This document shows positions 1 to 64,000 of a DNA stretch of 64,000 bases, piece after piece. Made by a program: the position numbers and the translations under genes. A model generated the notes under the pieces. The model was not told the DNA's origin, searched no databases, and worked only from the letters and a program-made list of their open reading frames with translations. Numbering within the stretch: the stretch's first letter is position 1; each line of letters begins with the position of its first letter. The stretch comes from an uncultured Sphingomonadales bacterium. Its GTDB lineage: Bacteria; Pseudomonadota; Alphaproteobacteria; Sphingomonadales; Sphingomonadaceae. The DNA lies in assembly GCA_937870585.1 (NCBI GenBank), contig CALMZE010000007.1, positions 29,064 to 93,063 on the forward strand, read 5' to 3'.

Positions 1-360
1 CAGCCCATCGGGGAGGTCTTCATCATGGTTGCCCGTAATCCAGCGCAGATCGACGCGGGCAAGCAGCGCATCGAGCCGCGCCCGGATTGCAGGGGCCATC
101 CGCTCCGGCCCGGCGCTGTCATGGAAATTGTCCCCCAGCGCCCAGACTGTGCGGGCTTGGGTCTGCGCCACCAGCGCAATCAGCCGGTCGAGCGTGGCGA
201 GGCTGTCATAGGGCGGCAGCATCTGACCGCGCTCGGCAAACCAGCTGCCCTTTTCCAGATGCAGGTCTGCCACGAGCAGCGCCGATTGCGCGGGCCAGTG
301 GAGCGCAGTGCGGTCAACAATCGTGAAATCCTGCCCGCCAAATTGAAAGCGGGCAGGCGC
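1..360 (-). CDS. pdeM: Ligase-associated DNA damage response endonuclease (metallophosphoesterase), 3'-truncated by window edge; start codon uncertain (CTG 375 or TTG 411)
   Basis: Not in ORF track; manual translation gives ...ALLVADLHLEKGSWFAERGQMLPPYDS...LGDNFHD...WITGNHD, i.e. DxH, GDxxH and GNHD metallophosphoesterase motifs. Confidence 0.85.
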
Positions 361-364
361 AGGC

Positions 365-637
365 TCAGCCCTCAGCGGAATCCCCGCCTTCGCCTTCTGC
401 CTCGGTTTCAAACCAGGCTTCGACCGGGCCGGAGAGCTTGATCGTCAGCGGCTTGCCGCGACGGTCCACCGTCTTGCCCGCCTGAACGCGCACCCAGCCT
501 TCGGAGATGCTGTATTCCTCCACATCGTGGCGGACTTTGTCCTTGAAGCGGATGCCGATGCCGCGACGCAGCACGTCAGCGTTGAAATGGGGGCTGGACG
601 GATCGATCGACAGCCGGTCAGGAATGGTCTCGCTCAT
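365..637 (-). CDS. DUF3297 family protein
   Basis: MSETIPDRLSIDPSSPHFNADVLRRGIGIRFK...VEEYSISEGWVRV resembles DUF3297; start may be 649. Confidence 0.75.
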   Translation of the reverse strand: MSETIPDRLSIDPSSPHFNADVLRRGIGIRFKDKVRHDVEEYSISEGWVRVQAGKTVDRRGKPLTIKLSGPVEAWFETEAEGEGGDSAEG

Positions 638-701
638 GGGCGTGCCCATGCCCGCAATGACGGGAATTTGCCAGAGGAAAAAGCGGCGCTACAAGGCCGC
701 C

Positions 702-1478
702 ATGCACGCACTTCCCCTTTTTGTCCGGTTGAAGGACCGCCCGGTGATCCTGCTGGGCGATGGCGAGGCCGCGCACGCCAAGCGCCGCCTGCTGGAGCGC
801 GCGGGCGCGCGGATCATGGACGAAGAGGCCGAAGCCGCGCTCGCTATCGTTGCACTGGAGGAGGATGCAGCAGCCGAAGCGGCCATTGCCCGGCTCAAGG
901 CGCGGGGCGTGCTGGTCAATGCGGTGGACCGGCCCGCGCATTGCGATTTCACCCTGCCTGCGATCATAGACCGTGCGCCGGTGTTGATTGCCATCGGCAC
1001 CGATGGTGCGTCGGCAGGCTTGGCCAAGACGCTGCGGCAACGGCTGGAGGCATTGCTGCCGCCCACGCTCGGCGCGCTCGCTCTGGCCCTGAAGGCGGCG
1101 CGGGATGCAATGCGTCAGCGCTGGCCCGATGCCCGCACGCGTCGCCATGCGCTTGATGCCGCGCTCGCCGAAGGGGCGTTGCTCGATCCCTTTTCCCCCG
1201 GCGCAGCATCGCATGTGCCTGCGTGGCTGGAGGGTGAAACGGCGGTCAAGCCGGACAGGCTGCTGACACTGACCCTCACCTCCGACGATCCGGACCAGTT
1301 GACACTGGAAGCCGCCCGCCTGCTGGGTCAGGCTGATACAGTGGTCCATGCGGCAGACATCGCCCCGCTCATTCTGGCCCGCGCGCGGGCGGACGCAGTG
1401 CGGATTGCGGCAAACACACTTCCCAATCCCTTGCCCACCGGGCTGACACTCCATCTTGTTCGAGAGGTTTACCGATGA
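702..1478 (+). CDS. cysG: Siroheme synthase N-terminal-type protein (precorrin-2 dehydrogenase/ferrochelatase) with short degenerate methyltransferase-like tail
   Basis: MHALPLFVRLKDRPVILLGDGEAA, VNAVDRPAHCDFTLPAIIDR, IAIGTDGAS motifs; ATG at 702 in track ORF 507..1478. Confidence 0.8.
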   Translation: MHALPLFVRLKDRPVILLGDGEAAHAKRRLLERAGARIMDEEAEAALAIVALEEDAAAEAAIARLKARGVLVNAVDRPAHCDFTLPAIIDRAPVLIAIGTDGASAGLAKTLRQRLEALLPPTLGALALALKAARDAMRQRWPDARTRRHALDAALAEGALLDPFSPGAASHVPAWLEGETAVKPDRLLTLTLTSDDPDQLTLEAARLLGQADTVVHAADIAPLILARARADAVRIAANTLPNPLPTGLTLHLVREVYR

Positions 1479-2449
1479 TCCGTTGTTACCGGATTTGCGA
1501 TGGCGTGCCACAAGCGACCGGCACTGAAGTGGGCGAGCCATGCCCCGGCGGGCTCATCTGGTGCCACGTCAACGGGCAGGAACCCGACGCGCTGGCGTGG
1601 CTCAAGGCCTTGCCGGGAATCCCTGAAATCGCTCGCAACGCCCTGCTCGCGGTTGAAACCCGCCCCCGGTCAGACAGGGTGGGTGATGGTGAGATCGTCA
1701 ATTTGCGCGGCCCCGGTGAAACGCCCGAAGATGATCCTGATGATCTGGTTTCGGTGCGATTCTGGGCAGAGGCAGGCCGTGTGATTTCGCTCGGTTACAA
1801 TGCACCCGCTGCGGTGGAAACCGTCACGCAGGATTTCATGGCGGGGCATATTCTTGATCCCGGCGATCTGCTGACGGCTTTTGCCGCCGCCGTCACCCAC
1901 CCGCTGGATGAGGATGTCGCCAATCTGGGCGATCAGCTGGACGAGATTGAACTGCGGCTGGAGCGCGACCATGCCCGTGCGACAAGGCGGCGCGTCAATG
2001 CGGTACGCGGCAAGGCCATCCGCTATCGCCGCTTTCTGGTGCCGCAACGTGACGCGCTCGAACGGCTCTCCGCCTCAGCACATCAGTGGCTCGACGATCA
2101 CGACCGGCAGCATCTGCGCGATGCGGCAGACCGGTTTGCGCGCATGGCCGAAGAACTGGAGGCCATCCGCGAACGCTCTGCCATCGTCCATGACGCACTG
2201 ACTGACATGCGCGCGGAAATCATCGACGCCCGCGCGCTGATGCTCTCCATCGTCGCGCTGATCTTCCTGCCGCTCACCTTCATCACCGGGCTGCTGGGCA
2301 TGAATGTGGAGGGCATTCCTTATGCAAAGGAGCCCTGGGCCTTCTGGGGCGTGGTGGGCTTTTGCACGGCCATTGGTCTGGGCGTACTCGGCTGGTTCGT
2401 GGCGCGGCACTGGATTGCTGTGCGCGGGGCTGATGATGGGTTGGATTGA
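1475..2449 (+). CDS. CorA/ZntB family divalent metal transporter
   Basis: C-terminal TM pair with FLPLTFITGLLGMN (GMN signature). Confidence 0.9.
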   Translation: MIRCYRICDGVPQATGTEVGEPCPGGLIWCHVNGQEPDALAWLKALPGIPEIARNALLAVETRPRSDRVGDGEIVNLRGPGETPEDDPDDLVSVRFWAEAGRVISLGYNAPAAVETVTQDFMAGHILDPGDLLTAFAAAVTHPLDEDVANLGDQLDEIELRLERDHARATRRRVNAVRGKAIRYRRFLVPQRDALERLSASAHQWLDDHDRQHLRDAADRFARMAEELEAIRERSAIVHDALTDMRAEIIDARALMLSIVALIFLPLTFITGLLGMNVEGIPYAKEPWAFWGVVGFCTAIGLGVLGWFVARHWIAVRGADDGLD

Positions 2450-2457
2450 CAAACGCG

Positions 2458-2536
2458 CGTCGCCCCCGCGCAGGCGGGGCCGGTTTGAGGTGTGGGGCTA
2501 TGTCAGGAAAGCGGCCCCCGCCTGCGCGGGGGCGAC
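2458..2536. repeat. Inverted pair of REP-like palindromes
   Basis: GTCGCCCCCGCGCAGGCGGGGCCG (2459-2482) and reverse-complement copy CGGCCCCCGCCTGCGCGGGGGCGAC (2512-2536) between convergent genes. Confidence 0.7.
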
Positions 2537-2551
2537 ACCATATCTGGAAGC

Positions 2552-3547
2552 TTACCCCAGCTTGGCCGCCACAAGCGCCTTCAGATCATGCTCAGGACGC
2601 GGGCCATAGTGCGAGATGATCTCCGCCGCACAGATCGCGCCCATGCGCAGGCTGTCCGTCACCGAACGGCCCTGCGCCTGCCCCGCAAGAAAGCCCGCCG
2701 CAAACAGATCGCCCGCACCTGTGGTGTCCACCACGGCTTCAATCGGCTCGGCGGCAACTTCATGGCGTTCGCCGTTGGCAATCGCAATTGCGCCCTTTTC
2801 ACTCTTCGTCACGACCAGAACCGGCACTTGGGGCGCGATCTTGGCGACGGCGGCTTCGAAATCCTCAACCTCTGCAATCGCAGAGATTTCATGTTCGTTG
2901 GCGAACAGGATATCGATGTCTCCATTGGCCAGCAGCGCGCGGAAATCGTCACCATGGCGCGCGATCACGAAATTGTCTGACAGAGTGAAGGCCACCTTCC
3001 GGCCCGCCTTCTTCGCCACGTCAATCGCGGTGCACATGGCAGCGCGCGGCTGTTCCGGATCCCACAGATAGCCTTCAAGATAGAGGACCGCAGCCGATTC
3101 GATCTTCGCCACATCCAGAGCAGCAGCAGGCAGGAATTGCGAAGCGCCGAGGAATGTGTTCATCGTGCGCTGCCCGTCAGGCGTCACGAAGATCAGGCAT
3201 TGCGCGGTCGGCGGTTCACCTTCGCGGGCCGGGGTTTCAAAATCGACGCCAATCGCGCGAATGTCATGCGCGAACACCTGACCGAACTGGTCATTGGCGA
3301 CCTGACCGATGAACCCGCACTTGCAGCCCAAAGCGGCCATGCCCGCAATCGTGTTCGCCGCAGAACCGCCGCTGGCTTCAACCGCAGACCCCATCTTGCC
3401 ATAAAGCGCGGCCGCGCCTTCGGCATCGACCAGCTGCATCCCGCCCTTAGTCAGCGCCAGTTCAGCGATCTGCGCGTCTTCTGCGGGCGCGAGAATATCA
3501 ACAATGGCGTTACCGATGGCGATGATGTCGAGCGTGGGCTGGGTCAC
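2552..3547 (-). CDS. PfkB family kinase (adenosine kinase-like)
   Basis: GGSAANT and DTTGAGDLFAAG PfkB signatures. Confidence 0.9.
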   Translation of the reverse strand: MTQPTLDIIAIGNAIVDILAPAEDAQIAELALTKGGMQLVDAEGAAALYGKMGSAVEASGGSAANTIAGMAALGCKCGFIGQVANDQFGQVFAHDIRAIGVDFETPAREGEPPTAQCLIFVTPDGQRTMNTFLGASQFLPAAALDVAKIESAAVLYLEGYLWDPEQPRAAMCTAIDVAKKAGRKVAFTLSDNFVIARHGDDFRALLANGDIDILFANEHEISAIAEVEDFEAAVAKIAPQVPVLVVTKSEKGAIAIANGERHEVAAEPIEAVVDTTGAGDLFAAGFLAGQAQGRSVTDSLRMGAICAAEIISHYGPRPEHDLKALVAAKLG

Positions 3548-3652
3548 GGAATATCCTTTGCGTCAAAGTCGCGCCCCGGTAGCGGCGGGCGGCCCCGTGC
3601 GCAAGGGCGGCGCGATTGACAGACCGGTCCGCAGGCGGGCAGGAACCGCCTC

Positions 3653-4351
3653 ATGCTGCTGACCGCCCTTTCGCTGAGCTTTGCCCAATTGGGGGATCGC
3701 CGCATCGTGGGCGTCTTCGCCAAATCCATGCTCATCACGCTGCTGGCGTGCGTCGCCTTGTGGGTGGCGCTGGCGCAAAGCGTTTTGAGTCTCACGCAGG
3801 GCTGGGCCGCTCAGTTTGGGGAAGGCGCAGTGCTGGTGGATGTGATCGTCTGGCTGCTGAGCTTCGCGCTCGCCATGCTCGCCTTCCGCGCCATTGCCAT
3901 GCCCGTCACAGGTCTTTTCGGCGACGAAGTGGTGGCCGCGATTGAAGAGCGGCACTATCCGCAGGCGAGCGAACGGGCCGTGCGTGCGCCGCTCTCAGTC
4001 TCGGTGCGCCTCGGCCTCGCCTCGCTGGCGCGGGTGGTGCTGATCAACCTTCTTGCCCTGCCCTTCTATCTGTTCCTGATCTTCACAGCGATAGGCCCGC
4101 TCATCCTGTTTGTGGGCGTCAACGCCGTTCTACTGGGCCGCGATCTGGCGGAGATGGTGGCCGTGCGGCATCTCGATGGCCCCGCGCGCCGCCAATGGCT
4201 GCGCAACAACCGGCTGGATTATGCGCTGCTGGGGCTGGCGGTCACCGGGCTGTTTCTGGTGCCCTTCCTCAATCTGATCGCCCCCATATTGGGCGCAGCA
4301 GCGGCGACCCATTTATTCCATAAACGCGGCATCGGAGGCGCACAGGCATGA
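3653..4351 (+). CDS. EI24/CysZ-like membrane protein
   Basis: Multi-TM protein with FGDEVVAAIEERHYP and LVPFLNLIAPILGAAAATH. Confidence 0.7.
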   Translation: MLLTALSLSFAQLGDRRIVGVFAKSMLITLLACVALWVALAQSVLSLTQGWAAQFGEGAVLVDVIVWLLSFALAMLAFRAIAMPVTGLFGDEVVAAIEERHYPQASERAVRAPLSVSVRLGLASLARVVLINLLALPFYLFLIFTAIGPLILFVGVNAVLLGRDLAEMVAVRHLDGPARRQWLRNNRLDYALLGLAVTGLFLVPFLNLIAPILGAAAATHLFHKRGIGGAQA

Positions 4352-4731
4352 AGCAGGCTTTGAACGGGCTGGCGCTGGTCGCGCTGCTGCTGGCCCCTGC
4401 GGGCATGGCGGAGGCGCGCAAGAAAAAGAAGGATGTGGACGCCGGGTTCGTGCCGGGGCCGCCCGTCTCAACGCACGCAGCCTCTGGTGTGGAGCGCGTC
4501 ATGGGCAAGGATGCCCGCACGGTGATGGCCTATCTCGGCCGCCCGGTGCTGGATGTGCGTGAAGACGCAGCGCGCAAGCTGCAATTCTCTAATCGCGAAT
4601 GCATATTGGACGCCTTCCTCTATCCGCCGTCGCCCGGCAAGGAGCCGGTCGTGACCTTTGTGACCGCGCGCGTGCCTGATGGTCGCGATGCAGAGAAGAA
4701 CAGCTGCATCGTGGCGCTCAGCCGGGGCTGA
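4348..4731 (+). CDS. Exported hypothetical protein
   Basis: Signal-peptide-like N-terminus; 4-nt overlap with upstream gene. Confidence 0.65.
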
Positions 4732-5761
4732 GGCGCGCCACGGCCCAGCGCGCGGCGTCTGCCACGGCCGCATCATCGTCTTCGGTCAAACGCATCAGAA
4801 CCGGTAACAGCGCTGCATCCCCGCTATTTCCTGCCGCAATTGCCGCATTGCGCACCATGCGGTTGCGCCCGATTCGCTTGATGGGAGAGCCTGAAAAGAC
4901 GCGCCGAAAGCCCGGATCGTCGAGCGCGAGCAAATCACCAAGCGACGGAGCCACCAGTTCAGCGCGCGGCAGAAACGCTCGGTGCGCCTGCGCGGCGTGC
5001 GCGAATTTGTTCCATGGGCAAGCCGCCAGACAATCATCACAGCCATAAATGCGGTTGCCCATCGCCGCGCGAAATTCCTCTGGAATCGGCCCGGCATGTT
5101 CGATGGTGAGATAGGAAATGCAGCGCCGCGCATCGACCCGGTAAGGCGCGGGGAAGGCATCAGTCGGGCACGCTGTCTGGCAAGCGGTGCAACGGCCGCA
5201 ATGGTCCGCTTCGGGCGCGTCCTCCGGCAAGTCCAGCGTCGTCATGATCGCGCCCAGGAACAGCCAGCTGCCATGAGACCGGCTCACCAGATTGCTGTGC
5301 TTGCCCTGCCAGCCCAGTCCTGCCTGCTGGCCAAGCGGCTTTTCCATTACGGGTGCTGTATCCACGAACACCTTCAGTTCACAGCCCGTCCGCTCGACCA
5401 GCCAGCGCGCGAGCGCCTTCAGCGCCTTTTTGACGACATCATGATAATCCTGCCCCTGCGCATAGACCGAGATGCGGCCCCGGCTGCGCGCGGCGGCGAG
5501 TGCACGGGGATCGTGCGCAGGCGCATAGCTCATTCCCAGCATGATGACGCTGCGCGCCTCTGGCCAGAGCGCCTGTGGGCCGCGCCTTTGCTCTGCGCGC
5601 GCTTCCATCCAGCCCATGTCTCCATGGCAGCCCTTTTCAAGCCAGCCAGAGAGCCGCGCGCCGAAATCATGGCCTGCCCGCGTGATCCCGCATGTCGCAA
5701 AACCCAGACGCGTCGCTTCGGCCTTTAGTGCTTTGGCAAGACTGTTGTTGTTATCGGGCAT
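4718..5761 (-). CDS. queG: tRNA epoxyqueuosine(34) reductase
   Basis: [29 protein letters not shown] and [12 protein letters not shown] 4Fe-4S motifs. Confidence 0.95.
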
Positions 5762-5775
5762 AGGCCCCCGCTACC

Positions 5776-6723
5776 ATGCAGCCCGGCAAAAGGACAATCG
5801 GCGTGCCCAGCGACTTTCCCGTTCAGGCGGACAATCTGGTGAAGAGCTTCGGAAAGGCACGTGCCGTGAACGGTGTCAGTCTCGCCGTGCCGCAGGGCAT
5901 GATCTATGGCGTGCTCGGCCCCAATGGTGCGGGCAAGACGACAACGCTACGTATGTTGCTCGGGATCATCGATCCCGATAGCGGCACGCGGAGCCTGCTT
6001 GGGTGCAGCCACCCGCGCGACGCCAGCGACCGCGTGGGCTATCTGCCCGAAGAGCGCGGGCTCTATCCCAATATGACTGCGCAGGATGCGATTGCCTTCA
6101 TGGGCGCGCTGCGCGGGCTGGACTGGAAGACGGGGCAAGCGCGCGGCGCGGTGATGATGGAAGCCGCAGGTTTGGGCCATGCCATCACGCGCAAGATCAA
6201 GCAGATGTCCAAAGGTATGGCGCAATTGGTGCAATTGCTCGGATCACTCGTGCATCAGCCCGAACTGATCGTGCTGGACGAGCCATTTTCCGGACTCGAT
6301 CCGATCAACCAGCAGCATCTTGAAGCGCTGGTGCGTGGCGAGCGGGACCGGGGGGCGACAATCCTTTTTTCCACGCACGTCATGAGCCATGCTGAACGGC
6401 TGTGCGACCGGCTTGCAATCATCGCAGGCGGAGAGCGCCGCTTTGAAGGCACTGTGGCCGAAGCGCGGGGCACGCTGGCCCTGCGCGCACATTATGTGCC
6501 GTGCGCGCGGAGTGACGAAGCCCGGGCGCTGCTGCCTGCCGATGCCGTGCGCGAGGGCGAGGCGTGGCTGTTCACCGTGCCACCAGAAGGGCCGGAAGGA
6601 CTCGTTACACGGCTGATCAGCGCAGGACACGGCATTGCCGGGCTGACCATAGAACGCCCCGGCCTGCATGAAGCCTTTGTGAGGATTGTGGGCGAAGCCC
6701 GCGCACAGGGAGACGCCGCATGA
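5776..6723 (+). CDS. ABC transporter ATP-binding protein (ABC-2/NatA-like)
   Basis: Walker A GPNGAGKTT, signature MSKGMAQ, Walker B IVLDEPF; start may be slightly downstream. Confidence 0.9.
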   Translation: MQPGKRTIGVPSDFPVQADNLVKSFGKARAVNGVSLAVPQGMIYGVLGPNGAGKTTTLRMLLGIIDPDSGTRSLLGCSHPRDASDRVGYLPEERGLYPNMTAQDAIAFMGALRGLDWKTGQARGAVMMEAAGLGHAITRKIKQMSKGMAQLVQLLGSLVHQPELIVLDEPFSGLDPINQQHLEALVRGERDRGATILFSTHVMSHAERLCDRLAIIAGGERRFEGTVAEARGTLALRAHYVPCARSDEARALLPADAVREGEAWLFTVPPEGPEGLVTRLISAGHGIAGLTIERPGLHEAFVRIVGEARAQGDAA

Positions 6724-7925
6724 CCCGCTTCTTCCGGCAAGGAGCCGTGATCGCCCGGCGCGATTTTCTGGCGGTGGTAAAAACGCCAACCTTCCTCCTC
6801 TTCCTGCTGGCCCCGGTGTTCATGCTGATGTTCGGCTGGCTGGGCGGCTCTGGCGCATCGCAAGTGGCTGAGGGCGCGAGCAGCCTCTCGCGCATCGCCG
6901 TCATTGCCTCAGACCGCGATGCCGACGGCCTGCGCACGGCCGACAACCGGATGCGCGATTATGGAGATGCGCCGCGCCTGATGGTGGTTCCCGCCGGACC
7001 AGACCCGATGGAACAGGCCAAGACCCTGCTTGAAACGCCCGGCGCAGACTATCTGGCCGTCATGTATGGTCCGCTCGAAGAACCGGTGATCCAGCACGAA
7101 GAAAGTTCGTTGAAGGCCGCTATATGGTTGCAGGGCGTGGCCGATCAGGTGCTGCTCTCTCGCCGGCGCGGCCCGCCCGACACGCTCTCTCGCCCCGCTT
7201 TCCAGCCTCTGAAAGCTCAGCGCGCAGGCGTGGGGATGCAACGCCAGACTGGCTATGTTGCGGTGGTCACGGTGTTCATGCTTACGCTGTTGCTTGCCGG
7301 GCAGGCCGTGGGAATGCTGGCCGAAGAGAAATCGAACAAGGTGATCGAAATCCTCGCCGCCGCCGTGCCGTTGGAGGCCGTATTCCTTGGCAAGTTGGTC
7401 GGCATGTTCGGCGTCGCTTTGCTGTTCGTCGCCTTTTGGAGTGGGCTTTTGAGCGGTATAATGCTGCTCGTACCCGGCACGGGCGATGAACTGGCGGCGC
7501 TGGCGCCTGCTATTGGCTTGCCAGCCTTTCTGGTCCTTGGCGCGCTCTATTTCACCATGGCCTATATGCTGCTCGGCGCTGTGTTCCTCGGTATTGGCGG
7601 ATTGGCGGCGACGGTGCGTGACATCCAGATGCTGTCCTTCCCCGTCACCATCCTGCAAATGGCCATGTTCGGTCTGGCAACGGTTGCAGCAGGCCAGCCG
7701 CAAACCAGCATGGCGCGTTTTGCCGAAATCTTCCCGCTCAGTTCACCCTATGCGATGGCCGCTCGCGGTGCGCATGACCCCTCGCTCACGCCGCATCTTC
7801 TGGCGCTGGCGTGGCAGAGTCTGTGGGTGGCCATCATCATCTGGATCGCGGCGCGCCTGTTCCGGCACGGCGTTCTGCGGTCAGGTGGAGGCCTGTTTGC
7901 GATGATTGGCCGCAAAGCTCGTTGA
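6720..7925 (+). CDS. ABC-2 type permease (NatB-like)
   Basis: AEEKSNKVIEIL motif, multiple TMs, 4-nt overlap with ATPase. Confidence 0.88.
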   Translation: MTRFFRQGAVIARRDFLAVVKTPTFLLFLLAPVFMLMFGWLGGSGASQVAEGASSLSRIAVIASDRDADGLRTADNRMRDYGDAPRLMVVPAGPDPMEQAKTLLETPGADYLAVMYGPLEEPVIQHEESSLKAAIWLQGVADQVLLSRRRGPPDTLSRPAFQPLKAQRAGVGMQRQTGYVAVVTVFMLTLLLAGQAVGMLAEEKSNKVIEILAAAVPLEAVFLGKLVGMFGVALLFVAFWSGLLSGIMLLVPGTGDELAALAPAIGLPAFLVLGALYFTMAYMLLGAVFLGIGGLAATVRDIQMLSFPVTILQMAMFGLATVAAGQPQTSMARFAEIFPLSSPYAMAARGAHDPSLTPHLLALAWQSLWVAIIIWIAARLFRHGVLRSGGGLFAMIGRKAR

Positions 7926-7937
7926 CATTTGTGTCAA
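7922..7937. promoter_or_regulatory. Palindrome upstream of P450 (possible operator or -35)
   Basis: TTGACA-TTTG-TGTCAA perfect 6-4-6 inverted repeat. Confidence 0.35.
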
Positions 7938-7982
7938 TAGTAGCATTCTGCAACCTGATAGAGTTGGAGAGGATGATTCTGC

Positions 7983-9254
7983 ATGGCCACTGTTCTTGAA
8001 CCGTCTGCCCCGGAAGCTGAGGCGCGCCCGGTCGATCCACTGGATGTAACGCGCACTGAACTCTGGGAGAATGACACTTGGCAGGAGCCGTTCCGCCAGT
8101 TGCGGGCGGAAGATCCGATCCATTACACGCCCGAATCGCGCTTTGGGGCTTATTGGTCGGTCTCCACCTATCAACCGATCCAGCATATCGAGGGCAATCC
8201 CGAACTCTTTTCCTCCAGCTGGGAAGTGGGCGGCATTACCGTTGCCGGGGATGGCATCGAGCATCTGGAAGAAGGCGACATGGCCATGCCCATGTTCATC
8301 GCCATGGATGCCCCGCAACATACGGCACAGCGCAAGACCGTCGCTCCGGCCTTCGGCCCGACGGACGTGCTGCGGATGCGTGATGAAACCATCAAGCGCA
8401 CAAGCGATGTGCTCGACAGCCTGCCCATCGGACAGGCGTTTGACTGGGTGGATAAGGTTTCGATGGAACTGACCACGCAGATGCTGGCTACCTTGTTCGA
8501 TTTTCCTTGGGAAGAACGCCGCAAGCTGACCCGTTGGTCGGATGTTCTGGGCGACATCGAGATGTTTGGTGATCGCGAGAAGCGTGATTTCCGTCTCAAG
8601 ACCGCGTTTGAAATGGGTGCGGCATTCAAGACGCTTTGGGAGGAAAAGGCCAGAAATCCGGGGCAGCATGACCTGATTTCGATCATGCTCCAATCCGATG
8701 CGATGAGCCATATGAGCGAAGGCGAGTTTCTGGGGAATTTGATCCTGCTCATCATCGGCGGCAATGACACAACGCGCAATTCCATGTCGGCTTATGCTTA
8801 TGGTCTTGAGCAGTTCCCCGATCAGCGCACGCGACTGGAACAGGATCACAGCCCTGAGCTGGCGATCAATGCGATGCACGAAATCCTGCGCTGGCAGACG
8901 CCACTCGCGCATATGCGCCGCACCGCGACGCAGGATACAGAATTGTTCGGCAAGCAGATCAAAAAGCGCGACAAATTGGCGCTGTGGTATGTTTCGGGTA
9001 ACCGGGATGAAAGCGTGTTCCAGAATGCCGACCAGATCATCGTCGATCGTGAAAATGCCCGCCGCCACCTTGCGTTCGGCTATGGCATCCACCGCTGCGC
9101 CGGTGCCCGCGTTGCCGAATTGCAGCTGACCACGCTGATCGCGGAAATGCAGAAGCGCCGCCTGCGCGTGCATGTGAAGGACGCGCCGGTGCGCGTACCG
9201 GGCTGCTTCGTTCATGGCTACAAGAAGCTGATGGTGGAATTGGAACGCTACTGA
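7983..9254 (+). CDS. Cytochrome P450, CYP153-like
   Basis: I-helix LLIIGGNDTT, EILR (ExxR), heme motif FGYGIHRCAG. Confidence 0.9.
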   Translation: MATVLEPSAPEAEARPVDPLDVTRTELWENDTWQEPFRQLRAEDPIHYTPESRFGAYWSVSTYQPIQHIEGNPELFSSSWEVGGITVAGDGIEHLEEGDMAMPMFIAMDAPQHTAQRKTVAPAFGPTDVLRMRDETIKRTSDVLDSLPIGQAFDWVDKVSMELTTQMLATLFDFPWEERRKLTRWSDVLGDIEMFGDREKRDFRLKTAFEMGAAFKTLWEEKARNPGQHDLISIMLQSDAMSHMSEGEFLGNLILLIIGGNDTTRNSMSAYAYGLEQFPDQRTRLEQDHSPELAINAMHEILRWQTPLAHMRRTATQDTELFGKQIKKRDKLALWYVSGNRDESVFQNADQIIVDRENARRHLAFGYGIHRCAGARVAELQLTTLIAEMQKRRLRVHVKDAPVRVPGCFVHGYKKLMVELERY

Positions 9255-9273
9255 GTTCAGTGATCCGCTGCGG

Positions 9274-9301
9274 AAAAGGCCGGGTTTTCCCGGCCTTTTT
9301 T
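9274..9301 (+). terminator. Intrinsic terminator of P450 gene
   Basis: AAAAGGCCGGG-TTTT-CCCGGCC-TTTTTT. Confidence 0.85.
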
Positions 9302-9326
9302 GTGAACGCAGCTGAACCCTCAGCGC

Positions 9327-9396
9327 AAAAAAGAGGCCGGTCGTTGCCGACCGGCCTGTATAAGTTTGATAGGAGAGGATGCCTGAAAGGCAGTTT
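9327..9396 (-). ncRNA. suhB: SuhB-like small RNA (5' end approximate)
   Basis: Minus strand: hairpin TGCCT-TTC-AGGCA, single-stranded TCCTCTCCT, terminator AGGCCGGTCG-GCAA-CGACCGGCCT followed by a T tract; divergent from a LysR gene. Confidence 0.7.
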
Positions 9397-9446
9397 CTTT
9401 TTGCGCTGCGGTGTAATGTTTCGCAAGTGCGAAATAAAAAATCACG

Positions 9447-9463
9447 ATTGCAATTTTTGCAAT
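9447..9463. promoter_or_regulatory. LysR-type binding box
   Basis: ATTGCAA-TTT-TTGCAAT perfect inverted repeat containing T-N11-A between sRNA and LysR start. Confidence 0.65.
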
Positions 9464-9506
9464 CAATTGGCAAGCAGCCATTCAGTTTGCTCAAGGAGCT
9501 TGTCCT

Positions 9507-10421
9507 ATGCGTCGCCTGCCCTCGCTGGCTGCTGTTGAAGCGTTCGTTCAGGTTGCCCGTCTCGGGTCGATCAAGGCGGCGGCAGAAGAACTGAATCTGT
9601 CTTCCCCTGCGTTGTCCCGCCGGGTGCAGGCGTTGGAACGTTTCATCGGGCGTCCGCTGTTTGAGCGGCGGCACCAGTCCATCGTGCTGAACGAAGATGG
9701 CGAGAAACTCATCCACCTCACCGCGCCGCTGCTTGATTCGCTGACGGACGCCATTGAGGCGCTGACCAGCGCCAATCCCGTGATGCGGTTGCGGCTGGGT
9801 GTGCTGCCGCTATTCGCTTCACAACGGCTGATCCCGGCGCTGCCCTCGCTCCGGGACCGCCATCCATCGCTTCATATCGATGTCGATACCGCGCCCCATG
9901 CCGTCACCCGGCTGGGCGAAGGGCTGGACGCGGCGATTGTGCTGGCGAGCGTGATCGATCCCGCGCTTCATGCAGACCGGCTGGACCAAAACAAGATTTT
10001 CCCCATTGGTGCGCGGCGACTTGTGCAGGGGCCGCACGCCGTCACCGACCCCCTTCAGATCAAGGAAATGACGGTGTTCATCCACCGCGACATGCCAGAC
10101 CTGTTTGCGGACTGGAGCCGCGCCATTGGGCTGGACGGCATCGAGCCGGCCGCCATCGACCATTTCGATTCGGGCCAGTTGATGCTGGAAGCTGCCGCAC
10201 AAGGTCTGGGCGTCGCCTTCATGCACGAAAGCCATTTGCTCGACGCGCATGACGACAGGCTGGTGCGCATGTTCGCCGAAGATGTGGACAGCCCCTATAG
10301 CTACTGGTTCGTCTGCCGCCCGCGTGCGTTGCAGATCAAGCCTGTGCGTCTGTTCCGGGACTGGCTGGTGTCGCTGGATGAGTGGGCCGCGAACGAAGCA
10401 GACCCGCACACGCCGCGATAA
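9507..10421 (+). CDS. LysR family regulator
   Basis: N-terminal HTH LGSIKAAAEELNLSSPALSRRVQALE, GcvA-like. Confidence 0.92.
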   Translation: MRRLPSLAAVEAFVQVARLGSIKAAAEELNLSSPALSRRVQALERFIGRPLFERRHQSIVLNEDGEKLIHLTAPLLDSLTDAIEALTSANPVMRLRLGVLPLFASQRLIPALPSLRDRHPSLHIDVDTAPHAVTRLGEGLDAAIVLASVIDPALHADRLDQNKIFPIGARRLVQGPHAVTDPLQIKEMTVFIHRDMPDLFADWSRAIGLDGIEPAAIDHFDSGQLMLEAAAQGLGVAFMHESHLLDAHDDRLVRMFAEDVDSPYSYWFVCRPRALQIKPVRLFRDWLVSLDEWAANEADPHTPR

Positions 10422-10603
10422 CAAGCAGCCCCATCCAAGCTGTCACGAGCATTTGCGCCAGAGGGAAGTCTGCGATCATCATGCTTCCCCTTCGCACGCC
10501 GCGCCTCACCAGCCCGTCAAGAGCCATGGTTAACGACGCGGCAGCTTGCCGCTCGGCTCAGTCGCGGGCATGATGCCAAAATAACGGGAGGGGAGGACGC
10601 TGA

Positions 10604-11206
10604 ATGGCGCGCGAAAAGTCATGGATGGCCCGGCTGATCAAAGCCGCGATCCTGGCCTGGTTCAAACGCCAGAACTGGCAGGTGGAGGGCACAGCGCCAC
10701 AGCCACGCAAATTTGTCGTCATCGCAGCACCCCACACCAGCAATTGGGATTTCATCCATTTCATCGGGGCCGCAGACGGGCTCAACCTTGATCTGTCATT
10801 CATGGGTAAAGCCAGTCTGTTCCGCTGGCCATGGGGCCGGATGATGCGCGATTTGGGCGGGATTCCGGTTGATCGGCGGCAGGCCAACAACATGGTCGAC
10901 GCCATGGTCGCAGAATTTGCAAAGCGAGACGAATTCATGCTGACCATCGCGCCCGAAGGCACGCGCGGCAAAGTCCGCCAGTGGAAATCCGGATTTTACC
11001 ACATCGCCATGGGTGCAGGCGTGCCGATGGTGTGCGGCATGATGGACTATAGGCGCAAGGTGGTGGGGCTCGGCCCGGCCATCTGGCCCACCGGCGACTA
11101 TGAGGCGGACATGGCTGAAATTGGCCGCTACTACAGCCAATGTACGCCCAAATATCCAGACAAAGGTTATTCCGGCATCCCCGGAGCAGGTCACCAGACC
11201 AGATAA
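10604..11206 (+). CDS. Lysophospholipid acyltransferase (PlsC-like)
   Basis: APHTSNWD (Hx4D) and PEGTR motifs. Confidence 0.9.
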   Translation: MAREKSWMARLIKAAILAWFKRQNWQVEGTAPQPRKFVVIAAPHTSNWDFIHFIGAADGLNLDLSFMGKASLFRWPWGRMMRDLGGIPVDRRQANNMVDAMVAEFAKRDEFMLTIAPEGTRGKVRQWKSGFYHIAMGAGVPMVCGMMDYRRKVVGLGPAIWPTGDYEADMAEIGRYYSQCTPKYPDKGYSGIPGAGHQTR

Positions 11207-11212
11207 GACGAT

Positions 11213-11704
11213 TTACGCCGCGATCGCAGCCCGCACAGGCTCTTCCAACGGGCGAATATCCGCTGCCTGCTTCCAGCACAAATCGGCGAGCGCCAGTTCA
11301 CGCTTGTCATGCGCCATGATTCGGATCGGGCGGATCGGCTGCTCGTCACGCTTGTCGACCAGCACAGGAGTAGACGGAATCCCGCTGCCCCACCGTTCAC
11401 CCCATTGGCGCAGGCCGACCACGACCGGCAGCAATTCAGCGCCCTTTTCAGTCAGGCGATATTCGATCTTGCGTCGATCATCGGCGAGTGGCGTGCGGGT
11501 GAGAATGCCATGTTCCACCAAGCGGCCCAGACGGTTCGCCAGAATGTTGCGGGCAATGCCCAAAGCGGACTGGAACTCTTCGAAATGATGGAGCCCGTTG
11601 AACGCCCCGCGCAGGATCAGGAACGACCAGCGTTCTCCAATCGCTTCCAGAGCGGAAGGCAGGCCGCATTCTCCGGCATCGTCGAACGGTTCTCGCAATC
11701 CCAT
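11213..11704 (-). CDS. HxlR family winged-helix regulator
   Basis: CGLPSALEAIGERWSFLILR...EYRLTEKG. Confidence 0.9.
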   Translation of the reverse strand: MGLREPFDDAGECGLPSALEAIGERWSFLILRGAFNGLHHFEEFQSALGIARNILANRLGRLVEHGILTRTPLADDRRKIEYRLTEKGAELLPVVVGLRQWGERWGSGIPSTPVLVDKRDEQPIRPIRIMAHDKRELALADLCWKQAADIRPLEEPVRAAIAA

Positions 11705-11749
11705 ATCGTCACCTTAGTCAAAAATGGCAGCGCATGAAAATTTTTTTTC

Positions 11750-11800
11750 AGTTGCATCTTGAAACCAATCATATGGGATATTAGGTAGCAATCCGCAACT
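11750..11800. promoter_or_regulatory. Two related 17-bp imperfect palindromes (candidate HxlR operators)
   Basis: AGTTGCA-TCT-TGAAACC (11750-11766) and GGTAGCA-ATC-CGCAACT (11784-11800) in divergent intergenic region. Confidence 0.45.
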
Positions 11801-11822
11801 GATTAAATGAAAGGCCCACACA

Positions 11823-12146
11823 ATGACCCTCCCCCGCATTCTCCCCTTACTGGGTGCCGCAGCACTGTCCTTCCTCACGCTCGCGCCGACCATTCAGCCG
11901 GTCCAGGCCGCTGAAGGCGCACAATATAGCGCGAAGCTGACGACCTCGCTCGAAGGCACTCGCGTCGCCTCCGACACGCTGTGGCGTTGTGCGGGCAGCG
12001 AATGCACCGCCAGCCGCGCCACGGCGCGCCCCGCCATAGTTTGCGCCCATGCCGCGCGCGAGTTCGGCAAGCTTGAAGGCTTTGCCTTCCAGGGCAAGGC
12101 GTTTGATGAAGCCGAAATGACCAAGTGCAACGCCAAGGCCCACTGA
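11823..12146 (+). CDS. Small exported protein (CC_3452-like)
   Basis: Signal peptide; WRCAGSEC...C...G.L..F...G..F...CNAKA pattern. Confidence 0.65.
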   Translation: MTLPRILPLLGAAALSFLTLAPTIQPVQAAEGAQYSAKLTTSLEGTRVASDTLWRCAGSECTASRATARPAIVCAHAAREFGKLEGFAFQGKAFDEAEMTKCNAKAH

Positions 12147-12196
12147 ATCCTGCCATTCAGGCGCGTTGCGTCTTCATCCCCCGCACAGCCTGACGA

Positions 12197-12231
12197 CCGG
12201 CCCTGCGCACACCCCCGGTGCGCGGGGCCGG
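12197..12231. terminator. GC-rich hairpin between convergent genes
   Basis: CCGGCCCTGCGCAC...GTGCGCGGGGCCGG. Confidence 0.5.
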
Positions 12232-12251
12232 ATGCCGTTTGAGGTCAGCGT

Positions 12252-12629
12252 TTAATGGTGGTGAACACGCTTCAACTGATATTGCCCATCGGCAAAATCG
12301 TCGAACATGGTGGCAATGGCGGGATGGTCCACCGGGCCACCGTCTTCATCGGCCACCAGATTTTGCTGGCTGACATAAGCGATATAGCTGCTGTCCGCAT
12401 TTTCGGCGAGCAGATGATAGAAAGGCTGATCCTTTGCCGGGCGTACATGTTCCGGGATAGAGTCATACCATTCGTCACTATTTGCAAATACGGGATCAAT
12501 ATCGAACACCACGCCGCGGAAATCGAAAATCCGGTGCCGCACCACAGCGCCCACGCCAAAGCGAGCCCGCGCTACTGGAGGAGCATTGAGCGGCTGAGGC
12601 CGACCGAGCGGATGGAGAACATGCGTCAT
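12252..12629 (-). CDS. hspQ: Heat shock protein HspQ
   Basis: ARFGVGAVVRHRIFDFRGVVFDIDP...QPFYHLLAEN...YVSQQNL. Confidence 0.9.
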   Translation of the reverse strand: MTHVLHPLGRPQPLNAPPVARARFGVGAVVRHRIFDFRGVVFDIDPVFANSDEWYDSIPEHVRPAKDQPFYHLLAENADSSYIAYVSQQNLVADEDGGPVDHPAIATMFDDFADGQYQLKRVHHH

Positions 12630-12771
12630 ACCCCTGAATCTAGGGTGCGATGCGTCGGAACGCAAGCAGCGCACCAATCGATTAAACCGGGCTTGGCAAG
12701 TCGCCCACATTGCTCTAAGCGCGCGCAACTACACCAGCACGGCGAACCCCTGTTCGCTGACCTGCTCATGC

Positions 12772-12861
<90 letters not shown>

Positions 12862-12949
12862 AAAGCCTAATATATTTGGACTTTGAGGTAATGTGGTTGA
12901 CCCACCAACCACTTGGGCCGCGGCAGGAGCCTTTTAGCGATGCGCGGAC

Positions 12950-13135
12950 ATGTTATTTGACTCGCGCAAGATTTCGACAGAAGACCGAAGAACCCGGCGC
13001 TTCTCTCAGTGGAGCGCCTCATTAGCAAGCTCAAGAGCTGGCGCAGGGTCGCTATTCGATATGACAAACCACAGAAACTATCTCGGTTTGGTCGCAAGCG
13101 CTTCAATCAAACTGTGGGCATCTCTTGCCCATGCC
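12950..13135 (+). pseudogene. IS5-family transposase C-terminal relic (frameshifted)
   Basis: VERLISKLKSWRRVAIRYDK in one frame continuing as NYLGLVASASIKLW in another, matching the IS5 C-terminal RYDK...NYL..V..A.I.LW pattern. Confidence 0.8.
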
Positions 13136-13148
13136 GCCCAATCGCAAG

Positions 13149-14273
13149 TCAGCCGGCAGGTCGGCCGCTGCCGGCGAGCACCAGTACCGGTTTGATCGAA
13201 CTTCCATCTTCAGAGGCGTGGGCCGCTTCGTTGATCTGATCGAAGGGGAAGGTCTTGATCAGCCGTTCGAACGGGAATTTTCCGGCCTTGTGCCAATCGA
13301 GCATCTGAGGGATGAAGCTTTGCGGATCGGCATCACCTTCGGTGATGAACTTGGCCGAAACACCGCGCACAAGGCCAGACATCAGGCTGGCGGGCATCAT
13401 CGCTTCGGGCGGCGGCACGGCGACCATGCCGAGGATACCGTGCGGACCGAGCGCTTCAAACGCAGTCCCAATGACAGCGGGGATGCCGGTTGTATCAAAC
13501 GCGCAATTGACACCGCCGCCGGAGAGTTCCTTGACCGCTGCGAGCACATCTTCGGTCTCGCGCGGGTTGACGACATGCGTTGCCCCCAGTTCGAGCGCCA
13601 GCTTGCCACGCTCTGCATTGGGCTCAACCACAATCACCGTCCCGGCCCCGACCGCGCGTGCGGCAAGCAGTCCGGACAGGCCGACCGCGCCACCACCAAA
13701 AATGGCAAGCGACTGACCCGGCTTGAGGCCAAGCGAGAGCACGACCGCACCTGCCCCGGTCTGGATGCCGCAGCCCAGTGGCCCGAGGATTTCAAGCGGC
13801 AGGCTCTTGTCCACCTTCACCGTGTTGCGGACGTTGGCGATAGCGACGCTCGCAAATGAGGATTGGCCAAAGAAATTGCCATGCACCACCGCATCGCCCT
13901 GGCTGAGCGGCGAAGTGCCGTCTTCAAGACGCACGCCTGCAAAGTTGAGCCCCATGAAATTATGACAGTAAGCGGGCTCGTCATCCCCACAGGTCGGGCA
14001 GGCGCCGCACGAGGTAAAGCTGAGCACGACATGATCGCCGATCTCCAGCCCTTCCACATCTGGCCCCAATGCTTCGACGACGCCAGAGCCTTCATGCCCC
14101 AGCACGATTGGCATCGGCACGGGGAAGCCATCGCGCGCCACCAGATCGGTGTGGCACATGCCAACGCCAACAATGCGAACGCGCACTTCGTTGCCGCGCG
14201 GTTCGGCAACGTCTACCTCTTCCAGACAGAATTTCCCGCCGACTTCGCGGACCAGAGCAGCGGTTGCTTTCAT
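13149..14273 (-). CDS. Zn-dependent aryl-alcohol dehydrogenase (XylB-like)
   Basis: GMCHTD, GHEGSGVV, CGACPTC, GCGIQTGAG, GGGAVG motifs. Confidence 0.9.
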   Translation of the reverse strand: MKATAALVREVGGKFCLEEVDVAEPRGNEVRVRIVGVGMCHTDLVARDGFPVPMPIVLGHEGSGVVEALGPDVEGLEIGDHVVLSFTSCGACPTCGDDEPAYCHNFMGLNFAGVRLEDGTSPLSQGDAVVHGNFFGQSSFASVAIANVRNTVKVDKSLPLEILGPLGCGIQTGAGAVVLSLGLKPGQSLAIFGGGAVGLSGLLAARAVGAGTVIVVEPNAERGKLALELGATHVVNPRETEDVLAAVKELSGGGVNCAFDTTGIPAVIGTAFEALGPHGILGMVAVPPPEAMMPASLMSGLVRGVSAKFITEGDADPQSFIPQMLDWHKAGKFPFERLIKTFPFDQINEAAHASEDGSSIKPVLVLAGSGRPAG

Positions 14274-14283
14274 GGTGTTTCTC

Positions 14284-15252
14284 CTAAGTTCGGGTGCGGA
14301 TCGCGTTGCGGTTGCGACCGAGATAGGCGCGGCTCAGACCAAGTTGCTGAACGCCATGGCCATGGAGCCCGCCGCAGGTCACACGCAGCGAGGCTTGCAG
14401 ATAGGTGTTGGACGGGCACGGTGCCCAGTAACAGCCATTGACCGTCGAAAAGCTGACATCGAAGCTCTTGCCGCGCACATCGGTCACGCTCAGCACGCCG
14501 CCCATCGGCATGGCCTTGCGATACTCTTGTGTGCCCGAAGATGCGGTGATGCCGTAAATCTCCCCGTCTTCCAGCACATAGCCGCTGATGTGCGGTCCCA
14601 TCGCGTTGGTCTGCGCCAGATCATGGCCGGTGAAGAGGTGGATCGTCAGCGCCTCGCCAAAGCTGGCGTGCCACCAGATGACGGCCCCATTGTCCCGCTC
14701 CGGACGCGGGCCCCAGCTGCGATCTCCGGTTTCGACACAATCGACTCTGTGCCGCACGCCACGCGCGATCAGTTCTCCGGTGATGTGGTAGGTCTGCTCA
14801 TAGTGGCCGGACCAGCTTGAATCCCAGGCCGGGCCGATCCTCGCGGCTGCCGTGGGGTCCATTTCAGGATCGTTGATGTCATAGGGGGCGTGCAAGGCTC
14901 GATAGGTGAGATCGAAACTGGTCTCGTCTATCCCCTCATAACGCATCCTGTAGAGCTTCAATGGCTCCAAAGCCTCGAACGACAGTCCGTTGGGCAGTGC
15001 GAATTTGGTCAGCGTCTCGGGACAGGGCAGATGCTGCATATTGTCGACGTAGAGCTGCTCTTCCCACAGATCGGTGATACGGTCGATCAGCGTGATGTCG
15101 CACATGGCAACGCCCAGTTTGGGGCGGGTGACGAGGTAGACGACCGCGTTGATATTCGCTTCCGGCACAACGAAGGGCAGCGCCAGCGTCTCCGCCCAAT
15201 TATAGGGGGAGTCGTCTGTGAAATGGAAATCGAAATCCTCCGGGCGGATCAC
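14284..15252 (-). CDS. Hypothetical protein, AttH/CrtC/tocopherol-cyclase-like fold (inferred)
   Basis: GHYEQ...GDRSWGPR motif; similar pattern to 16870..17814. Confidence 0.6.
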   Translation of the reverse strand: MIRPEDFDFHFTDDSPYNWAETLALPFVVPEANINAVVYLVTRPKLGVAMCDITLIDRITDLWEEQLYVDNMQHLPCPETLTKFALPNGLSFEALEPLKLYRMRYEGIDETSFDLTYRALHAPYDINDPEMDPTAAARIGPAWDSSWSGHYEQTYHITGELIARGVRHRVDCVETGDRSWGPRPERDNGAVIWWHASFGEALTIHLFTGHDLAQTNAMGPHISGYVLEDGEIYGITASSGTQEYRKAMPMGGVLSVTDVRGKSFDVSFSTVNGCYWAPCPSNTYLQASLRVTCGGLHGHGVQQLGLSRAYLGRNRNAIRTRT

Positions 15253-15731
15253 GCGGCAGGCTCCATCGTGTCAAAGCCGAAGGGCAGGAACCAACGGCGA
15301 TCCTTCTCCACGCGCGCGGCTTCATGGGCGAGGATGAGGGCCGAGAGCGCCGCCTTCGCCCCCTCTGCGCCATCAGCCGAAACGGCCCGCACCAGCGCAT
15401 CGACGGCTTTGTTGATGACCGAGGTCTGACCGCGCACATCGCTGCCGTCTGCACCTTGGGCGGCTGCGCTCAAATCGCGGATAGCGGCACTGGTTGTGGC
15501 CCCGCCAGAGACTCCAGCGGTCAGCGCTTTTGCAATGGCGACCGCATCCGCCAGTTCTTCACGCTCAAAGGCCGGCACGGCATCCAGCTGCGCACGCAGG
15601 ATTTGCAGATGGCCGATAGAAAGCTGCACCTGCTCTTGCGCCAGCGTGGCTTCGGGCGGCAAATGCGGCAGGATCACTTCGGTCAGCGAGCGGACAATAC
15701 TGGCCAGGCGTTCGTCAACGGTCGGTGTCAT
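15249..15731 (-). CDS. Small helical hypothetical protein coupled to APH kinase
   Basis: 160 aa, 4-nt overlaps with both neighbours. Confidence 0.7.
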   Translation of the reverse strand: MTPTVDERLASIVRSLTEVILPHLPPEATLAQEQVQLSIGHLQILRAQLDAVPAFEREELADAVAIAKALTAGVSGGATTSAAIRDLSAAAQGADGSDVRGQTSVINKAVDALVRAVSADGAEGAKAALSALILAHEAARVEKDRRWFLPFGFDTMEPAA

Positions 15732-16858
15732 TGCACCTCTCCCATGCTGAGCAGGCGGACAAGATCGTGCGAAAACATCGGGGACGTCGCACCAAGGAAG
15801 GTGAGCAGCACATCCTGATGGTTATGCTGGGATCGCGCGGCGGCAAGGCCGTTGGCGGCAACGATGATGTTGCACTTCCAACTGCTCATCACATCGTAAT
15901 AATGCAGCGTCTGGCGGTTCACGCTGCGGCCAGAGCGCGTCTCATATGCGGTGATGAACTCTTCGCGCTCGAACAGGTCAGAGGCGCGGCGCGTGCCATC
16001 GGGATCGACCGTGCCAAACACCTGCATCAGCACCCAGCCCAAATCCTCATGGAAATCACCGATCCGCGCCAATTCCCAATCGAGCAATGCGGTGATCTTT
16101 CCCGTATCCTCTTCGAACAGATAGTTGCCCGTGCGATAATCGCCGTGCGTCACCACCAATTCGGCAGTGTCTGGCATATTGTCCGCCAGCCATTGCGTCG
16201 CGAGCGACATCACGGGGCGGTCCGTGCCCTCATCAATCCCCCACATCTCCAGCCAGTAATTATAAGACCAGCGCGCCGCCTGCTTGGGGTCGGCATCAGG
16301 CACTTCATAGCCGGGCAGCGGCTTTGCCCGCCAATCATAGGCATGGATTTTGACAAGATAATCGAGGAACTGATCGCGCAGTTTGGCGCGCAAATCCGGT
16401 CCGAGCCAGGTGCCAAGGCCGGAAACCTTCACGCCTGCGTCGCTGGGCTTGGTGACGCCGCTCACCACGCGCATGATCGCGGCAGGCTGCGGGAAATATT
16501 CGGCCTCATTATCGACCCAAACGGGTTCCGGCACGGGCACAACGCCCTGCATCGCGTCGATCAGGACAAATTCCCGCGCGCGGTCGGTCTCGGTGATCGC
16601 CGAGCGCGGGTCCATGCGCAGCAGAAAAGGCTCATCCTTCCCGTCTTGCGACAGGGTGAAGAAGAACTGCTCCTTCGACGCCCCGCCCCCTACGCGCCGC
16701 ACGCCCGACACGCTGGCACTGGGACGCTGCACCTTGAAATAATTGGAGAGAATCTCCGTCACTTCCGGGATGAGCGCGGCGCGATAGGGCGGCAGGCTCC
16801 GCCCGGCGCGGCGGCGCTCCAATATCTTGCGGTTGACCGATTCCATATCGTTCAGCAT
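15728..16858 (-). CDS. APH/choline-kinase family phosphotransferase
   Basis: GGASKEQF, HGDYRTGN, LLDWELARIGD motifs; SD GAGGAGAGG before ATG 16858. Confidence 0.88.
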   Translation of the reverse strand: MLNDMESVNRKILERRRAGRSLPPYRAALIPEVTEILSNYFKVQRPSASVSGVRRVGGGASKEQFFFTLSQDGKDEPFLLRMDPRSAITETDRAREFVLIDAMQGVVPVPEPVWVDNEAEYFPQPAAIMRVVSGVTKPSDAGVKVSGLGTWLGPDLRAKLRDQFLDYLVKIHAYDWRAKPLPGYEVPDADPKQAARWSYNYWLEMWGIDEGTDRPVMSLATQWLADNMPDTAELVVTHGDYRTGNYLFEEDTGKITALLDWELARIGDFHEDLGWVLMQVFGTVDPDGTRRASDLFEREEFITAYETRSGRSVNRQTLHYYDVMSSWKCNIIVAANGLAAARSQHNHQDVLLTFLGATSPMFSHDLVRLLSMGEVQ

Positions 16859-16869
16859 CGCGCCTCTCC

Positions 16870-17814
16870 TCAATAGGGGCCGTTCGCGCGGATGTGCGCG
16901 AGGTAGCTGGTCGGCCAGGCGCACTCCATCCAGCCCACGCCAGATTTGCCGTCGATGATTGCGCTGCCACCACTTTCATTGAGGCTGAGCTCGGGATGCG
17001 GAATCAGCGTGTAACAGCCGAACACCTGCGTCTCGACGCGGGTGACGCGCCCGGCGGCGTCCATAATGTCGGCGGTGTAGCCGGTCTGCCAATATTGATC
17101 GTCATAGGTGACATCGACCTTGACCGTATCGACGCGCGACATCAGCCCATCCTTGAACACATAGCCGCGGATATGCTCCTTCCCGAGCGCATTGAAGCGC
17201 CAGAAGTGGACCGAAGTCTCAGTGCCGACCTGCCCTACAAACCATTCATATTGCTGGAACGGAATCCAGTCGCGCGTGCCCCAACTGTGATCGCGGTGGC
17301 CGGTGCCTTCAAAGGCGATGGTCTTGTCGCCAAGGCGCAGCGTACCAGTTACCTTTCCGGCCTGCTCAATGCGGTCGGTCGCGCAATAGGCCGGGCAGCC
17401 GCGTGGGTCGTTGCCGTAGGAGTAAGGCGGGTGATAGGCTTCGAACGTGAAATCGACGGTCGCTTCGGGCGTTTCCCAACGCAGATGCGCATGATCGAAC
17501 TTCAGATCCTGCTTCATGCTGAAGCCTTCGATCTGCCAGTTGTCAAACCCCATATCCGCTGGAACGGGCCGGTCAGCAAGGCGCTGCTGGATCGGCGCGT
17601 CTCCCACGCCGGGGCCAAACACGGCAAGCGCCGCCCCGGCCTCTCCGGTTGCCGAAACCCAAGTGTAGGTGAAAAACGCGATCTGGTGTTCGGGCAGAAC
17701 CACAATGTAGGGGATCGACTCCCGGCCCATAGCCACCTTGGGCAAAACGTGCCGCCCGTCATGCACGGGATCGACAGCCATTTCGGGTTCAGCGAGCACA
17801 GAGTTGCTATACAT
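16870..17814 (-). CDS. Hypothetical protein, AttH/CrtC/tocopherol-cyclase-like fold (inferred)
   Basis: RIEQAG.VTGTLRLG...GHRDHSWGTRDW motif; SD GAGGAGAG. Confidence 0.65.
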   Translation of the reverse strand: MYSNSVLAEPEMAVDPVHDGRHVLPKVAMGRESIPYIVVLPEHQIAFFTYTWVSATGEAGAALAVFGPGVGDAPIQQRLADRPVPADMGFDNWQIEGFSMKQDLKFDHAHLRWETPEATVDFTFEAYHPPYSYGNDPRGCPAYCATDRIEQAGKVTGTLRLGDKTIAFEGTGHRDHSWGTRDWIPFQQYEWFVGQVGTETSVHFWRFNALGKEHIRGYVFKDGLMSRVDTVKVDVTYDDQYWQTGYTADIMDAAGRVTRVETQVFGCYTLIPHPELSLNESGGSAIIDGKSGVGWMECAWPTSYLAHIRANGPY

Positions 17815-17825
17815 GATCTCTCTCC

Positions 17826-18077
17826 TCAAGCGGCCCAATAGCCGCCGATGATGATGGTGGTGACAAGCGCCAGCCAGACGCTGACGACGATGCGGAACGG
17901 CCTTGGTTGCCATTTCAGTTCCATGAAATGACCGACGACCAGATTGATCTTGAACGCGGCAATCAGGATGACGGCAGTCGCGCCAACCTTCGCGGACACC
18001 GCGTCACCCTTCAGGAACCAGCTGAGCAGCGTGGCTGTGACGAGGATGGCCCATATGTGAATGGCGCGCAGGTGCAT
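17826..18077 (-). CDS. Cytochrome c oxidase subunit IV-like small membrane protein
   Basis: 83 aa, three TMs, AAFKINLVVGHFMELK; TGATG overlap with upstream gene. Confidence 0.7.
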   Translation of the reverse strand: MHLRAIHIWAILVTATLLSWFLKGDAVSAKVGATAVILIAAFKINLVVGHFMELKWQPRPFRIVVSVWLALVTTIIIGGYWAA

Positions 18078-18670
18078 CACCCGGCCCTCAGCAGATAGAG
18101 CAGCGGGAAGAGCATGATCCACAGCAGATCAACCATGTGCCAATAGCAGCCGACAGATTCGATCCATGTCACGAACTTCGCATCCAGCAGATCGCGCCGA
18201 GCCTTCGCCACCATCATCAGCAACGCGCCGATACCGATGATGAAGTGCAGAAAATGGATGCCGGTAAACGCGAAATAGTAAGTGTAGAATTCGTTGGTGG
18301 TGAGCCCAATTCCCGCAGCGCCCTTGGCCTTGTATTCCATGATTTTGGTGACCGCGAAGCCCAGACCGATCAGGATGGTGAGCGCGAGATTGCGCTGCAC
18401 CGCGCCACGCTCTCCGGCCCGCGCCGCCTCAACCGCTTTCACCATGAACAGGCTGCTGGTGAGCAGGATAAGCGTGTTGAGCAGACCCAGCGTCGCATCG
18501 AGATGCTGACGCGACGCCTCGAACAGATCGGGCGACGCCATCCTTCCCGCCGTGAAGACAAGGAAGAACATGGCGAAAGCGCCCATATCTGCAATGATGA
18601 AGGTCCAGACGCCGGAATCGCCGGGCAGATGATGCGCCTGCCCGGATATCCCCCCCTTAAGCTGCGGCAT
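18077..18670 (-). CDS. Cytochrome c oxidase subunit III/NorE-like membrane protein
   Basis: NTLILLTSS, FYTYYFAFTGIHFLH, YWHMVDLLWIMLFPLLYL subunit III motifs. Confidence 0.85.
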   Translation of the reverse strand: MPQLKGGISGQAHHLPGDSGVWTFIIADMGAFAMFFLVFTAGRMASPDLFEASRQHLDATLGLLNTLILLTSSLFMVKAVEAARAGERGAVQRNLALTILIGLGFAVTKIMEYKAKGAAGIGLTTNEFYTYYFAFTGIHFLHFIIGIGALLMMVAKARRDLLDAKFVTWIESVGCYWHMVDLLWIMLFPLLYLLRAG

Positions 18671-19385
18671 GTTCCTGCTCGATCCGGGTGATCGCCTTCA
18701 AGGCATAGACGGTCAGTACAGGCACCCATGCCATCCAGATCAGGAACTCGATCCAGAAGTTGAGAATGCCACTGCGCGCGAATGCGCCATTCATGAAATA
18801 GGGCATCAGGCATTCGGCGATGAACATGAAGCCTACCCAGATGCCATACCAGGCCAGCCATTTGGGCACGAGCGGCACCGCCCGCTTGTCCGCCATGAAG
18901 CCGACGCCGAGCGCGAAGAGCTGGACCGAGGTGACCGCATAAGCGAGATCGATCAGCAGCCACGCCATGTCGTAGAGCATCTGGATCATCCAGTCCGGCA
19001 GGGCATCGGGGCGGAAGGCCGCCGTCAACCAGAAGCTCGTTGGCACCAGAACGGTGATGGTCGTCCAGGCGGCACCGAGGCGCGCAAGCTGGACCATCAG
19101 ATTGCCGCTTGGGTTATCGCCACCAACCGTGTGTTCCATCACCTTCGCCAGCGCATAGCCCCACACGCCATAACAGGGCGCTGCTGTCATCGCGATGACC
19201 ATGCCAAGGCGAACACCGTCGCGGTGATCGCGGAAATAGCCTGCCACTTCAGACGCGGGCGCATCTGGCGAAAAGGGCGGGAAATTATGCCCCAGCACGC
19301 CCCAGCAATAATAGAATATGGCCACGAACACCGGCCCCATCCATGCGCAGAACCGCCAGTAGCGGGTATCAACCTTGCCGCTCAT
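18657..19385 (-). CDS. Multi-TM hypothetical protein (DUF4386-like)
   Basis: About six hydrophobic segments, PPFSP, FWLTAAFRP, LYDMAW; overlaps CoxIII-like gene. Confidence 0.7.
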   Translation of the reverse strand: MSGKVDTRYWRFCAWMGPVFVAIFYYCWGVLGHNFPPFSPDAPASEVAGYFRDHRDGVRLGMVIAMTAAPCYGVWGYALAKVMEHTVGGDNPSGNLMVQLARLGAAWTTITVLVPTSFWLTAAFRPDALPDWMIQMLYDMAWLLIDLAYAVTSVQLFALGVGFMADKRAVPLVPKWLAWYGIWVGFMFIAECLMPYFMNGAFARSGILNFWIEFLIWMAWVPVLTVYALKAITRIEQEHAAA

Positions 19386-19405
19386 TGCTCTCTCCTCTCC
19401 ATCCC

Positions 19406-19443
19406 AAAAACAAAGCCCCGGCCGTTCTTGTGCGACCGGGGCT
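19406..19443 (-). terminator. Intra-operon stem-loop/terminator after TonB receptor
   Basis: Minus strand AGCCCCGG...CCGGGGCT followed by TTGTTTTT. Confidence 0.6.
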
Positions 19444-19470
19444 CTGCTTCATCCTCTCTTCAACAAATGA

Positions 19471-22110
19471 TCAGAACTTCACTGTGGCTTCGATCCCGTA
19501 GGTGCGCGGCTGCGCGCGGACGCGGTAGCCATTGCCGAACAGATTCTCGATCGAGATGCCGAAGGGATAATAGGTCTTGTTGGCGAGGTTTTTGCCCCAC
19601 AACGCAACCGAGAAGCGATCTGTATCGTAGGAAATCCGGCCATTGAGCGTCCAATATTTGCCCTCGCCATTGCCGAATTTGCCGGAGGCCACAGCAGGCA
19701 GCGGCCCACGGCTATAATCCTTGAACGAGTCATAGTAGAACTGACCGGTATAGGCAGCATCGCCATGGACGTTGATCTTGCCCGCATCGGTTTCAAAGGC
19801 CCGCCAGTCAAAGCCCAGATTGATCGACGATTTGGCCGCATAAGGGAACGGGTTCCCCGCCACGCTCACCGGCCCGCCCGAAGACACCACGCAGCTTCCC
19901 AGCTGAGCCGGGAAGTTGGGGATCAGCGCCGGATTGGCAGGGCATTCACCCTTGGCATATTTGCTGTCGAGCAAACCGAGCGAGGCGCTCAGCTTCAGGC
20001 TGTCGGTTGCCTGGAACTGCGCATCGAGCTCGATGCCCTTCATCGTGCCGTCAAGCGAGATCAGGTTGGCGGTTGCGGTCGCATCCACCACCTGACCCTG
20101 CTGGCCCTTATAATCATAGTAGAAGAAGGCGCCGTTGATCTGCACGCGGTTGTCCGCAAAGCGCGTCTTGAAGCCGAATTCATAGGCGTTCACGCTTTCC
20201 GGCTTCACGAAATACACTTGGTTCGCGCTGCCATAGGCCAGACCATTGAACGTGCCCGCACGATAGCCACGGCTATAGCTGGCATAGAACATGACGGCGT
20301 CGCTCGGCTTCCAGTCCAGAATGGCGCGGCCAGACAAACGGCCCGAAGATCCCTTTCGCTCCAAGCCGCCCGGAAGCGGAATGCCCAGCGTCTGGAAGGA
20401 CGGGATTACCACAGCCCCAGCTTCGTTATAGACTGGCTGGAGAAAATAGGGGGCCAAGGCCCCGCCCTGCGTGAAGTTGGACACGGTCAGCAGCCGCGCG
20501 ACCCCGCGATCATCATAATAGGTGGTCAAGCCGTCGCTGAACTTGTTCTTGTCGCTGGTGTAGCGCAGGCCGGCCGTGAGCTTCACTGTGTCGGTGATCT
20601 CGTAGCTGCCTTCGCCATAAATGGCGTAGGATTTGCGGTCCTGCTTGAAGTGCTGCGTGGCGGTGATGCCGGTGGGCAGCGAACCCGCCGAAAGCGCCGT
20701 TCCGCCAAACGCTCCGCCCGGGTTGAACCAGCCCGCAGCACGGCCCGGCACGGCGGCATAAATCCCCGCCGCGCCATCAAGCGCCGCATTCACATCGCGC
20801 AGGAAGTTGAAGAAGTCGGGCTTGTTGTCGGCCGTCACGCTGTCCTTGCCGAAATAGCCGCCCAGGATCATCTTGAACCTGTCGCTCGAATAATCGAGGC
20901 GCAAATCCTGATTGAAGGCGTGGAATTTCGAATTGTAGCCGATCGAGCAGCCGCGCAGGGGCGTGGCGTCACAATCGGTGTTGAGCTGCGAATAGAGGCC
21001 CGAATCATATCCGGTGATCGAAGTGAGGCTCAGCTTGTCAGCCAGTTCTACCTTGGCCGTAAAGACCACCCCTTCGGACCGGGTCACCGCCCTGCCAACG
21101 CTGTCAGCTTCGATTTCATTGATGCCAAGGCCGCGCCCGCTCTGGCTGTATCCAGCCGGGAGAATGCCTGCGCCGCCCGGCCCGAGCGCCTGAAAAAGCG
21201 GACCGAGCAGGAAATTGTTGCTGAGATAGTTAAGTTGGTCGCTGGTCCGCGATTGCCCGGTGGGGATCGGCGTTTCGGTTCCGCCCTTCATCTTGGCGGC
21301 ATAGCCCTTCACAGTGAAGTCCACCGTGTCAGACGCCTTGAAACGCAGCGTGCCGCGAATGCCGTATGATTTGGAACCGCCCGGCTGAATGCCGGTCGCC
21401 TTGTTCAGGCCCGACGCGCCAAAGGCCGCGAACGTGTTATTCCCCGCTTTCAAACGGTTGTGAACATAGGGATCGGAATCGACATAGGTGCCTGCAACAC
21501 GAAGGCCGATCTTGTCCGCCACCGGTGTCACTTCAAACGCACCGGTAAAATTCACGCGGTTGAAATTGCCATAGCCCGCCGTCAGCGTGCCGTTCATGCC
21601 TTCCAGCGCAGGCTTGCGCGTGATGAAGTTGATCGCGCCGCCGGTCGTGTTGCGGCCATAAAGCGTGCCCTGCGGGCCACGCACCACTTCGATCTGTTCA
21701 AGATCGTAAAGCTGCTGACCATGACTGGCACGGAATGCCTGATAGACTTCGTCAACATACACACCAACCGGCGATGCCGCATTGGCATTGAACTCGGTCC
21801 CCACACCGACGCCGCGCACCGAGAAGTTGGGCTGCTGCTCGCCATAAGGGGATGACACCTGAAGGTTCGGCATTGAGTGATTGAGATCGGACGTTTCGAA
21901 CACGCCCTGATTGGCAAGAGACGCCGCCGAGATCGCCGAAACTGCAACCGGCACATCCTGCAAATTTTCATTTCGCTTGGTTGCCGTAACGACAATGTCT
22001 TCTAGGCCGACCGCTTCTTCGGCACCCTGCGATTGCGCGAGTGCAACGCTGGACGTGCTCGCCAACGCAAGAATCAGACTACCCGTAAACAGCTTGGAGC
22101 TCATGCTCAT
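19471..22110 (-). CDS. TonB-dependent receptor
   Basis: Signal peptide, DIVVTATKR TonB-box region, EVVRGPQGTLYGRNTTGG plug, C-terminal PRTYGIEATVKF; start 22110 or 22104. Confidence 0.95.
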   Translation of the reverse strand: MSMSSKLFTGSLILALASTSSVALAQSQGAEEAVGLEDIVVTATKRNENLQDVPVAVSAISAASLANQGVFETSDLNHSMPNLQVSSPYGEQQPNFSVRGVGVGTEFNANAASPVGVYVDEVYQAFRASHGQQLYDLEQIEVVRGPQGTLYGRNTTGGAINFITRKPALEGMNGTLTAGYGNFNRVNFTGAFEVTPVADKIGLRVAGTYVDSDPYVHNRLKAGNNTFAAFGASGLNKATGIQPGGSKSYGIRGTLRFKASDTVDFTVKGYAAKMKGGTETPIPTGQSRTSDQLNYLSNNFLLGPLFQALGPGGAGILPAGYSQSGRGLGINEIEADSVGRAVTRSEGVVFTAKVELADKLSLTSITGYDSGLYSQLNTDCDATPLRGCSIGYNSKFHAFNQDLRLDYSSDRFKMILGGYFGKDSVTADNKPDFFNFLRDVNAALDGAAGIYAAVPGRAAGWFNPGGAFGGTALSAGSLPTGITATQHFKQDRKSYAIYGEGSYEITDTVKLTAGLRYTSDKNKFSDGLTTYYDDRGVARLLTVSNFTQGGALAPYFLQPVYNEAGAVVIPSFQTLGIPLPGGLERKGSSGRLSGRAILDWKPSDAVMFYASYSRGYRAGTFNGLAYGSANQVYFVKPESVNAYEFGFKTRFADNRVQINGAFFYYDYKGQQGQVVDATATANLISLDGTMKGIELDAQFQATDSLKLSASLGLLDSKYAKGECPANPALIPNFPAQLGSCVVSSGGPVSVAGNPFPYAAKSSINLGFDWRAFETDAGKINVHGDAAYTGQFYYDSFKDYSRGPLPAVASGKFGNGEGKYWTLNGRISYDTDRFSVALWGKNLANKTYYPFGISIENLFGNGYRVRAQPRTYGIEATVKF

Positions 22111-22232
22111 CCTCCCTCTCCCATTTCACGCCCGTGAATCAGTTTTTACGTGACGTTGATACGCAAAATAGACTAAGCGAGAATCATGTCAACATATTTA
22201 CTACATGGTCTGAAACGAGGAGGAGGAAGAGG

Positions 22233-23279
22233 GTGAGCTGGCTCAAATCGCTCTTTGGAAGCAAGGAACCGCGTGCTGTTATCGTTCAGCCCTCTGGCAC
22301 GCGCTTTGCCGTTGAAGGCAGCGAAACGATCCTCGAACGTGCGCTCAAGGAAGGCCTGCCCTATCCGCATGATTGCACCGTGGGCACCTGCGGCGCGTGT
22401 CGCACCAAGCTGCTTTCGGGCAAGGTCGATGCGATCACGCCCTTTGGCTACACGCTGAGCCGCGAAGAGCTCGACGCGGGGTATATTCTGGCCTGTCAGG
22501 CGCAGCCCAAGTCCGATCTAGTTCTGGAGGTTGATCTCTCGGCCTCCGCGATGGAGCATGTCACCACCCCGGCCCGGCTGGCCGCCACCACGCCGCTGAC
22601 GCACGATATCATGAAGGTGGAGTGGGACGCCGAAACGCCCATGGCGTTCAAGGCGGGGCAATATGTCAATGTCCGCTGGGACGGAGGGGCGACGCACCGC
22701 TCTTACTCCTTCGCTACCGCCCCAGAACCGGGCGGCAGCACGCGCCTGACCAGCTTCATCCGCCATGTGCCCGGCGGCGCGTTTACGGATGCGCTGTTCA
22801 GCGGCAAAGCGGACGGCATGGCGTTCGAGCTGGACGGCCCGCACGGGGCTTTCTGGCTGCGCGAAGGCAAAGGCCCGATCCTGTGCATCGCAGGCGGCAG
22901 CGGCCTCGCGCCGCTCATCAGCCTGTTGCAGGACGCCGCCAAGCGCCGCGTCCGCCGCGACGTTGTGCTGCTGTTCGGCGGACGGGGAGAGCGCGACCTG
23001 TATTGCGAGGGCGAAATCTCGGCGATCCGCTCTGCCTGGACGGCGGGCTTCGATTATTGGCCCGTCCTCTCCGAAACGCCTGCCGAAGGCATCCGCTCCG
23101 GCATGGTCACGGCGCACATCGCGGCGGCACTGGATCGGCTGGGGCCGGATGCGCAGGCCTATCTCTGCGGGCCACCCGCGATGATCGACGCCGCCATTGC
23201 AGACCTGATGCATCACGGCGTGGGGATGGACGCGATCTTCTACGACAAGTTCACCGATGCCAGCTCGGCCCTAGACTGA
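22233..23279 (+). CDS. 2Fe-2S/FAD/NAD oxygenase reductase (XylA-like)
   Basis: CTVGTCGAC...LACQ ferredoxin, RSYSFA, GPHG, AGGSGLAP, YLCGPP; GTG start after AGGAGGAGG. Confidence 0.92.
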   Translation: MSWLKSLFGSKEPRAVIVQPSGTRFAVEGSETILERALKEGLPYPHDCTVGTCGACRTKLLSGKVDAITPFGYTLSREELDAGYILACQAQPKSDLVLEVDLSASAMEHVTTPARLAATTPLTHDIMKVEWDAETPMAFKAGQYVNVRWDGGATHRSYSFATAPEPGGSTRLTSFIRHVPGGAFTDALFSGKADGMAFELDGPHGAFWLREGKGPILCIAGGSGLAPLISLLQDAAKRRVRRDVVLLFGGRGERDLYCEGEISAIRSAWTAGFDYWPVLSETPAEGIRSGMVTAHIAAALDRLGPDAQAYLCGPPAMIDAAIADLMHHGVGMDAIFYDKFTDASSALD

Positions 23280-23296
23280 GACAAAAGGAGAGAGAC

Positions 23297-24736
23297 ATGA
23301 CCCTGAACCGCACCGCCTTCTTCATCAACAACCAGTGGGCCAAGCCCGCCAGCGATCGCACCTTCACGATCATCAACGCCTCCACCGGCGAGCCCATCGC
23401 CACCGTGCCGGAAGGCGTGGAAGCCGATATGGACGCCGCCGTAGCCGCTGCCCGGAATGCGTTCGACAATAGCGGCTGGGCCACGGCTCCTGCTTCTGAG
23501 CGCGCCGCCGTGATGCTGCGGTTCATGGAGGCGATGGCGAAGCGTGGGCCGCAGTTGGCCGAGGCGGTGTCGCTGCAAAACGGGATGCCCGTCTCGCTCT
23601 CCAATATGCTGGAGGCGCAGTTCCCCGCCGGGCTGCTGCAATATTATGCCAGCCTTGCCGATACCATTGGCCAACCCGATGTGCGCCCCTCGCAAATGGG
23701 CAAGGAAACACTCGTCGAACGCCGCGCTATTGGCGTGGTCGCGGCCATTGTGCCGTGGAACTTCCCCGTCACGCTTGCTTTCTCCAAGATCGCCCCGGCG
23801 ATGCTCGCGGGCTGCACTCTGGTCATCAAGCCCTCACCCGGCACCGTGCTCGACAGCTATCTCGTTGCCGAGGCCGCGCTGGAAGCGGGCGTTCCGGCGG
23901 GCGTGATCAACATCGTCGCGGCAGACCGCGCGGCGGGCGCCTACCTCGTCTCGCACCCTCAGGTGGACAAGGTCGCCTTCACCGGATCGACGGGCGCGGG
24001 CCGCAAGATTGCGGGCGTCTGCGGAGAGCTCCTCCGTCCGGTGACGCTGGAGCTGGGCGGCAAATCCGCGGCCGTGCTGCTGGAAGATGTGGACCTGAAC
24101 GTCTTTCTGCCCGGCATCCCCATGGCCTCGATGCTCAACAATGGCCAGGCTTGCTACAACGCCACCCGGATCCTCGCGCCCGCCAAACGCTATGACGAGA
24201 TTGTCGGCGCGGTCGCGGGCATGGTGTCTCAACTCAGCGTGGGCGATGCAATGGACGCCGCCACTCATGTCGGTCCGATGGCGAGCGCCGCGCACCGTGA
24301 CCGGGTGGAAGGCTATATCGCCAAGGGCCGCGAGGAAGCCCGCCTCGTCGCAGGCGGCGGACGCCCGGCCAATCACAATCGCGGCTGGTTCGTCGAGCCC
24401 ACCGTCTTTGCCGATGTGTCGAACGACGCGGTGATCGCGCAGGAGGAAATCTTCGGCCCGGTCCTCTCGATCATCAAATATAGCGACGAGGCCGACGCGA
24501 TCCGCATTGCCAATGACAGCGCGTTCGGCCTTGGCGGCTCCGTGTGGAGTGCCGATTCCGCCCACGCCACCGACATCGCCCGCCGCGTCGAGAGCGGCAC
24601 CGTCGGCGTCAACGGTTATATGCCCGCACTCGGCTCCCCCTTTGGCGGCGTGAAGGCGAGTGGAATGGGCAGCGAGTTCGGTCCCGAAGCCGTGGCGGGC
24701 TATCAGCGGGTGAAGTCGATTTACGTAATGGGTTAA
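23297..24736 (+). CDS. Aldehyde dehydrogenase
   Basis: PWNFP, FTGSTGAG, LELGGKS, NGQAC, EEIFGP; SD AAGGAGAG. Confidence 0.95.
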   Translation: MTLNRTAFFINNQWAKPASDRTFTIINASTGEPIATVPEGVEADMDAAVAAARNAFDNSGWATAPASERAAVMLRFMEAMAKRGPQLAEAVSLQNGMPVSLSNMLEAQFPAGLLQYYASLADTIGQPDVRPSQMGKETLVERRAIGVVAAIVPWNFPVTLAFSKIAPAMLAGCTLVIKPSPGTVLDSYLVAEAALEAGVPAGVINIVAADRAAGAYLVSHPQVDKVAFTGSTGAGRKIAGVCGELLRPVTLELGGKSAAVLLEDVDLNVFLPGIPMASMLNNGQACYNATRILAPAKRYDEIVGAVAGMVSQLSVGDAMDAATHVGPMASAAHRDRVEGYIAKGREEARLVAGGGRPANHNRGWFVEPTVFADVSNDAVIAQEEIFGPVLSIIKYSDEADAIRIANDSAFGLGGSVWSADSAHATDIARRVESGTVGVNGYMPALGSPFGGVKASGMGSEFGPEAVAGYQRVKSIYVMG

Positions 24737-25029
24737 GGCCTGCCGTTCCCCAAGTCTGGCCCAAAGTCAGCGGAGCGAAAAGCGCTCGCTGGCTCTTGGG
24801 TGTCGTAGCACTGGCGTCTCGCATCAAGCAGAAGGGAGCGGAATTGACCGGACACGGGCCTGCGCCATGTGTCCCTGTTGAGAGGCGGCGGATGGATCTC
24901 CGAGGAAAAGAGCTGGAGCTATGCTGCACCCCGTTCGGTTTAGCCTTCGCAATCGGTCTGGCGCTGTTTCGGCTTCGACCTTGAAAAACGTGCGATACCT
25001 GCCGTTCGGTATGGCATCTACTTCCAAAC

Positions 25030-25355
25030 TGGTGCGGGCGGGGGGAATCGAACCCCCAAGGGCAAATGCCCGACGGATTTTCTTACCAGCTACGGCTTTC
25101 GCCGCCACGCGCGCCGGAAACCGGCCACGCATGTTTGTGGTCTGGACTATCCCTTCACCGTGCCTTGGGTATCCAAGGGGTAGGTGCTGCCCGTCTAGTC
25201 TCTACACCTTCCCCGATGCGTGTGCATCCGGGCTTGGCTCGGGATTGCCATGTAACAGGTTTCCCCGAATTTGAGCAGTTCTGCATCGCGGGTTTCCCCG
25301 AGAGCACTCATGATTGGCCTAAGTCCGTTGCGTCTACCGATTTCGCCACGCCCGC
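25030..25355 (-). tRNA. trnL: tRNA-Leu(UAA), intron-containing (exons 25321-25355 and 25030-25081)
   Basis: Joined exons give GCGGGCG...ACGGA-CT-TAA-AA-TCCGT...GGGGG-TTCGATT-CCCCC-CGCCCGC-ACCA, 87 nt. Confidence 0.95.
25082..25320 (-). ncRNA. Self-splicing group I intron (trnL/IC3 type), 239 nt
   Basis: Inserted at U^AA; P AATTCGGGGAAACC, Q GGCAATCCCGAGCC, R GTAGAGACTAGACGG, S GAAGGGATAGTCC; terminal G; exon ACTT can pair with intron GAGT (P1 with U-G). Confidence 0.92.
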
Positions 25356-25397
25356 ATCCGGCCTGACTATAGTCAGGCCTTCGCCATCCGCCAAGCC

Positions 25398-25676
25398 TCA
25401 GGCGTTCAGACGATCGCGCATTTCCTTGCCGGGCTTGAAGTGCGGCACGCGCTTCGCATCCACCGGAACGGAATCGCCGGTGCGCGGATTGCGCCCGGTG
25501 CGGCCATCACGCTCGCGCGTTGAAAAGGCACCAAAGCCGCGCAGTTCAACACGCCCGCCTTCGGCCAGACGCGCCACAATGATGTCGAAGAAGGAATCGA
25601 CGATGGTTTCAACTTCACGCAATGTGAGGCCGGGATTCTCTTTGACCAGTGCACTCACCAACTCGGATCGGATCAT
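25398..25676 (-). CDS. ihfB: Integration host factor beta subunit
   Basis: MIRSEL...[10 protein letters not shown]...GRNPRTG...[13 protein letters not shown]. Confidence 0.97.
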
Positions 25677-25818
25677 ATCCACCCCTGTTGCGACATGATC
25701 TACAATCCGGTCTCCCCCATGAAGTCCGGACAGGAAGATGCGGGCCAACTAACGCCTGCAAGGTCCCCCCGGCCATGTCGCTGACGCGTCAATCCGCCAA
25801 AATCCGCACTTTTGCAAC

Positions 25819-25848
25819 AAAAAATCGCCGGTGTTGCCACCGGCGATT
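25819..25848 (-). terminator. rpsA terminator
   Basis: AATCGCCGGTG-GCAA-CACCGGCGATT with T tract on minus strand. Confidence 0.8.
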
Positions 25849-25890
25849 CCTTGTTTGGCACAGATGCCAATCAGTTCAATGACTTGGCAA

Positions 25891-27603
25891 TCAGTTCTTG
25901 GTGTCGCGAGCCTTGAGCGCTTCACCCAGAATGTCACCCAGCGACGCGCCTGAATCAGACGAACCATATTGAGCGACCGCCTGCTTTTCTTCGGCCAACT
26001 GGAGTGCCTTGATCGAGAAGTTCGGCTTTTTGGAGCGGTCGAAACCGATCACCAGTGCGTCGAACTTCTGGCCAACCTGGAAGCGGTCCGGACGCTGCTC
26101 GTCACGGTCGCGGCCCAGATCGGAGCGCTTGATGAAGCCAACGGCGCCATCATCACCAGCCTGCACTTCGAGTCCGCCATCAACGATCGCCAGAACCGTG
26201 ACCGTCGCGGTCGAGTTCTTGTTGAGGCCGCCGCTGCTGCCGGTTCCGCCCACAGCCGGGGCGCCCTTTTCAAGCTGCTTGATGCCGAGCGAAATGCGTT
26301 CCTTCTCAACATCGATGTCGAGCACGATCGCCTTCACGGTTTCGCCCTTATGGTGCATCGCCAGCGCTTCTTCGCCAGTCACGCCCCATGCGATGTCAGA
26401 CATGTGGACCATGCCGTCCACATCGCCATCAAGGCCGACGAACAGACCGAATTCGGTCGCGTTCTTGACTTCGCCCTCAACAACCGAACCAATCGGATGG
26501 TTGGCGGCAAAGCCTTCCCACGGATTGGTGGCAGCCTGCTTGAGGCCAAGCGAGATGCGACGCTTGTCGGTATCGACTTCGAGCACGACCACATCGACTT
26601 CCTGGCTCGTCGAAACGATCTTGCCGGGGTGAACGTTCTTCTTGGTCCACGACATTTCGGAGACATGGACCAGGCCTTCGATGCCCGCTTCCAGTTCCAC
26701 AAACGCACCATATTCGGTGATGTTGGTGACGCGACCGGTGAGCTTCGCACCCGTCGGGTAACGATCCACTGCGGTTTCCCACGGATCGCTTTCGAGTTGC
26801 TTCATGCCCAGCGAAATGCGCTGCGTGTCGCGGTTGATGCGGATGATCTGCACCTTGACGGTATCGCCAATGTTGATGATCTCGCTCGGGTGACCCACGC
26901 GCTTGTAGCTGATGTCGGTGACGTGCAGCAGGCCGTCAATGCCGCCCAGATCCACGAACGCACCATAATCGGTGATGTTCTTGACGACGCCATCGATCAC
27001 CTGACCTTCGGCCAGCGTCGAAATGAGGCCGGTGCGCGCTTCTGCACGGCTCTCTTCGAGGATCGCGCGACGCGACACAACGATGTTGCCACGGCGACGG
27101 TCCATCTTGAGGATGTGGAAGGGCTGCGGAATGTCCATCAGCGGGGTCACGTCACGCACCGGGCGGATATCGACTTGGCTACCGGGCAGGAAGGCCACGG
27201 CACCGTTCAGATCGACGGTGAAGCCACCCTTGACGCGGCCGAAGATCACGCCTTCGACACGGCTGGACTGGGAGAATTCGGCTTCAAGCACATCCCAAGC
27301 AGCTTCGCGGCGCGCGCGGTCACGGCTGAGAACGGCATCGCCCGAGGCGTTTTCAATGCGGTCGACATAAACGTCAACTTCGTCACCGACTTGCAGTTCG
27401 GCCTTCTGGCCGGGCGCAGCAAATTCACGAAGCGGCACGCGGCCTTCGCTCTTGAGGCCCACATCGATGACAGCGAGATCATTCTCGATCGCGGTCACGG
27501 TGCCCTTGACGACACGGCCTTCGAAATTCTGGTCTGCACCGCCGAACGATTCGTCGAGCAGCGCGGAAAATTCATCGCGGGTTGGAAAAGCCTGAGAGGC
27601 CAT
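25891..27603 (-). CDS. rpsA: 30S ribosomal protein S1
   Basis: Repeated S1 domains (DVGLKSEG, FLPGSQVD, DGLLHVTD, EGLVHVSE). Confidence 0.98.
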   Translation of the reverse strand: MASQAFPTRDEFSALLDESFGGADQNFEGRVVKGTVTAIENDLAVIDVGLKSEGRVPLREFAAPGQKAELQVGDEVDVYVDRIENASGDAVLSRDRARREAAWDVLEAEFSQSSRVEGVIFGRVKGGFTVDLNGAVAFLPGSQVDIRPVRDVTPLMDIPQPFHILKMDRRRGNIVVSRRAILEESRAEARTGLISTLAEGQVIDGVVKNITDYGAFVDLGGIDGLLHVTDISYKRVGHPSEIINIGDTVKVQIIRINRDTQRISLGMKQLESDPWETAVDRYPTGAKLTGRVTNITEYGAFVELEAGIEGLVHVSEMSWTKKNVHPGKIVSTSQEVDVVVLEVDTDKRRISLGLKQAATNPWEGFAANHPIGSVVEGEVKNATEFGLFVGLDGDVDGMVHMSDIAWGVTGEEALAMHHKGETVKAIVLDIDVEKERISLGIKQLEKGAPAVGGTGSSGGLNKNSTATVTVLAIVDGGLEVQAGDDGAVGFIKRSDLGRDRDEQRPDRFQVGQKFDALVIGFDRSKKPNFSIKALQLAEEKQAVAQYGSSDSGASLGDILGEALKARDTKN

Positions 27604-27782
27604 AGGTTAGAGTTCCTGTCTTCACTGTTTTCCGGCCAAGCGGTTGGGTCCGCTGGTCTTCTGGCCAGACTGCCACAGACACACCATATGGCTGCGGCAT
27701 CCGCAAAACGGCTGATCAAATGAAGGCGCAAAATGCAAAGCAAAAACGGCGCGGCGGGCAATTCCCGTCGCGCCCGACCGGC

Positions 27783-28397
27783 TTAGTTCCGGCGGCTTCT
27801 CTGTGCCTCCACACGCGCAATCGCCTGTTGGACAGCATCGTCTATACCCAAATTGGTCGTATCTAGCAAGTCTGCGTCGTCCGCGCGCCTGAGCGGTGCG
27901 GCAGAGCGGCTGGAATCACGTTCGTCACGGGCGCGGATGTCGGCGAGCACGGCGTCGTAACTCTCAGGCACATCTTTCGCGCGGCGCGCGGCGCGCACTT
28001 CGGGAGAGGCCGTGACGAACAGCTTGGCATCAGCATCCGGCGCGATCACTGTGCCAATATCGCGTCCGTCCAGCACAGCCCCGCCGGGCTGAAGCGCAAA
28101 CGCCCTCTGCCGCTCGAACAGCGCCTGCCTCACCGCCGGATGGGCCGAGGCCTGCGACGCCGCACGCGAAGCCACTTCATCGCGCAAGGCCGGATCATCA
28201 AGCAGGCTGTCCGGAAAGCCACAGGCCGCGAGCGCCGCATCCGCATCCGCCGGATCGCCCCCCGCACGCAGCGTCGCCACGCCGACGGCACGGTAGAGCA
28301 GCCCCGTATCCAGATAGGGCAAGCCATAATGCGCCGCGAGCGCGCGGGCGATGGTGCCTTTGCCCGAGGCCGCAGGACCATCAACGGCGATGATCAC
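27783..28397 (-). CDS. cmk: Cytidylate kinase
   Basis: IAVDGPAASGKGT, LDTGLLYR, DGRDIGT. Confidence 0.97.
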   Translation of the reverse strand: MIIAVDGPAASGKGTIARALAAHYGLPYLDTGLLYRAVGVATLRAGGDPADADAALAACGFPDSLLDDPALRDEVASRAASQASAHPAVRQALFERQRAFALQPGGAVLDGRDIGTVIAPDADAKLFVTASPEVRAARRAKDVPESYDAVLADIRARDERDSSRSAAPLRRADDADLLDTTNLGIDDAVQQAIARVEAQRSRRN

Positions 28398-29710
28398 CCC
28401 GCCAGCCCCGCCAGCATCGCCTCAAACCCCGGAAAGCTCGTCGCCACCGGTTCCATCGAATCAATCGACACGCCCTCGCGGCTCGCCAGCCCGGCCACGG
28501 CAAAGCTCATGGCGATGCGGTGGTCGAGATGGGTTTCGATCACGCCGCCGCCCTTCAGCGCCTCGCCACCGCTGCCATGGATGGTGAGGCCATCCTCCAT
28601 CTCTTCCACCATCGCGCCGATCCGCCGCAGCCCTTCGGCCATCACCGCGATCCGATCCGATTCCTTGACGCGCAATTCCTCCAGCCCCCGGAACACGCTC
28701 GTCCCGCTGGCAAGGGCCGCCGCGATGAAGAGCACGGGAAATTCATCGACCATGCTCGGCACGATGGCGGGATCGGTCTCGACGCCCGTCAGAGCCGACG
28801 CCTTGACCAGCAGGTCCGCCACCGGCTCCCCACCCACTTCGCGCGCATTTTCAAAAATGATGTCTGCGCCCATATCCTTGAGCACGCGATAAATGCCGTC
28901 GCGCGTCGGGTTGAGGCCGACATTCATCACGCGCACTTCAGACCCCGGTACGATCAGCGCCGCAACCACCGGGAAAGCCGCCGAAGACGGATCGCCCGGC
29001 ACCACGATCTGCTGCGGCTTCAGCTCCGTCTCACCCTGGATCGAGATGATCCGCGTGCCATCCGCCTCCACCTCAACGTCGAGCGTCGCGCCAAAGCCGC
29101 GCAGCATCCGTTCGCTATGATCGCGCGTCGGCACTGGCTCGATCACCCGCGTAATACCCGACGTGTTAAGCCCGGCGAGCAGCACCGCGCTCTTCACCTG
29201 CGCCGAAGCCACCGGCAGCCGATAGGTGATGGGCACCGCCGGGCAGGCCCCGCGCACCATCAGCGGCAGGCGTCCTCCGGGCGAGGTCGTGAACGCTGCC
29301 CCCATCTGTCCGAGCGGTTCAGTGACGCGGCCCATCGGACGCTTGGAGAGCGAGGCGTCTCCCGTGAAGGTGGCGGTGATGCCATGGCTCGCCACCAGCC
29401 CCATCAGCAGCCGGGTGGATGTGCCCGAATTGCCCATATCGAGCGCGGCTTCGGGCTGGAGCAGGCCGCCCACCCCCACGCCGCTCACCCGCCACACGCC
29501 ATCATCATGCCGGGTGATAGTCGCCCCCATCGCGCGCATCGCGGCGGCGGTGGCCAGCACATCCTCACCCTCCAGCAGCCCCTCAATGCGGCTCTCGCCT
29601 ACCGCCAGCGCAGAGAGCATCAGCGCGCGATGCGAAATGGATTTGTCTCCCGGCACGGTTACGGAACCGCGCAACGGGCCTTGATTGCAGAAGGTTTGGG
29701 GCTCACTCAT
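28394..29710 (-). CDS. aroA: EPSP synthase
   Basis: PGDKSISHR, GNSGT, ASAQVKS, RDHSE, ELRVKESDR, DHRIAM. Confidence 0.98.
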   Translation of the reverse strand: MSEPQTFCNQGPLRGSVTVPGDKSISHRALMLSALAVGESRIEGLLEGEDVLATAAAMRAMGATITRHDDGVWRVSGVGVGGLLQPEAALDMGNSGTSTRLLMGLVASHGITATFTGDASLSKRPMGRVTEPLGQMGAAFTTSPGGRLPLMVRGACPAVPITYRLPVASAQVKSAVLLAGLNTSGITRVIEPVPTRDHSERMLRGFGATLDVEVEADGTRIISIQGETELKPQQIVVPGDPSSAAFPVVAALIVPGSEVRVMNVGLNPTRDGIYRVLKDMGADIIFENAREVGGEPVADLLVKASALTGVETDPAIVPSMVDEFPVLFIAAALASGTSVFRGLEELRVKESDRIAVMAEGLRRIGAMVEEMEDGLTIHGSGGEALKGGGVIETHLDHRIAMSFAVAGLASREGVSIDSMEPVATSFPGFEAMLAGLAG

Positions 29711-29828
29711 GATGGCGCGTCTTTGACAGCGGCGTTTCACTATGGCAAGGCGCGCGCCGATTCAGCCGGGGCCAGTCTCCGGCACTGTTGATTCTTGCGA
29801 TCCGCACTGTTCGAAAGGCACAAAGACC

Positions 29829-30143
29829 ATGGCGAAAGCCGAATGGGGAACCAAACGCACCTGCCCGAAATGCGGCAACCGCTTTTACGATCTGACCAAG
29901 GACGAGCCCGTCACCTGCATTTCGTGCAGCTATGCTTGGTATCCGGAGCCTGTGCTCAAATCCAAGCAGCCGCTTCCCTTTGACGATGGCAACGCCAAGC
30001 CCGACGCCGCACCCGATTCGGATCTGGGTGATGATCTGCTGGATGTGGATGTCGAAGGTGAAGTTTCGCCCGACGATGAGGTCGATCTGGGCGGAGACGA
30101 TGATCTCGGCGTGGATACGGGCGAAAAGTCCGACGATAACTGA
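29829..30143 (+). CDS. TIGR02300 (FYDLN acidic) family protein
   Basis: MAKAEWGTKRTCPKCGNRFYDL with acidic tail. Confidence 0.9.
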   Translation: MAKAEWGTKRTCPKCGNRFYDLTKDEPVTCISCSYAWYPEPVLKSKQPLPFDDGNAKPDAAPDSDLGDDLLDVDVEGEVSPDDEVDLGGDDDLGVDTGEKSDDN

Positions 30144-30200
30144 TCCCAAAATTAGGGATTGATCCCGGGGAGCGGCTGCACTAATGGCCCTCCCACCGAT

Positions 30201-30276
30201 GGGGCCTTAGCTCAGCTGGGAGAGCGCTACACTGGCAGTGTAGAGGTCAGCGGTTCGATCCCGCTAGGCTCCACCA
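30201..30276 (+). tRNA. tRNA-Ala(GGC)
   Basis: GGGGCCT acceptor, CTACA-CTGGCAG-TGTAG anticodon arm, GGTTCGATCC, CCA; 76 nt. Confidence 0.97.
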
Positions 30277-30613
30277 TCTTCTTCTCGCGCATGACCGAAA
30301 CGGGATTCCATATCCGCCGGTGCGCGGCCTTTTCTCGAATCCCGCCAGCTACCTGCTTTCCTGAAGCAGAAAACGCATTTCAAAATCGAAACTTTAAGCC
30401 CATGAGAAAAGTGAGGCCTGAAGCGTAAGCATCGCTTCATACTGGCCCGGCGGCCGGTGCTGCGATACAATCTGGTTTGATTGTCCGAACTTCCGAAATG
30501 TCCAAACCTTGATCCTGCCTATTGGGCTGCCAGTGCACAATATTTGATTTGCAGTTTCCTCTGCCGTTTCGTAGCCAACGCCTTCAAGCAGGTGTCACCT
30601 CAAGGATAAGTTC

Positions 30614-31600
30614 ATGTTCGACTTTCTGAAAAAGCAATTCGTTGATGTCATCGAATGGCTGGAGGAACCCGGACAACTCGCCTGGCGCGTGCCCTTTGAA
30701 GACCATGAAATCCAGAATGGCGCGCAGTTGACCGTGCGGGTGGGGCAGATTGCTGCCTTTGTGAATGAGGGGCAACTGGCTGATTTCTTTGGGCCCGGTC
30801 TCCACACGCTCGATACAGCGAACCTGCCGATCCTGACCAATTTGATGAACTGGGACAAGGCGTTCAAGAGCCCGTTCAAGTCCGATGTCGTGTTCTTTTC
30901 GATGCGCGAGCAGGCCGGGCTAAAATGGGGCACCAGCCAACCGATCACCGTGCGCGACGCGGAACTGGGGCCGATCCGCATCCGCGCCTTTGGCACCTAT
31001 TCGTTCAAGATCGACGCGCTGGAGCCGGTCATCCACCGGGTTTTGGGCACCACCAGCGGCATTGAGGCGGCGACGCTGGAGATGCAGTTGCGCTCTGTCA
31101 TCAACACGGCGATTGCCACGGCGCTCGGCGGAAGCGGCATAAAGTTTCTTGATCTGGCGGCCAGCCAGCGGACTTTGTCTGATACGATCAAGGTCGAAGT
31201 GGACAAGGCTTTTGCCGATTGGGGGCTGAGCTGCCTGACCTTCTTTGTGGAAAGTGTGTCATTGCCCGATGATGTTCAGGCACATCTCGATAAGGCAGCC
31301 TCGATGCGCGTGGTGGGTGATCTGGATCGTTTCGTCAAATTCCAGGCCGCTGAAGCGCTAGAGAAATCGGCTGGGCAGGATGGCGGACTGGGCGGCATGG
31401 GCGCGGGCATGGCTGCCGCCGTGGCGATGGGCAACGTCATGTCGCAGGGCCTGTCTGGCGGAAGCGCGCCCGCCACTGCCGCTCCGGCCGAAGACCCGTT
31501 TGAGCTTATTGAAAAGCTGCACAAATTGCTGACGATGGGCGCGCTCTCGCAAGCTGAATTCGATGCCAAAAAGGCCGAACTGTTGCAGCGGGTCAAGTAA
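30614..31600 (+). CDS. SPFH domain protein (YdjI-like) with SHOCT-like tail
   Basis: FVDVIEW, EIQNGAQLTV, FGPGLHTLDTANLP, KWGT.QP; C-terminal IEKLHKLL.MGALSQAEFDAKK. Confidence 0.85.
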   Translation: MFDFLKKQFVDVIEWLEEPGQLAWRVPFEDHEIQNGAQLTVRVGQIAAFVNEGQLADFFGPGLHTLDTANLPILTNLMNWDKAFKSPFKSDVVFFSMREQAGLKWGTSQPITVRDAELGPIRIRAFGTYSFKIDALEPVIHRVLGTTSGIEAATLEMQLRSVINTAIATALGGSGIKFLDLAASQRTLSDTIKVEVDKAFADWGLSCLTFFVESVSLPDDVQAHLDKAASMRVVGDLDRFVKFQAAEALEKSAGQDGGLGGMGAGMAAAVAMGNVMSQGLSGGSAPATAAPAEDPFELIEKLHKLLTMGALSQAEFDAKKAELLQRVK

Positions 31601-31626
31601 GCAGCAGCGGGGCGGGGAGACGCGGA

Positions 31627-32295
31627 ATGGCCGAATTGCCATGTCCTTCATGCGGGGCGCCAGTGCCGGTTCGCAGCGCCGCGCTGCCTTATGTCACCTG
31701 CGCCTATTGCCAGACGCTGATCCGTCGCGAGGGGGAGGCCCTGTCCGCCATCGGCAAGAGCGCGGTGCTGCCCTTTGATGTGTCGCCCATCCAGCTCGGC
31801 TCCGCTGGTCGCTTTTCTCTCATACGCTTCCGCGTGGTGGGCAGGGTCCGCTGGGGATGGAGCGACGGATCATGGAATGAATGGCTGCTCGATTGCAGCG
31901 ACGGCACGCCGCGCTGGCTGGGCGAGGCGATGGGCAGTTTCATGTTGACGGCCGAACAGCCCGATTTGCTCGAACGGCGCGAACTGGCAGGTTTTGCTGC
32001 TGGCGGTCCGCTGCACTTGAGAACCCGCCTGGCGATTGAGGGCGAAGTCTATGTCGCCTGCGACATCAAGGAGGCCAAGTGCCTGGGCAGCGAGGGCGAT
32101 CTGCCCCGCCCGACGCCTGAAGGGACACCCCTTACGAGTGTGGATTTTCGAGGAACGGCGGGGGGCTTTCTCAGCGTGCAGCGCGATGCAGAGGGTGTGA
32201 GCGCATGGCGGGGCAACGCGGTTGATCTCGCCGCGCTCAACACGGTGGATCTGCGCCAGATTGAAGGCTGGACCATCCCGGCGGCACTGCGATGA
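31627..32295 (+). CDS. DUF4178 protein with N-terminal zinc ribbon
   Basis: CPSCG...CAYC; VVGRVRW...WNEWLL. Confidence 0.75.
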   Translation: MAELPCPSCGAPVPVRSAALPYVTCAYCQTLIRREGEALSAIGKSAVLPFDVSPIQLGSAGRFSLIRFRVVGRVRWGWSDGSWNEWLLDCSDGTPRWLGEAMGSFMLTAEQPDLLERRELAGFAAGGPLHLRTRLAIEGEVYVACDIKEAKCLGSEGDLPRPTPEGTPLTSVDFRGTAGGFLSVQRDAEGVSAWRGNAVDLAALNTVDLRQIEGWTIPAALR

Positions 32296-33611
32296 GCGCG
32301 GCGCGGGCAATCACCTGCCCCCAATGCGGTGGGGCCATCGCGATCAAGGCCGCAGGCTATACGGTTTCGGTTGGCTGCCAGCATTGCGGCGCGCTGCTCG
32401 ATGTGGCGCACCCCGATGTGACGGTGATAGCCGCTTATGAAGACGCAATGCGCGGCCTGCCGGTTCCGCTCGGACGGCGCGGCACTTTGTTTGGTGACGA
32501 ATGGGAAGCGATTGGCGCGCTCAGCCGCCATGATTATGATGTTGAATGGACCGAGACGCTGCTGTTCAACCCCTATCTGGGGTATCGCTGGCTGGTGCTG
32601 AGCGAGGGCGAGTGGAGCCTTGGCACCATGATTACAGACCCTCCCCAAGGCAGTGGCGAGGATATTGAGTGGCGCGGCGAGGCTTTCCATCAGGATTATA
32701 ATCTGGCTGAAACCATCACATCGCATGTGGTGGGCGAGTTTTACTGGCGCGTTGCAGCGGGAGACACAGTGGCGGCGACCACTTACAGCCGTCGGGACAC
32801 GCTTCTTTCTGCCGAATGGAGCGGAGACGAAGGCAGCTGGACGCAGCTCGTCCCCGTCTCTGCTCAAGATGTTCGGCAGGCTTTTGGACTGTCAGGAGTG
32901 GATGTGGGTGACAGCCCCGCTCCAAGGCGCAAGGCCAGACCCTTGGGATTATCCCGTTCGGCGGGTGCAGAAGCTGGCGACAATTTCATGACTCGTTTGC
33001 GTGCGGATTATGACGCCGCCGACATCATGGAAAAATCCGATCTGCCCAAGATGTTCAAAATGGGCGTGGCGGCTTTTCTGATCTCGCTATTGATGATGAT
33101 GGGTTTCACGACATCCAGCGATACTGTGAACAATTATGGCAGAGTGAAGGTTGGCGGGCCAGAAGTGACGGTCAATGTCGGTCAGATTTCGCTCAACGCA
33201 CCCTATCAGCCTGTCGAAATCGACGCGTTCGGCACTGGTTTTGAAAATGCGTGGGTTGATATCAACTATACGCTGATCAACCGCAAGACGCAGCGCGGCT
33301 ATACCGCTTATGGCGTGATAGAACGTTATACCGGTCGCGACAGTGAAGGGCCGTGGAGCGAGGGCAGCTTCTATGCGACAACCCAATTTTCGGGCATCCC
33401 GCGTGGCACCTATGATGTCGTGGCGGACCTGAAGGCAAATCGCTGGAACGGCGGAGCAGCACTGAACACGACCCCCACATGGGATGGTTCGCAAGAATTT
33501 TCGGTCAACCTGACGGCCACATCGGGTGGATTCATGTGGGGCAATTTGTGGTTGATCGCAGCTTTGCTGCTGGGAATGCCCATCTTGATCTTCTGGATGC
33601 GCCACTCATAG
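32292..33611 (+). CDS. DUF4178 membrane protein with N-terminal zinc ribbon
   Basis: CPQCG...CQHC; WTETLLFNPYLGYRWL, VVGEFYWRV; two TMs. Confidence 0.8.
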   Translation: MSAARAITCPQCGGAIAIKAAGYTVSVGCQHCGALLDVAHPDVTVIAAYEDAMRGLPVPLGRRGTLFGDEWEAIGALSRHDYDVEWTETLLFNPYLGYRWLVLSEGEWSLGTMITDPPQGSGEDIEWRGEAFHQDYNLAETITSHVVGEFYWRVAAGDTVAATTYSRRDTLLSAEWSGDEGSWTQLVPVSAQDVRQAFGLSGVDVGDSPAPRRKARPLGLSRSAGAEAGDNFMTRLRADYDAADIMEKSDLPKMFKMGVAAFLISLLMMMGFTTSSDTVNNYGRVKVGGPEVTVNVGQISLNAPYQPVEIDAFGTGFENAWVDINYTLINRKTQRGYTAYGVIERYTGRDSEGPWSEGSFYATTQFSGIPRGTYDVVADLKANRWNGGAALNTTPTWDGSQEFSVNLTATSGGFMWGNLWLIAALLLGMPILIFWMRHS

Positions 33612-33627
33612 GGATCCGAATTGAACG

Positions 33628-33771
33628 ATGACCAAACGCCTCTACATTTATGCTGCATGGTGCCTGTTCATCATCATGGGCACGACTGCGTCATCCTTTT
33701 TCGCATGGATGCCCTTTTCTGATGAGGATGATGGCGGTGGCACCACCATGCGCGGACCAAGCCATAAATAG
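33628..33771 (+). CDS. 47-aa single-TM protein (absent from ORF track)
   Basis: MTKRLYIYAAWCLFIIMGTTASSFFAWMPFSDEDDGGGTTMRGPSHK fills the operon gap. Confidence 0.7.
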   Translation: MTKRLYIYAAWCLFIIMGTTASSFFAWMPFSDEDDGGGTTMRGPSHK

Positions 33772-33807
33772 CGAGTTAGCCTAGACAAAATTGAAGGGAA
33801 CGATCCG

Positions 33808-34017
33808 ATGCTGAGCACTGACATATTTCTGGCCACGATCCTTTATGCTGGCGTTGGCATATTGATCTTCATCTTCAGCTTCGTGCTGGTCGACCGGCTG
33901 ACGCCCGGCGAACTGTGGCGCGAGATCATCGAGCGTCAGAACACCGCCGTCGCGATATTGGCCGGGGCCGTGGCGATTGGCATTTCGACGATCATCGCTG
34001 CTGCCGTGCATGGCTGA
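33808..34017 (+). CDS. DUF350 family small membrane protein
   Basis: DRLTPGELWREIIERQNTAVAIL...IIAAAVHG. Confidence 0.85.
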   Translation: MLSTDIFLATILYAGVGILIFIFSFVLVDRLTPGELWREIIERQNTAVAILAGAVAIGISTIIAAAVHG

Positions 34018-34063
34018 AGCACCCTCACGCACAGTTGGGCGCGGGCGTCACGCCTGATCCATC

Positions 34064-35590
34064 ATGACTGAACCCGCTGAGAAATCGGACGCGTCTCTGG
34101 CGCTGATCCTGCTCTTGTCCGTCCTGATCGTGGCGACGTGCGGGCTGATTTACGAACTGCTGGCGGGCACGCTTGCATCCTATTTGCTGGGAGACAGCGT
34201 TACCCAGTTCTCCACCGTGATCGGCACCTATCTGTTTGCGATGGGGATTGGCAGCTGGCTCTCCCGCTATGTAACCGGCGATGCGATGGGCGTGTTTGTG
34301 CGCGTGGAAATGCTGATCGCGCTGATTGGCGGCTGGTCTGCTGCCGGGCTGTTCATTCTGTTTCCGCTGGTCGCGGATTTTCGCTTTGCGTTGTACACCC
34401 TGGTGCTGGTGATCGGGCTGATGGTGGGCCTCGAAATCCCGCTGCTGATCCGCATTCTGCAACGCCGCTTTGCCTTTCATGAACTCGTCTCCAACGTGCT
34501 GACGGTCGATTATGTGGGTGCGCTGGTCGCTTCCGTGCTGTTCCCGCTGGTGCTGGTGCCGCAACTGGGGATGATCCGCACCGGCTTTGTCTTTGGTCTC
34601 GCCAATGTCTCTGTCGCGATTGCGCTGCTGATCATCCTGCGCAAGGCGCGGCGGACCGCGCCCGACATGGCGGCTGCCCTACTGGTGATGGCGAGCCTGA
34701 TTGCCGGGCTGATCTTTGCCGAGCGGATGCAGCGCTGGTCTGAAGTCGCCTTTTATCAGGAACCGGTGATCTACGCCCGCTCCACGCCCTATCAGCGCAT
34801 CGTGCTGACCCGACGCAACGATGATCTGCGGCTCTACCTCAACGGCAATCTGCAATTCTCCTCACGCGATGAATATCGTTATCATGAGGCGCTGGTGTGG
34901 CCGACTTTGGGCCGCGTCGCGCAGCCCGCGCAGGTGCTGGTGCTGGGCGGTGGAGACGGGCTCGCGGCGCGCGAAATCCTGAAGGACAAACGGGTAGAGC
35001 GCGTCACTCTGGTGGACCTCGATCCGGAGATGACACATTTGTTCCGCGAGACGCCGCAACTCGCCGCGCTCAATGGACAGGCCTTCACCTCGCCGCGCGT
35101 TTCGGTTCACAATGCGGATGCGTTTCGCTGGGTTCGGCAGGCACAAGGCCGCTATGATGCCATCCTCATCGACTTTCCCGATCCCACCGAATTTTCGCTG
35201 GGCAAGCTCTACACTGAAAATTTCTATCGCGAGGTCGCGCGGTTGCTTGCGCCCGGCGGCGTAATGGCGGTGCAGAGCACATCCCCGCTCATTGCCCCGC
35301 GCAGCTACTGGACAGTTGCGACGACGCTCGAAGCCGCAGGACTCACGGCGCGCGGCTATCACGCCTATGTGCCGAGTTTCGGCGAATGGGGCTTCACCAT
35401 GGCGGCGCACGGCCCCATCCCGCCGCTGGCAACACTGCCCGCTGGCCTGCGCTTTCTCACGCCCGAAAGCGAGGCGCTGATGTTCGACTTTCCGCCCGAC
35501 ATGGCTCGCCGCGCGACCCCGGTGAACCGGCTCGATAATCAGGCGCTAGTCCGCAGCTTCTCCGAAGAATGGGCGCCCTATGAGGGCTGA
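34064..35590 (+). CDS. speE: Polyamine aminopropyltransferase with N-terminal 7-TM domain
   Basis: GLIYELL TM domain; YHEALV, LVLGGGDG, VDLD, DAF, DFPDP. Confidence 0.88.
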   Translation: MTEPAEKSDASLALILLLSVLIVATCGLIYELLAGTLASYLLGDSVTQFSTVIGTYLFAMGIGSWLSRYVTGDAMGVFVRVEMLIALIGGWSAAGLFILFPLVADFRFALYTLVLVIGLMVGLEIPLLIRILQRRFAFHELVSNVLTVDYVGALVASVLFPLVLVPQLGMIRTGFVFGLANVSVAIALLIILRKARRTAPDMAAALLVMASLIAGLIFAERMQRWSEVAFYQEPVIYARSTPYQRIVLTRRNDDLRLYLNGNLQFSSRDEYRYHEALVWPTLGRVAQPAQVLVLGGGDGLAAREILKDKRVERVTLVDLDPEMTHLFRETPQLAALNGQAFTSPRVSVHNADAFRWVRQAQGRYDAILIDFPDPTEFSLGKLYTENFYREVARLLAPGGVMAVQSTSPLIAPRSYWTVATTLEAAGLTARGYHAYVPSFGEWGFTMAAHGPIPPLATLPAGLRFLTPESEALMFDFPPDMARRATPVNRLDNQALVRSFSEEWAPYEG

Positions 35591-37196
35591 TCGGCGCGGC
35601 GTCCTGGCGGGCGGATCGGCGCTGGCCGCAACCGCGCTGCTGCCCGCCGGATGCGCGGACCGCCCGCTTGTCCCCGGCACGCTGAGCGGACCAGACATGA
35701 CGCGCGGCCACCGGTTGAGAGACGGCACATACCCGGCCCCCAGCGGCCCGCCAGCGCGCATCGGCATCGCGATTGCCGGGGGCGGCGTGGCGGGCCTCTC
35801 AGCTGGCTGGACGCTGCTCGACGCAGGCTTTACCGATTTTGTGCTCTACGAACTAGAGGATGAGACGGGGGGCAATGCGCGGTCTGATCGCAATGCAGTC
35901 TCGGCCTATCCGCTCGGCGCGCATTATCTGCCCGTCCCCAATCGCGAGGCCAAGGCGCTCCGGCACATGCTGGAGCAGTTCGGCATCATCACCGGGGCGG
36001 ATACGGCGGGCGCACCCCGCTTCGATCCTCTGCAACTCTGTGCAGATCTGGAAGAGCGGCTGTTCTGGCGCGGCAAATGGCAGGAGGGGCTTTATCCGCA
36101 ATCCGGTTTAAGCGCAGAAGAGCAAAGCCAACGTGATCGCTTCTATGCCCGGATGGCGGAGTTTCGCGCGGCGCGCGGCGCAGATGGCCGCCCCGCTTTT
36201 GCCAGCCCATCGGCCTATTCGAGCCAAGACCCACACTTCACCGCGCTGGACCAGCAGAATTTTTCTGATTGGCTGACACAGCAGGGCTTCACTGCACCCG
36301 CACTGCGCGCCCATCTGCGCTATTGCTGCCGGGACGATTATGGCACCGAGCCCGAGCAGGTCTCGGCGTGGGCGGGGCTCCATTATTTTGCCGCGCGGCG
36401 CGGTTGGGCCGCTGATGAGCAAGGCGATGCCGAGCTGACCTGGCCCGAAGGCAATGGGCGGCTGATTGCGCTGATGCGGGCGCGGCTGAAGGATCATATC
36501 CGCACAGCGTCCCCCGTGCTTCGCGCCGCCCCCGATGGAGTAGGCGTGCTGATCGACCGGTTCGATTCCCACCGAGGCCAGACCCGGCAGACGAGCGCGG
36601 ACTGCGCGATCCTCGCCATGCCCTATTTCGTCGCTCACCGCGTTGCGCCCGCGCTCTCGCCCGCGCGCGGATTCAGCTATGCGCCATGGGTGGTTGCCAA
36701 TGTAACCGTCAGCCGCCTGCCGCGCGGCCCCGGCGCGCCGCTCGCATGGGACAATGTGTCAGCTGGAAGCGACTCGCTGGGCTATGTCGTCGCCACGCAC
36801 CAGAACTCCAGCGCGGGCGATGGCCCTTCGGTGCTGACCTGGTATATGCCGCTATCTCGGCTGTCCCCCAAGACGGCACGCGAGGCGTTGCGAAGCCGGA
36901 GCCTCAGCGCATGGCAGCAGATCGTCCGCGATGATCTGCTGCAGATTAACCCTGATCTCGATGGAGCCATCGACAGGATTGACGTGTGGCGTTGGGGCCA
37001 TGCGATGATCCGCCCCACGCCCGGTTTCCTGAGTGATCCGGCGCGGATGGCCGCCTCCGCACTCTCACCGCCGCTGTTGCTGGCCCATTCGGACCTGTCA
37101 GGCCTCTCTCTGTTTGAAGAAGCGCATTATCGCGGCGTCGCGGCTGCCGAAGCAGCCTTGCGCGCGCGCGGTCATACGTTCACCAGCCGCATCTAA
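35580..37196 (+). CDS. FAD-dependent oxidoreductase (amine oxidase-like), twin-arginine-like N-terminus
   Basis: DRRGVL; GGGVAGL Rossmann; YPLGAHY; RWGHAM; FEEAHYRG. Confidence 0.85.
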   Translation: MRADRRGVLAGGSALAATALLPAGCADRPLVPGTLSGPDMTRGHRLRDGTYPAPSGPPARIGIAIAGGGVAGLSAGWTLLDAGFTDFVLYELEDETGGNARSDRNAVSAYPLGAHYLPVPNREAKALRHMLEQFGIITGADTAGAPRFDPLQLCADLEERLFWRGKWQEGLYPQSGLSAEEQSQRDRFYARMAEFRAARGADGRPAFASPSAYSSQDPHFTALDQQNFSDWLTQQGFTAPALRAHLRYCCRDDYGTEPEQVSAWAGLHYFAARRGWAADEQGDAELTWPEGNGRLIALMRARLKDHIRTASPVLRAAPDGVGVLIDRFDSHRGQTRQTSADCAILAMPYFVAHRVAPALSPARGFSYAPWVVANVTVSRLPRGPGAPLAWDNVSAGSDSLGYVVATHQNSSAGDGPSVLTWYMPLSRLSPKTAREALRSRSLSAWQQIVRDDLLQINPDLDGAIDRIDVWRWGHAMIRPTPGFLSDPARMAASALSPPLLLAHSDLSGLSLFEEAHYRGVAAAEAALRARGHTFTSRI

Positions 37197-37198
37197 CC

Positions 37199-37552
37199 AT
37201 GACCCAGCGCGATCATCCCCACGGCCTCCATCTGATAGCGGACCTTTCCGCGTCTACCGGTCTGGCCGATCCGGCTTTTGTGGAGCGCGTCTTGCGCGAC
37301 GCGGCCAGCGCCGCCCGCGTCACCTTGATCGATCTCCGCCTCCACCATTTCGGTGAATCCAGCGGGGTGACTGGCGTAGCTCTGCTCGCGGAATCGCATA
37401 TTTCGATCCACACTTGGCCAGAGCATGAGTTGATTGCCATCGACATTTTCACCTGCGGTGCCGATGCCCGGCCAGAAGCGGCGCTGGAATGCATCGCGCG
37501 TCACTTCAAGGCGAGTGTGCTGCGCCAGCAACAGATTAATCGGCTCGCCTGA
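37199..37552 (+). CDS. speD: S-adenosylmethionine decarboxylase proenzyme (class 1B)
   Basis: LLAE-SHISIHTWPE cleavage motif, DIFTCG. Confidence 0.9.
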   Translation: MTQRDHPHGLHLIADLSASTGLADPAFVERVLRDAASAARVTLIDLRLHHFGESSGVTGVALLAESHISIHTWPEHELIAIDIFTCGADARPEAALECIARHFKASVLRQQQINRLA

Positions 37553-37581
37553 TGACTTGCCCTTGATCTTGCATTGGACTT

Positions 37582-38556
37582 ATGAAGGCTGTCTTTGTGT
37601 GCAAGCCATCGAAAAGGATCATCGGCGTGGTTGGTGAAAATCTCAGACATTTCGGCGGACTGCCCGTAGCGGATTTTCGCGGTGAGGGGACGCCTCTCGA
37701 TTTTACCCGGACCTGCCCAAGGCTGCGCTGCGATTATGATGACGAGCAGGATCTGCGCGATCTGCTGACGCTGTTGCTCGATCAGCCCTCTCTGCCAAGC
37801 CTGACCGCGCTGGTGTTCGGCCTCTGGCTTGAAAATGGCGAAAGCTATGACGTGTCGCCGCAGCCCGTGCTCGATATGCTGGTGGCCTTCAAGTTGCGAC
37901 TGCCCGCGCTCAAGGCCCTGTTCATGGGCGATATTGTCTCCGAAGAGAATGAAATCTCGTGGATCAAGCAGGGCGATTATGCCGGCATCTGGGCTGCCTT
38001 CCCCCGGCTGGAAGAGATCATTGTGCGCGGCGGCGCTGATCTGTCTCTGGGGACGATCAACCATCAATCTCTGCGCAAACTCGCCATTCAGACGGGCGGG
38101 CTGGATCAGATGGTTGTGCGCGAGGCGCTGTCCGCCAATGCCCCGATTGAGCATTTCGAGCTCTGGCTGGGGGATGAGGGCTATGGGGCCAACACTTCGG
38201 TTGCCGATTTCGAGGCGCTGTTCGCGGGTCATCTCTTTCCCCGCCTGCACACGCTGGCGCTGCGCAATGCACAATATACTGACGCCATTGCGTCTGCCCT
38301 CGTGGCCAGCCCGCTGATTGACCGGATCAAGCGGCTTGATCTCTCCAAGGGCACGCTGACCGATGCGGGCGCGCAGGCGCTGATCTCTTCAGGCAAGCTT
38401 GGGCAGCTCGAACAGATCGATATCAGCTTCCACTATGTCTCTCCTGAGATGGTGAGCGAACTCTCCCGCCACACGCCCAAGCTGATCGCTGATGATCCTC
38501 AAACGCCAGACGATTGGGATGGCGAGACGCATTATTACGTCGCCGTGTCTGAGTGA
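37582..38556 (+). CDS. STM4015 family leucine-rich-repeat protein
   Basis: LKALFMGD...EISWI, LELWLG..YG, LDLSKGTLTDAGA, C-terminal YVAVSE. Confidence 0.8.
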   Translation: MKAVFVCKPSKRIIGVVGENLRHFGGLPVADFRGEGTPLDFTRTCPRLRCDYDDEQDLRDLLTLLLDQPSLPSLTALVFGLWLENGESYDVSPQPVLDMLVAFKLRLPALKALFMGDIVSEENEISWIKQGDYAGIWAAFPRLEEIIVRGGADLSLGTINHQSLRKLAIQTGGLDQMVVREALSANAPIEHFELWLGDEGYGANTSVADFEALFAGHLFPRLHTLALRNAQYTDAIASALVASPLIDRIKRLDLSKGTLTDAGAQALISSGKLGQLEQIDISFHYVSPEMVSELSRHTPKLIADDPQTPDDWDGETHYYVAVSE

Positions 38557-39734
38557 AGGCTGAACTGGCTTCGCATGCAGGACGCCCGGCACTCGTCATA
38601 GTGGGCGGCGGATCAGGCCATCGGGCGCAGAGCCTGACCGCTGCCTGTCTGGCCGAATTCGGGCATAGACCGCGCACACTCACATGGCGCGATGTGCTGC
38701 GCGATCCCCACCACCTCGACACTGCGCTGGAGGGCGCCGACTGGCTACGCTTCGAAACGCCCGATCAGGATGCTGACGAACTGGCCGCGCTGCACGAGGC
38801 TGGCGCGGATGAAGCGGTGCGGCTGGGCATTCATACCATGCCCGCCGACTCTAAGGCGTTGATCGCGTCAGGCGCCATCGGCTCGCCCTCACAAATGAAT
38901 CTGGGCCTGCACAAGCTGGTCGCCATGGCCTGCGCACTAGCTGACACAAAAGGCGTTACCACTTCGACGCGACCCGAGGATGTGGCGCTCGCGTTCGACA
39001 AGCGCCATGCACAGGCGCAGTTCCGGGCGGCAGGGCTGCCCGTTCCCCGATCATTGGAGGGTGTGACCGACTTCGCCTCGCTTGAGACGGCGATGGATCA
39101 GGCGCGCATCAACCGGGTGTTCGTCAAACTGCGCCATGGTGCGGCGGCGGCAGGCATGGTCGCGCTCGCCCGCCATGGCCAAAACTGGCGCAGCGCAACG
39201 ACGGCGGAGATTGGAGCAGACGGCGTGCTGCGCGCCACCCGGCGTGTGCGGACACTCAACACGCGCGCAGAGGCCGAACGGCTGATCAACACACTCGGCC
39301 CGCTCGGCCTGCACGCCGAAGCCTGGATACCCAAGATCGGCATACAGGGCCGCGCCGCCGATGTGCGCCTTGTGATGATCGGCGGCGATGTGGCGTCGGT
39401 CACGGTGCGCGCCAGTCTCCACCCCATGACCAACCTTCATCTCGGCGGCGAGCGCCTGCCACTCGACGCGCTGACGGCTGTCATTGGCGATGCGATGTGG
39501 GATGCAATCTGCGAGACTGCGCGTAAGGTCGCGCGCCTGTTTCCGCACAGTGACAATCTGGGTATTGACATCGCCATCAGTGCCGATGCGCGGCGCCATT
39601 ATGTGCTGGAAGCCAATCTGTTCGGCGATTTCGTGAAGGATGCCGGAAGCGACGCTTCGCACCTGCACGCTCTGGCGATGCGCCACATCCGGCACAAAAT
39701 CGCAGCGCGGTGCATGGACCGGCACGCGGCATGA
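38553..39734 (+). CDS. STM4014 family ATP-grasp protein
   Basis: VFVKLRHGAAAAG, DVRLV, MTNLHLGGER, GIDI, LEANLFGD. Confidence 0.8.
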   Translation: MKAELASHAGRPALVIVGGGSGHRAQSLTAACLAEFGHRPRTLTWRDVLRDPHHLDTALEGADWLRFETPDQDADELAALHEAGADEAVRLGIHTMPADSKALIASGAIGSPSQMNLGLHKLVAMACALADTKGVTTSTRPEDVALAFDKRHAQAQFRAAGLPVPRSLEGVTDFASLETAMDQARINRVFVKLRHGAAAAGMVALARHGQNWRSATTAEIGADGVLRATRRVRTLNTRAEAERLINTLGPLGLHAEAWIPKIGIQGRAADVRLVMIGGDVASVTVRASLHPMTNLHLGGERLPLDALTAVIGDAMWDAICETARKVARLFPHSDNLGIDIAISADARRHYVLEANLFGDFVKDAGSDASHLHALAMRHIRHKIAARCMDRHAA

Positions 39735-40564
39735 GTGCGCCGCCCATCAACGCTGCGGCCTGCATCGGCATACACGACATCGTGTTCATCACGCTCGATA
39801 CGCTGCGATATGACGTGGCAGTCGCGGCCCTCGAACGCGGTGAGACGCCTGCCCTTGCCGCCTTGCTGCCCGGCGGCGCCTGGCAATGCCGCCACAGCCC
39901 GGCCAGCTTCACCTATGCCGCCCATCACGCGTTCTTCGCCGGATTTCTGCCAACCCCGGCGGCACCAGGGATCGGTCACACCCGCCTGTTCGCAGCACGC
40001 TTTCCTGGCAGTGAGACCACCGGCCCGGGCACGGCGGTGTTTGATACGCCAGACATTGTTTCTGGCCTTGCTGCGCATGGCTATCATTCGATCTGCATCG
40101 GCGGGACCGGATTTTTCAACAAACAGTCCCCGCTTGGATCGGTTCTGCCCAGCCTGTTTGCAGAAAGCTGGTGGTCGCCCGAACTGGGCGTGGCCGACCT
40201 TCATTCGCCCGCCAACCAGATCAACCTCGCCGTGGAGCGCATTGCAGCCTGCGCGCCTGAGCAGCGCCTGTTTCTGTTCATCAACATATCGGCCTGCCAC
40301 CCACCGCACGCCCTGTATCTGGAGGGAGCAGTGCAGGACAGCGCAGCAAGCCAGCGCGCAGCACTGGCGGCGGTAGACGCGCAACTGCCCCGCCTGTTCA
40401 CCACATTGCGCCGCCGCGCGCCGCTGCTGGCGATCCTGTGTTCAGACCATGGCACAGCCTTTGGCGAAGGCGGCCATCATGGCCACCGCATCGGCCATCC
40501 CACGGTTTGGACGGTGCCCTATGCCGAACTGACGCTGCCCGCGCTGGAAGGAGCGGCCCCGTGA
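39731..40564 (+). CDS. STM4013 family hydrolase (alkaline phosphatase/sulfatase superfamily)
   Basis: ITLDTLRYD, SPASFTYAAH, FLFINISACH, SDHGT. Confidence 0.8.
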   Translation: MSAPPINAAACIGIHDIVFITLDTLRYDVAVAALERGETPALAALLPGGAWQCRHSPASFTYAAHHAFFAGFLPTPAAPGIGHTRLFAARFPGSETTGPGTAVFDTPDIVSGLAAHGYHSICIGGTGFFNKQSPLGSVLPSLFAESWWSPELGVADLHSPANQINLAVERIAACAPEQRLFLFINISACHPPHALYLEGAVQDSAASQRAALAAVDAQLPRLFTTLRRRAPLLAILCSDHGTAFGEGGHHGHRIGHPTVWTVPYAELTLPALEGAAP

Positions 40565-41877
40565 CCGACCTGTCCGAACTGGGGCCGCTCTATCAGGATT
40601 ATGCCTATGGCTATCCGCACAAGAGCGCCTACCGCGCGTTCGCGCCCAGATTGAGGCTGGCCGATCTCTGGCGCGATGAGCGCAAGGACCGACTGTTCCT
40701 TTATGTGCACCTGCCCTTTTGCGACATGCGCTGCGGTTTCTGCAACCTGTTCACCACAGCCAATCCCGCCCGAGAGGTGCAAACCGCCTATCTCGCCGCG
40801 CTCGAACGCGAAATGGAGGCCGTGCGGGATGCAATCGGCGCGATCCAGCCCGTCCAGATGGCACTGGGCGGCGGGACGCCAACGCTGCTGTCCCCTTCTG
40901 ACCTTGCTCGGCTGCTGGATGCTCTGGCCCGGAACTTCAGCGCAAACCCTGCCCGCATGCCCGCAGGAATCGAAACATCCCCCAGCACTGCCACGCCAGA
41001 CCGCATCGCCCTGCTGTCCGAACGCGGGTTCGAACGCATCAGCATCGGCGTGCAATCGTTCAACGAAGCCGAAGCGCGCGCCATGGGGCGTCCGCAGGAC
41101 ACAGCGGAGGTGATGCAGGCGCTGGACACAATCCGCAGCCACGCGTTTCGCCGCCTCAACATCGATCTCATCTATGGGGCGGCTGAGCAAACGGTTGCTT
41201 CCTGGCTCGCCTCCTTGCAGCAGGCCCTGCGCTGGCAGCCCGAAGAGCTGTTCCTTTATCCGCTTTATATACGCGCGCGCACCGGGCTCGATGGCCGCTC
41301 CTCGGTGGAGGACGAACATCGTCGCACGCTCTATCGCGCAGGGCGGGATTATCTGGTGGCGCAGGGCTATCGGCAGATTTCGATGCGCGCCTTCCACCGG
41401 GCGGACACCAGCGAAACGGATAGCCCCCACGAATTCAGCTGCCAGGAAGATGGTGTGATCGGGCTGGGCACGGGCGCGCGCTCCTATACGGCCAAGGCGC
41501 ATTATTCCTCTCGCTATGCCGTCGCACGCGCCGGGGTGTTGGGCATCATCACCGACTATTGCGGCAAGACGCAGGACGATTTCAGGTTTGCAGATCATGG
41601 CATGACCATTGACCGCGACGACGCGATGCGTCGCTTCATCCTCAAATCGATCTTGCGCGTAGACGGGCTGGATCTGGCGCGTTTCAGAGCAGTTTTCGGC
41701 ATCGATGCGCGCGACGCCTTTCCGTCGCTGACCCGCCTATGCGATCTAGGCTTGCTGGCAAAGGAGGCGGAGCAGTTGCGCCCGACCGCCGATGGGCTGG
41801 AACATTCGGACGCAATTCCGCCACTTTTCTACTCCCCACGCGTTCGAGCCGCGATGCAATGCGGAGACGTGCTGTGA
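40561..41877 (+). CDS. STM4012 family radical SAM protein (HemN-like)
   Basis: YAYGYPHKSAYR, LYVHLPFCDMRCGFCN (CxxxCxxC), GGGTPT; GTG start overlapping upstream stop. Confidence 0.88.
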   Translation: MTDLSELGPLYQDYAYGYPHKSAYRAFAPRLRLADLWRDERKDRLFLYVHLPFCDMRCGFCNLFTTANPAREVQTAYLAALEREMEAVRDAIGAIQPVQMALGGGTPTLLSPSDLARLLDALARNFSANPARMPAGIETSPSTATPDRIALLSERGFERISIGVQSFNEAEARAMGRPQDTAEVMQALDTIRSHAFRRLNIDLIYGAAEQTVASWLASLQQALRWQPEELFLYPLYIRARTGLDGRSSVEDEHRRTLYRAGRDYLVAQGYRQISMRAFHRADTSETDSPHEFSCQEDGVIGLGTGARSYTAKAHYSSRYAVARAGVLGIITDYCGKTQDDFRFADHGMTIDRDDAMRRFILKSILRVDGLDLARFRAVFGIDARDAFPSLTRLCDLGLLAKEAEQLRPTADGLEHSDAIPPLFYSPRVRAAMQCGDVL

Positions 41878-42782
41878 GCGCGTCGCCCCTGACAATCCTG
41901 TGGCGCGGTCCGCTATCTGGCTGCAACTTCGATTGCGGCTATTGCCCCTTTGCCAAGCGCAAGGACAGCCGAGCGGTGCTGGCGCGCGACGCCAAAGCGC
42001 TCAACCGCTTCGTCGAATGGGTGCTGGCGCGCGACGGGCCGACATCTGTGCTGTTTACGCCCTGGGGCGAAGCGCTGATCCGCAAGCATTACCGGCAGGC
42101 TCTCATCCGTCTCTCGCACGCGCCGCATGTCGACCGGGTGGCGATCCAGACCAATTTGTCTGGCCCCGTGGAGTGGCTGAACGCCTGCGCACCCGCCAAA
42201 ATCGGCATCTGGGCAACATGGCATCCCGACCAGATCCCGATGGCGCGCTTTCTGGCGCGCATCGCCCGTCTCGACGCGCTGGGCATCGCCTATAGTGTAG
42301 GCGCGGTCGGCGTGCGTGCGCATGTCGAACAGATTGAGGCGTTGCGGGCCGCTTTGCCGACCCACGCCTATCTTTGGATCAATGCCGAAGAGTCGCTGCA
42401 AGGCCGATACAGTCCTGCCGAAATCGAGCGGTGGGCGGCAATTGATCCATGGTTCGAACTCAACAACCGTGCTTATGTCAGCCTTGGCCGCGCCTGCGTG
42501 ACGGGGCAGGGCGTCATTTCCGTGAATGGTGAAGGCGATGCGCGGCGTTGCCATTTCGTGGACGCTCAAATCGGCAATATTTACGAGCCCGGCTTTGAAG
42601 CCCGGCTCGCACCATCCCCTTGCCCGCTCTCGCAGTGCAACTGCCATATTGGCTATAGCCACCTCGATGATCTGGCGCTGCCCGGCCTGTTCGGGGCCGG
42701 CTTTCTCGAACGGCGCGCGCATGATCCAGAGCGCGCGGCGGCGCTTCTCGCCATGGCGCGGTTTGACAGCGGCGCGCTATAG
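41874..42782 (+). CDS. STM4011 family radical SAM protein
   Basis: WRGPLSGCNFDCGYCPFAK; C-terminal CHF...CPLSQCNCHIG; GTG start. Confidence 0.85.
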   Translation: MSASPLTILWRGPLSGCNFDCGYCPFAKRKDSRAVLARDAKALNRFVEWVLARDGPTSVLFTPWGEALIRKHYRQALIRLSHAPHVDRVAIQTNLSGPVEWLNACAPAKIGIWATWHPDQIPMARFLARIARLDALGIAYSVGAVGVRAHVEQIEALRAALPTHAYLWINAEESLQGRYSPAEIERWAAIDPWFELNNRAYVSLGRACVTGQGVISVNGEGDARRCHFVDAQIGNIYEPGFEARLAPSPCPLSQCNCHIGYSHLDDLALPGLFGAGFLERRAHDPERAAALLAMARFDSGAL

Positions 42783-42788
42783 CCGCGA

Positions 42789-43481
42789 TCAGCGCGCGCG
42801 TTCTTCCATCACGGCCCGCACCTTGGGGTTGGCTTCCTTTGCAATGTCCGCCGGAGTGATCGATTGCGGATCAAACGCAATCTGGCGTGAAACCGGCACA
42901 CCGTTCCAGCGCACACCCACCGGATCATATAGTTCGGGAAGTTCCTGAATCCCGCTGCCTGCCACATCAATCCAGGATGTGACCACCAGCCCCGGCGGCA
43001 AGTCCGCAATGCCGCTGCAACCGGACAGGTCCAGCACGGCCACTTCGCCGAGATTTTCGGGAAGCGCCTTCAGCGACCCGCAGCCAGACAGGTTCAACCT
43101 GCCGCCCCGCATGTTCAGATCGTCCGGCAAGGCGGTCAGCGCGGTGCAGCCCGACAGATCGAGGAACGCCACATCCATCCCGGCTGGCAGGCGCGTCAGG
43201 CCTGTGCAGCGGGCAAGAGACAGCGATCCGGTGTGAATGCCATCCGGCAAGTCACGCAGTTGCGCACAATCAGAGAGATTGACCGCAATATCGGCCGCAG
43301 CCGGAATCTCCGCTTTCGCAAACGCGCTGCCTTGCGCATTCATCATGCGCTTTCCGGCGGGCGTATTGCGCGGCGGCGGGGGTCCGGGGGTGCGGCGCGC
43401 TGTTTGCGCTGCCGAAGCAGGGGCAGCGGCGGGTGAACCGCTGCCGCCGAAAAACCGGGCAATGGTCTTGAAGATGGACAT
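42789..43481 (-). CDS. Leucine-rich-repeat protein
   Basis: About five LxLxxCxxLxxLP repeats; ends IAFDPQSIT...EANPKVRAVMEERAR. Confidence 0.8.
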   Translation of the reverse strand: MSIFKTIARFFGGSGSPAAAPASAAQTARRTPGPPPPRNTPAGKRMMNAQGSAFAKAEIPAAADIAVNLSDCAQLRDLPDGIHTGSLSLARCTGLTRLPAGMDVAFLDLSGCTALTALPDDLNMRGGRLNLSGCGSLKALPENLGEVAVLDLSGCSGIADLPPGLVVTSWIDVAGSGIQELPELYDPVGVRWNGVPVSRQIAFDPQSITPADIAKEANPKVRAVMEERAR

Positions 43482-43511
43482 GGCTTCTCCTTCGTCTGCG
43501 CCGAGCGGCAT

Positions 43512-46500
43512 TCAAAACTGGGTAACGCGGGCGAGATGCGGGTCAACAAGGAATAGGCGGCCAAATTGGTCAGCCAACAATACCGTGCCACTTGAGGCCG
43601 TGCGTGCGTGGGCTCTCGCCGGGACGCGCGCGAGCGGTATCAACTGGGTTTCCGCATGATGATGGAGTGAAAATTCCCGTTTGTCTTGCCCATCAGTTCG
43701 GATCACCGTCACCAACTTCCCGTCAACGGGGACGTTCGGATCGGGCGCGATCAAGACAGGCCGCCCGAAATCGCAGGGCATGAACTGGTCAAACACGCCC
43801 GCCTCAGCGCGCGGTTGCATCAGTTTGCGCGCGCGGGCCTCTCCGTCTTCGCTCCACAGCGAATAGGCCATGATGATGGTCTGGTCAGACAAGGCGCTAA
43901 ACGTCCGGCCCACCGTTTGGCTCCCCCAGGCCCAGGTGACTGTGGGAAGCAGCTCACCCGCGTCCGCAGGCTGCCCCTGCCGATAGCCATGGCAGATTGC
44001 TGTGGTGAGATGCCCACGCTCCTGCAAGCGCCACCATTCGGTCACGCCCTGCCGATCAGGCGAGACATCGATGGTGATCCAGGACGACGCATCCTCTTCA
44101 TGCAGAAAGGCAATAGCGCGCAGACGATCCGTGAGGGCGCACGACCAGAGAAACACAACGCGCGGCATGGCAGCGCACAGGGCAGCCAGATCGAGCGCGC
44201 CAATCTCGCTTCCCACTTGCACCAGCCAAGCCAGTTCGGATGTGACATCATGATGCGCGAGCAGGTTGACACGCCCGACCGGATGGAGCGAACGGCGCGC
44301 GGTATCGAAGCGCGTGATGCGTGTCAGTCCGTCCTTTTCGCGTTGCAGGATCAGGGCATGGGCACCACCGCCCACCGCCACCAACGCAGACACGTCACTC
44401 ATCGCCTGCCGCCAGATCACAAGACCATTGGCATCGATCAACTCAAGCTGCTGATTGTCTCGCCACGCCAAAATCAGGCCTGTGCCAAGGACGCAAGCCG
44501 CCAAGACCGGTGACGAGGTGACGAGCGGCTCGGGCACGAGCCAGTGACGCCGGGCAGGCGGCGCGGCGCGAAAGAGTTTGCGCAATGCGCCGAGATCACG
44601 GGCCAGCACCTTATGCCCGCTCTCTTGCAGCAAATGGACCAACTGATCCACATCCTGCGGGTTCAATTGGGCCGAAGCCTGACGCAGCACAGTGTTGGCC
44701 AGCCCTTCGAGCAGGGCAGACCCGGCCCCGTCCCAGAAGCCCATTTGCTCATCCGACCGGCGCGCTGCCAGACGGCGCATCGCGGCGAGCAGAGCAAGCA
44801 GGGCTTCTCCCTCTCCCTCGCGCAACATCAGGCTGCGCAAGTCCGCCAGTGCATCAGCGAGCAGCGGATCACCAACATGGGGCAGCGTGCGCGGAAATCC
44901 GGCAAGCTGGGCTGAATCGCCCGGCGCATGGCACAAGAGCGTGCGCGCCAGCGGTTCGGGCGCGAAGTTCCCCGGCTCAATTGACTTCATAGTCTCTTCT
45001 AGCCAGCCCCGGCGCAGATCGAGCAAGGCGCGGTCCACTCCAGCCTGACGCGCCAGATCATCGGTTACCTGCAAGGCCCGCAGCGGCTGACCGGATGCAA
45101 CCAGCGTGTCGGTCCAGCCTCTCAGCACAAAAGCATGATATTCGGCATCACCATTCCGGCTTTGCGCGGCCAGTTGCTCAAAACAGCCGGACCGATGCGC
45201 CAGCGCCAGCGCAGCCTCCTGCTTGCCAGCCGTATAGAGCAGCCGGATGGTCAGCACCGGATCGACTTTCGCCCCCAATGCCAGCCGAATGGCCTCTTCC
45301 ATCATGTCACCGCGTTCCAGCAATCGGACGGCGGCATCATTCTGTGCCAGAAGCTGCGAACGGATATAGGCCGCGCGCTTCATATCGCCTTCGGATTCGA
45401 GCTGTGTGGCCAGATCCTCATAAGTCTGGCGCATCTGCCAGCTCAGGTTCTCCGGCAGGACGGGCACTTCAAACGCGTCGCCTCCCAGATCGAAATCGAG
45501 TCGTGCCCGCGCAGCCGGAAGCTGACGGGGATAGCGGCGCGGGAGTTTGCGCGCCCCCTGCCCCCCACCCAACCGGATGGCCAGCCGCAAGGCATCGTCA
45601 ATCATGCCGCGCGCAGCCAGTGCCTTCACCTGCTGCGCCCGCGCCTCCAACTGCCTTGTGAGCGATCCGAACGGGTTCTTCCACGCCAGCCAGCCCAGCA
45701 GATTGTCGAGCAGGCCGGGCGTGCTCGGCTGGTGCGCAGCAGTTTCAGCCTTATCCTCTGCGCCCGCCAGTAGCCCGCGCACGAAACGGGTGAGGACGAA
45801 GACCAACACCATCAGCGAGATCGGTGCGCTCCGCGAGATAGCGGATAGGAGCAGAAGGAGACCGGCAGCATAGAGCACGAAGCGCAGCAGCCTGCCCATC
45901 GCAGGCAGAAGCCCGAGACCACCGCGCGCCCAGCCGACGAAGGAGCGGCGGCGACCCAAACTCTCCTTCAGATCCGAAAACGGGTCTGCCCGGCGACTGG
46001 GGACCAGTTCGACAAGGCTTGCACTTGCCTCTGCCTTAACCGGCACCAGCACCGCGCTGGGCGCGGCCGATTGGCGAGCCTCAACCCGGTCAGCATGACG
46101 CGCGACAGACTCTGGCCGCACGCCGGGATGCAGCATCACCTGCGGCATGTCCCATAAGAGCGAGAGCGGAAGCCTCTCCAGCACGTCCAGCGCAATGCGC
46201 TTCGCCCCTCCCCCCCACCAGATATCGACCGCGCGGACCGCACCGCCCAGCACAGGCGCGTCAACCGCGCGCCGCGCCGCATGGCTGGCGAGCGTCCCCG
46301 GCGCGCTCGCGACCAGCGGCAGAGCGGCGGGATGGTCAAGCCCGTGCGCCTTGGGTGGGCCATCGAACAGGATCACCAGCAGTTCACGTTGATGTGCGTC
46401 CGATCCGATCAAGCCCCGCCGCATCTCGCGCACTTGATCGCGCAGCCGGGCGAGCGGCGGCAGGCTGCCACCCGGCGGACGGATGAATGCCAGCGCCTGA

Positions 46501-46589
46501 CAGGGCTGATCAGAGGGGAAAACGGCAACCTCTGGCAGGGCGCGCGGTAAAGTCTCACGCGCGCGGATGGCGGCCTGACTGTGCCGCAT
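43512..46589 (-). CDS. bpX6-like large protein of MoxR-vWA-beta-propeller system
   Basis: TM segment, DDALRLAIRLG...TYEDL...RAAYI...LLER helical repeats, beta-rich C-terminus; TGATG coupling. Confidence 0.65.
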   Translation of the reverse strand: MRHSQAAIRARETLPRALPEVAVFPSDQPCQALAFIRPPGGSLPPLARLRDQVREMRRGLIGSDAHQRELLVILFDGPPKAHGLDHPAALPLVASAPGTLASHAARRAVDAPVLGGAVRAVDIWWGGGAKRIALDVLERLPLSLLWDMPQVMLHPGVRPESVARHADRVEARQSAAPSAVLVPVKAEASASLVELVPSRRADPFSDLKESLGRRRSFVGWARGGLGLLPAMGRLLRFVLYAAGLLLLLSAISRSAPISLMVLVFVLTRFVRGLLAGAEDKAETAAHQPSTPGLLDNLLGWLAWKNPFGSLTRQLEARAQQVKALAARGMIDDALRLAIRLGGGQGARKLPRRYPRQLPAARARLDFDLGGDAFEVPVLPENLSWQMRQTYEDLATQLESEGDMKRAAYIRSQLLAQNDAAVRLLERGDMMEEAIRLALGAKVDPVLTIRLLYTAGKQEAALALAHRSGCFEQLAAQSRNGDAEYHAFVLRGWTDTLVASGQPLRALQVTDDLARQAGVDRALLDLRRGWLEETMKSIEPGNFAPEPLARTLLCHAPGDSAQLAGFPRTLPHVGDPLLADALADLRSLMLREGEGEALLALLAAMRRLAARRSDEQMGFWDGAGSALLEGLANTVLRQASAQLNPQDVDQLVHLLQESGHKVLARDLGALRKLFRAAPPARRHWLVPEPLVTSSPVLAACVLGTGLILAWRDNQQLELIDANGLVIWRQAMSDVSALVAVGGGAHALILQREKDGLTRITRFDTARRSLHPVGRVNLLAHHDVTSELAWLVQVGSEIGALDLAALCAAMPRVVFLWSCALTDRLRAIAFLHEEDASSWITIDVSPDRQGVTEWWRLQERGHLTTAICHGYRQGQPADAGELLPTVTWAWGSQTVGRTFSALSDQTIIMAYSLWSEDGEARARKLMQPRAEAGVFDQFMPCDFGRPVLIAPDPNVPVDGKLVTVIRTDGQDKREFSLHHHAETQLIPLARVPARAHARTASSGTVLLADQFGRLFLVDPHLARVTQF

Positions 46590-48547
46590 CACATGTCCTC
46601 CGTGCAGCGGAGTTGCGCTGCACTGTTGCAAAGTTCTTCCAGCGAGAGGCGCTCTGTGTGCGATGTTCCGTGAGCGGGCTTGAAATTGTAGCGGAGCAGA
46701 TCTTGCGGCACGCCCTGCCTGTCACAGGCGACTGCCCAGAATACGCCATTGATGCGCAGGAGCGCGGCAATCCGACCTGCATCCGCGCCCAGATCCAGCG
46801 TCGCCTTATCTCGCGTTCGCCGCCCGCCAGAAAAGCGGCAGGATTCGATCACGCCCTCCCCGCCGAGCGCCGCATCAGACCAGATCTGCGCCTGCACACC
46901 ATTATTCTTGGCCACTGCATCGATGACACGCTCGACCGGCTCCACCTGAAATTGAAGCGCAGATGGCGACAGCGGGTGGTTGTAATGGCTATCGCTTTGC
47001 AGAACCGACCATTGGCCCGGCTGAATGGCGCAGGCCAGCGCGTTCTTTTCTGCGGCCCAGGCTATCCCGTGGAACGTCTTTGGCAATCTGGTACAATCGG
47101 GCAGGTAGTAGCTCGCCGATTCTCCTTCATTGCGCTTGATCACCTGCATGAACGCATGGCCACTTTGCATATAGCCCGCGATCTGGTCTGCCCCGGTGGA
47201 CAGCAAGATGCGGCGCGCTGAATATTTCGCTGAAAAGCGCCACGTCCAGCGATCAATGGCCTGCAGCACATAAGTCTGGCCGGAAGTTGAGTAAAATTCG
47301 ACGTCTCTCACACTATTCATACTGGGCAGTGCATAAGGGGAGCGGTTGTCGAACAGATGCTGGCTCGGCACGGCGTAGGACAGGATGGATGGTGCGTCGT
47401 GATTCTGGCCAGGCTTCAACTCAAACCGAAAATAGACAAGCCGCTGCTCGCCCTGCTGGACCTGATGATAGAGCACAAAAAGTTGATCATGGCGTACGGC
47501 AATCCCCGCCAGCAAGATGTCCGCTGGCAAGGGCAAGAACCAGTGCGCCTGCTGGGCACCGGCGGCGTTCACCTTCAGGATAAGCAGCCCGTACGCCACG
47601 CGCACCGCGCGATAATTCCCCGCCGGAGCAGACAGATAAAGCGGTTCCCATCCCGGCATTCCTGCGACGCTGTGGCTCTCCTGCCCCCCATCCCGCACGC
47701 GGACAGGGGCGGGAAAGGGCTTCTCCAGTGCGGACAGGCATTTTGCATCTGGCGCGAGTTCGATCCGCGCTGAATGGAGGCTGTGGCCGCCGCGCCTGAC
47801 GGTCAGCCGGGCCTCACGCGGCGTATCCCGCATTGGCGGCTGGAGGATGAAAGACAAAGCGTTGCGCTGCCTTGTGATCGCCGGAGCTTCGCCGCCCCAA
47901 TCGCGGGCAGACCCGATCACCCAATCCGCGACCTCTGGGCTCTTTGGCCGCGGTCTTTCCCCCGTGGCTTCGGCCCAGACCGCGCGCGCGTCTGCCAGAT
48001 CCTCATCATGGACTTCGCGAAACGCCCCAGACCGCAGGAAGCGCTTGATGCTGTTGACCGAAATATCGGTGAACCAGACAGCGCCCTCCGCCCGCGGCAG
48101 GAAGCACCAGTGAAACGCCGCACCCCGTTTTGCTGCCACGCGCGCCAGAAAGAACAGCGCCGCGAGCGCCACCAATCGGCCATGGCCCAATATATCCGGC
48201 CCTGCTGACAACACGACGCGCCACACAGGCCGCGTGCCGGGATCCGCATAGATGCGATCATGATAGAGTGTTTCAGATTCGGCCAGCCGCCGCAGAAATT
48301 CAAGTGGGGCCTCGGTCCGCAGCAGCAGCTCGCTTTGCAGGATATGATCAATCTCACCATGCAGCGTCAGGCCGCCCAAACCTTCAAATTCGCCTTGTTC
48401 GGCAAACTCCCGCTGCTCCAGCCCGCGTGCGAGCGGTTCGAACTGGATCAGTTGGCCGCACAGCACATCGGCCAGCGGGCGGGACAGCAGCGCGAGCACG
48501 GGCAGAAAGGGCGCATAGGCCGGAGGGAGCGAATCGGGCGCGCTCAT
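46589..48547 (-). CDS. Degenerate vWA-like MoxR partner with beta-rich C-terminus
   Basis: GEFEGLGGL...SELLL..E.PLEFLRR..ESE.LY pre-vWA motif; VLSAGPDILG where MIDAS DxSxS is expected. Confidence 0.6.
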   Translation of the reverse strand: MSAPDSLPPAYAPFLPVLALLSRPLADVLCGQLIQFEPLARGLEQREFAEQGEFEGLGGLTLHGEIDHILQSELLLRTEAPLEFLRRLAESETLYHDRIYADPGTRPVWRVVLSAGPDILGHGRLVALAALFFLARVAAKRGAAFHWCFLPRAEGAVWFTDISVNSIKRFLRSGAFREVHDEDLADARAVWAEATGERPRPKSPEVADWVIGSARDWGGEAPAITRQRNALSFILQPPMRDTPREARLTVRRGGHSLHSARIELAPDAKCLSALEKPFPAPVRVRDGGQESHSVAGMPGWEPLYLSAPAGNYRAVRVAYGLLILKVNAAGAQQAHWFLPLPADILLAGIAVRHDQLFVLYHQVQQGEQRLVYFRFELKPGQNHDAPSILSYAVPSQHLFDNRSPYALPSMNSVRDVEFYSTSGQTYVLQAIDRWTWRFSAKYSARRILLSTGADQIAGYMQSGHAFMQVIKRNEGESASYYLPDCTRLPKTFHGIAWAAEKNALACAIQPGQWSVLQSDSHYNHPLSPSALQFQVEPVERVIDAVAKNNGVQAQIWSDAALGGEGVIESCRFSGGRRTRDKATLDLGADAGRIAALLRINGVFWAVACDRQGVPQDLLRYNFKPAHGTSHTERLSLEELCNSAAQLRCTEDM

Positions 48548-48966
48548 ACGGAAACCGGGTCTCGGAGATGGACAGGATAAGCATCGACATCGCAGCTGAA
48601 CGATCTGGAGCCAAAGCGCGGCACGATGATTACGGGCGGAGCCCAGCCCGCATGGCGCGCAAAATCTTTCAGCAATTCGGCCTGCGCGGAATCGGGCACA
48701 TCAAGCGCGCTGCCAACCGGAAACCACCATCCGCTTTGCGCCTGATAGAGCGGAATCGCCCCTGCGATACGCGGCAGGACGGGCTGATCCTCTCCCTGCA
48801 AGGGACGACCGAACAGCGCAGCCCAATCTACGCCGACTGCAAAGGGCAGGCTGCGTGCGAAAGCCGGCTTGGCAAGCAGCGCTGCATCCAGCCTTGCGGA
48901 AGCCTCATCACCGATCAGCAGCAGGGCATCGACCGCCTGCACCGGATCAACCCGGCGCCAGTGCAT
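48544..48966 (-). CDS. bpX5-like small protein
   Basis: MHWRRVD...LP..AGAIPLY...WW.PVG..LDVP; coupled to MoxR gene. Confidence 0.55.
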   Translation of the reverse strand: MHWRRVDPVQAVDALLLIGDEASARLDAALLAKPAFARSLPFAVGVDWAALFGRPLQGEDQPVLPRIAGAIPLYQAQSGWWFPVGSALDVPDSAQAELLKDFARHAGWAPPVIIVPRFGSRSFSCDVDAYPVHLRDPVSV

Positions 48967-50165
48967 CAGGCGTCCGCACCCAAGGCGGACTGTCCCGCCG
49001 CACCTGTCCCCTTGTGTCCGGCGGCAAGGACAGCCTCGATGCTGGTGTGGAGCGCCCGCACATCCTGCGGCATGGCATCCGGCGAGAACGCAGCCTCGAT
49101 CCGCGTCAGCATCGTCTCCAGCCGGACCAGCCAATGTTCAAACAGACGATCCGTCTCCAAAGCGGGGCGCGCCTGCAACAGCTGAGCGGCCTGCTCCGCC
49201 AGCAAGGCGGCATGGGCAGCCAGCCCATGCGTCGCCTGCGCCACGCTGCTCGTCAGAACGGGATTACGGCTCTGCTCCAGTTCGACATGGAGCAGATCGC
49301 GCACCTCCTGCTGTCGCTCGCGCGACTGGACAAGATAGGTGACCGGCCAGAGATCCTCCGCGCCCGCCTTCATGTTGCCACGCAGCAGAGCCGCCGCCGC
49401 AATCAGCTTGAGCCCCTTGACCAGCTTGCGGTCTGAAATCGGCACGCCGGTCAGGCGGATTTTGCGGACGATATGCGCATAGTCCTCCCTTACGCCTCCA
49501 ACATCAACAGTGAGGATCGCCGCCTGAAGCCGCGCCAGCACCGACCGGTCGAGCGGCGGAACCGGCGCGTTGCCCGCCAGCGTTTCACGCCACCCGGCAT
49601 CGAGCAGCGCAGGAAGCTGATCCTCCCCAACCGGATCAACGAACATCGTCACCAGAAACCGATCAGCAAACGCCGCCAATGCAGCGTCTTCGGGCAATTC
49701 GTTCGATGCTGCGATGCAGGAGATCAGCGGCACCTGCGTCTGGAACTGGCCCCGCCGATAGGTGCGCTCGTTGAGGATTTTGAGCAGCGAGTTGAGAATG
49801 GCGGTCGAACCCAGAAAAATTTCATCGAGAAAGGCGACCTCGGCTTCGGGCAACATCCCGCTCGTTACCGGTCGCACCTCGCCGTCGCGTAACGCCGCCA
49901 GATCGAGCGCACCGAACAACTCGCCCGGCTCTGTGAAGCGTCCGATCAGATATTCGAAGGATCGCGCATCCACGGCCCGCGCCATGGCCTGCACCGCCGC
50001 CGATTTGCCGGTCCCCGGCGGGCCGATCAGCAACACATGTTCGCGCGTCAGCAAACCCAGCATGACCAGCTCAAGCAGCGCGCGCCGCGATACGAATTGC
50101 CCCGCCAATGCATCAAGATGCGCATTAACCTGTTCAATTGCGCCCGAAATTTCACCTTGATCCAT
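48966..50165 (-). CDS. MoxR/RavA family AAA+ ATPase
   Basis: REHVLLIGPPGTGKS, YLIGRFTEPGELFG, FLDEIF, ILNERTY, ASNELP, DRF. Confidence 0.92.
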   Translation of the reverse strand: MDQGEISGAIEQVNAHLDALAGQFVSRRALLELVMLGLLTREHVLLIGPPGTGKSAAVQAMARAVDARSFEYLIGRFTEPGELFGALDLAALRDGEVRPVTSGMLPEAEVAFLDEIFLGSTAILNSLLKILNERTYRRGQFQTQVPLISCIAASNELPEDAALAAFADRFLVTMFVDPVGEDQLPALLDAGWRETLAGNAPVPPLDRSVLARLQAAILTVDVGGVREDYAHIVRKIRLTGVPISDRKLVKGLKLIAAAALLRGNMKAGAEDLWPVTYLVQSRERQQEVRDLLHVELEQSRNPVLTSSVAQATHGLAAHAALLAEQAAQLLQARPALETDRLFEHWLVRLETMLTRIEAAFSPDAMPQDVRALHTSIEAVLAAGHKGTGAAGQSALGADA

Positions 50166-50357
50166 AGGGTAACAATTCTTTCTTTCATCGTCCAGGCCGC
50201 ACCCTATTGCGCCTTTTCGAAATCGCACAGCCTTTAATGTCTTCGGTCGATCAATTGCGATGTCGGGATGGTGGAATGAAGCCCTGCGCCTGCATTGCAT
50301 CGCATGAGAGTGCGAAAGCGCGAATCCCGCAAGTCACAGCGCTGAACCAACTGCCTG

Positions 50358-51005
50358 TCAGCCACCAAGATGCTGGCTGATGGCCCTATCCGTCAATCCG
50401 ATACCACGGCAGCAAAACCAGATGGCATCACGCTGCAATGCTTCGCCGTCATAAATCTCTGACGCGTTGGACAAGGCGCAAACCATATTCAGCATCGTCC
50501 CCAGATGCTCGTGAAACATGGCCAGATTTTTGGGACGCAATGACGGACCAACAATATCTCCCGAAGCGCGCGCCGCTTCCATGGCCACAAGGATCTGGTG
50601 GTGCATCTTGCGCTGTGCCCGACGATAGACAAGGCTGGCATAGCCCCCTTCTCCAGCGAGGCTGGCCAGAAGCATCCGCAAGCCCTCATGCATTCGGCCT
50701 TGCGTGCCAGACATGGAAATCTCGATATAGTTGCGGATCGAATTGATCAGCCCGGCCGTGCTCGGCTCCGGCAAGGGCATCTGCCTGTAGTTGGCATCCT
50801 GTTCGCGGATCATTTGGCGCAGAACGGCCCGATACAGCGCCAGCTTCGAAGGATAGTGGCGATAGACCAGCGCTTCGGACACCTTCGCTTCCGAGGCGAT
50901 CTTTTGGGTCTTTGCCCCTTCATAGCCCGCTTCGGCAAACACCTTGCGCGCGGCCTCCAGGATAAGGCTCCGGCGTTCGGCGGAAGGGATGCGCTTTCTG
51001 GGCAT
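50358..51005 (-). CDS. TetR/AcrR family regulator
   Basis: ILEAARKVFAEAGYEGAKTQKIASEAKVSEALVYRHY. Confidence 0.92.
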   Translation of the reverse strand: MPRKRIPSAERRSLILEAARKVFAEAGYEGAKTQKIASEAKVSEALVYRHYPSKLALYRAVLRQMIREQDANYRQMPLPEPSTAGLINSIRNYIEISMSGTQGRMHEGLRMLLASLAGEGGYASLVYRRAQRKMHHQILVAMEAARASGDIVGPSLRPKNLAMFHEHLGTMLNMVCALSNASEIYDGEALQRDAIWFCCRGIGLTDRAISQHLGG

Positions 51006-51225
51006 GAATGCTCACTTACTTGCAGCGCCATGGCGTGGCAATCTGAAAGCGTGCGGGATAGCGCCAGATTTGGGCCATTTTGTTCTTGCCCCTATCACAG
51101 TTTACGCGGCCCACTCCAATAGGAAACACTCACTTGCTCCGCCAACGGGAAGCAGGCCTCGATTGCCGCAGCTGCGCCACCGCCTATCTCCCGCATTGAC
51201 ATGCGGCCCAGAGACATTACCAAAG

Positions 51226-51239
51226 TAAGTATATACTTA
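51226..51239. promoter_or_regulatory. Candidate TetR operator 1
   Basis: Perfect palindrome TAAGTATATACTTA upstream of the VOC gene. Confidence 0.6.
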
Positions 51240-51260
51240 AATATTGAGGAGAGCCGCATC

Positions 51261-51704
51261 ATGACCGAATTGCCCGCCCGCGCCTTTGGCGTCTCCAAGG
51301 ATGCCATGCCGGTGTTTTGCAAGGTTTTCGTTCATGATCTGAAGGCGATGGCGGCCTTTTATGAAGAGGTGTTCGGCCTTGTCCCTATCTTTGAACATAG
51401 CGACGATATGATGGGGCGGATGATCAGCGAGATCGGCTATGGCGCGGGCTATCCGGGCGGTACCGAACTGACGTTGATCCAATATCATGATTCAAAGGCA
51501 CCGATTGCAGGCGAGTCCGTGATCGGCTTTACCACTACGGATTTGAACGCCTGTGTGGCGCGGGCCAAGGCGGCAGGCGGGCGCGTTCATGAACCCATCA
51601 AACGGCTCGACCAGTTCGGCATCTCGGTGACATTCATCATGGACCCCGAAGGCCATGTGAATGAAGTCGTCCAGCTTGATACGCCGATGGCGGCGCTCTC
51701 CTGA
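51261..51704 (+). CDS. VOC/glyoxalase family protein
   Basis: KVFVHDLKAMAAFYEEVFGL...MDPEGHVNEVVQ. Confidence 0.85.
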   Translation: MTELPARAFGVSKDAMPVFCKVFVHDLKAMAAFYEEVFGLVPIFEHSDDMMGRMISEIGYGAGYPGGTELTLIQYHDSKAPIAGESVIGFTTTDLNACVARAKAAGGRVHEPIKRLDQFGISVTFIMDPEGHVNEVVQLDTPMAALS

Positions 51705-52627
51705 TGCCTGTGGATCCGATGATCGTCGCCATGCTGGCCCAGGCTCCCGAATGGCCCGGCGTGCGCGCCATGGATCTGGCGACCCTCCGCCAGTCCGTGC
51801 GCGACAGCTCGATCCTGCTTCCTGCTGCGGAGGACACGCCCATAGCCCGCGTCGAAGATCGCTCAATCGCGGATGGCCTGCGGACCCGCATCTACTGGCC
51901 CGCAGGCGATGGCCCTCACCCTGTCACGCTCTACATGCACGGTGGCGGTTATGTGGTGGGCGACCTCGACACGCAGGATATGATCGCCCGCGCGCTGTGC
52001 CATTGGGGCCAGACCCTGCTCGTCTCACTCGATTACCGGCTGGCACCCGAACATAAATTCCCGGCCGCACCCAATGATGTGTGGAATGCGCTCAACTGGC
52101 TCGCTGTGCACGCGGCAGAGTTGGGCGGTGATCCGGCGCGGCTTGCGGTGGCAGGAGACAGTGCTGGCGGCAATCTGGCCTGTGCAGCAGCCTTGCGCGC
52201 ACGCGACGCAGGGCTATCCTTGCGCGCGCAGGTCAACCTTTATGGATCCTGCAACTATCCCAGCGAAGACCGGCCCTCGGCCCGCGAATTTGCGAACGGC
52301 CCCATCCTCAAGGCGGACGATGTTGCCTGGTTCTGGGAGCAATATCTGGAAGACCCCGCACAGGCCAACAATCCGCAGGCTTCCCCCTATCGCGCGGCGA
52401 GCCATGAAGGGCTCGCGCCTGCCTTCATTGGCACGGCAGAATGCGATCCCTCGCGCGACGATGCAGAGGCCTATGCCGAAACGCTGCGCCAGGCTGGTGT
52501 CGATGTGGTCGCAAAGCGCTATGCCGGCATGGTTCACGGCTTTGCATCCTGGGTGGCATTCCTCCCCGGCGCGCGAGAGGTGTTGCAGGATGCTGGGACT
52601 TTCCTGCGCAACAGGTTCACACTCTAG
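51704..52627 (+). CDS. HSL-family esterase (alpha/beta hydrolase)
   Basis: HGGG, GDSAGG, ECDP, HGF. Confidence 0.92.
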   Translation: MPVDPMIVAMLAQAPEWPGVRAMDLATLRQSVRDSSILLPAAEDTPIARVEDRSIADGLRTRIYWPAGDGPHPVTLYMHGGGYVVGDLDTQDMIARALCHWGQTLLVSLDYRLAPEHKFPAAPNDVWNALNWLAVHAAELGGDPARLAVAGDSAGGNLACAAALRARDAGLSLRAQVNLYGSCNYPSEDRPSAREFANGPILKADDVAWFWEQYLEDPAQANNPQASPYRAASHEGLAPAFIGTAECDPSRDDAEAYAETLRQAGVDVVAKRYAGMVHGFASWVAFLPGAREVLQDAGTFLRNRFTL

Positions 52628-52675
52628 CCGCCACGGCAGCCGAATGTGCCGTAACGGGCGGTGGGGCGCGCTTCA

Positions 52676-54601
52676 TCAGGGATGGAGCGTGTAACTCCCT
52701 TCTTCCGGCGCGCGCGTGGCATTGAAATAGTCGACCAGCCGCCACGGCCAGCTCAGGAACACGCGGCGCTTGCTGTTCATGTAGTAATTGTTCGCCTTGG
52801 GGTGCGTCCAGATCATATCCGGCATTCGGGCCTCCACCTTGGCGTTCCAGTCATCAAAGGCCTTTTGCGTGACCTCGAATGATCTCGCCCCTGCGTCCAC
52901 CACACGATCCAATGCCTCGATGATCCAGTTGATCTGGCATTCAGTCACCAGATTCTGCCCTGCTGCATGATTGGGGGCGCTGTTGGGGCCGACCGTGTGG
53001 AAATAATTGGGATAGCCCGGAATGCACATGCCCAGATAGGAGCGGGGATCATCCTCCCCCCATTCGCTGCCCAGATCGCGCCCGCCCACGCCGGTGATGG
53101 ACAAGTTGCCAATCATCTTGGCGACATTGAACCCTGTGGCGCACACGATGATGTCGCACGCGAACAGGTTTCCATCCCTGTCTTCCACACCCTCGGGCGT
53201 GATCCGGGCGATACCGCGATCATGCAACGTGACGTGCGGCTGCCTGAGCGCATCGAGCCAGCCGTTATCGAGCACGATCCGCTTCGAGAAAATGGGAAAG
53301 TCCGGCGTCAGCTTTTCGATCAGATCGGGACGGTCCTTGAGTTTGAGATCAAGGATGCCGAGCGCCCATTGCCGCACCTGCTCGTTGCTTTCTGACACCG
53401 CGAGATCATTGCCCTCCCAAGCCGGATCCTTGAGCACATTTTCAAACAGGCCGTCGGCCGCAGCCCAATAGACGCGGAAGCGGAACCATTGTTTGAAGCC
53501 GGGAATATGCGCGAGCGCCCATTTCATCCCCTCGCTCACTTCATGTGCGATTTCCGGGTTGGAAATCACCCAATGCTTGGTGCGCTGATAGACAGTGAGT
53601 TCGGACACATCGCCCGCAATCGCGCCCACCAACTGCGCAGCACTGGCCGCCGTGCCGATCACGGCCACGCGCTTGCCCTTCAGGTCGAGCCCTTCGGGCC
53701 AGTCTGCGGTGTGGACAATCGGGCCGTTGAAGCCGCGAAGGCCTTCAATCTCGGGCCATTTGAAGCGGTTGACCGGGCCATGGCCGTTGATCACCGCATT
53801 GGCGCGGATCGTCTCACTTGTGCCATCTGCGGTGCGGATCGTGACGGACCATAATCCCTCAGCCTCATCATAAGCGAGCGTTTCAACGCAGGTGTTGAAG
53901 CGGATGTTCCGCCGCACATCATATTTGTCCGCCACTTCCAGCATGTAGCGCTGCATGTCTGCACCGTGTGGGTGATAATGCTGCCAATCTGGCCATATTT
54001 CCCACGAGTAGCTGTAGAAGTGGCTGGGGGTGTCAACACCGACGCCGGGATAGCGGTTTTCATACCAAGTGCCGCCCACTTCGGGATTTTTCTCGATGAT
54101 GACATGGTCATAGCCCGCTTCATCGAGTTTCATGGCCGCGCACATGCCGGTCATGCCAGCGCCGATCACCAACACCTTGAATCCGTTCGGGCGAGGCGCG
54201 CGGCCGGGCAGCTTGGACCGGTCAATCCAGGGTTTGAAGCCGCATTGATCATAGACGAGGTCGATGAAATCTTCTTCCACATCCTCACCCACGCAGACAC
54301 TCATGATCTTGCGCATCAGCGCGGGCGACGGCGCATCGGTGCGCGTTGCGCCCGGCGAGGTCAGCGCGCTGCGCATGGCCTCAATCAGCGTTTCCCCCAC
54401 ACCGAGCGGGATTTCAGTGGGCGGCCAGCTGAATGCCGGTTTGATAAGCGGACGAAATTTTTCGAGCATCGCGTCATCGTGCGTGAGATAGACATAGGCT
54501 GCGAGCAGTGTCGGCGCATTAGCCTCGGAAAGCGCCGTCCGTAGCTCTGGCGAATCATCCAGCAGGGCCGCGTTTCCAGCGTTTTCGACTGCTTGAACCA
54601 T
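52676..54601 (-). CDS. Type I Baeyer-Villiger monooxygenase with N-terminal extension (HAPMO-like)
   Basis: GAGMTG, GGTWYENRYPG, FNGPIVHTADW fingerprint, ATGF. Confidence 0.88.
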   Translation of the reverse strand: MVQAVENAGNAALLDDSPELRTALSEANAPTLLAAYVYLTHDDAMLEKFRPLIKPAFSWPPTEIPLGVGETLIEAMRSALTSPGATRTDAPSPALMRKIMSVCVGEDVEEDFIDLVYDQCGFKPWIDRSKLPGRAPRPNGFKVLVIGAGMTGMCAAMKLDEAGYDHVIIEKNPEVGGTWYENRYPGVGVDTPSHFYSYSWEIWPDWQHYHPHGADMQRYMLEVADKYDVRRNIRFNTCVETLAYDEAEGLWSVTIRTADGTSETIRANAVINGHGPVNRFKWPEIEGLRGFNGPIVHTADWPEGLDLKGKRVAVIGTAASAAQLVGAIAGDVSELTVYQRTKHWVISNPEIAHEVSEGMKWALAHIPGFKQWFRFRVYWAAADGLFENVLKDPAWEGNDLAVSESNEQVRQWALGILDLKLKDRPDLIEKLTPDFPIFSKRIVLDNGWLDALRQPHVTLHDRGIARITPEGVEDRDGNLFACDIIVCATGFNVAKMIGNLSITGVGGRDLGSEWGEDDPRSYLGMCIPGYPNYFHTVGPNSAPNHAAGQNLVTECQINWIIEALDRVVDAGARSFEVTQKAFDDWNAKVEARMPDMIWTHPKANNYYMNSKRRVFLSWPWRLVDYFNATRAPEEGSYTLHP

Positions 54602-54628
54602 CGTCAAACCCCTCCATTCATTCATTTG

Positions 54629-54728
54629 TGAGTATTGACTTACATATTGTCGTGGAGGCTGGCAACTGCTTTTGCCGTATGAAATTTGGGGCTTGTCCGA
54701 CAAGTGATTAAATGTAAGTTGTAACTAA
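54629..54728. promoter_or_regulatory. Candidate TetR operators 2 and 3
   Basis: TGAGT-ATTG-ACTTA (54629-54642) and TAAGT-TGTA-ACTAA (54715-54728), each one mismatch from TAAGT-N4-ACTTA. Confidence 0.55.
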
Positions 54729-54786
54729 CTTATAAAAATACACGCTGCCGAATCATCCGGTTTGCAGCACGAAGAGGAGCACAGGG

Positions 54787-55869
54787 ATGCTGAACGACGC
54801 CCAGAAATTAGCCATTTCCAATGTGTTGAGGCCCGCCGCTCCGCCGCGCGAGCTGGATGATGTTTTCTCTGCCGATCAGCTGCGCCGGATGCTCGATGTC
54901 GTCCATGCCGAAGGCCCGTGGAAGCTGATCATCGCCCAACATTTCGCGTCCGCCGAGGAACTGGTGGCCACCATGTCGGGCGGTATGCCGCAGGGTGTCG
55001 AACCGCAGCTCGACTGGTTTCTGACGCCCACGTTCCGCGGCCATTATGCGCAATATTCGGCCTGTCTTTTTCCTGAGATTGACGACTGTTTCTACAATTC
55101 GCGCTTTCTGGAACTCGCCAAATCCTATTGGAATGCCGCCTATGCCAAGCCCGAAAAGATGCTGTTCAATGTGAACGGCGCGTGCGGCAACACTGATCCC
55201 GGCCATCTTGATTCCCCCAGCTTCCGGGGCGTGCGCTACGAAAATGCGCCCACCTGGCTGTGTTCGGTGATGGGCAAATCAGGGCTGTTTCAGGATTATC
55301 TCATCAAAATGGCGCAGGTCATCACCTGGTTCAGCCATGATGAAGGCAGCGGCTTCACCTATTGGCCAGATGGCCCGCTGAAGGCCCCGCAGCGGCTGAT
55401 GCCCCCGGTCTATAATCGCGGTGTCCTCGTGCAGAATGAGATGATGGTGCATCGCGGTGAGGCCAATGGTCCGCTCGATCAGCAGCGCCCGGCGGGGCTG
55501 GATTTCGAGACGCGCTTTCGCGGCGAGCCCGGCAATCCGGACGGCTGGCAGGCCGTCAATGGAGACACGGTGATTGCGCGCTACGATACGCGTGACCTGC
55601 GCTTCCTGGTGCATTGGTCGGCTGAGGTGTTTGCCGATTATGCCGAGCTCAAGAAGAATATGGATCACACCGATGATCTGACGTTCGACCGCGTGTTCGA
55701 AACGCTGATCAAGGATTGCCGGGCGCGCGGGATCGAAATCGCCACGCCGACCGATCCGTTGCGCGATCCCCAGTTCATCATGACGTTGAACGCGGCCTAT
55801 GATTTTGGCGGCCCGCGTGAATATCCGGCAGAGGCTCCTGTCACGCCCATCTACGCACAGGCTGCGTAA
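54787..55869 (+). CDS. Hypothetical protein, possible Fe(II)/2-oxoglutarate oxygenase fold
   Basis: GHLDSP (HxD) and distal NEMMVHRG. Confidence 0.5.
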   Translation: MLNDAQKLAISNVLRPAAPPRELDDVFSADQLRRMLDVVHAEGPWKLIIAQHFASAEELVATMSGGMPQGVEPQLDWFLTPTFRGHYAQYSACLFPEIDDCFYNSRFLELAKSYWNAAYAKPEKMLFNVNGACGNTDPGHLDSPSFRGVRYENAPTWLCSVMGKSGLFQDYLIKMAQVITWFSHDEGSGFTYWPDGPLKAPQRLMPPVYNRGVLVQNEMMVHRGEANGPLDQQRPAGLDFETRFRGEPGNPDGWQAVNGDTVIARYDTRDLRFLVHWSAEVFADYAELKKNMDHTDDLTFDRVFETLIKDCRARGIEIATPTDPLRDPQFIMTLNAAYDFGGPREYPAEAPVTPIYAQAA

Positions 55870-55900
55870 GACAAAATCCATAAAAGAGAGGGAGGATGTT

Positions 55901-58348
55901 ATGACAACCATGTTCAGGATGGCGCTTCTGATGGGCAGCGTATCGGCGCTGGCCATGCCGCAAATTGCCTATGCCCAGCCCGCAGACACAGAGGAAGCGC
56001 GCGACGAAATTCTGGTGAGGGCCACGCGTGATGCGCGCAGCCTTCAGGAGGTTTCGATGGCAGTCGATGTGGCGACCGGCGACGATCTCGAAAAGCTTCG
56101 CATCTTTGACGTGAAAGACATCCAGCAACTCTCCCCGGGTCTGGAACTCACCAACAATAGCGGACGCAACAATACCGCGTCGCTGCGCGGCGTTTCGTTC
56201 GATCCTGATCAGGGCACATCGCCTTCGGTGCAGGTCTATTTCAACGAAGCCCCGATTGATGCGCAGACGGCCTTCACAGCCATGTACGATGTGAGCCAGA
56301 TCGAAGTGCTACGCGGCCCGCAAGGCTTGTTGCGCGGCGAAACCGCCCCTGCCGGATCGATCACCATCGCCACGCGGCGACCGGATTTTGGCGTGGTCGA
56401 AGGCTATGCTCAGGCGAGCCTCACCTCGCGCGGCGGGCACAATCTGCAAGGCGGCTTCACCCTTCCGCTGGGCGAAACCTTTGCGCTGCGTGTGGCGGGC
56501 CTGACCGATGGCAACCGGATCAACCATGTCCGCAACGTCAATCGCGGTGGAGAGCGCTCAAAGAGCCGGACCTGGAGCGGTCGGGCCACATTGGGATGGA
56601 AGCCCAATGACCGGTTCGAGGCCTATCTGACCTATCAGCATCTTGACGCGGACAATCAGGTGTTCACGCAGGTTACTGGTGCCGGAAACACGCCCTTTGG
56701 GATCTATGGAGAGATTTTCGGAACGCCGTCCATCTTCATGCCGCCCGCCTTTGGCGGTGGCCCCTTTGCCGTGAACACGGCCGTGCGATCCGGCCCGGCG
56801 ATCACCGTGAAGGCCCGGCTTGCGGTTTCGGAAGGGCCGTATCGGGTCAAGCTGAATTCAGACATTGTGAATCTGGCGTTTGATTGGGATTTGGGCGCCG
56901 TCAAACTCGCCTTTGTCGGCAATCACCAGCGCGCGGTGGCCAATACGCTGCGCGATCAGGATTATGGCAATGCTATTCCCGGCTATCAGCAGCTCAATCC
57001 GGTTCACGTCCCCTATAATGTCGACACGCAGGAATTGCGGCTCGATTCCAGCAACAGCGAGGGCTTTGGCTGGGGCGTGAGCGTCTATCACCGGCGGCAG
57101 AAGGGGCTCGTGACCAACGATTCCACGAATGACCTGTTCCTCTATGCCGTGTCGCCAACATCAATGGTTCGCCCGCCGAACGCCTTGGTGGGGCTGCCGG
57201 GCGCTGGCTTTGCGCCCTTCCTGATCGGCAATCAGTTGGGCCTGCAAGTCGCGGTGGATGTTCCGCTCAACATCGAAACCTTCTCGTACAATGCGCACCT
57301 CCGCTACAGTTCGGGGCCACTGCGGATCGAAGGCGGCCTGCGCTATTCGACGCGCAAGAATGTGCAGACCACGCAGATTGGCCTTTCAGGCTTGCAAACC
57401 GTTGCCAAGCGCGAAGTCATTCCGGCGCACTTGCAGGATATCCGCTCCAAACCATGGACGGGTGGGTTCAACATAAACTACGCGTTGAGTGACACGCTCA
57501 ACGTCTACGCTGCATATGGCCGCTCAAACCGGGGCGGCTCCACGGGCGTCTCCACACCCATCGGCATTACCGATGATCTGGTGCGCACTACCGAGGAAAA
57601 GACCGATTCTTACGAAATCGGCATGAAGGGCTCGGCACTGGACCGGAAGCTCAATTTCTCGATGGCCGCTTACTACCAGAAGCTTGACGGCTATGTCCGC
57701 CGCCTCGATGGCATTTTCTACAATGCCCCGGCCAATCAACCCACAACCGGCTTCTTCTATTTCAACTATAATGGCGATGCGACCATCAAGGGCGTGGAAG
57801 GTACGCTCGATGCGCGCCCCACGCCCAACTGGGATGTGAACCTTTCTGCGTCCTATAGCCGCGCGCGCTTTTCCAATGCCCGCCTGCCCTGCAATGACTT
57901 TGCCGGAACGGGCATCCCCAACCAGAATGGCGTGCCAACCGTTACGGGAACTGGGAATACCAGCTATTGCCTGACCAATGGCCGTCTGGCTGAAGTGCCC
58001 GATTTCAGCCTGACAGCGAACACCGAAGTCCGGTTCCCAATGGGCAGCGTCACGCCCTATGTGCGCGCCTTGTTCACCCACCGCCCCGGCTTCTTCTCTG
58101 ATCTGGCACAGTTCCATTATCAGAGCCGCCAGTTGCTCAACATGTTCATCGGTGTGCGTGGACCCGACGATAAATGGTCGGTCGATGTGTTCGCCCGCAA
58201 TCTGTTCAACCAGCAGCGCATCTCAAACATTTCTGTCGGCAATGCCACGCTGAACGCAACGGTCAGCGGTGCCTTCAACTCCGGCTACCGAACCATCAAC
58301 AGCACAACGCCGCGCGAATTCGGGCTGACTGCGGCTGTAAAGTTCTGA
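55901..58348 (+). CDS. TonB-dependent receptor
   Basis: Signal peptide, EVLRGPQGLL plug, C-terminal PREFGLTAAVKF; SD GGGAGG. Confidence 0.93.
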   Translation: MTTMFRMALLMGSVSALAMPQIAYAQPADTEEARDEILVRATRDARSLQEVSMAVDVATGDDLEKLRIFDVKDIQQLSPGLELTNNSGRNNTASLRGVSFDPDQGTSPSVQVYFNEAPIDAQTAFTAMYDVSQIEVLRGPQGLLRGETAPAGSITIATRRPDFGVVEGYAQASLTSRGGHNLQGGFTLPLGETFALRVAGLTDGNRINHVRNVNRGGERSKSRTWSGRATLGWKPNDRFEAYLTYQHLDADNQVFTQVTGAGNTPFGIYGEIFGTPSIFMPPAFGGGPFAVNTAVRSGPAITVKARLAVSEGPYRVKLNSDIVNLAFDWDLGAVKLAFVGNHQRAVANTLRDQDYGNAIPGYQQLNPVHVPYNVDTQELRLDSSNSEGFGWGVSVYHRRQKGLVTNDSTNDLFLYAVSPTSMVRPPNALVGLPGAGFAPFLIGNQLGLQVAVDVPLNIETFSYNAHLRYSSGPLRIEGGLRYSTRKNVQTTQIGLSGLQTVAKREVIPAHLQDIRSKPWTGGFNINYALSDTLNVYAAYGRSNRGGSTGVSTPIGITDDLVRTTEEKTDSYEIGMKGSALDRKLNFSMAAYYQKLDGYVRRLDGIFYNAPANQPTTGFFYFNYNGDATIKGVEGTLDARPTPNWDVNLSASYSRARFSNARLPCNDFAGTGIPNQNGVPTVTGTGNTSYCLTNGRLAEVPDFSLTANTEVRFPMGSVTPYVRALFTHRPGFFSDLAQFHYQSRQLLNMFIGVRGPDDKWSVDVFARNLFNQQRISNISVGNATLNATVSGAFNSGYRTINSTTPREFGLTAAVKF

Positions 58349-58536
58349 CCAGCTCCCCAGGGGCGGCCGATGAATATGGCCGCCCCACCCATGGCCATTG
58401 TCCTGCCTGATCGTTCTGATAGAGCGTCGAGACGGGCTTGAGGCGGAACCCCTCCAGCGTAGCGCTGATCTGGAGGGGGCTTCTGCCAAGAGACCGCTTT
58501 AACAGCCCTCTCTCTACGAGCCCCGAGGATAGCAGC

Positions 58537-59325
58537 ATGGCCGAAATCGAATATTCCGTGTCAGACAATATCGTGACGATCACACTGAACCGGCCAGAGC
58601 GCATGAACGCCATTTCGCGCTCCATGCTCGCCGAACTCTCGGCAGCACTCGTTGCTGCGGATGAAGACAAGGATGTGCGGGTCGTGATCCTGACCGGAGC
58701 GGGCCGCAGCTTTTGCGTTGGGCTGGATTTGCAGGAAGCCTCTCGCGGAGAAGGCATTGGCGGATCACAGGGCAATTATGCCCCCACGCTGGACCTGCGC
58801 AACGCACCACCCATTGTGCTGAACAGCATCGACAAGCCAACCCTGTGTGCGCTGAACGGCTCAGCCGCGGGATATGGCATGGACCTTGCGCTGGGGTGCG
58901 ACATTCGGATCATGTCCCAGGATGCCAAGCTCGCGGCTGCCTTTGTAAAGCGCGGCGTCGTGCCTGAATCGGGGGGAACATGGTTCCTGCCGCGTATGCT
59001 GGGCTGGGCGAAGGCAGCAGAGATTATTTTCACAGGCCGAACCCTTTCGGCAGCCGAATGCCTCGCAGACGGTCTGGCGAATCAGCTTGTCGCAGCCGAT
59101 GACGTGATGGCCACCACCATGGCCCTGGCTCGCGAAATCGCCAGCAATGCACCGCTGGCCGTGAGCGCATCGAAACGGATGATGCGTATGGGGCTGGAAG
59201 AGACATTTCCCACCCATGTCCAGCATGTTTACCTGCAACTGCTGCCGCTCTTCGCCTCCGCAGACTTCAGGGAGGGGATCGCCTCATTTCTGGAGAAGCG
59301 AGAAGCGCAGTTCAAGGGACAATAA
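58537..59325 (+). CDS. Enoyl-CoA hydratase/isomerase family protein
   Basis: LNRPERMNA, FCVGLDL, AAGYG, PESGG. Confidence 0.92.
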   Translation: MAEIEYSVSDNIVTITLNRPERMNAISRSMLAELSAALVAADEDKDVRVVILTGAGRSFCVGLDLQEASRGEGIGGSQGNYAPTLDLRNAPPIVLNSIDKPTLCALNGSAAGYGMDLALGCDIRIMSQDAKLAAAFVKRGVVPESGGTWFLPRMLGWAKAAEIIFTGRTLSAAECLADGLANQLVAADDVMATTMALAREIASNAPLAVSASKRMMRMGLEETFPTHVQHVYLQLLPLFASADFREGIASFLEKREAQFKGQ

Positions 59326-59378
59326 GGCGCGAACACAGCGCCACGCTTTGCCAAATCGGCTGCTTCTATTTGGAAAAG

Positions 59379-59454
59379 TGGTGCCTCGGGGCGGATTCGA
59401 ACCACCGACACGCGGATTTTCAATCCGCTGCTCTACCAACTGAGCTACCGAGGC
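59379..59454 (-). tRNA. tRNA-Phe(GAA)
   Basis: GCCTCGG acceptor, GCGGA-TTGAAAA-TCCGC anticodon arm, GGTTCGAATCC, CCA; 76 nt. Confidence 0.97.
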
Positions 59455-59501
59455 CCAAAGCGCGGATGAATCAGCCGCGCGTTTCGGAGCCGCGCCTATA
59501 G

Positions 59502-59681
59502 TCAGGCTTCGGGGGTGCTGTCCAGCCCTGTTCCAGCATCTTCGTCATCTGAATGCACCGGCACCGCATAAGCGCCATCGAGCCAGTTGATCATATCCCG
59601 ATCCCGGCAGCCGCGCGAGCAGAAGGGCTTGTGTGCGGGCTGCGTCGGCTTGCCGCACAAGGGGCAGCGGCGCTCAGCCAT
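59502..59681 (-). CDS. yacG: DNA gyrase inhibitor YacG
   Basis: CPLCGK...PFCSRGCRDRDMINWLDGAY. Confidence 0.92.
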   Translation of the reverse strand: MAERRCPLCGKPTQPAHKPFCSRGCRDRDMINWLDGAYAVPVHSDDEDAGTGLDSTPEA

Positions 59682-60240
59682 GCAAGGCTCCTGCGGCTTC
59701 GAGCAGCGCGCGCGTTTCAAACAGTGGCAGACCCATCACGCCCGAATGCGATCCGGCGAGGTGCTTCACAAATGATTCGGCCAGGCCCTGAATGGCATAG
59801 CCTCCCGCCTTCCCGTCCCATTCGCCGCCCGCCACATAGGATTCGATTTCAGCCGCGCCGAGCCGCTTGAAGCTGAGCGTGCTCACCGAAAGCCGGTGGC
59901 GCGCCGCGCCGCCCGCATCCACTACGGTAACAGCAGAGAGTACACGGTGTCGCCGCCCTGAAAGGAGGTTCAGGCAGGCGCGTGCCTGCTCCGCTGTTTC
60001 AGCCTTGGGCAAGATACGCCGCCCGCAGGCAACCACCGTATCGGCGGCCAGAACGATTTTTCCGGGATGGCGCGCAGCAACGAGCATCGCCTTTTCCGCC
60101 GCAATCCGGCGCGCATAGTCGGCAGGAAGCTCAGCCTTGTGCGGGGTTTCATCGCAATTGGCAGGGTCAACCGCTTCTGGCACAAGGCCCAGCCGCGCCA
60201 ACAACTCCAGCCTGCGCGGGCTGGCGGAGGCGAGGATCAT
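59674..60240 (-). CDS. maf: Maf family nucleotide pyrophosphatase
   Basis: [32 protein letters not shown]. Confidence 0.95.
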
Positions 60241-60455
60241 TTGAAGCGGTAGGTGATGCGGCCCTTGGTCAAATCATAGGGCGTCAGTTCCACCAGAACA
60301 TCGTCTCCCGTCAGCACGCGGATGCGGTTCTTGCGCATCTTGCCTGCCGTGTGGCCGAGGATTTCATGATCATTCTCAAGCTTGACGCGGAACATGGCGT
60401 TGGGCAGCAGTTCAACGACTGTGCCGCGCATCTCGAGAAGTTCTTCCTTCGCCAT
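60237..60455 (-). CDS. infA: Translation initiation factor IF-1
   Basis: MAKEE...[13 protein letters not shown]...[11 protein letters not shown]...[13 protein letters not shown]. Confidence 0.99.
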
Positions 60456-60602
60456 CCGGTTGTTCGTGCCTTGTCAAAACTGTTTGGAGCCGCGCGCCCC
60501 TTAACCGCTTTGACGTCAAAAGGAAAGGGCTGACGCGACTTGCGTAACGGCCCATTTGCGGGCAGCCTTGTCTCTATCCAAGATGACCGTGGCAGAGGGG
60601 GC

Positions 60603-61523
60603 ATGATGGGGGCTCGATCCAGCTTTGTGTTGATGATGGCTGCCGCCACGCTGGCGCAGGCTCTGCCGCTGGGTGCTGCACCTGACGAAGCCATCGATGG
60701 CAGCACCACGGTTGAGCAAGGCCGCCCCGCGCGCTGGATGTTTGAGCAACATTTGAAGCTGACAGCCGCGCTCGCTACACTCAAGCCGCAGCGCAAGGGC
60801 GTGGTGGATGCCTTTGTCGTCTCGATCGGGCTTGATGCCGATCCGGTGTTCGGGCGAGAAGCAGCAGAGGCCGAGCGCGTTCTGTCGCGGCGCTATGGGG
60901 CAGAAGGCCACTCCATCCTGCTGGCAGCTGGGCCGGGCGCGGGCGGCAAGGAGGATGCCAATGGCTCTCCTTCAAACCTGACCATCGCTTTGGGCAGTAT
61001 CGCGGCAAAGATGGACCCGAAGGAGGACGTGCTGATCCTCTACACCACCAGCCATGGCAGCCCCACCAATGGCCTCGCCTATAAGGACGGGGAGTTCGGA
61101 TTTGGCATGATCGGCCCCAAAAGACTGGCGGACATGCTCGACGGATTTGGCATCAAGCGGCGCATGGCGATTATTTCCGCCTGCTATTCGGGTATCTTCG
61201 TGCCGGTGCTGGCGAATGACACGAGTGTGATCGTCACAGCCGCATCGGACCATACATCGTCCTTTGGCTGCGTGCCGACCAATGACTGGACCTATTTCGG
61301 AGACGCCTTCATCAACAATGCGCTGCGCAGTCCGGTGACGCTGGACACGGCCGTGGCGCAGGCCTTTGCGCGGATCAGCGAATGGGAGAAGAAGGACACG
61401 CTCTTCCCCTCCCAGCCGCAATTTTCCATGGGTGAGAAAGTGGGGACTTGGCTGACGCCGCTGGAAGCGCGGATGCCCAAGGAGCGGACCAAGCCGACGG
61501 GCAAACCGGCGGTGACGAGGTAA
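60603..61523 (+). CDS. C13 family peptidase (legumain-like)
   Basis: Signal peptide; TSHG and SACYSG His/Cys dyad motifs. Confidence 0.85.
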   Translation: MMGARSSFVLMMAAATLAQALPLGAAPDEAIDGSTTVEQGRPARWMFEQHLKLTAALATLKPQRKGVVDAFVVSIGLDADPVFGREAAEAERVLSRRYGAEGHSILLAAGPGAGGKEDANGSPSNLTIALGSIAAKMDPKEDVLILYTTSHGSPTNGLAYKDGEFGFGMIGPKRLADMLDGFGIKRRMAIISACYSGIFVPVLANDTSVIVTAASDHTSSFGCVPTNDWTYFGDAFINNALRSPVTLDTAVAQAFARISEWEKKDTLFPSQPQFSMGEKVGTWLTPLEARMPKERTKPTGKPAVTR

Positions 61524-61526
61524 GGC

Positions 61527-63305
61527 TCAGCAGAACCGCTCCACCACCTCCAGCACTTCATCGCCATAAGCATCGAGCTTGCGCTGGCCGAGGCCCGGCA
61601 GGCGCGACAAGGCGGCAAGCGAGGCCGGGCGCGCGGCGGCGACCTCCCGCAACGTGCTGTCATGGAAGATCACATAGGGCGGCACTTGTGCTTCGGCAGC
61701 ACGATCCCGCCGCCACGCCTTCAAAGCCTCAAACAACGGATCGCCCACCGGATTGGACCCGCCATCACGGCGGCGCTTGCGCTCTCGCTTGGGCGTCTGG
61801 ATCAGGCTGACACTCGTATCGCCTTTGAGGATCGCGCGCGCTTCCGGGCCGAACATCAACCCACCATGCTCTCCGGTACGCAAGGCATCACGCAACAGGA
61901 GCGAGCGCGCGACGGGCTTGATCAGCGCCGCCTCTTCCGCATCGACAATGCCGAAGACAGACAATTGATCATGCCCCAGCCGCTGCGCCCGCTCATCCGC
62001 CTTGCCGGTCAACACTACCTCTACATGGCCCACGCCAAAGCTCTGCCCGGTGCGGTAGACAGCGGAGAGGAACTTGCGCGCCAGTTCGGTGACGTCAAAA
62101 GCGTTGGGCGGATTGAGGCAATTGTCGCAATTCCCGCATGTCTCTGCCGGGCTTTCTCCGAAGTGCCTGAGCAGAACCGCGCGCCTGCATCCCGCCGTTT
62201 CCACAAGCGCGCCCAATGAATTGAGCCTCGCGCGTTCACCGGGGAGGCGCGATTCATCCACATCACCCAGCCATTGCCGCGCGCGGGCGAAATCATCCGC
62301 ACCCCAGAACATGTGCGCCACCGCCGGTTCGCCATCGCGCCCGGCTCGTCCGGTTTCCTGATAATAGGCCTCGATCGATTTGGGCAGACCGGCATGGACC
62401 ACGAAACGGACATCGGGCTTGTCGATCCCCATGCCGAACGCGATGGTCGCCACCATCACCATATCCTCGCTCGCCACAAAATCAGCCTGATTCTGGCGGC
62501 GCACCTCAGGCTCCAGCCCGGCATGATAAACGCGCACTGGTCGCCCGGTCTTCGCCAGCTTGTCCGCCAGCACTTCCGTGCCATTACGCGACTGAACATA
62601 CACAATACCCGCGCCCGGCGTTTCGGCAATCACATCCGCCACCTGCCGCGTCGTGCCATCGCGCGGGGTAATGGCGTAGCGGATGTTGGGCCGGTCAAAG
62701 CCCGCCACGATCAGCCCGTCATCGGGAATGCCAAGCTGCGCCAATATGTCCGCGCGCGTGTGCCGGTCTGCCGTGGCGGTCAGCGCCAGACGCGGCACGT
62801 CATGGAAATCATCCATCAGCGGACGCAGCATCCGGTAATCGGGCCGGAAATCATGCCCCCATTCAGAGACGCAATGCGCTTCATCAATGGCGAAGAGCGC
62901 AATATCGGCTTCGCGGAGCAGGCCCCGGAATTCATAGCCGGACGCGCGTTCTGGCGCGACGTAAAGCAAATCGAGCTCACCTGAACGGAACCGCTCCAGC
63001 GTCTCCGCCCGGTTCTCATCCACCGAAGTCAGCGCAGCGGCGCGGATGCCCGCGCTGGTGGCGGACCGGATCTGATCGTGCATCAGCGCAATCAGCGGAG
63101 AGATGACGATGGTCGTTCCGCTGCTCATCACGGCAGGCAGTTGGTAGCAGAGCGATTTGCCTGCTCCGGTCGGCATCACTGCCAACGTTCGCAATCCGCC
63201 CAGAACGCGGGCCACCACGTCAGACTGGACCCCGCGAAACCCCGGAAATCCAAAGACGCGCCGCAGGTGATCGAGCGTATCGGGGGGAAGCGGCGGCGCA
63301 AGCAT
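61527..63305 (-). CDS. recQ: DNA helicase RecQ
   Basis: MPTGAGKS, DEAH, ALTATA, YYQETGRAGRDG, RQC and HRDC regions. Confidence 0.97.
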   Translation of the reverse strand: MLAPPLPPDTLDHLRRVFGFPGFRGVQSDVVARVLGGLRTLAVMPTGAGKSLCYQLPAVMSSGTTIVISPLIALMHDQIRSATSAGIRAAALTSVDENRAETLERFRSGELDLLYVAPERASGYEFRGLLREADIALFAIDEAHCVSEWGHDFRPDYRMLRPLMDDFHDVPRLALTATADRHTRADILAQLGIPDDGLIVAGFDRPNIRYAITPRDGTTRQVADVIAETPGAGIVYVQSRNGTEVLADKLAKTGRPVRVYHAGLEPEVRRQNQADFVASEDMVMVATIAFGMGIDKPDVRFVVHAGLPKSIEAYYQETGRAGRDGEPAVAHMFWGADDFARARQWLGDVDESRLPGERARLNSLGALVETAGCRRAVLLRHFGESPAETCGNCDNCLNPPNAFDVTELARKFLSAVYRTGQSFGVGHVEVVLTGKADERAQRLGHDQLSVFGIVDAEEAALIKPVARSLLLRDALRTGEHGGLMFGPEARAILKGDTSVSLIQTPKRERKRRRDGGSNPVGDPLFEALKAWRRDRAAEAQVPPYVIFHDSTLREVAAARPASLAALSRLPGLGQRKLDAYGDEVLEVVERFC

Positions 63306-63383
63306 GGCGCTGCCCTAGCGGGGAAGTGGGCCGCGCGGAAGCCTGCTCTGGCCTCTCCCGCGCTTCCATGGCACAAGGCCGCC

Positions 63384-63761
63384 ATGTCCCGCCTTTCCGA
63401 TCTGGCGCACCGCCTGCGCATTGACGCCCATGCCGTCTGGCTCGCCGCGCGTGATCCCGCTGTGCCATGGCCGGTGCGGCTGTTCGGCCTGTTTCTCGCG
63501 GCCTATGCGCTCTCACCAATTGATCTGATCCCGGACTTCATCCCGGTGCTCGGCTTGCTGGACGATGCGATCATCCTGCCTGCGGGCGTCTGGCTGTTCG
63601 TCAAGCTGGTTCCGGCTGATATTTGGGAAGGCCATAAGGCGAGCGCAGAGGCCGCCAGCCATCGCCCGGTCAGCCGCTGGGGCGCGGTCGGCATTGCGCT
63701 GTTGTGGATCGTGGCACTGGCTTGGGTGGCGCTGCTGGTGCTGGGCGGGCGCTATTATTGA
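63384..63761 (+). CDS. DUF1232/YkvA family membrane protein
   Basis: [22 protein letters not shown]. Confidence 0.9.
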
Positions 63762-63771
63762 GGATGATGGC

Positions 63772-64000
63772 ATGACCGAACGCCGCTTCAAACAGGTGGA
63801 TGTGTTCACTGCCGTGCCGCTGATGGGCAATCCTGTGGCCGTCATCCTGGAGGCAGATGGCCTGACTGATGCCGACATGCATCGCATGGCCGCGTGGACC
63901 AATCTGTCCGAGACAACCTTCGTGCTGCCGCCGACCGACCCGGCCGCCGATTATGCCGTGCGCATCTTCACCCCGCGCGCCGAACTGCCCTTTGCCGGGC
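63772..64000 (+). CDS. PhzF family epimerase (3'-truncated by window edge)
   Basis: QVDVFT...GNPVAV...NLSETTF...RIFTP..ELPFAG. Confidence 0.92.

What the first reader, a model, noticed from the sequence alone, without database searches (positions are those of the whole stretch)
43512..50165. MoxR-vWA-beta-propeller (bpX5/bpX6)-type ternary system in a unicellular sphingomonad, with degenerate MIDAS
Seen: coupled genes for a RavA-like ATPase, a 140-aa protein, a 652-aa protein with a pre-vWA motif but VLSAGP in place of DxSxS, and a 1025-aa protein with a TM segment, helical repeats and a beta-rich tail. Knowledge: MoxR-vWA-beta-propeller ternary systems were predicted computationally as conflict systems enriched in multicellular bacteria (Aravind group, 2020) and I know of no experimental test. 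Inference: a threat-sensing chaperone/effector system in an unexpected host, with a metal-independent vWA adaptor.
Basis: partly seen in the sequence, partly recalled or inferred. Interest (0 to 1): 0.62.

Follow-up and report, generated by a model that had tools for sequence, protein, structure and literature searches.

The report
Divergent MoxR–vWA–propeller four-gene cassette
A sphingomonad carries a horizontally acquired four-gene cassette (an ATP-driven motor, a small adaptor and two large propeller-bearing proteins) that is a divergent member of a computationally predicted, still untested family of bacterial "MoxR-vWA-beta-propeller" sensor/conflict systems, so it is real and correctly named but not a new kind of system.

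Summary
Window 43512-50165 (minus strand) carries four translationally coupled genes:
- A: a RavA-like MoxR ATPase. It scores 259 bits on Pfam bpMoxR.
- B: a 140-aa protein, a divergent bpX5.
- C: a 652-aa protein with a ViaA-type pre-vWA motif, a vWA-like alpha/beta domain whose MIDAS loop reads S-A-G-P-D, and a roughly 7-bladed propeller.
- D: a 1025-aa protein with an N-terminal globular domain, a TM hairpin, a TPR solenoid and a roughly 7-bladed propeller.

The A-B-C-D order is kept in all 17 related loci long enough to show it (Sphingomonadales, Caulobacterales). It equals the order bpMoxR-bpX5-(C-like)-bpX6 protein seen around distant homologues. The D family aligns to a canonical bpX6 protein at 99% HHalign probability.

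The cassette is therefore a divergent alphaproteobacterial member of the beta-propeller ternary systems of Kaur et al. 2020. The Pfam bpX5 and bpX6 models miss it. Degenerate MIDAS and unicellular hosts were already noted in that paper.

The cassette is very patchy: 1 of 51 genomes in the genus and 3 of 301 in the order. Its flanks are ordinary and differ at every locus, so there is no defence-island signal.

Function is inferred only. I read it as an ATP-driven sensor and remodelling switch. Verdict: new member of a known kind, moderate-to-low interest.

The parts
48966..50165 (-). Gene A: MoxR-class AAA+ ATPase (399 aa), RavA-like. It lacks RavA's LARA and C-terminal domains. Walker A is GPPGTGKS (residues 48-55), Walker B is LDEI (113-116), sensor-1 is ASNE (153) and the Arg finger candidate is DRF (168).
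   Evidence: PF20030 bpMoxR 259 bits, AAA_5, AAA_lid_8. NCBIfam RavA 143 bits, below its cut-off. 35% identity to E. coli RavA, which itself scores 191 bits on PF20030. Motifs located. It is the only PF20030 match in the genome.
48544..48966 (-). Gene B: 140-aa conserved small protein, a divergent bpX5. Its start overlaps A's stop (TGATG).
   Evidence: Present between A and C in 19 of 19 loci. 3 of 20 family members hit PF19921 bpX5 at E down to 8e-4. HHalign of the B family against canonical bpX5 gives P 0.003 over 103 collinear columns. Against the intermediate L056 148-aa protein it gives P 1.7e-4, and that protein against bpX5 gives P 2.2e-4. Canonical bpX5 genes occupy the same position.
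46589..48547 (-). Gene C: 652-aa 'vWA component'. It has an N-terminal helical segment, a pre-vWA motif, a vWA-like alpha/beta domain and a C-terminal beta-propeller.
   Evidence: 85 homologue clusters, none with a Pfam domain. AlphaFold2 model with pLDDT 84. Profile search finds 1216 representatives at E<1e-3.
48248..48403 (-). C residues 49-100: ViaA-type pre-vWA motif (GLxxxGEIxxILQSELLLRTEAPLEFLRRLAESETLYH). It is the most conserved part of C.
   Evidence: HHalign against the ViaA pre-vWA segment: P 6.6e-6, probability 85%. Mean pairwise identity is 69%, against 30-50% for the rest of C.
48176..48208 (-). C residues 114-124: the loop that replaces MIDAS, S-A-G-P-D-I-L-G-H-G-R. The family consensus is SxGPxxLGHGR and the superfamily consensus is DxGPxxLGxxR.
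   Evidence: Aligned in register with D-T-S-G-S of ViaA. Column counts: S in 32 of 34 family members, D in 40 of 52 superfamily members. G116, P117, G121 and R124 are (near-)invariant.
47708..48247 (-). C residues 101-280: vWA-like alpha/beta domain. The strand/helix order is beta-alpha-beta-(beta)-alpha-alpha-beta-beta, then a hairpin and a helix.
   Evidence: DSSP string of the model. Foldseek against BFVD hits two phage 'VWFA domain-containing' proteins at E 4.8e-7 and 1.7e-6 over 216-217 columns. The query range was not shown, so placing these hits on this domain is inferred from the aligned length. The domain alone gives no HHalign signal to the ViaA vWA domain (P 0.42).
46592..47650 (-). 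C residues 300-652: beta-propeller with 28 strands, about seven blades. It is the most variable folded domain of the cassette.
   Evidence: Foldseek against PDB: WD40, BamB and methylamine-dehydrogenase propellers, E 2e-7, probability 1.0. Strand count. Mean pairwise identity 30%.
43512..46589 (-). Gene D: 1025-aa third component.
   Evidence: AlphaFold2 model with pLDDT 75. HHalign of the D family against the canonical bpX6-bearing 961-aa protein of L055: probability 99.1%, E 1.5e-18 over 517 columns. Foldseek against PDB: Apaf-1, VPS15, Raptor and IFT80, which are solenoid plus WD40 architectures.
46149..46532 (-). D residues 20-147: beta-rich N-terminal globular domain, probably a very divergent bpX6.
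   Evidence: Model pLDDT 70-87. HHalign against the 275-aa protein at the same position in L056: P 3.6e-4. That protein hits PF19922 bpX6 at 22 bits, E 1.3e-4, below the cut-off. Direct comparison with bpX6 is negative (P 0.42).
45759..45896 (-). D residues 232-277: two hydrophobic helices forming a TM hairpin. They are present only in the window's subclade.
   Evidence: Hydropathy scan and alignment. Model helices at 233-251 and 255-274.
44565..45452 (-). D residues 380-675: TPR-like alpha-solenoid.
   Evidence: Weak TPR_GEMI5 and IFT-TPR Pfam hits in 7 of 24 family members.
43515..44552 (-). D residues 680-1025: beta-propeller with 28 strands, about seven blades.
42789..43511 (-). Gene E: 240-aa leucine-rich-repeat protein that starts directly after D's stop. 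It is a neighbour, possibly a strain-specific accessory, and not part of the conserved cassette.
   Evidence: NCBIfam XopL-type LRR at E 2e-8, below the cut-off. No homologue at any other locus.
50358..51005 (-). TetR-family regulator lying 192 bp upstream of A on the same strand. It is a neighbour and is not conserved with the cassette.
   Evidence: PF00440 at E 2e-15. Absent from the other loci.

Best explanation
**What it is.** A self-contained, horizontally acquired four-gene cassette. It is a divergent alphaproteobacterial branch of the MoxR-vWA-beta-propeller ternary systems.

**What is shown.**
- A is an intact RavA-like AAA+ ATPase.
- C is a ViaA-like adaptor. Its pre-vWA motif is strongly conserved, its MIDAS loop is replaced by a conserved non-metal-binding SxGPxxLGHGR loop, and its C-terminus is a variable propeller of about seven blades.
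- D combines an N-terminal globular domain, a TPR solenoid and a second propeller. In this subclade it also has a membrane hairpin.
- B is a small bpX5-like subunit.
- The four genes always travel together and nothing else travels with them.

**What is inferred.**
- The MoxR hexamer engages C through the pre-vWA and vWA-like region, as RavA engages ViaA.
- C and D associate, possibly through their propellers.
- The variable propeller and N-terminal surfaces bind a trigger, probably a foreign or stress-derived protein.
- ATP hydrolysis then remodels the C-D(-B) complex. This switches D's N-terminal or membrane-proximal part into an active state. In this strain that would be at the inner membrane.
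- Binding at the vWA site does not depend on a MIDAS metal.

**Confidence.** About 0.85 that it is a member of this system class. About 0.45 that it acts as a threat or invader sensor-switch.
For: **Identity**
- bpMoxR scores 259 bits, against 191 bits for E. coli RavA.
- The gene order A-B-C-D is conserved in 17 of 17 loci. It is identical to bpMoxR-bpX5-(C-like)-bpX6 protein in L063, L055 and L062.
- D aligns to a canonical bpX6 protein at 99.1% probability.
- The C profile reaches 1216 representatives, including bpX6-fused and bpX5-flanked members.
- B links to bpX5.

**Folds**
- Propellers in C and D.
- Solenoid plus WD40 architecture as in Apaf-1, VPS15 and Raptor.
- VWFA-annotated phage proteins match C at E 5e-7.
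- The ViaA pre-vWA motif matches at P 6.6e-6. The combined alignment scores 37.2, against a maximum of 26.1 in 30 column shuffles.

**ATPase:** motifs are intact.

**Accessory, transferred character**
- 1 of 51 genomes in the genus and 3 of 301 in the order carry it.
- Flanks are unrelated between loci.

**Variability pattern:** AAA+ 74%, pre-vWA 69%, C propeller 30%, D N-terminal domain 37%, D linker 29%.

**Literature**
- The architecture matches section 22 of Kaur et al. 2020.
- A 2026 preprint shows genetically that a different MoxR-vWA pathway with divergent beta-propeller sensors (Esr) mediates threat sensing in Actinobacteria.
- One relative fuses a GGDEF output domain to the C-like protein, which fits a signalling switch.
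Against: - No experiment exists for this class, and nothing here tests function.
- PADLOC gives no hit.
- The 112 genes flanking 17 loci are ordinary metabolic, transport and regulatory genes. The 25 most frequent families shown include no integrase, transposase or defence family.
- No recognisable effector domain is present.
- The TM hairpin is absent from most family members, so a membrane effector cannot be the conserved output.
- The vWA-like domain alone has no sequence signal to the ViaA vWA domain (P 0.42), nor to a CoxE-like family. The Foldseek VWFA hits were reported without query ranges.
- The bpX6 assignment of D's N-terminal domain rests on a weak two-step chain.
- Physical contacts between A, B, C and D are assumed by analogy.
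Confidence: 0.6

Rival explanations
1. It is a housekeeping-type RavA-ViaA-like chaperone module. The ATPase and its adaptor mature, insert or remodel a cellular client such as a membrane or respiratory complex. D acts as a scaffold or client, not as a conflict system.
For: - A and C are the closest relatives of RavA and ViaA: 35% identity and a shared pre-vWA motif.
- From general knowledge, MoxR-vWA pairs are mostly assembly chaperones.
- Flanking genes are ordinary metabolic genes.
- There is no effector domain and no PADLOC hit.
Against: - The cassette is present in only 1 of 51 genomes of the genus and 3 of 301 of the order.
- No conserved neighbouring client gene exists.
- The putative binding domains are the most variable parts of the cassette.
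- A housekeeping role would predict vertical inheritance and a conserved partner.
Confidence: 0.2
2. It is a membrane-acting abortive-infection effector system. After activation by MoxR and C, the TM hairpin of D oligomerises and depolarises the membrane, killing the infected cell.
For: - D has a TM hairpin in this strain and its close relatives.
- Kaur et al. describe the variable, membrane-spanning N-terminal region of the third component as a possible effector.
Against: - The hairpin is missing in 15 of the 24 aligned D proteins (the nine that have it are the window, P0086, P0087, P0089-P0092 and L015) and in the canonical example L055.
- If it is an effector, it is a subclade-specific add-on.
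- There is no evidence of toxicity.
Confidence: 0.12
3. It is a non-defensive signalling or sensing module that detects an environmental or cell-envelope cue and relays it, for example to second-messenger or transcriptional outputs.
For: - A relative carries a GGDEF domain on the C-like protein.
- The Esr pathway shows MoxR-vWA acting in signal relay.
- A TetR gene lies upstream here.
Against: - No output domain (kinase, GGDEF or HTH) is found in the window's four proteins.
- TetR is not conserved with the cassette.
Confidence: 0.08

Closest known systems
MoxR-vWA-beta-propeller ternary systems (vWA-MoxR subsystem 4 of Kaur, Burroughs, Iyer & Aravind, eLife 2020, PMC7159879; Pfam bpMoxR PF20030, bpX5 PF19921, bpX6 PF19922)
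   Same: - Same gene order: bpMoxR, small bpX5 protein, vWA-plus-propeller protein, third component.
- The third component has a variable N-terminal globular domain, with or without a TM segment, followed by TPR and a propeller.
- The vWA domain is divergent and has lost MIDAS residues.
- There is no conventional effector.
- D is homologous to a canonical bpX6 protein at 99% probability.
   Different: - The Pfam bpX5 and bpX6 models do not recognise the window's B and D. No canonical bpX5 scored above the cut-off in 401 sampled genomes of the class. This is therefore a separate, divergent alphaproteobacterial branch.
- The first MIDAS Asp, kept in 40 of 52 superfamily members, is Ser here.
- The P-loop is canonical GPPGTGKS, not the GxxxTAKS variant.
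- The models show about 7 blades, whereas the paper describes 'about four'.
- The TM hairpin occurs only in the window's subclade.
RavA-ViaA of Escherichia coli (an experimentally studied MoxR-vWA pair)
   Same: - The ATPase is 35% identical over the AAA+ core and lid. Both score on PF20030.
- C shares ViaA's pre-vWA motif, and its strand-helix register runs into the MIDAS position.
- The adaptor gene lies next to the ATPase gene.
   Different: - There is no LARA domain and no RavA C-terminal domain.
- C has no DxSxS MIDAS motif and carries a propeller that ViaA lacks.
- Two further obligatory genes, B and D, are present.
- Distribution is sporadic rather than lineage-wide.
Esr threat-sensing pathway of Schaalia odontolytica (bioRxiv 10.64898/2026.09.08.750141)
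   Same: A MoxR-vWA pair is coupled to sequence-divergent beta-propeller sensor proteins. This gives experimental support for threat sensing through such a module.
   Different: - Esr is an actinobacterial system with a secreted Ig-repeat filament sensor, a kinase/phosphatase pair, an FHA protein and an Esx output. None of these is present here.
- Homology of components was not tested.
- It is an analogy of logic, not membership.
Solenoid plus WD40 sensor arms of Apaf-1/STAND-type proteins
   Same: D's TPR-plus-propeller half resembles the Apaf-1, VPS15 and Raptor arrangement in Foldseek.
   Different: D has no NTPase domain of its own; the NTPase (MoxR) is supplied in trans. TM-scores are low (0.1-0.2), so the resemblance is architectural only.

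Membership tests
MoxR-vWA-beta-propeller ternary system (Kaur et al. 2020) | MoxR AAA+ ATPase of the bpMoxR type encoded in the cassette | tested here: met
   PF20030 scores 259 bits over 184 of 205 profile positions. This is higher than E. coli RavA at 191 bits and similar to a MoxR next to a C-like gene at 248 bits. The model is not exclusive: it matches in 12 of 14 control genomes.
MoxR-vWA-beta-propeller ternary system (Kaur et al. 2020) | [quoted passage not shown] | tested here: met
   The propeller is supported by Foldseek against PDB at E 2e-7. For the vWA part: the ViaA pre-vWA motif matches at P 6.6e-6, the MIDAS strand and helix alpha-1 align in register, and phage VWFA proteins match at E 5e-7 over 217 columns. 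The vWA part is weaker than the propeller part, because the domain alone gives no sequence signal.
MoxR-vWA-beta-propeller ternary system (Kaur et al. 2020) | Third component with a variable N-terminal globular region, with or without a TM segment, then TPR and a beta-propeller | tested here: met
   AlphaFold2 model and Foldseek. HHalign to the canonical bpX6-bearing protein gives 99.1% probability. The N-terminal region and linker are among the most variable parts.
MoxR-vWA-beta-propeller ternary system (Kaur et al. 2020) | bpX5 small protein and bpX6 domain recognised by the Pfam models | tested here: inconclusive
   The window's B and D give no Pfam hit. 3 of 20 B-family members hit bpX5 at E about 1e-3. 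HHalign of B against bpX5 gives P 0.003. D's N-terminal domain reaches bpX6 only through an intermediate. Position and size match canonical cassettes.
MoxR-vWA-beta-propeller ternary system (Kaur et al. 2020) | Role in biological conflict | not testable with these tools
   Only circumstantial evidence is available: patchy distribution and variable binding domains. There is no defence-island context and no PADLOC hit.
RavA-ViaA | RavA LARA domain and C-terminal domain; ViaA with an intact DxSxS MIDAS | tested here: not met
   A lacks PF20265 and PF12592, which RavA has. C has S-A-G-P-D at the MIDAS position.
Canonical metal-binding vWA domain | MIDAS motif DxSxS | tested here: not met
   S114, G116 and D118 occupy the D, S and S positions. 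The whole superfamily has G at the first Ser position (51 of 52). The distal Thr and Asp MIDAS residues could not be mapped.
Catalogued anti-phage defence systems (PADLOC-DB 2.0) | Significant match of any component to a defence-system model | tested here: not met
   Only generic P-loop hits for A, with E no better than 1e-4 over about 35 residues. B, C, D and E give nothing.

The most novel reading that the evidence does not exclude
This alphaproteobacterial branch may be a pattern-recognition machine split across separate proteins. On this reading it is invisible to current Pfam and defence-finder models and has replaced the metal-dependent MIDAS site by a conserved SxGPxxLGHGR loop. Two hypervariable seven-bladed propellers act as receptors, and an ATPase supplied in trans acts as the switch. 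That would make it functionally analogous to NLR/Apaf-1 sensors but built from MoxR-vWA parts, with a membrane-hairpin output in this strain.
Probability: 0.25. Interest if true: 0.65.

Novelty: new member of a known kind. Interest (0 to 1): 0.38.

Why it matters
The beta-propeller class is the least understood of the four MoxR-vWA ternary systems. It has no recognisable effector, and I found no published experiment on it.

This work adds the following:
- The real unit has four genes in a fixed order, not three.
- Pfam's bpX5 corresponds to the small separate protein, and bpX6 to the N-terminal domain of the third component.
- The ATPase-adaptor pair is specifically RavA/ViaA-like and shares the pre-vWA motif.
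- A whole alphaproteobacterial branch escapes current models.

The compact cassette of about 6.7 kb occurs in non-pathogenic, culturable relatives such as Sphingomonas and Caulobacter. That would make it a convenient entry point for the first functional test of the class. It does not overturn anything known.

Tried and rejected
- **Direct library scans.** Pfam, NCBIfam and PADLOC scans of B, C and D gave no hits. Scanning all 34 members of the C family gave none either.
- **C profile against PDB sequences.** Only noise came back: viral NS3 proteases at E of 0.027 or worse.
- **HHalign of the C N-terminal part against a CoxE-like vWA family.** The family is 391 aa long and came from the same order. 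The result was negative (P about 0.1). The pre-vWA motif is therefore ViaA-type, not CoxE-type.
- **HHalign of the C vWA-like domain alone against the ViaA vWA domain alone.** Negative (P 0.42). The sequence signal sits in the pre-vWA motif.
- **HHalign of D's N-terminal domain directly against bpX6.** Negative.
- **Broadening the ViaA profile.** The attempt returned only close enterobacterial ViaA sequences (76% identity or more), so the ViaA template is shallow.
- **Empty-site analysis.** Neither flank is conserved in 15 genomes of the same genus, so insertion boundaries could not be defined.
- **LRR gene as a recurrent accessory.** Rejected. E has no homologue at other loci, and the LRR gene next to L056 is unrelated.
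- **E as the 'repeat protein' of the neighbouring STM4011-4015 cassette.** Rejected. That protein is 37582-38556 and ends in Glu.
- **Defence-island context.** Not found.
- **Tools.** Structure models cannot be cropped, so a clean domain-level fold search of the vWA-like region was not possible.

Full report
**1. Observation**

Four ORFs lie head-to-tail on the minus strand:
- A, 48966-50165, 399 aa
- B, 48544-48966, 140 aa
- C, 46589-48547, 652 aa
- D, 43512-46589, 1025 aa

The stop and start codons overlap or abut: TGATG at A/B, ATGA at B/C, TGATG at C/D. A fifth ORF, E (42789-43511, 240 aa, leucine-rich repeats), begins directly after D's TGA.

**2. The ATPase (A)**

- A scores 259 bits on Pfam PF20030 (bpMoxR). 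It also matches AAA_5 and AAA_lid_8.
- Its best NCBIfam model is RavA, at 143 bits, far below the equivalog cut-off.
- It is 35% identical to E. coli RavA over the AAA+ core and lid.
- It lacks RavA's LARA and C-terminal domains.
- PF20030 is not exclusive. RavA itself scores 191 bits, and the model matches in 12 of 14 control genomes. A scores higher than RavA, and about the same as a MoxR found beside a distant C-like gene (248 bits).
- Walker A (GPPGTGKS), Walker B (LDEI), sensor-1 and an Arg finger candidate are all intact.
- A is the only PF20030 match in the genome.

**3. Conservation of the cassette**

C has 85 homologue clusters, all unannotated, from Sphingomonadales and Caulobacterales. 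Nineteen genome loci were recovered with the C profile. They come from Sphingomonas, Sphingobium, Allosphingosinicella, Caulobacter, Hellea and Hyphomonas. All carry A, B and C in this order. All 17 loci with enough DNA also carry D. Neither E nor TetR recurs anywhere. The unit is therefore four genes.

**4. Protein C**

*Model.* The AlphaFold2 model (34-sequence alignment, pLDDT 84) shows:
- N-terminal helices
- a less confident segment at residues 49-100
- an alpha/beta domain at about 101-280
- 28 beta-strands from 305 to 648, which corresponds to about seven four-stranded blades

*Propeller.* Foldseek against PDB returns WD40, BamB and methylamine-dehydrogenase propellers (E 2e-7, probability 1.0).

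*Evidence on the vWA-like N-terminal half.*
- Residues about 48-100 (GLTLHGEIDHILQSELLLRTEAPLEFLRRLAESETLYH) align with the ViaA segment that immediately precedes its vWA domain ([41 protein letters not shown]). HHalign gives P 6.6e-6 and probability 85%.
- The full N-terminal profile aligns collinearly onward through ViaA's MIDAS strand and helix alpha-1. The score is 37.2 (P 2.5e-4), against a maximum of 26.1 in 30 column-shuffled controls.
- Foldseek against BFVD ranks two phage 'VWFA domain-containing' proteins third and fifth (E 4.8e-7 and 1.7e-6, 216-217 aligned columns). This length fits the N-terminal half, not the propeller of about 350 residues. The tool does not print query ranges, so that placement is an inference.
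- The strand and helix order in the model is compatible with a trimmed vWA fold. This is my reading of the DSSP string.

*Evidence against.*
- The alpha/beta domain alone gives no HHalign signal to ViaA's vWA domain (P 0.42).
- It gives none to a CoxE-like vWA family from the same order.
- A profile search of PDB sequences gave only noise.

I conclude that C is a ViaA-like adaptor with a highly divergent vWA-like domain. The propeller is certain. The vWA domain is probable.

**5. The MIDAS position**

In the register fixed by the ViaA alignment, D-T-S-G-S corresponds to S114-A-G-P-D118. Column counts are:

| Set | Pattern |
|---|---|
| Alphaproteobacterial family (34 sequences) | S (32/34) - x - G (34/34) - P (34/34) - x - x - L - G (34/34) - H - G - R (34/34) |
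| Wider superfamily (52 sequences) | D (40/52) - x - G (51/52) - P (47/52) - x - x - L - G (52/52) - x - x - R (52/52) |

The two MIDAS serines are lost throughout the superfamily. The first aspartate is additionally lost in this branch. The loop is strongly conserved, so it is functional, but it is not a canonical metal site. Kaur et al. already state that a subset of vWA domains in the FtsH and beta-propeller systems lack one or both aspartates.

**6. Link to the named family**

A profile of C searched against 1.84 billion representatives finds 1216 proteins at E < 1e-3. The distant proteins, about 600 aa long, match the N-terminal 300 positions. Their neighbourhoods are:

| Locus | Gene order |
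|---|---|
| L063 | bpMoxR (405 aa), bpX5 (152 aa), C-like protein with a GGDEF fusion (779 aa), bpX6 protein (927 aa) |
| L055 | bpX5 (92 bits), C-like (601 aa), 961-aa protein with N-terminal bpX6 (108 bits) |
| L062 | bpX5, C-like, bpX6 protein |
| L054 | bpX5, then a C-like protein fused to bpX6 |
| L056, L061 and the contig (intermediates) | bpMoxR, small protein, C-like, large protein, without bpX hits |

This is exactly the window's gene order.

- The D family aligns to the canonical 961-aa bpX6 protein with 99.1% probability (E 1.5e-18, 517 columns). It aligns to the L056 TPR-propeller protein with E 5e-31.
- B aligns full-length to bpX5 at P 0.003. It aligns to the intermediate 148-aa protein at P 1.7e-4, and that protein aligns to bpX5 at P 2.2e-4. 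Three of 20 B-family members hit PF19921 directly, with E down to 8e-4.
- D's N-terminal domain reaches bpX6 only through the L056 275-aa protein (P 3.6e-4). That protein scores 22 bits on bpX6. The direct comparison is negative.

So bpX5 is the small protein and bpX6 is the N-terminal domain of the third component. The window's versions lie beyond the reach of the Pfam models. Consistent with this, no canonical bpX5 scored above the cut-off in 401 sampled genomes of the class.

**7. Protein D**

The model (24 sequences, pLDDT 75) shows:
- a beta-rich globular domain at residues 20-147
- a disordered linker
- two hydrophobic helices at 233-274
- further helices, then a second disordered stretch at 341-378
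- an alpha-solenoid at 380-673
- 28 strands from 682 to 1024

Foldseek returns Apaf-1, VPS15, Raptor and IFT80, which are solenoid-plus-WD40 proteins, and many WD40 propellers. The TM hairpin is present only in the window's subclade: the window, P0086, P0087, P0089-P0092 and L015. It is absent from the other 15 aligned family members and from canonical L055. [quoted passage not shown]

**8. Distribution and context**

- The C family is found in 3 of 301 genomes sampled across the order and in 1 of 51 genomes of the genus, namely the window's own genome.
- The two other positive genomes in the family correspond to a Sphingomonas contig and an 'uncultured Erythrobacter' contig.
- Flanks differ at every locus.
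- The window's own flanks are absent from 15 congeners.
- The 112 flanking genes of 17 loci are mainly TonB receptors, oxidoreductases, dehydrogenases and two-component regulators. The 25 most frequent families shown include no integrase, transposase or defence family. PADLOC finds nothing.
- The cassette is therefore accessory and horizontally mobile, but it is not in recognisable defence islands.
I saw its radical-SAM and sulfatase hits. Its repeat protein is 37582-38556 and ends in Glu. It is unrelated to this system and is not gene E.

**9. Variability**

Mean pairwise identity across 16 cassettes:

| Region | Identity |
|---|---|
| A, AAA+ core | 74% |
| A, C-terminal half | 61% |
| C, pre-vWA motif | 69% |
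| C, vWA-like domain | 50% |
| D, helical region (293-379) | 48% |
| D, TPR | 47% |
| C, N-terminal helix (1-48) | 45% |
| B | 42% |
| D, propeller | 40% |
| D, N-terminal domain | 37% |
| C, propeller | 30% |
| D, linker | 29% |

The engine and its docking motif are conserved. The propeller of C and the N-terminal part of D vary most. These are the candidates for target or trigger recognition.

**10. Mechanism**

*Shown:*
- an intact ATPase
- a ViaA-like adaptor with a non-canonical but conserved loop at the MIDAS site
- two propellers
- a solenoid
- a membrane hairpin specific to this subclade
- obligatory four-gene linkage

*Inferred, by analogy with RavA-ViaA (general knowledge) and with section 22 of Kaur et al.:*
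- The MoxR hexamer docks C through the pre-vWA and vWA-like region.
- C and D pair, possibly propeller to propeller.
- A trigger bound by the variable surfaces licenses ATP-driven remodelling of the complex.
- The output is D's N-terminal or membrane-proximal part.

A 2026 preprint shows genetically that another MoxR-vWA pathway with divergent propeller sensors (Esr) mediates threat sensing in Actinobacteria. That supports the logic, not membership. A GGDEF fusion in one relative suggests that a signalling output is possible. Rival readings are a housekeeping chaperone, a membrane abortive-infection effector, and a non-defensive signalling module. They are weighed in their own sections.

**11. 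Novelty and verdict**

The system class, its degenerate vWA domain and its occurrence in unicellular proteobacteria were all published in 2020. I found no experimental work on this class; only a Pseudomonas syringae comparative-genomics paper mentions bpX5 and bpX6.

What is new here:
- a divergent alphaproteobacterial branch that current models do not see
- the D-to-S change at the first MIDAS position
- a TM-hairpin insertion specific to this subclade
- the four-gene definition of the unit, with bpX5 and bpX6 assigned to specific genes

Verdict: new member of a known kind. Interest is moderate-to-low (0.38). It is mainly useful as a compact, tractable candidate for the first functional test.

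Noticed in passing
window 42789-43511 (-): A 240-aa leucine-rich-repeat protein starts directly after D's stop codon. It has a Pro/Ala-rich N-terminus, LRRs resembling those of Xanthomonas XopL, XopAE and XopAC (NCBIfam E 2e-8 to 1e-6, far below the cut-offs), and a faint DUF6745 hit. It has no homologue at any other cassette locus, so it may be a strain-specific accessory or just a neighbour.
   Followed up: partly
window 45759-45896 (D residues 232-277); alignment A2: The TM hairpin of D sits in the variable linker and is present only in the window's subclade (window, P0086, P0087, P0089-P0092, L015). The other 15 aligned members and the canonical L055 protein lack it, so it is either an insertion or a repeated loss.
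   Followed up: yes
L063 9001-11340 (P0185): A distant C-like protein in a canonical bpMoxR-bpX5-C-bpX6 cassette carries a C-terminal GGDEF (diguanylate cyclase) domain. This hints that some members signal through c-di-GMP. A phage-type integrase gene lies about 5 kb upstream in that locus.
   Followed up: no
L056 2453-10367: In an intermediate relative the third component is split into two genes: 275 aa (weak bpX6 hit) and 642 aa (TPR plus propeller). An unrelated RNI-type LRR gene sits just upstream of the MoxR gene.
   Followed up: partly
Pfam PF20030 (bpMoxR): The model is not specific at its 27-bit cut-off. E. coli RavA scores 191 bits and 12 of 14 control genomes match. A bpMoxR annotation alone therefore does not identify a beta-propeller ternary system.
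   Followed up: yes
P0084: A 439-aa protein from a eukaryote-labelled set (eukprot) is 69% identical to the first 28% of C. This most likely reflects bacterial sequence in a eukaryotic data set.
   Followed up: no
G000:C116:6615-6878 (own genome, locus L048): Elsewhere, the genome encodes a widely conserved vWA protein in a 416-aa open frame (relatives about 391 aa). It matches VWA_CoxE positions 9-100 and has the MIDAS variant DVGGSMD. 51 of 61 genomes sampled in the order have a VWA_CoxE match, most of them to a protein of this size, and it is unrelated to the cassette.
   Followed up: partly
C/D junctions in L001-L019: In most related loci the D start codon lies 7 nt upstream of the last base of C's stop codon, an 8-nt overlap. 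The window has a 1-nt TGATG overlap. Tight coupling is conserved although the junction sequence is not.
   Followed up: no
It contains two radical-SAM genes and a sulfatase-like gene, and its first gene product ends in ...VAVSE. It is absent from 25 relatives at the DNA level.
   Followed up: partly
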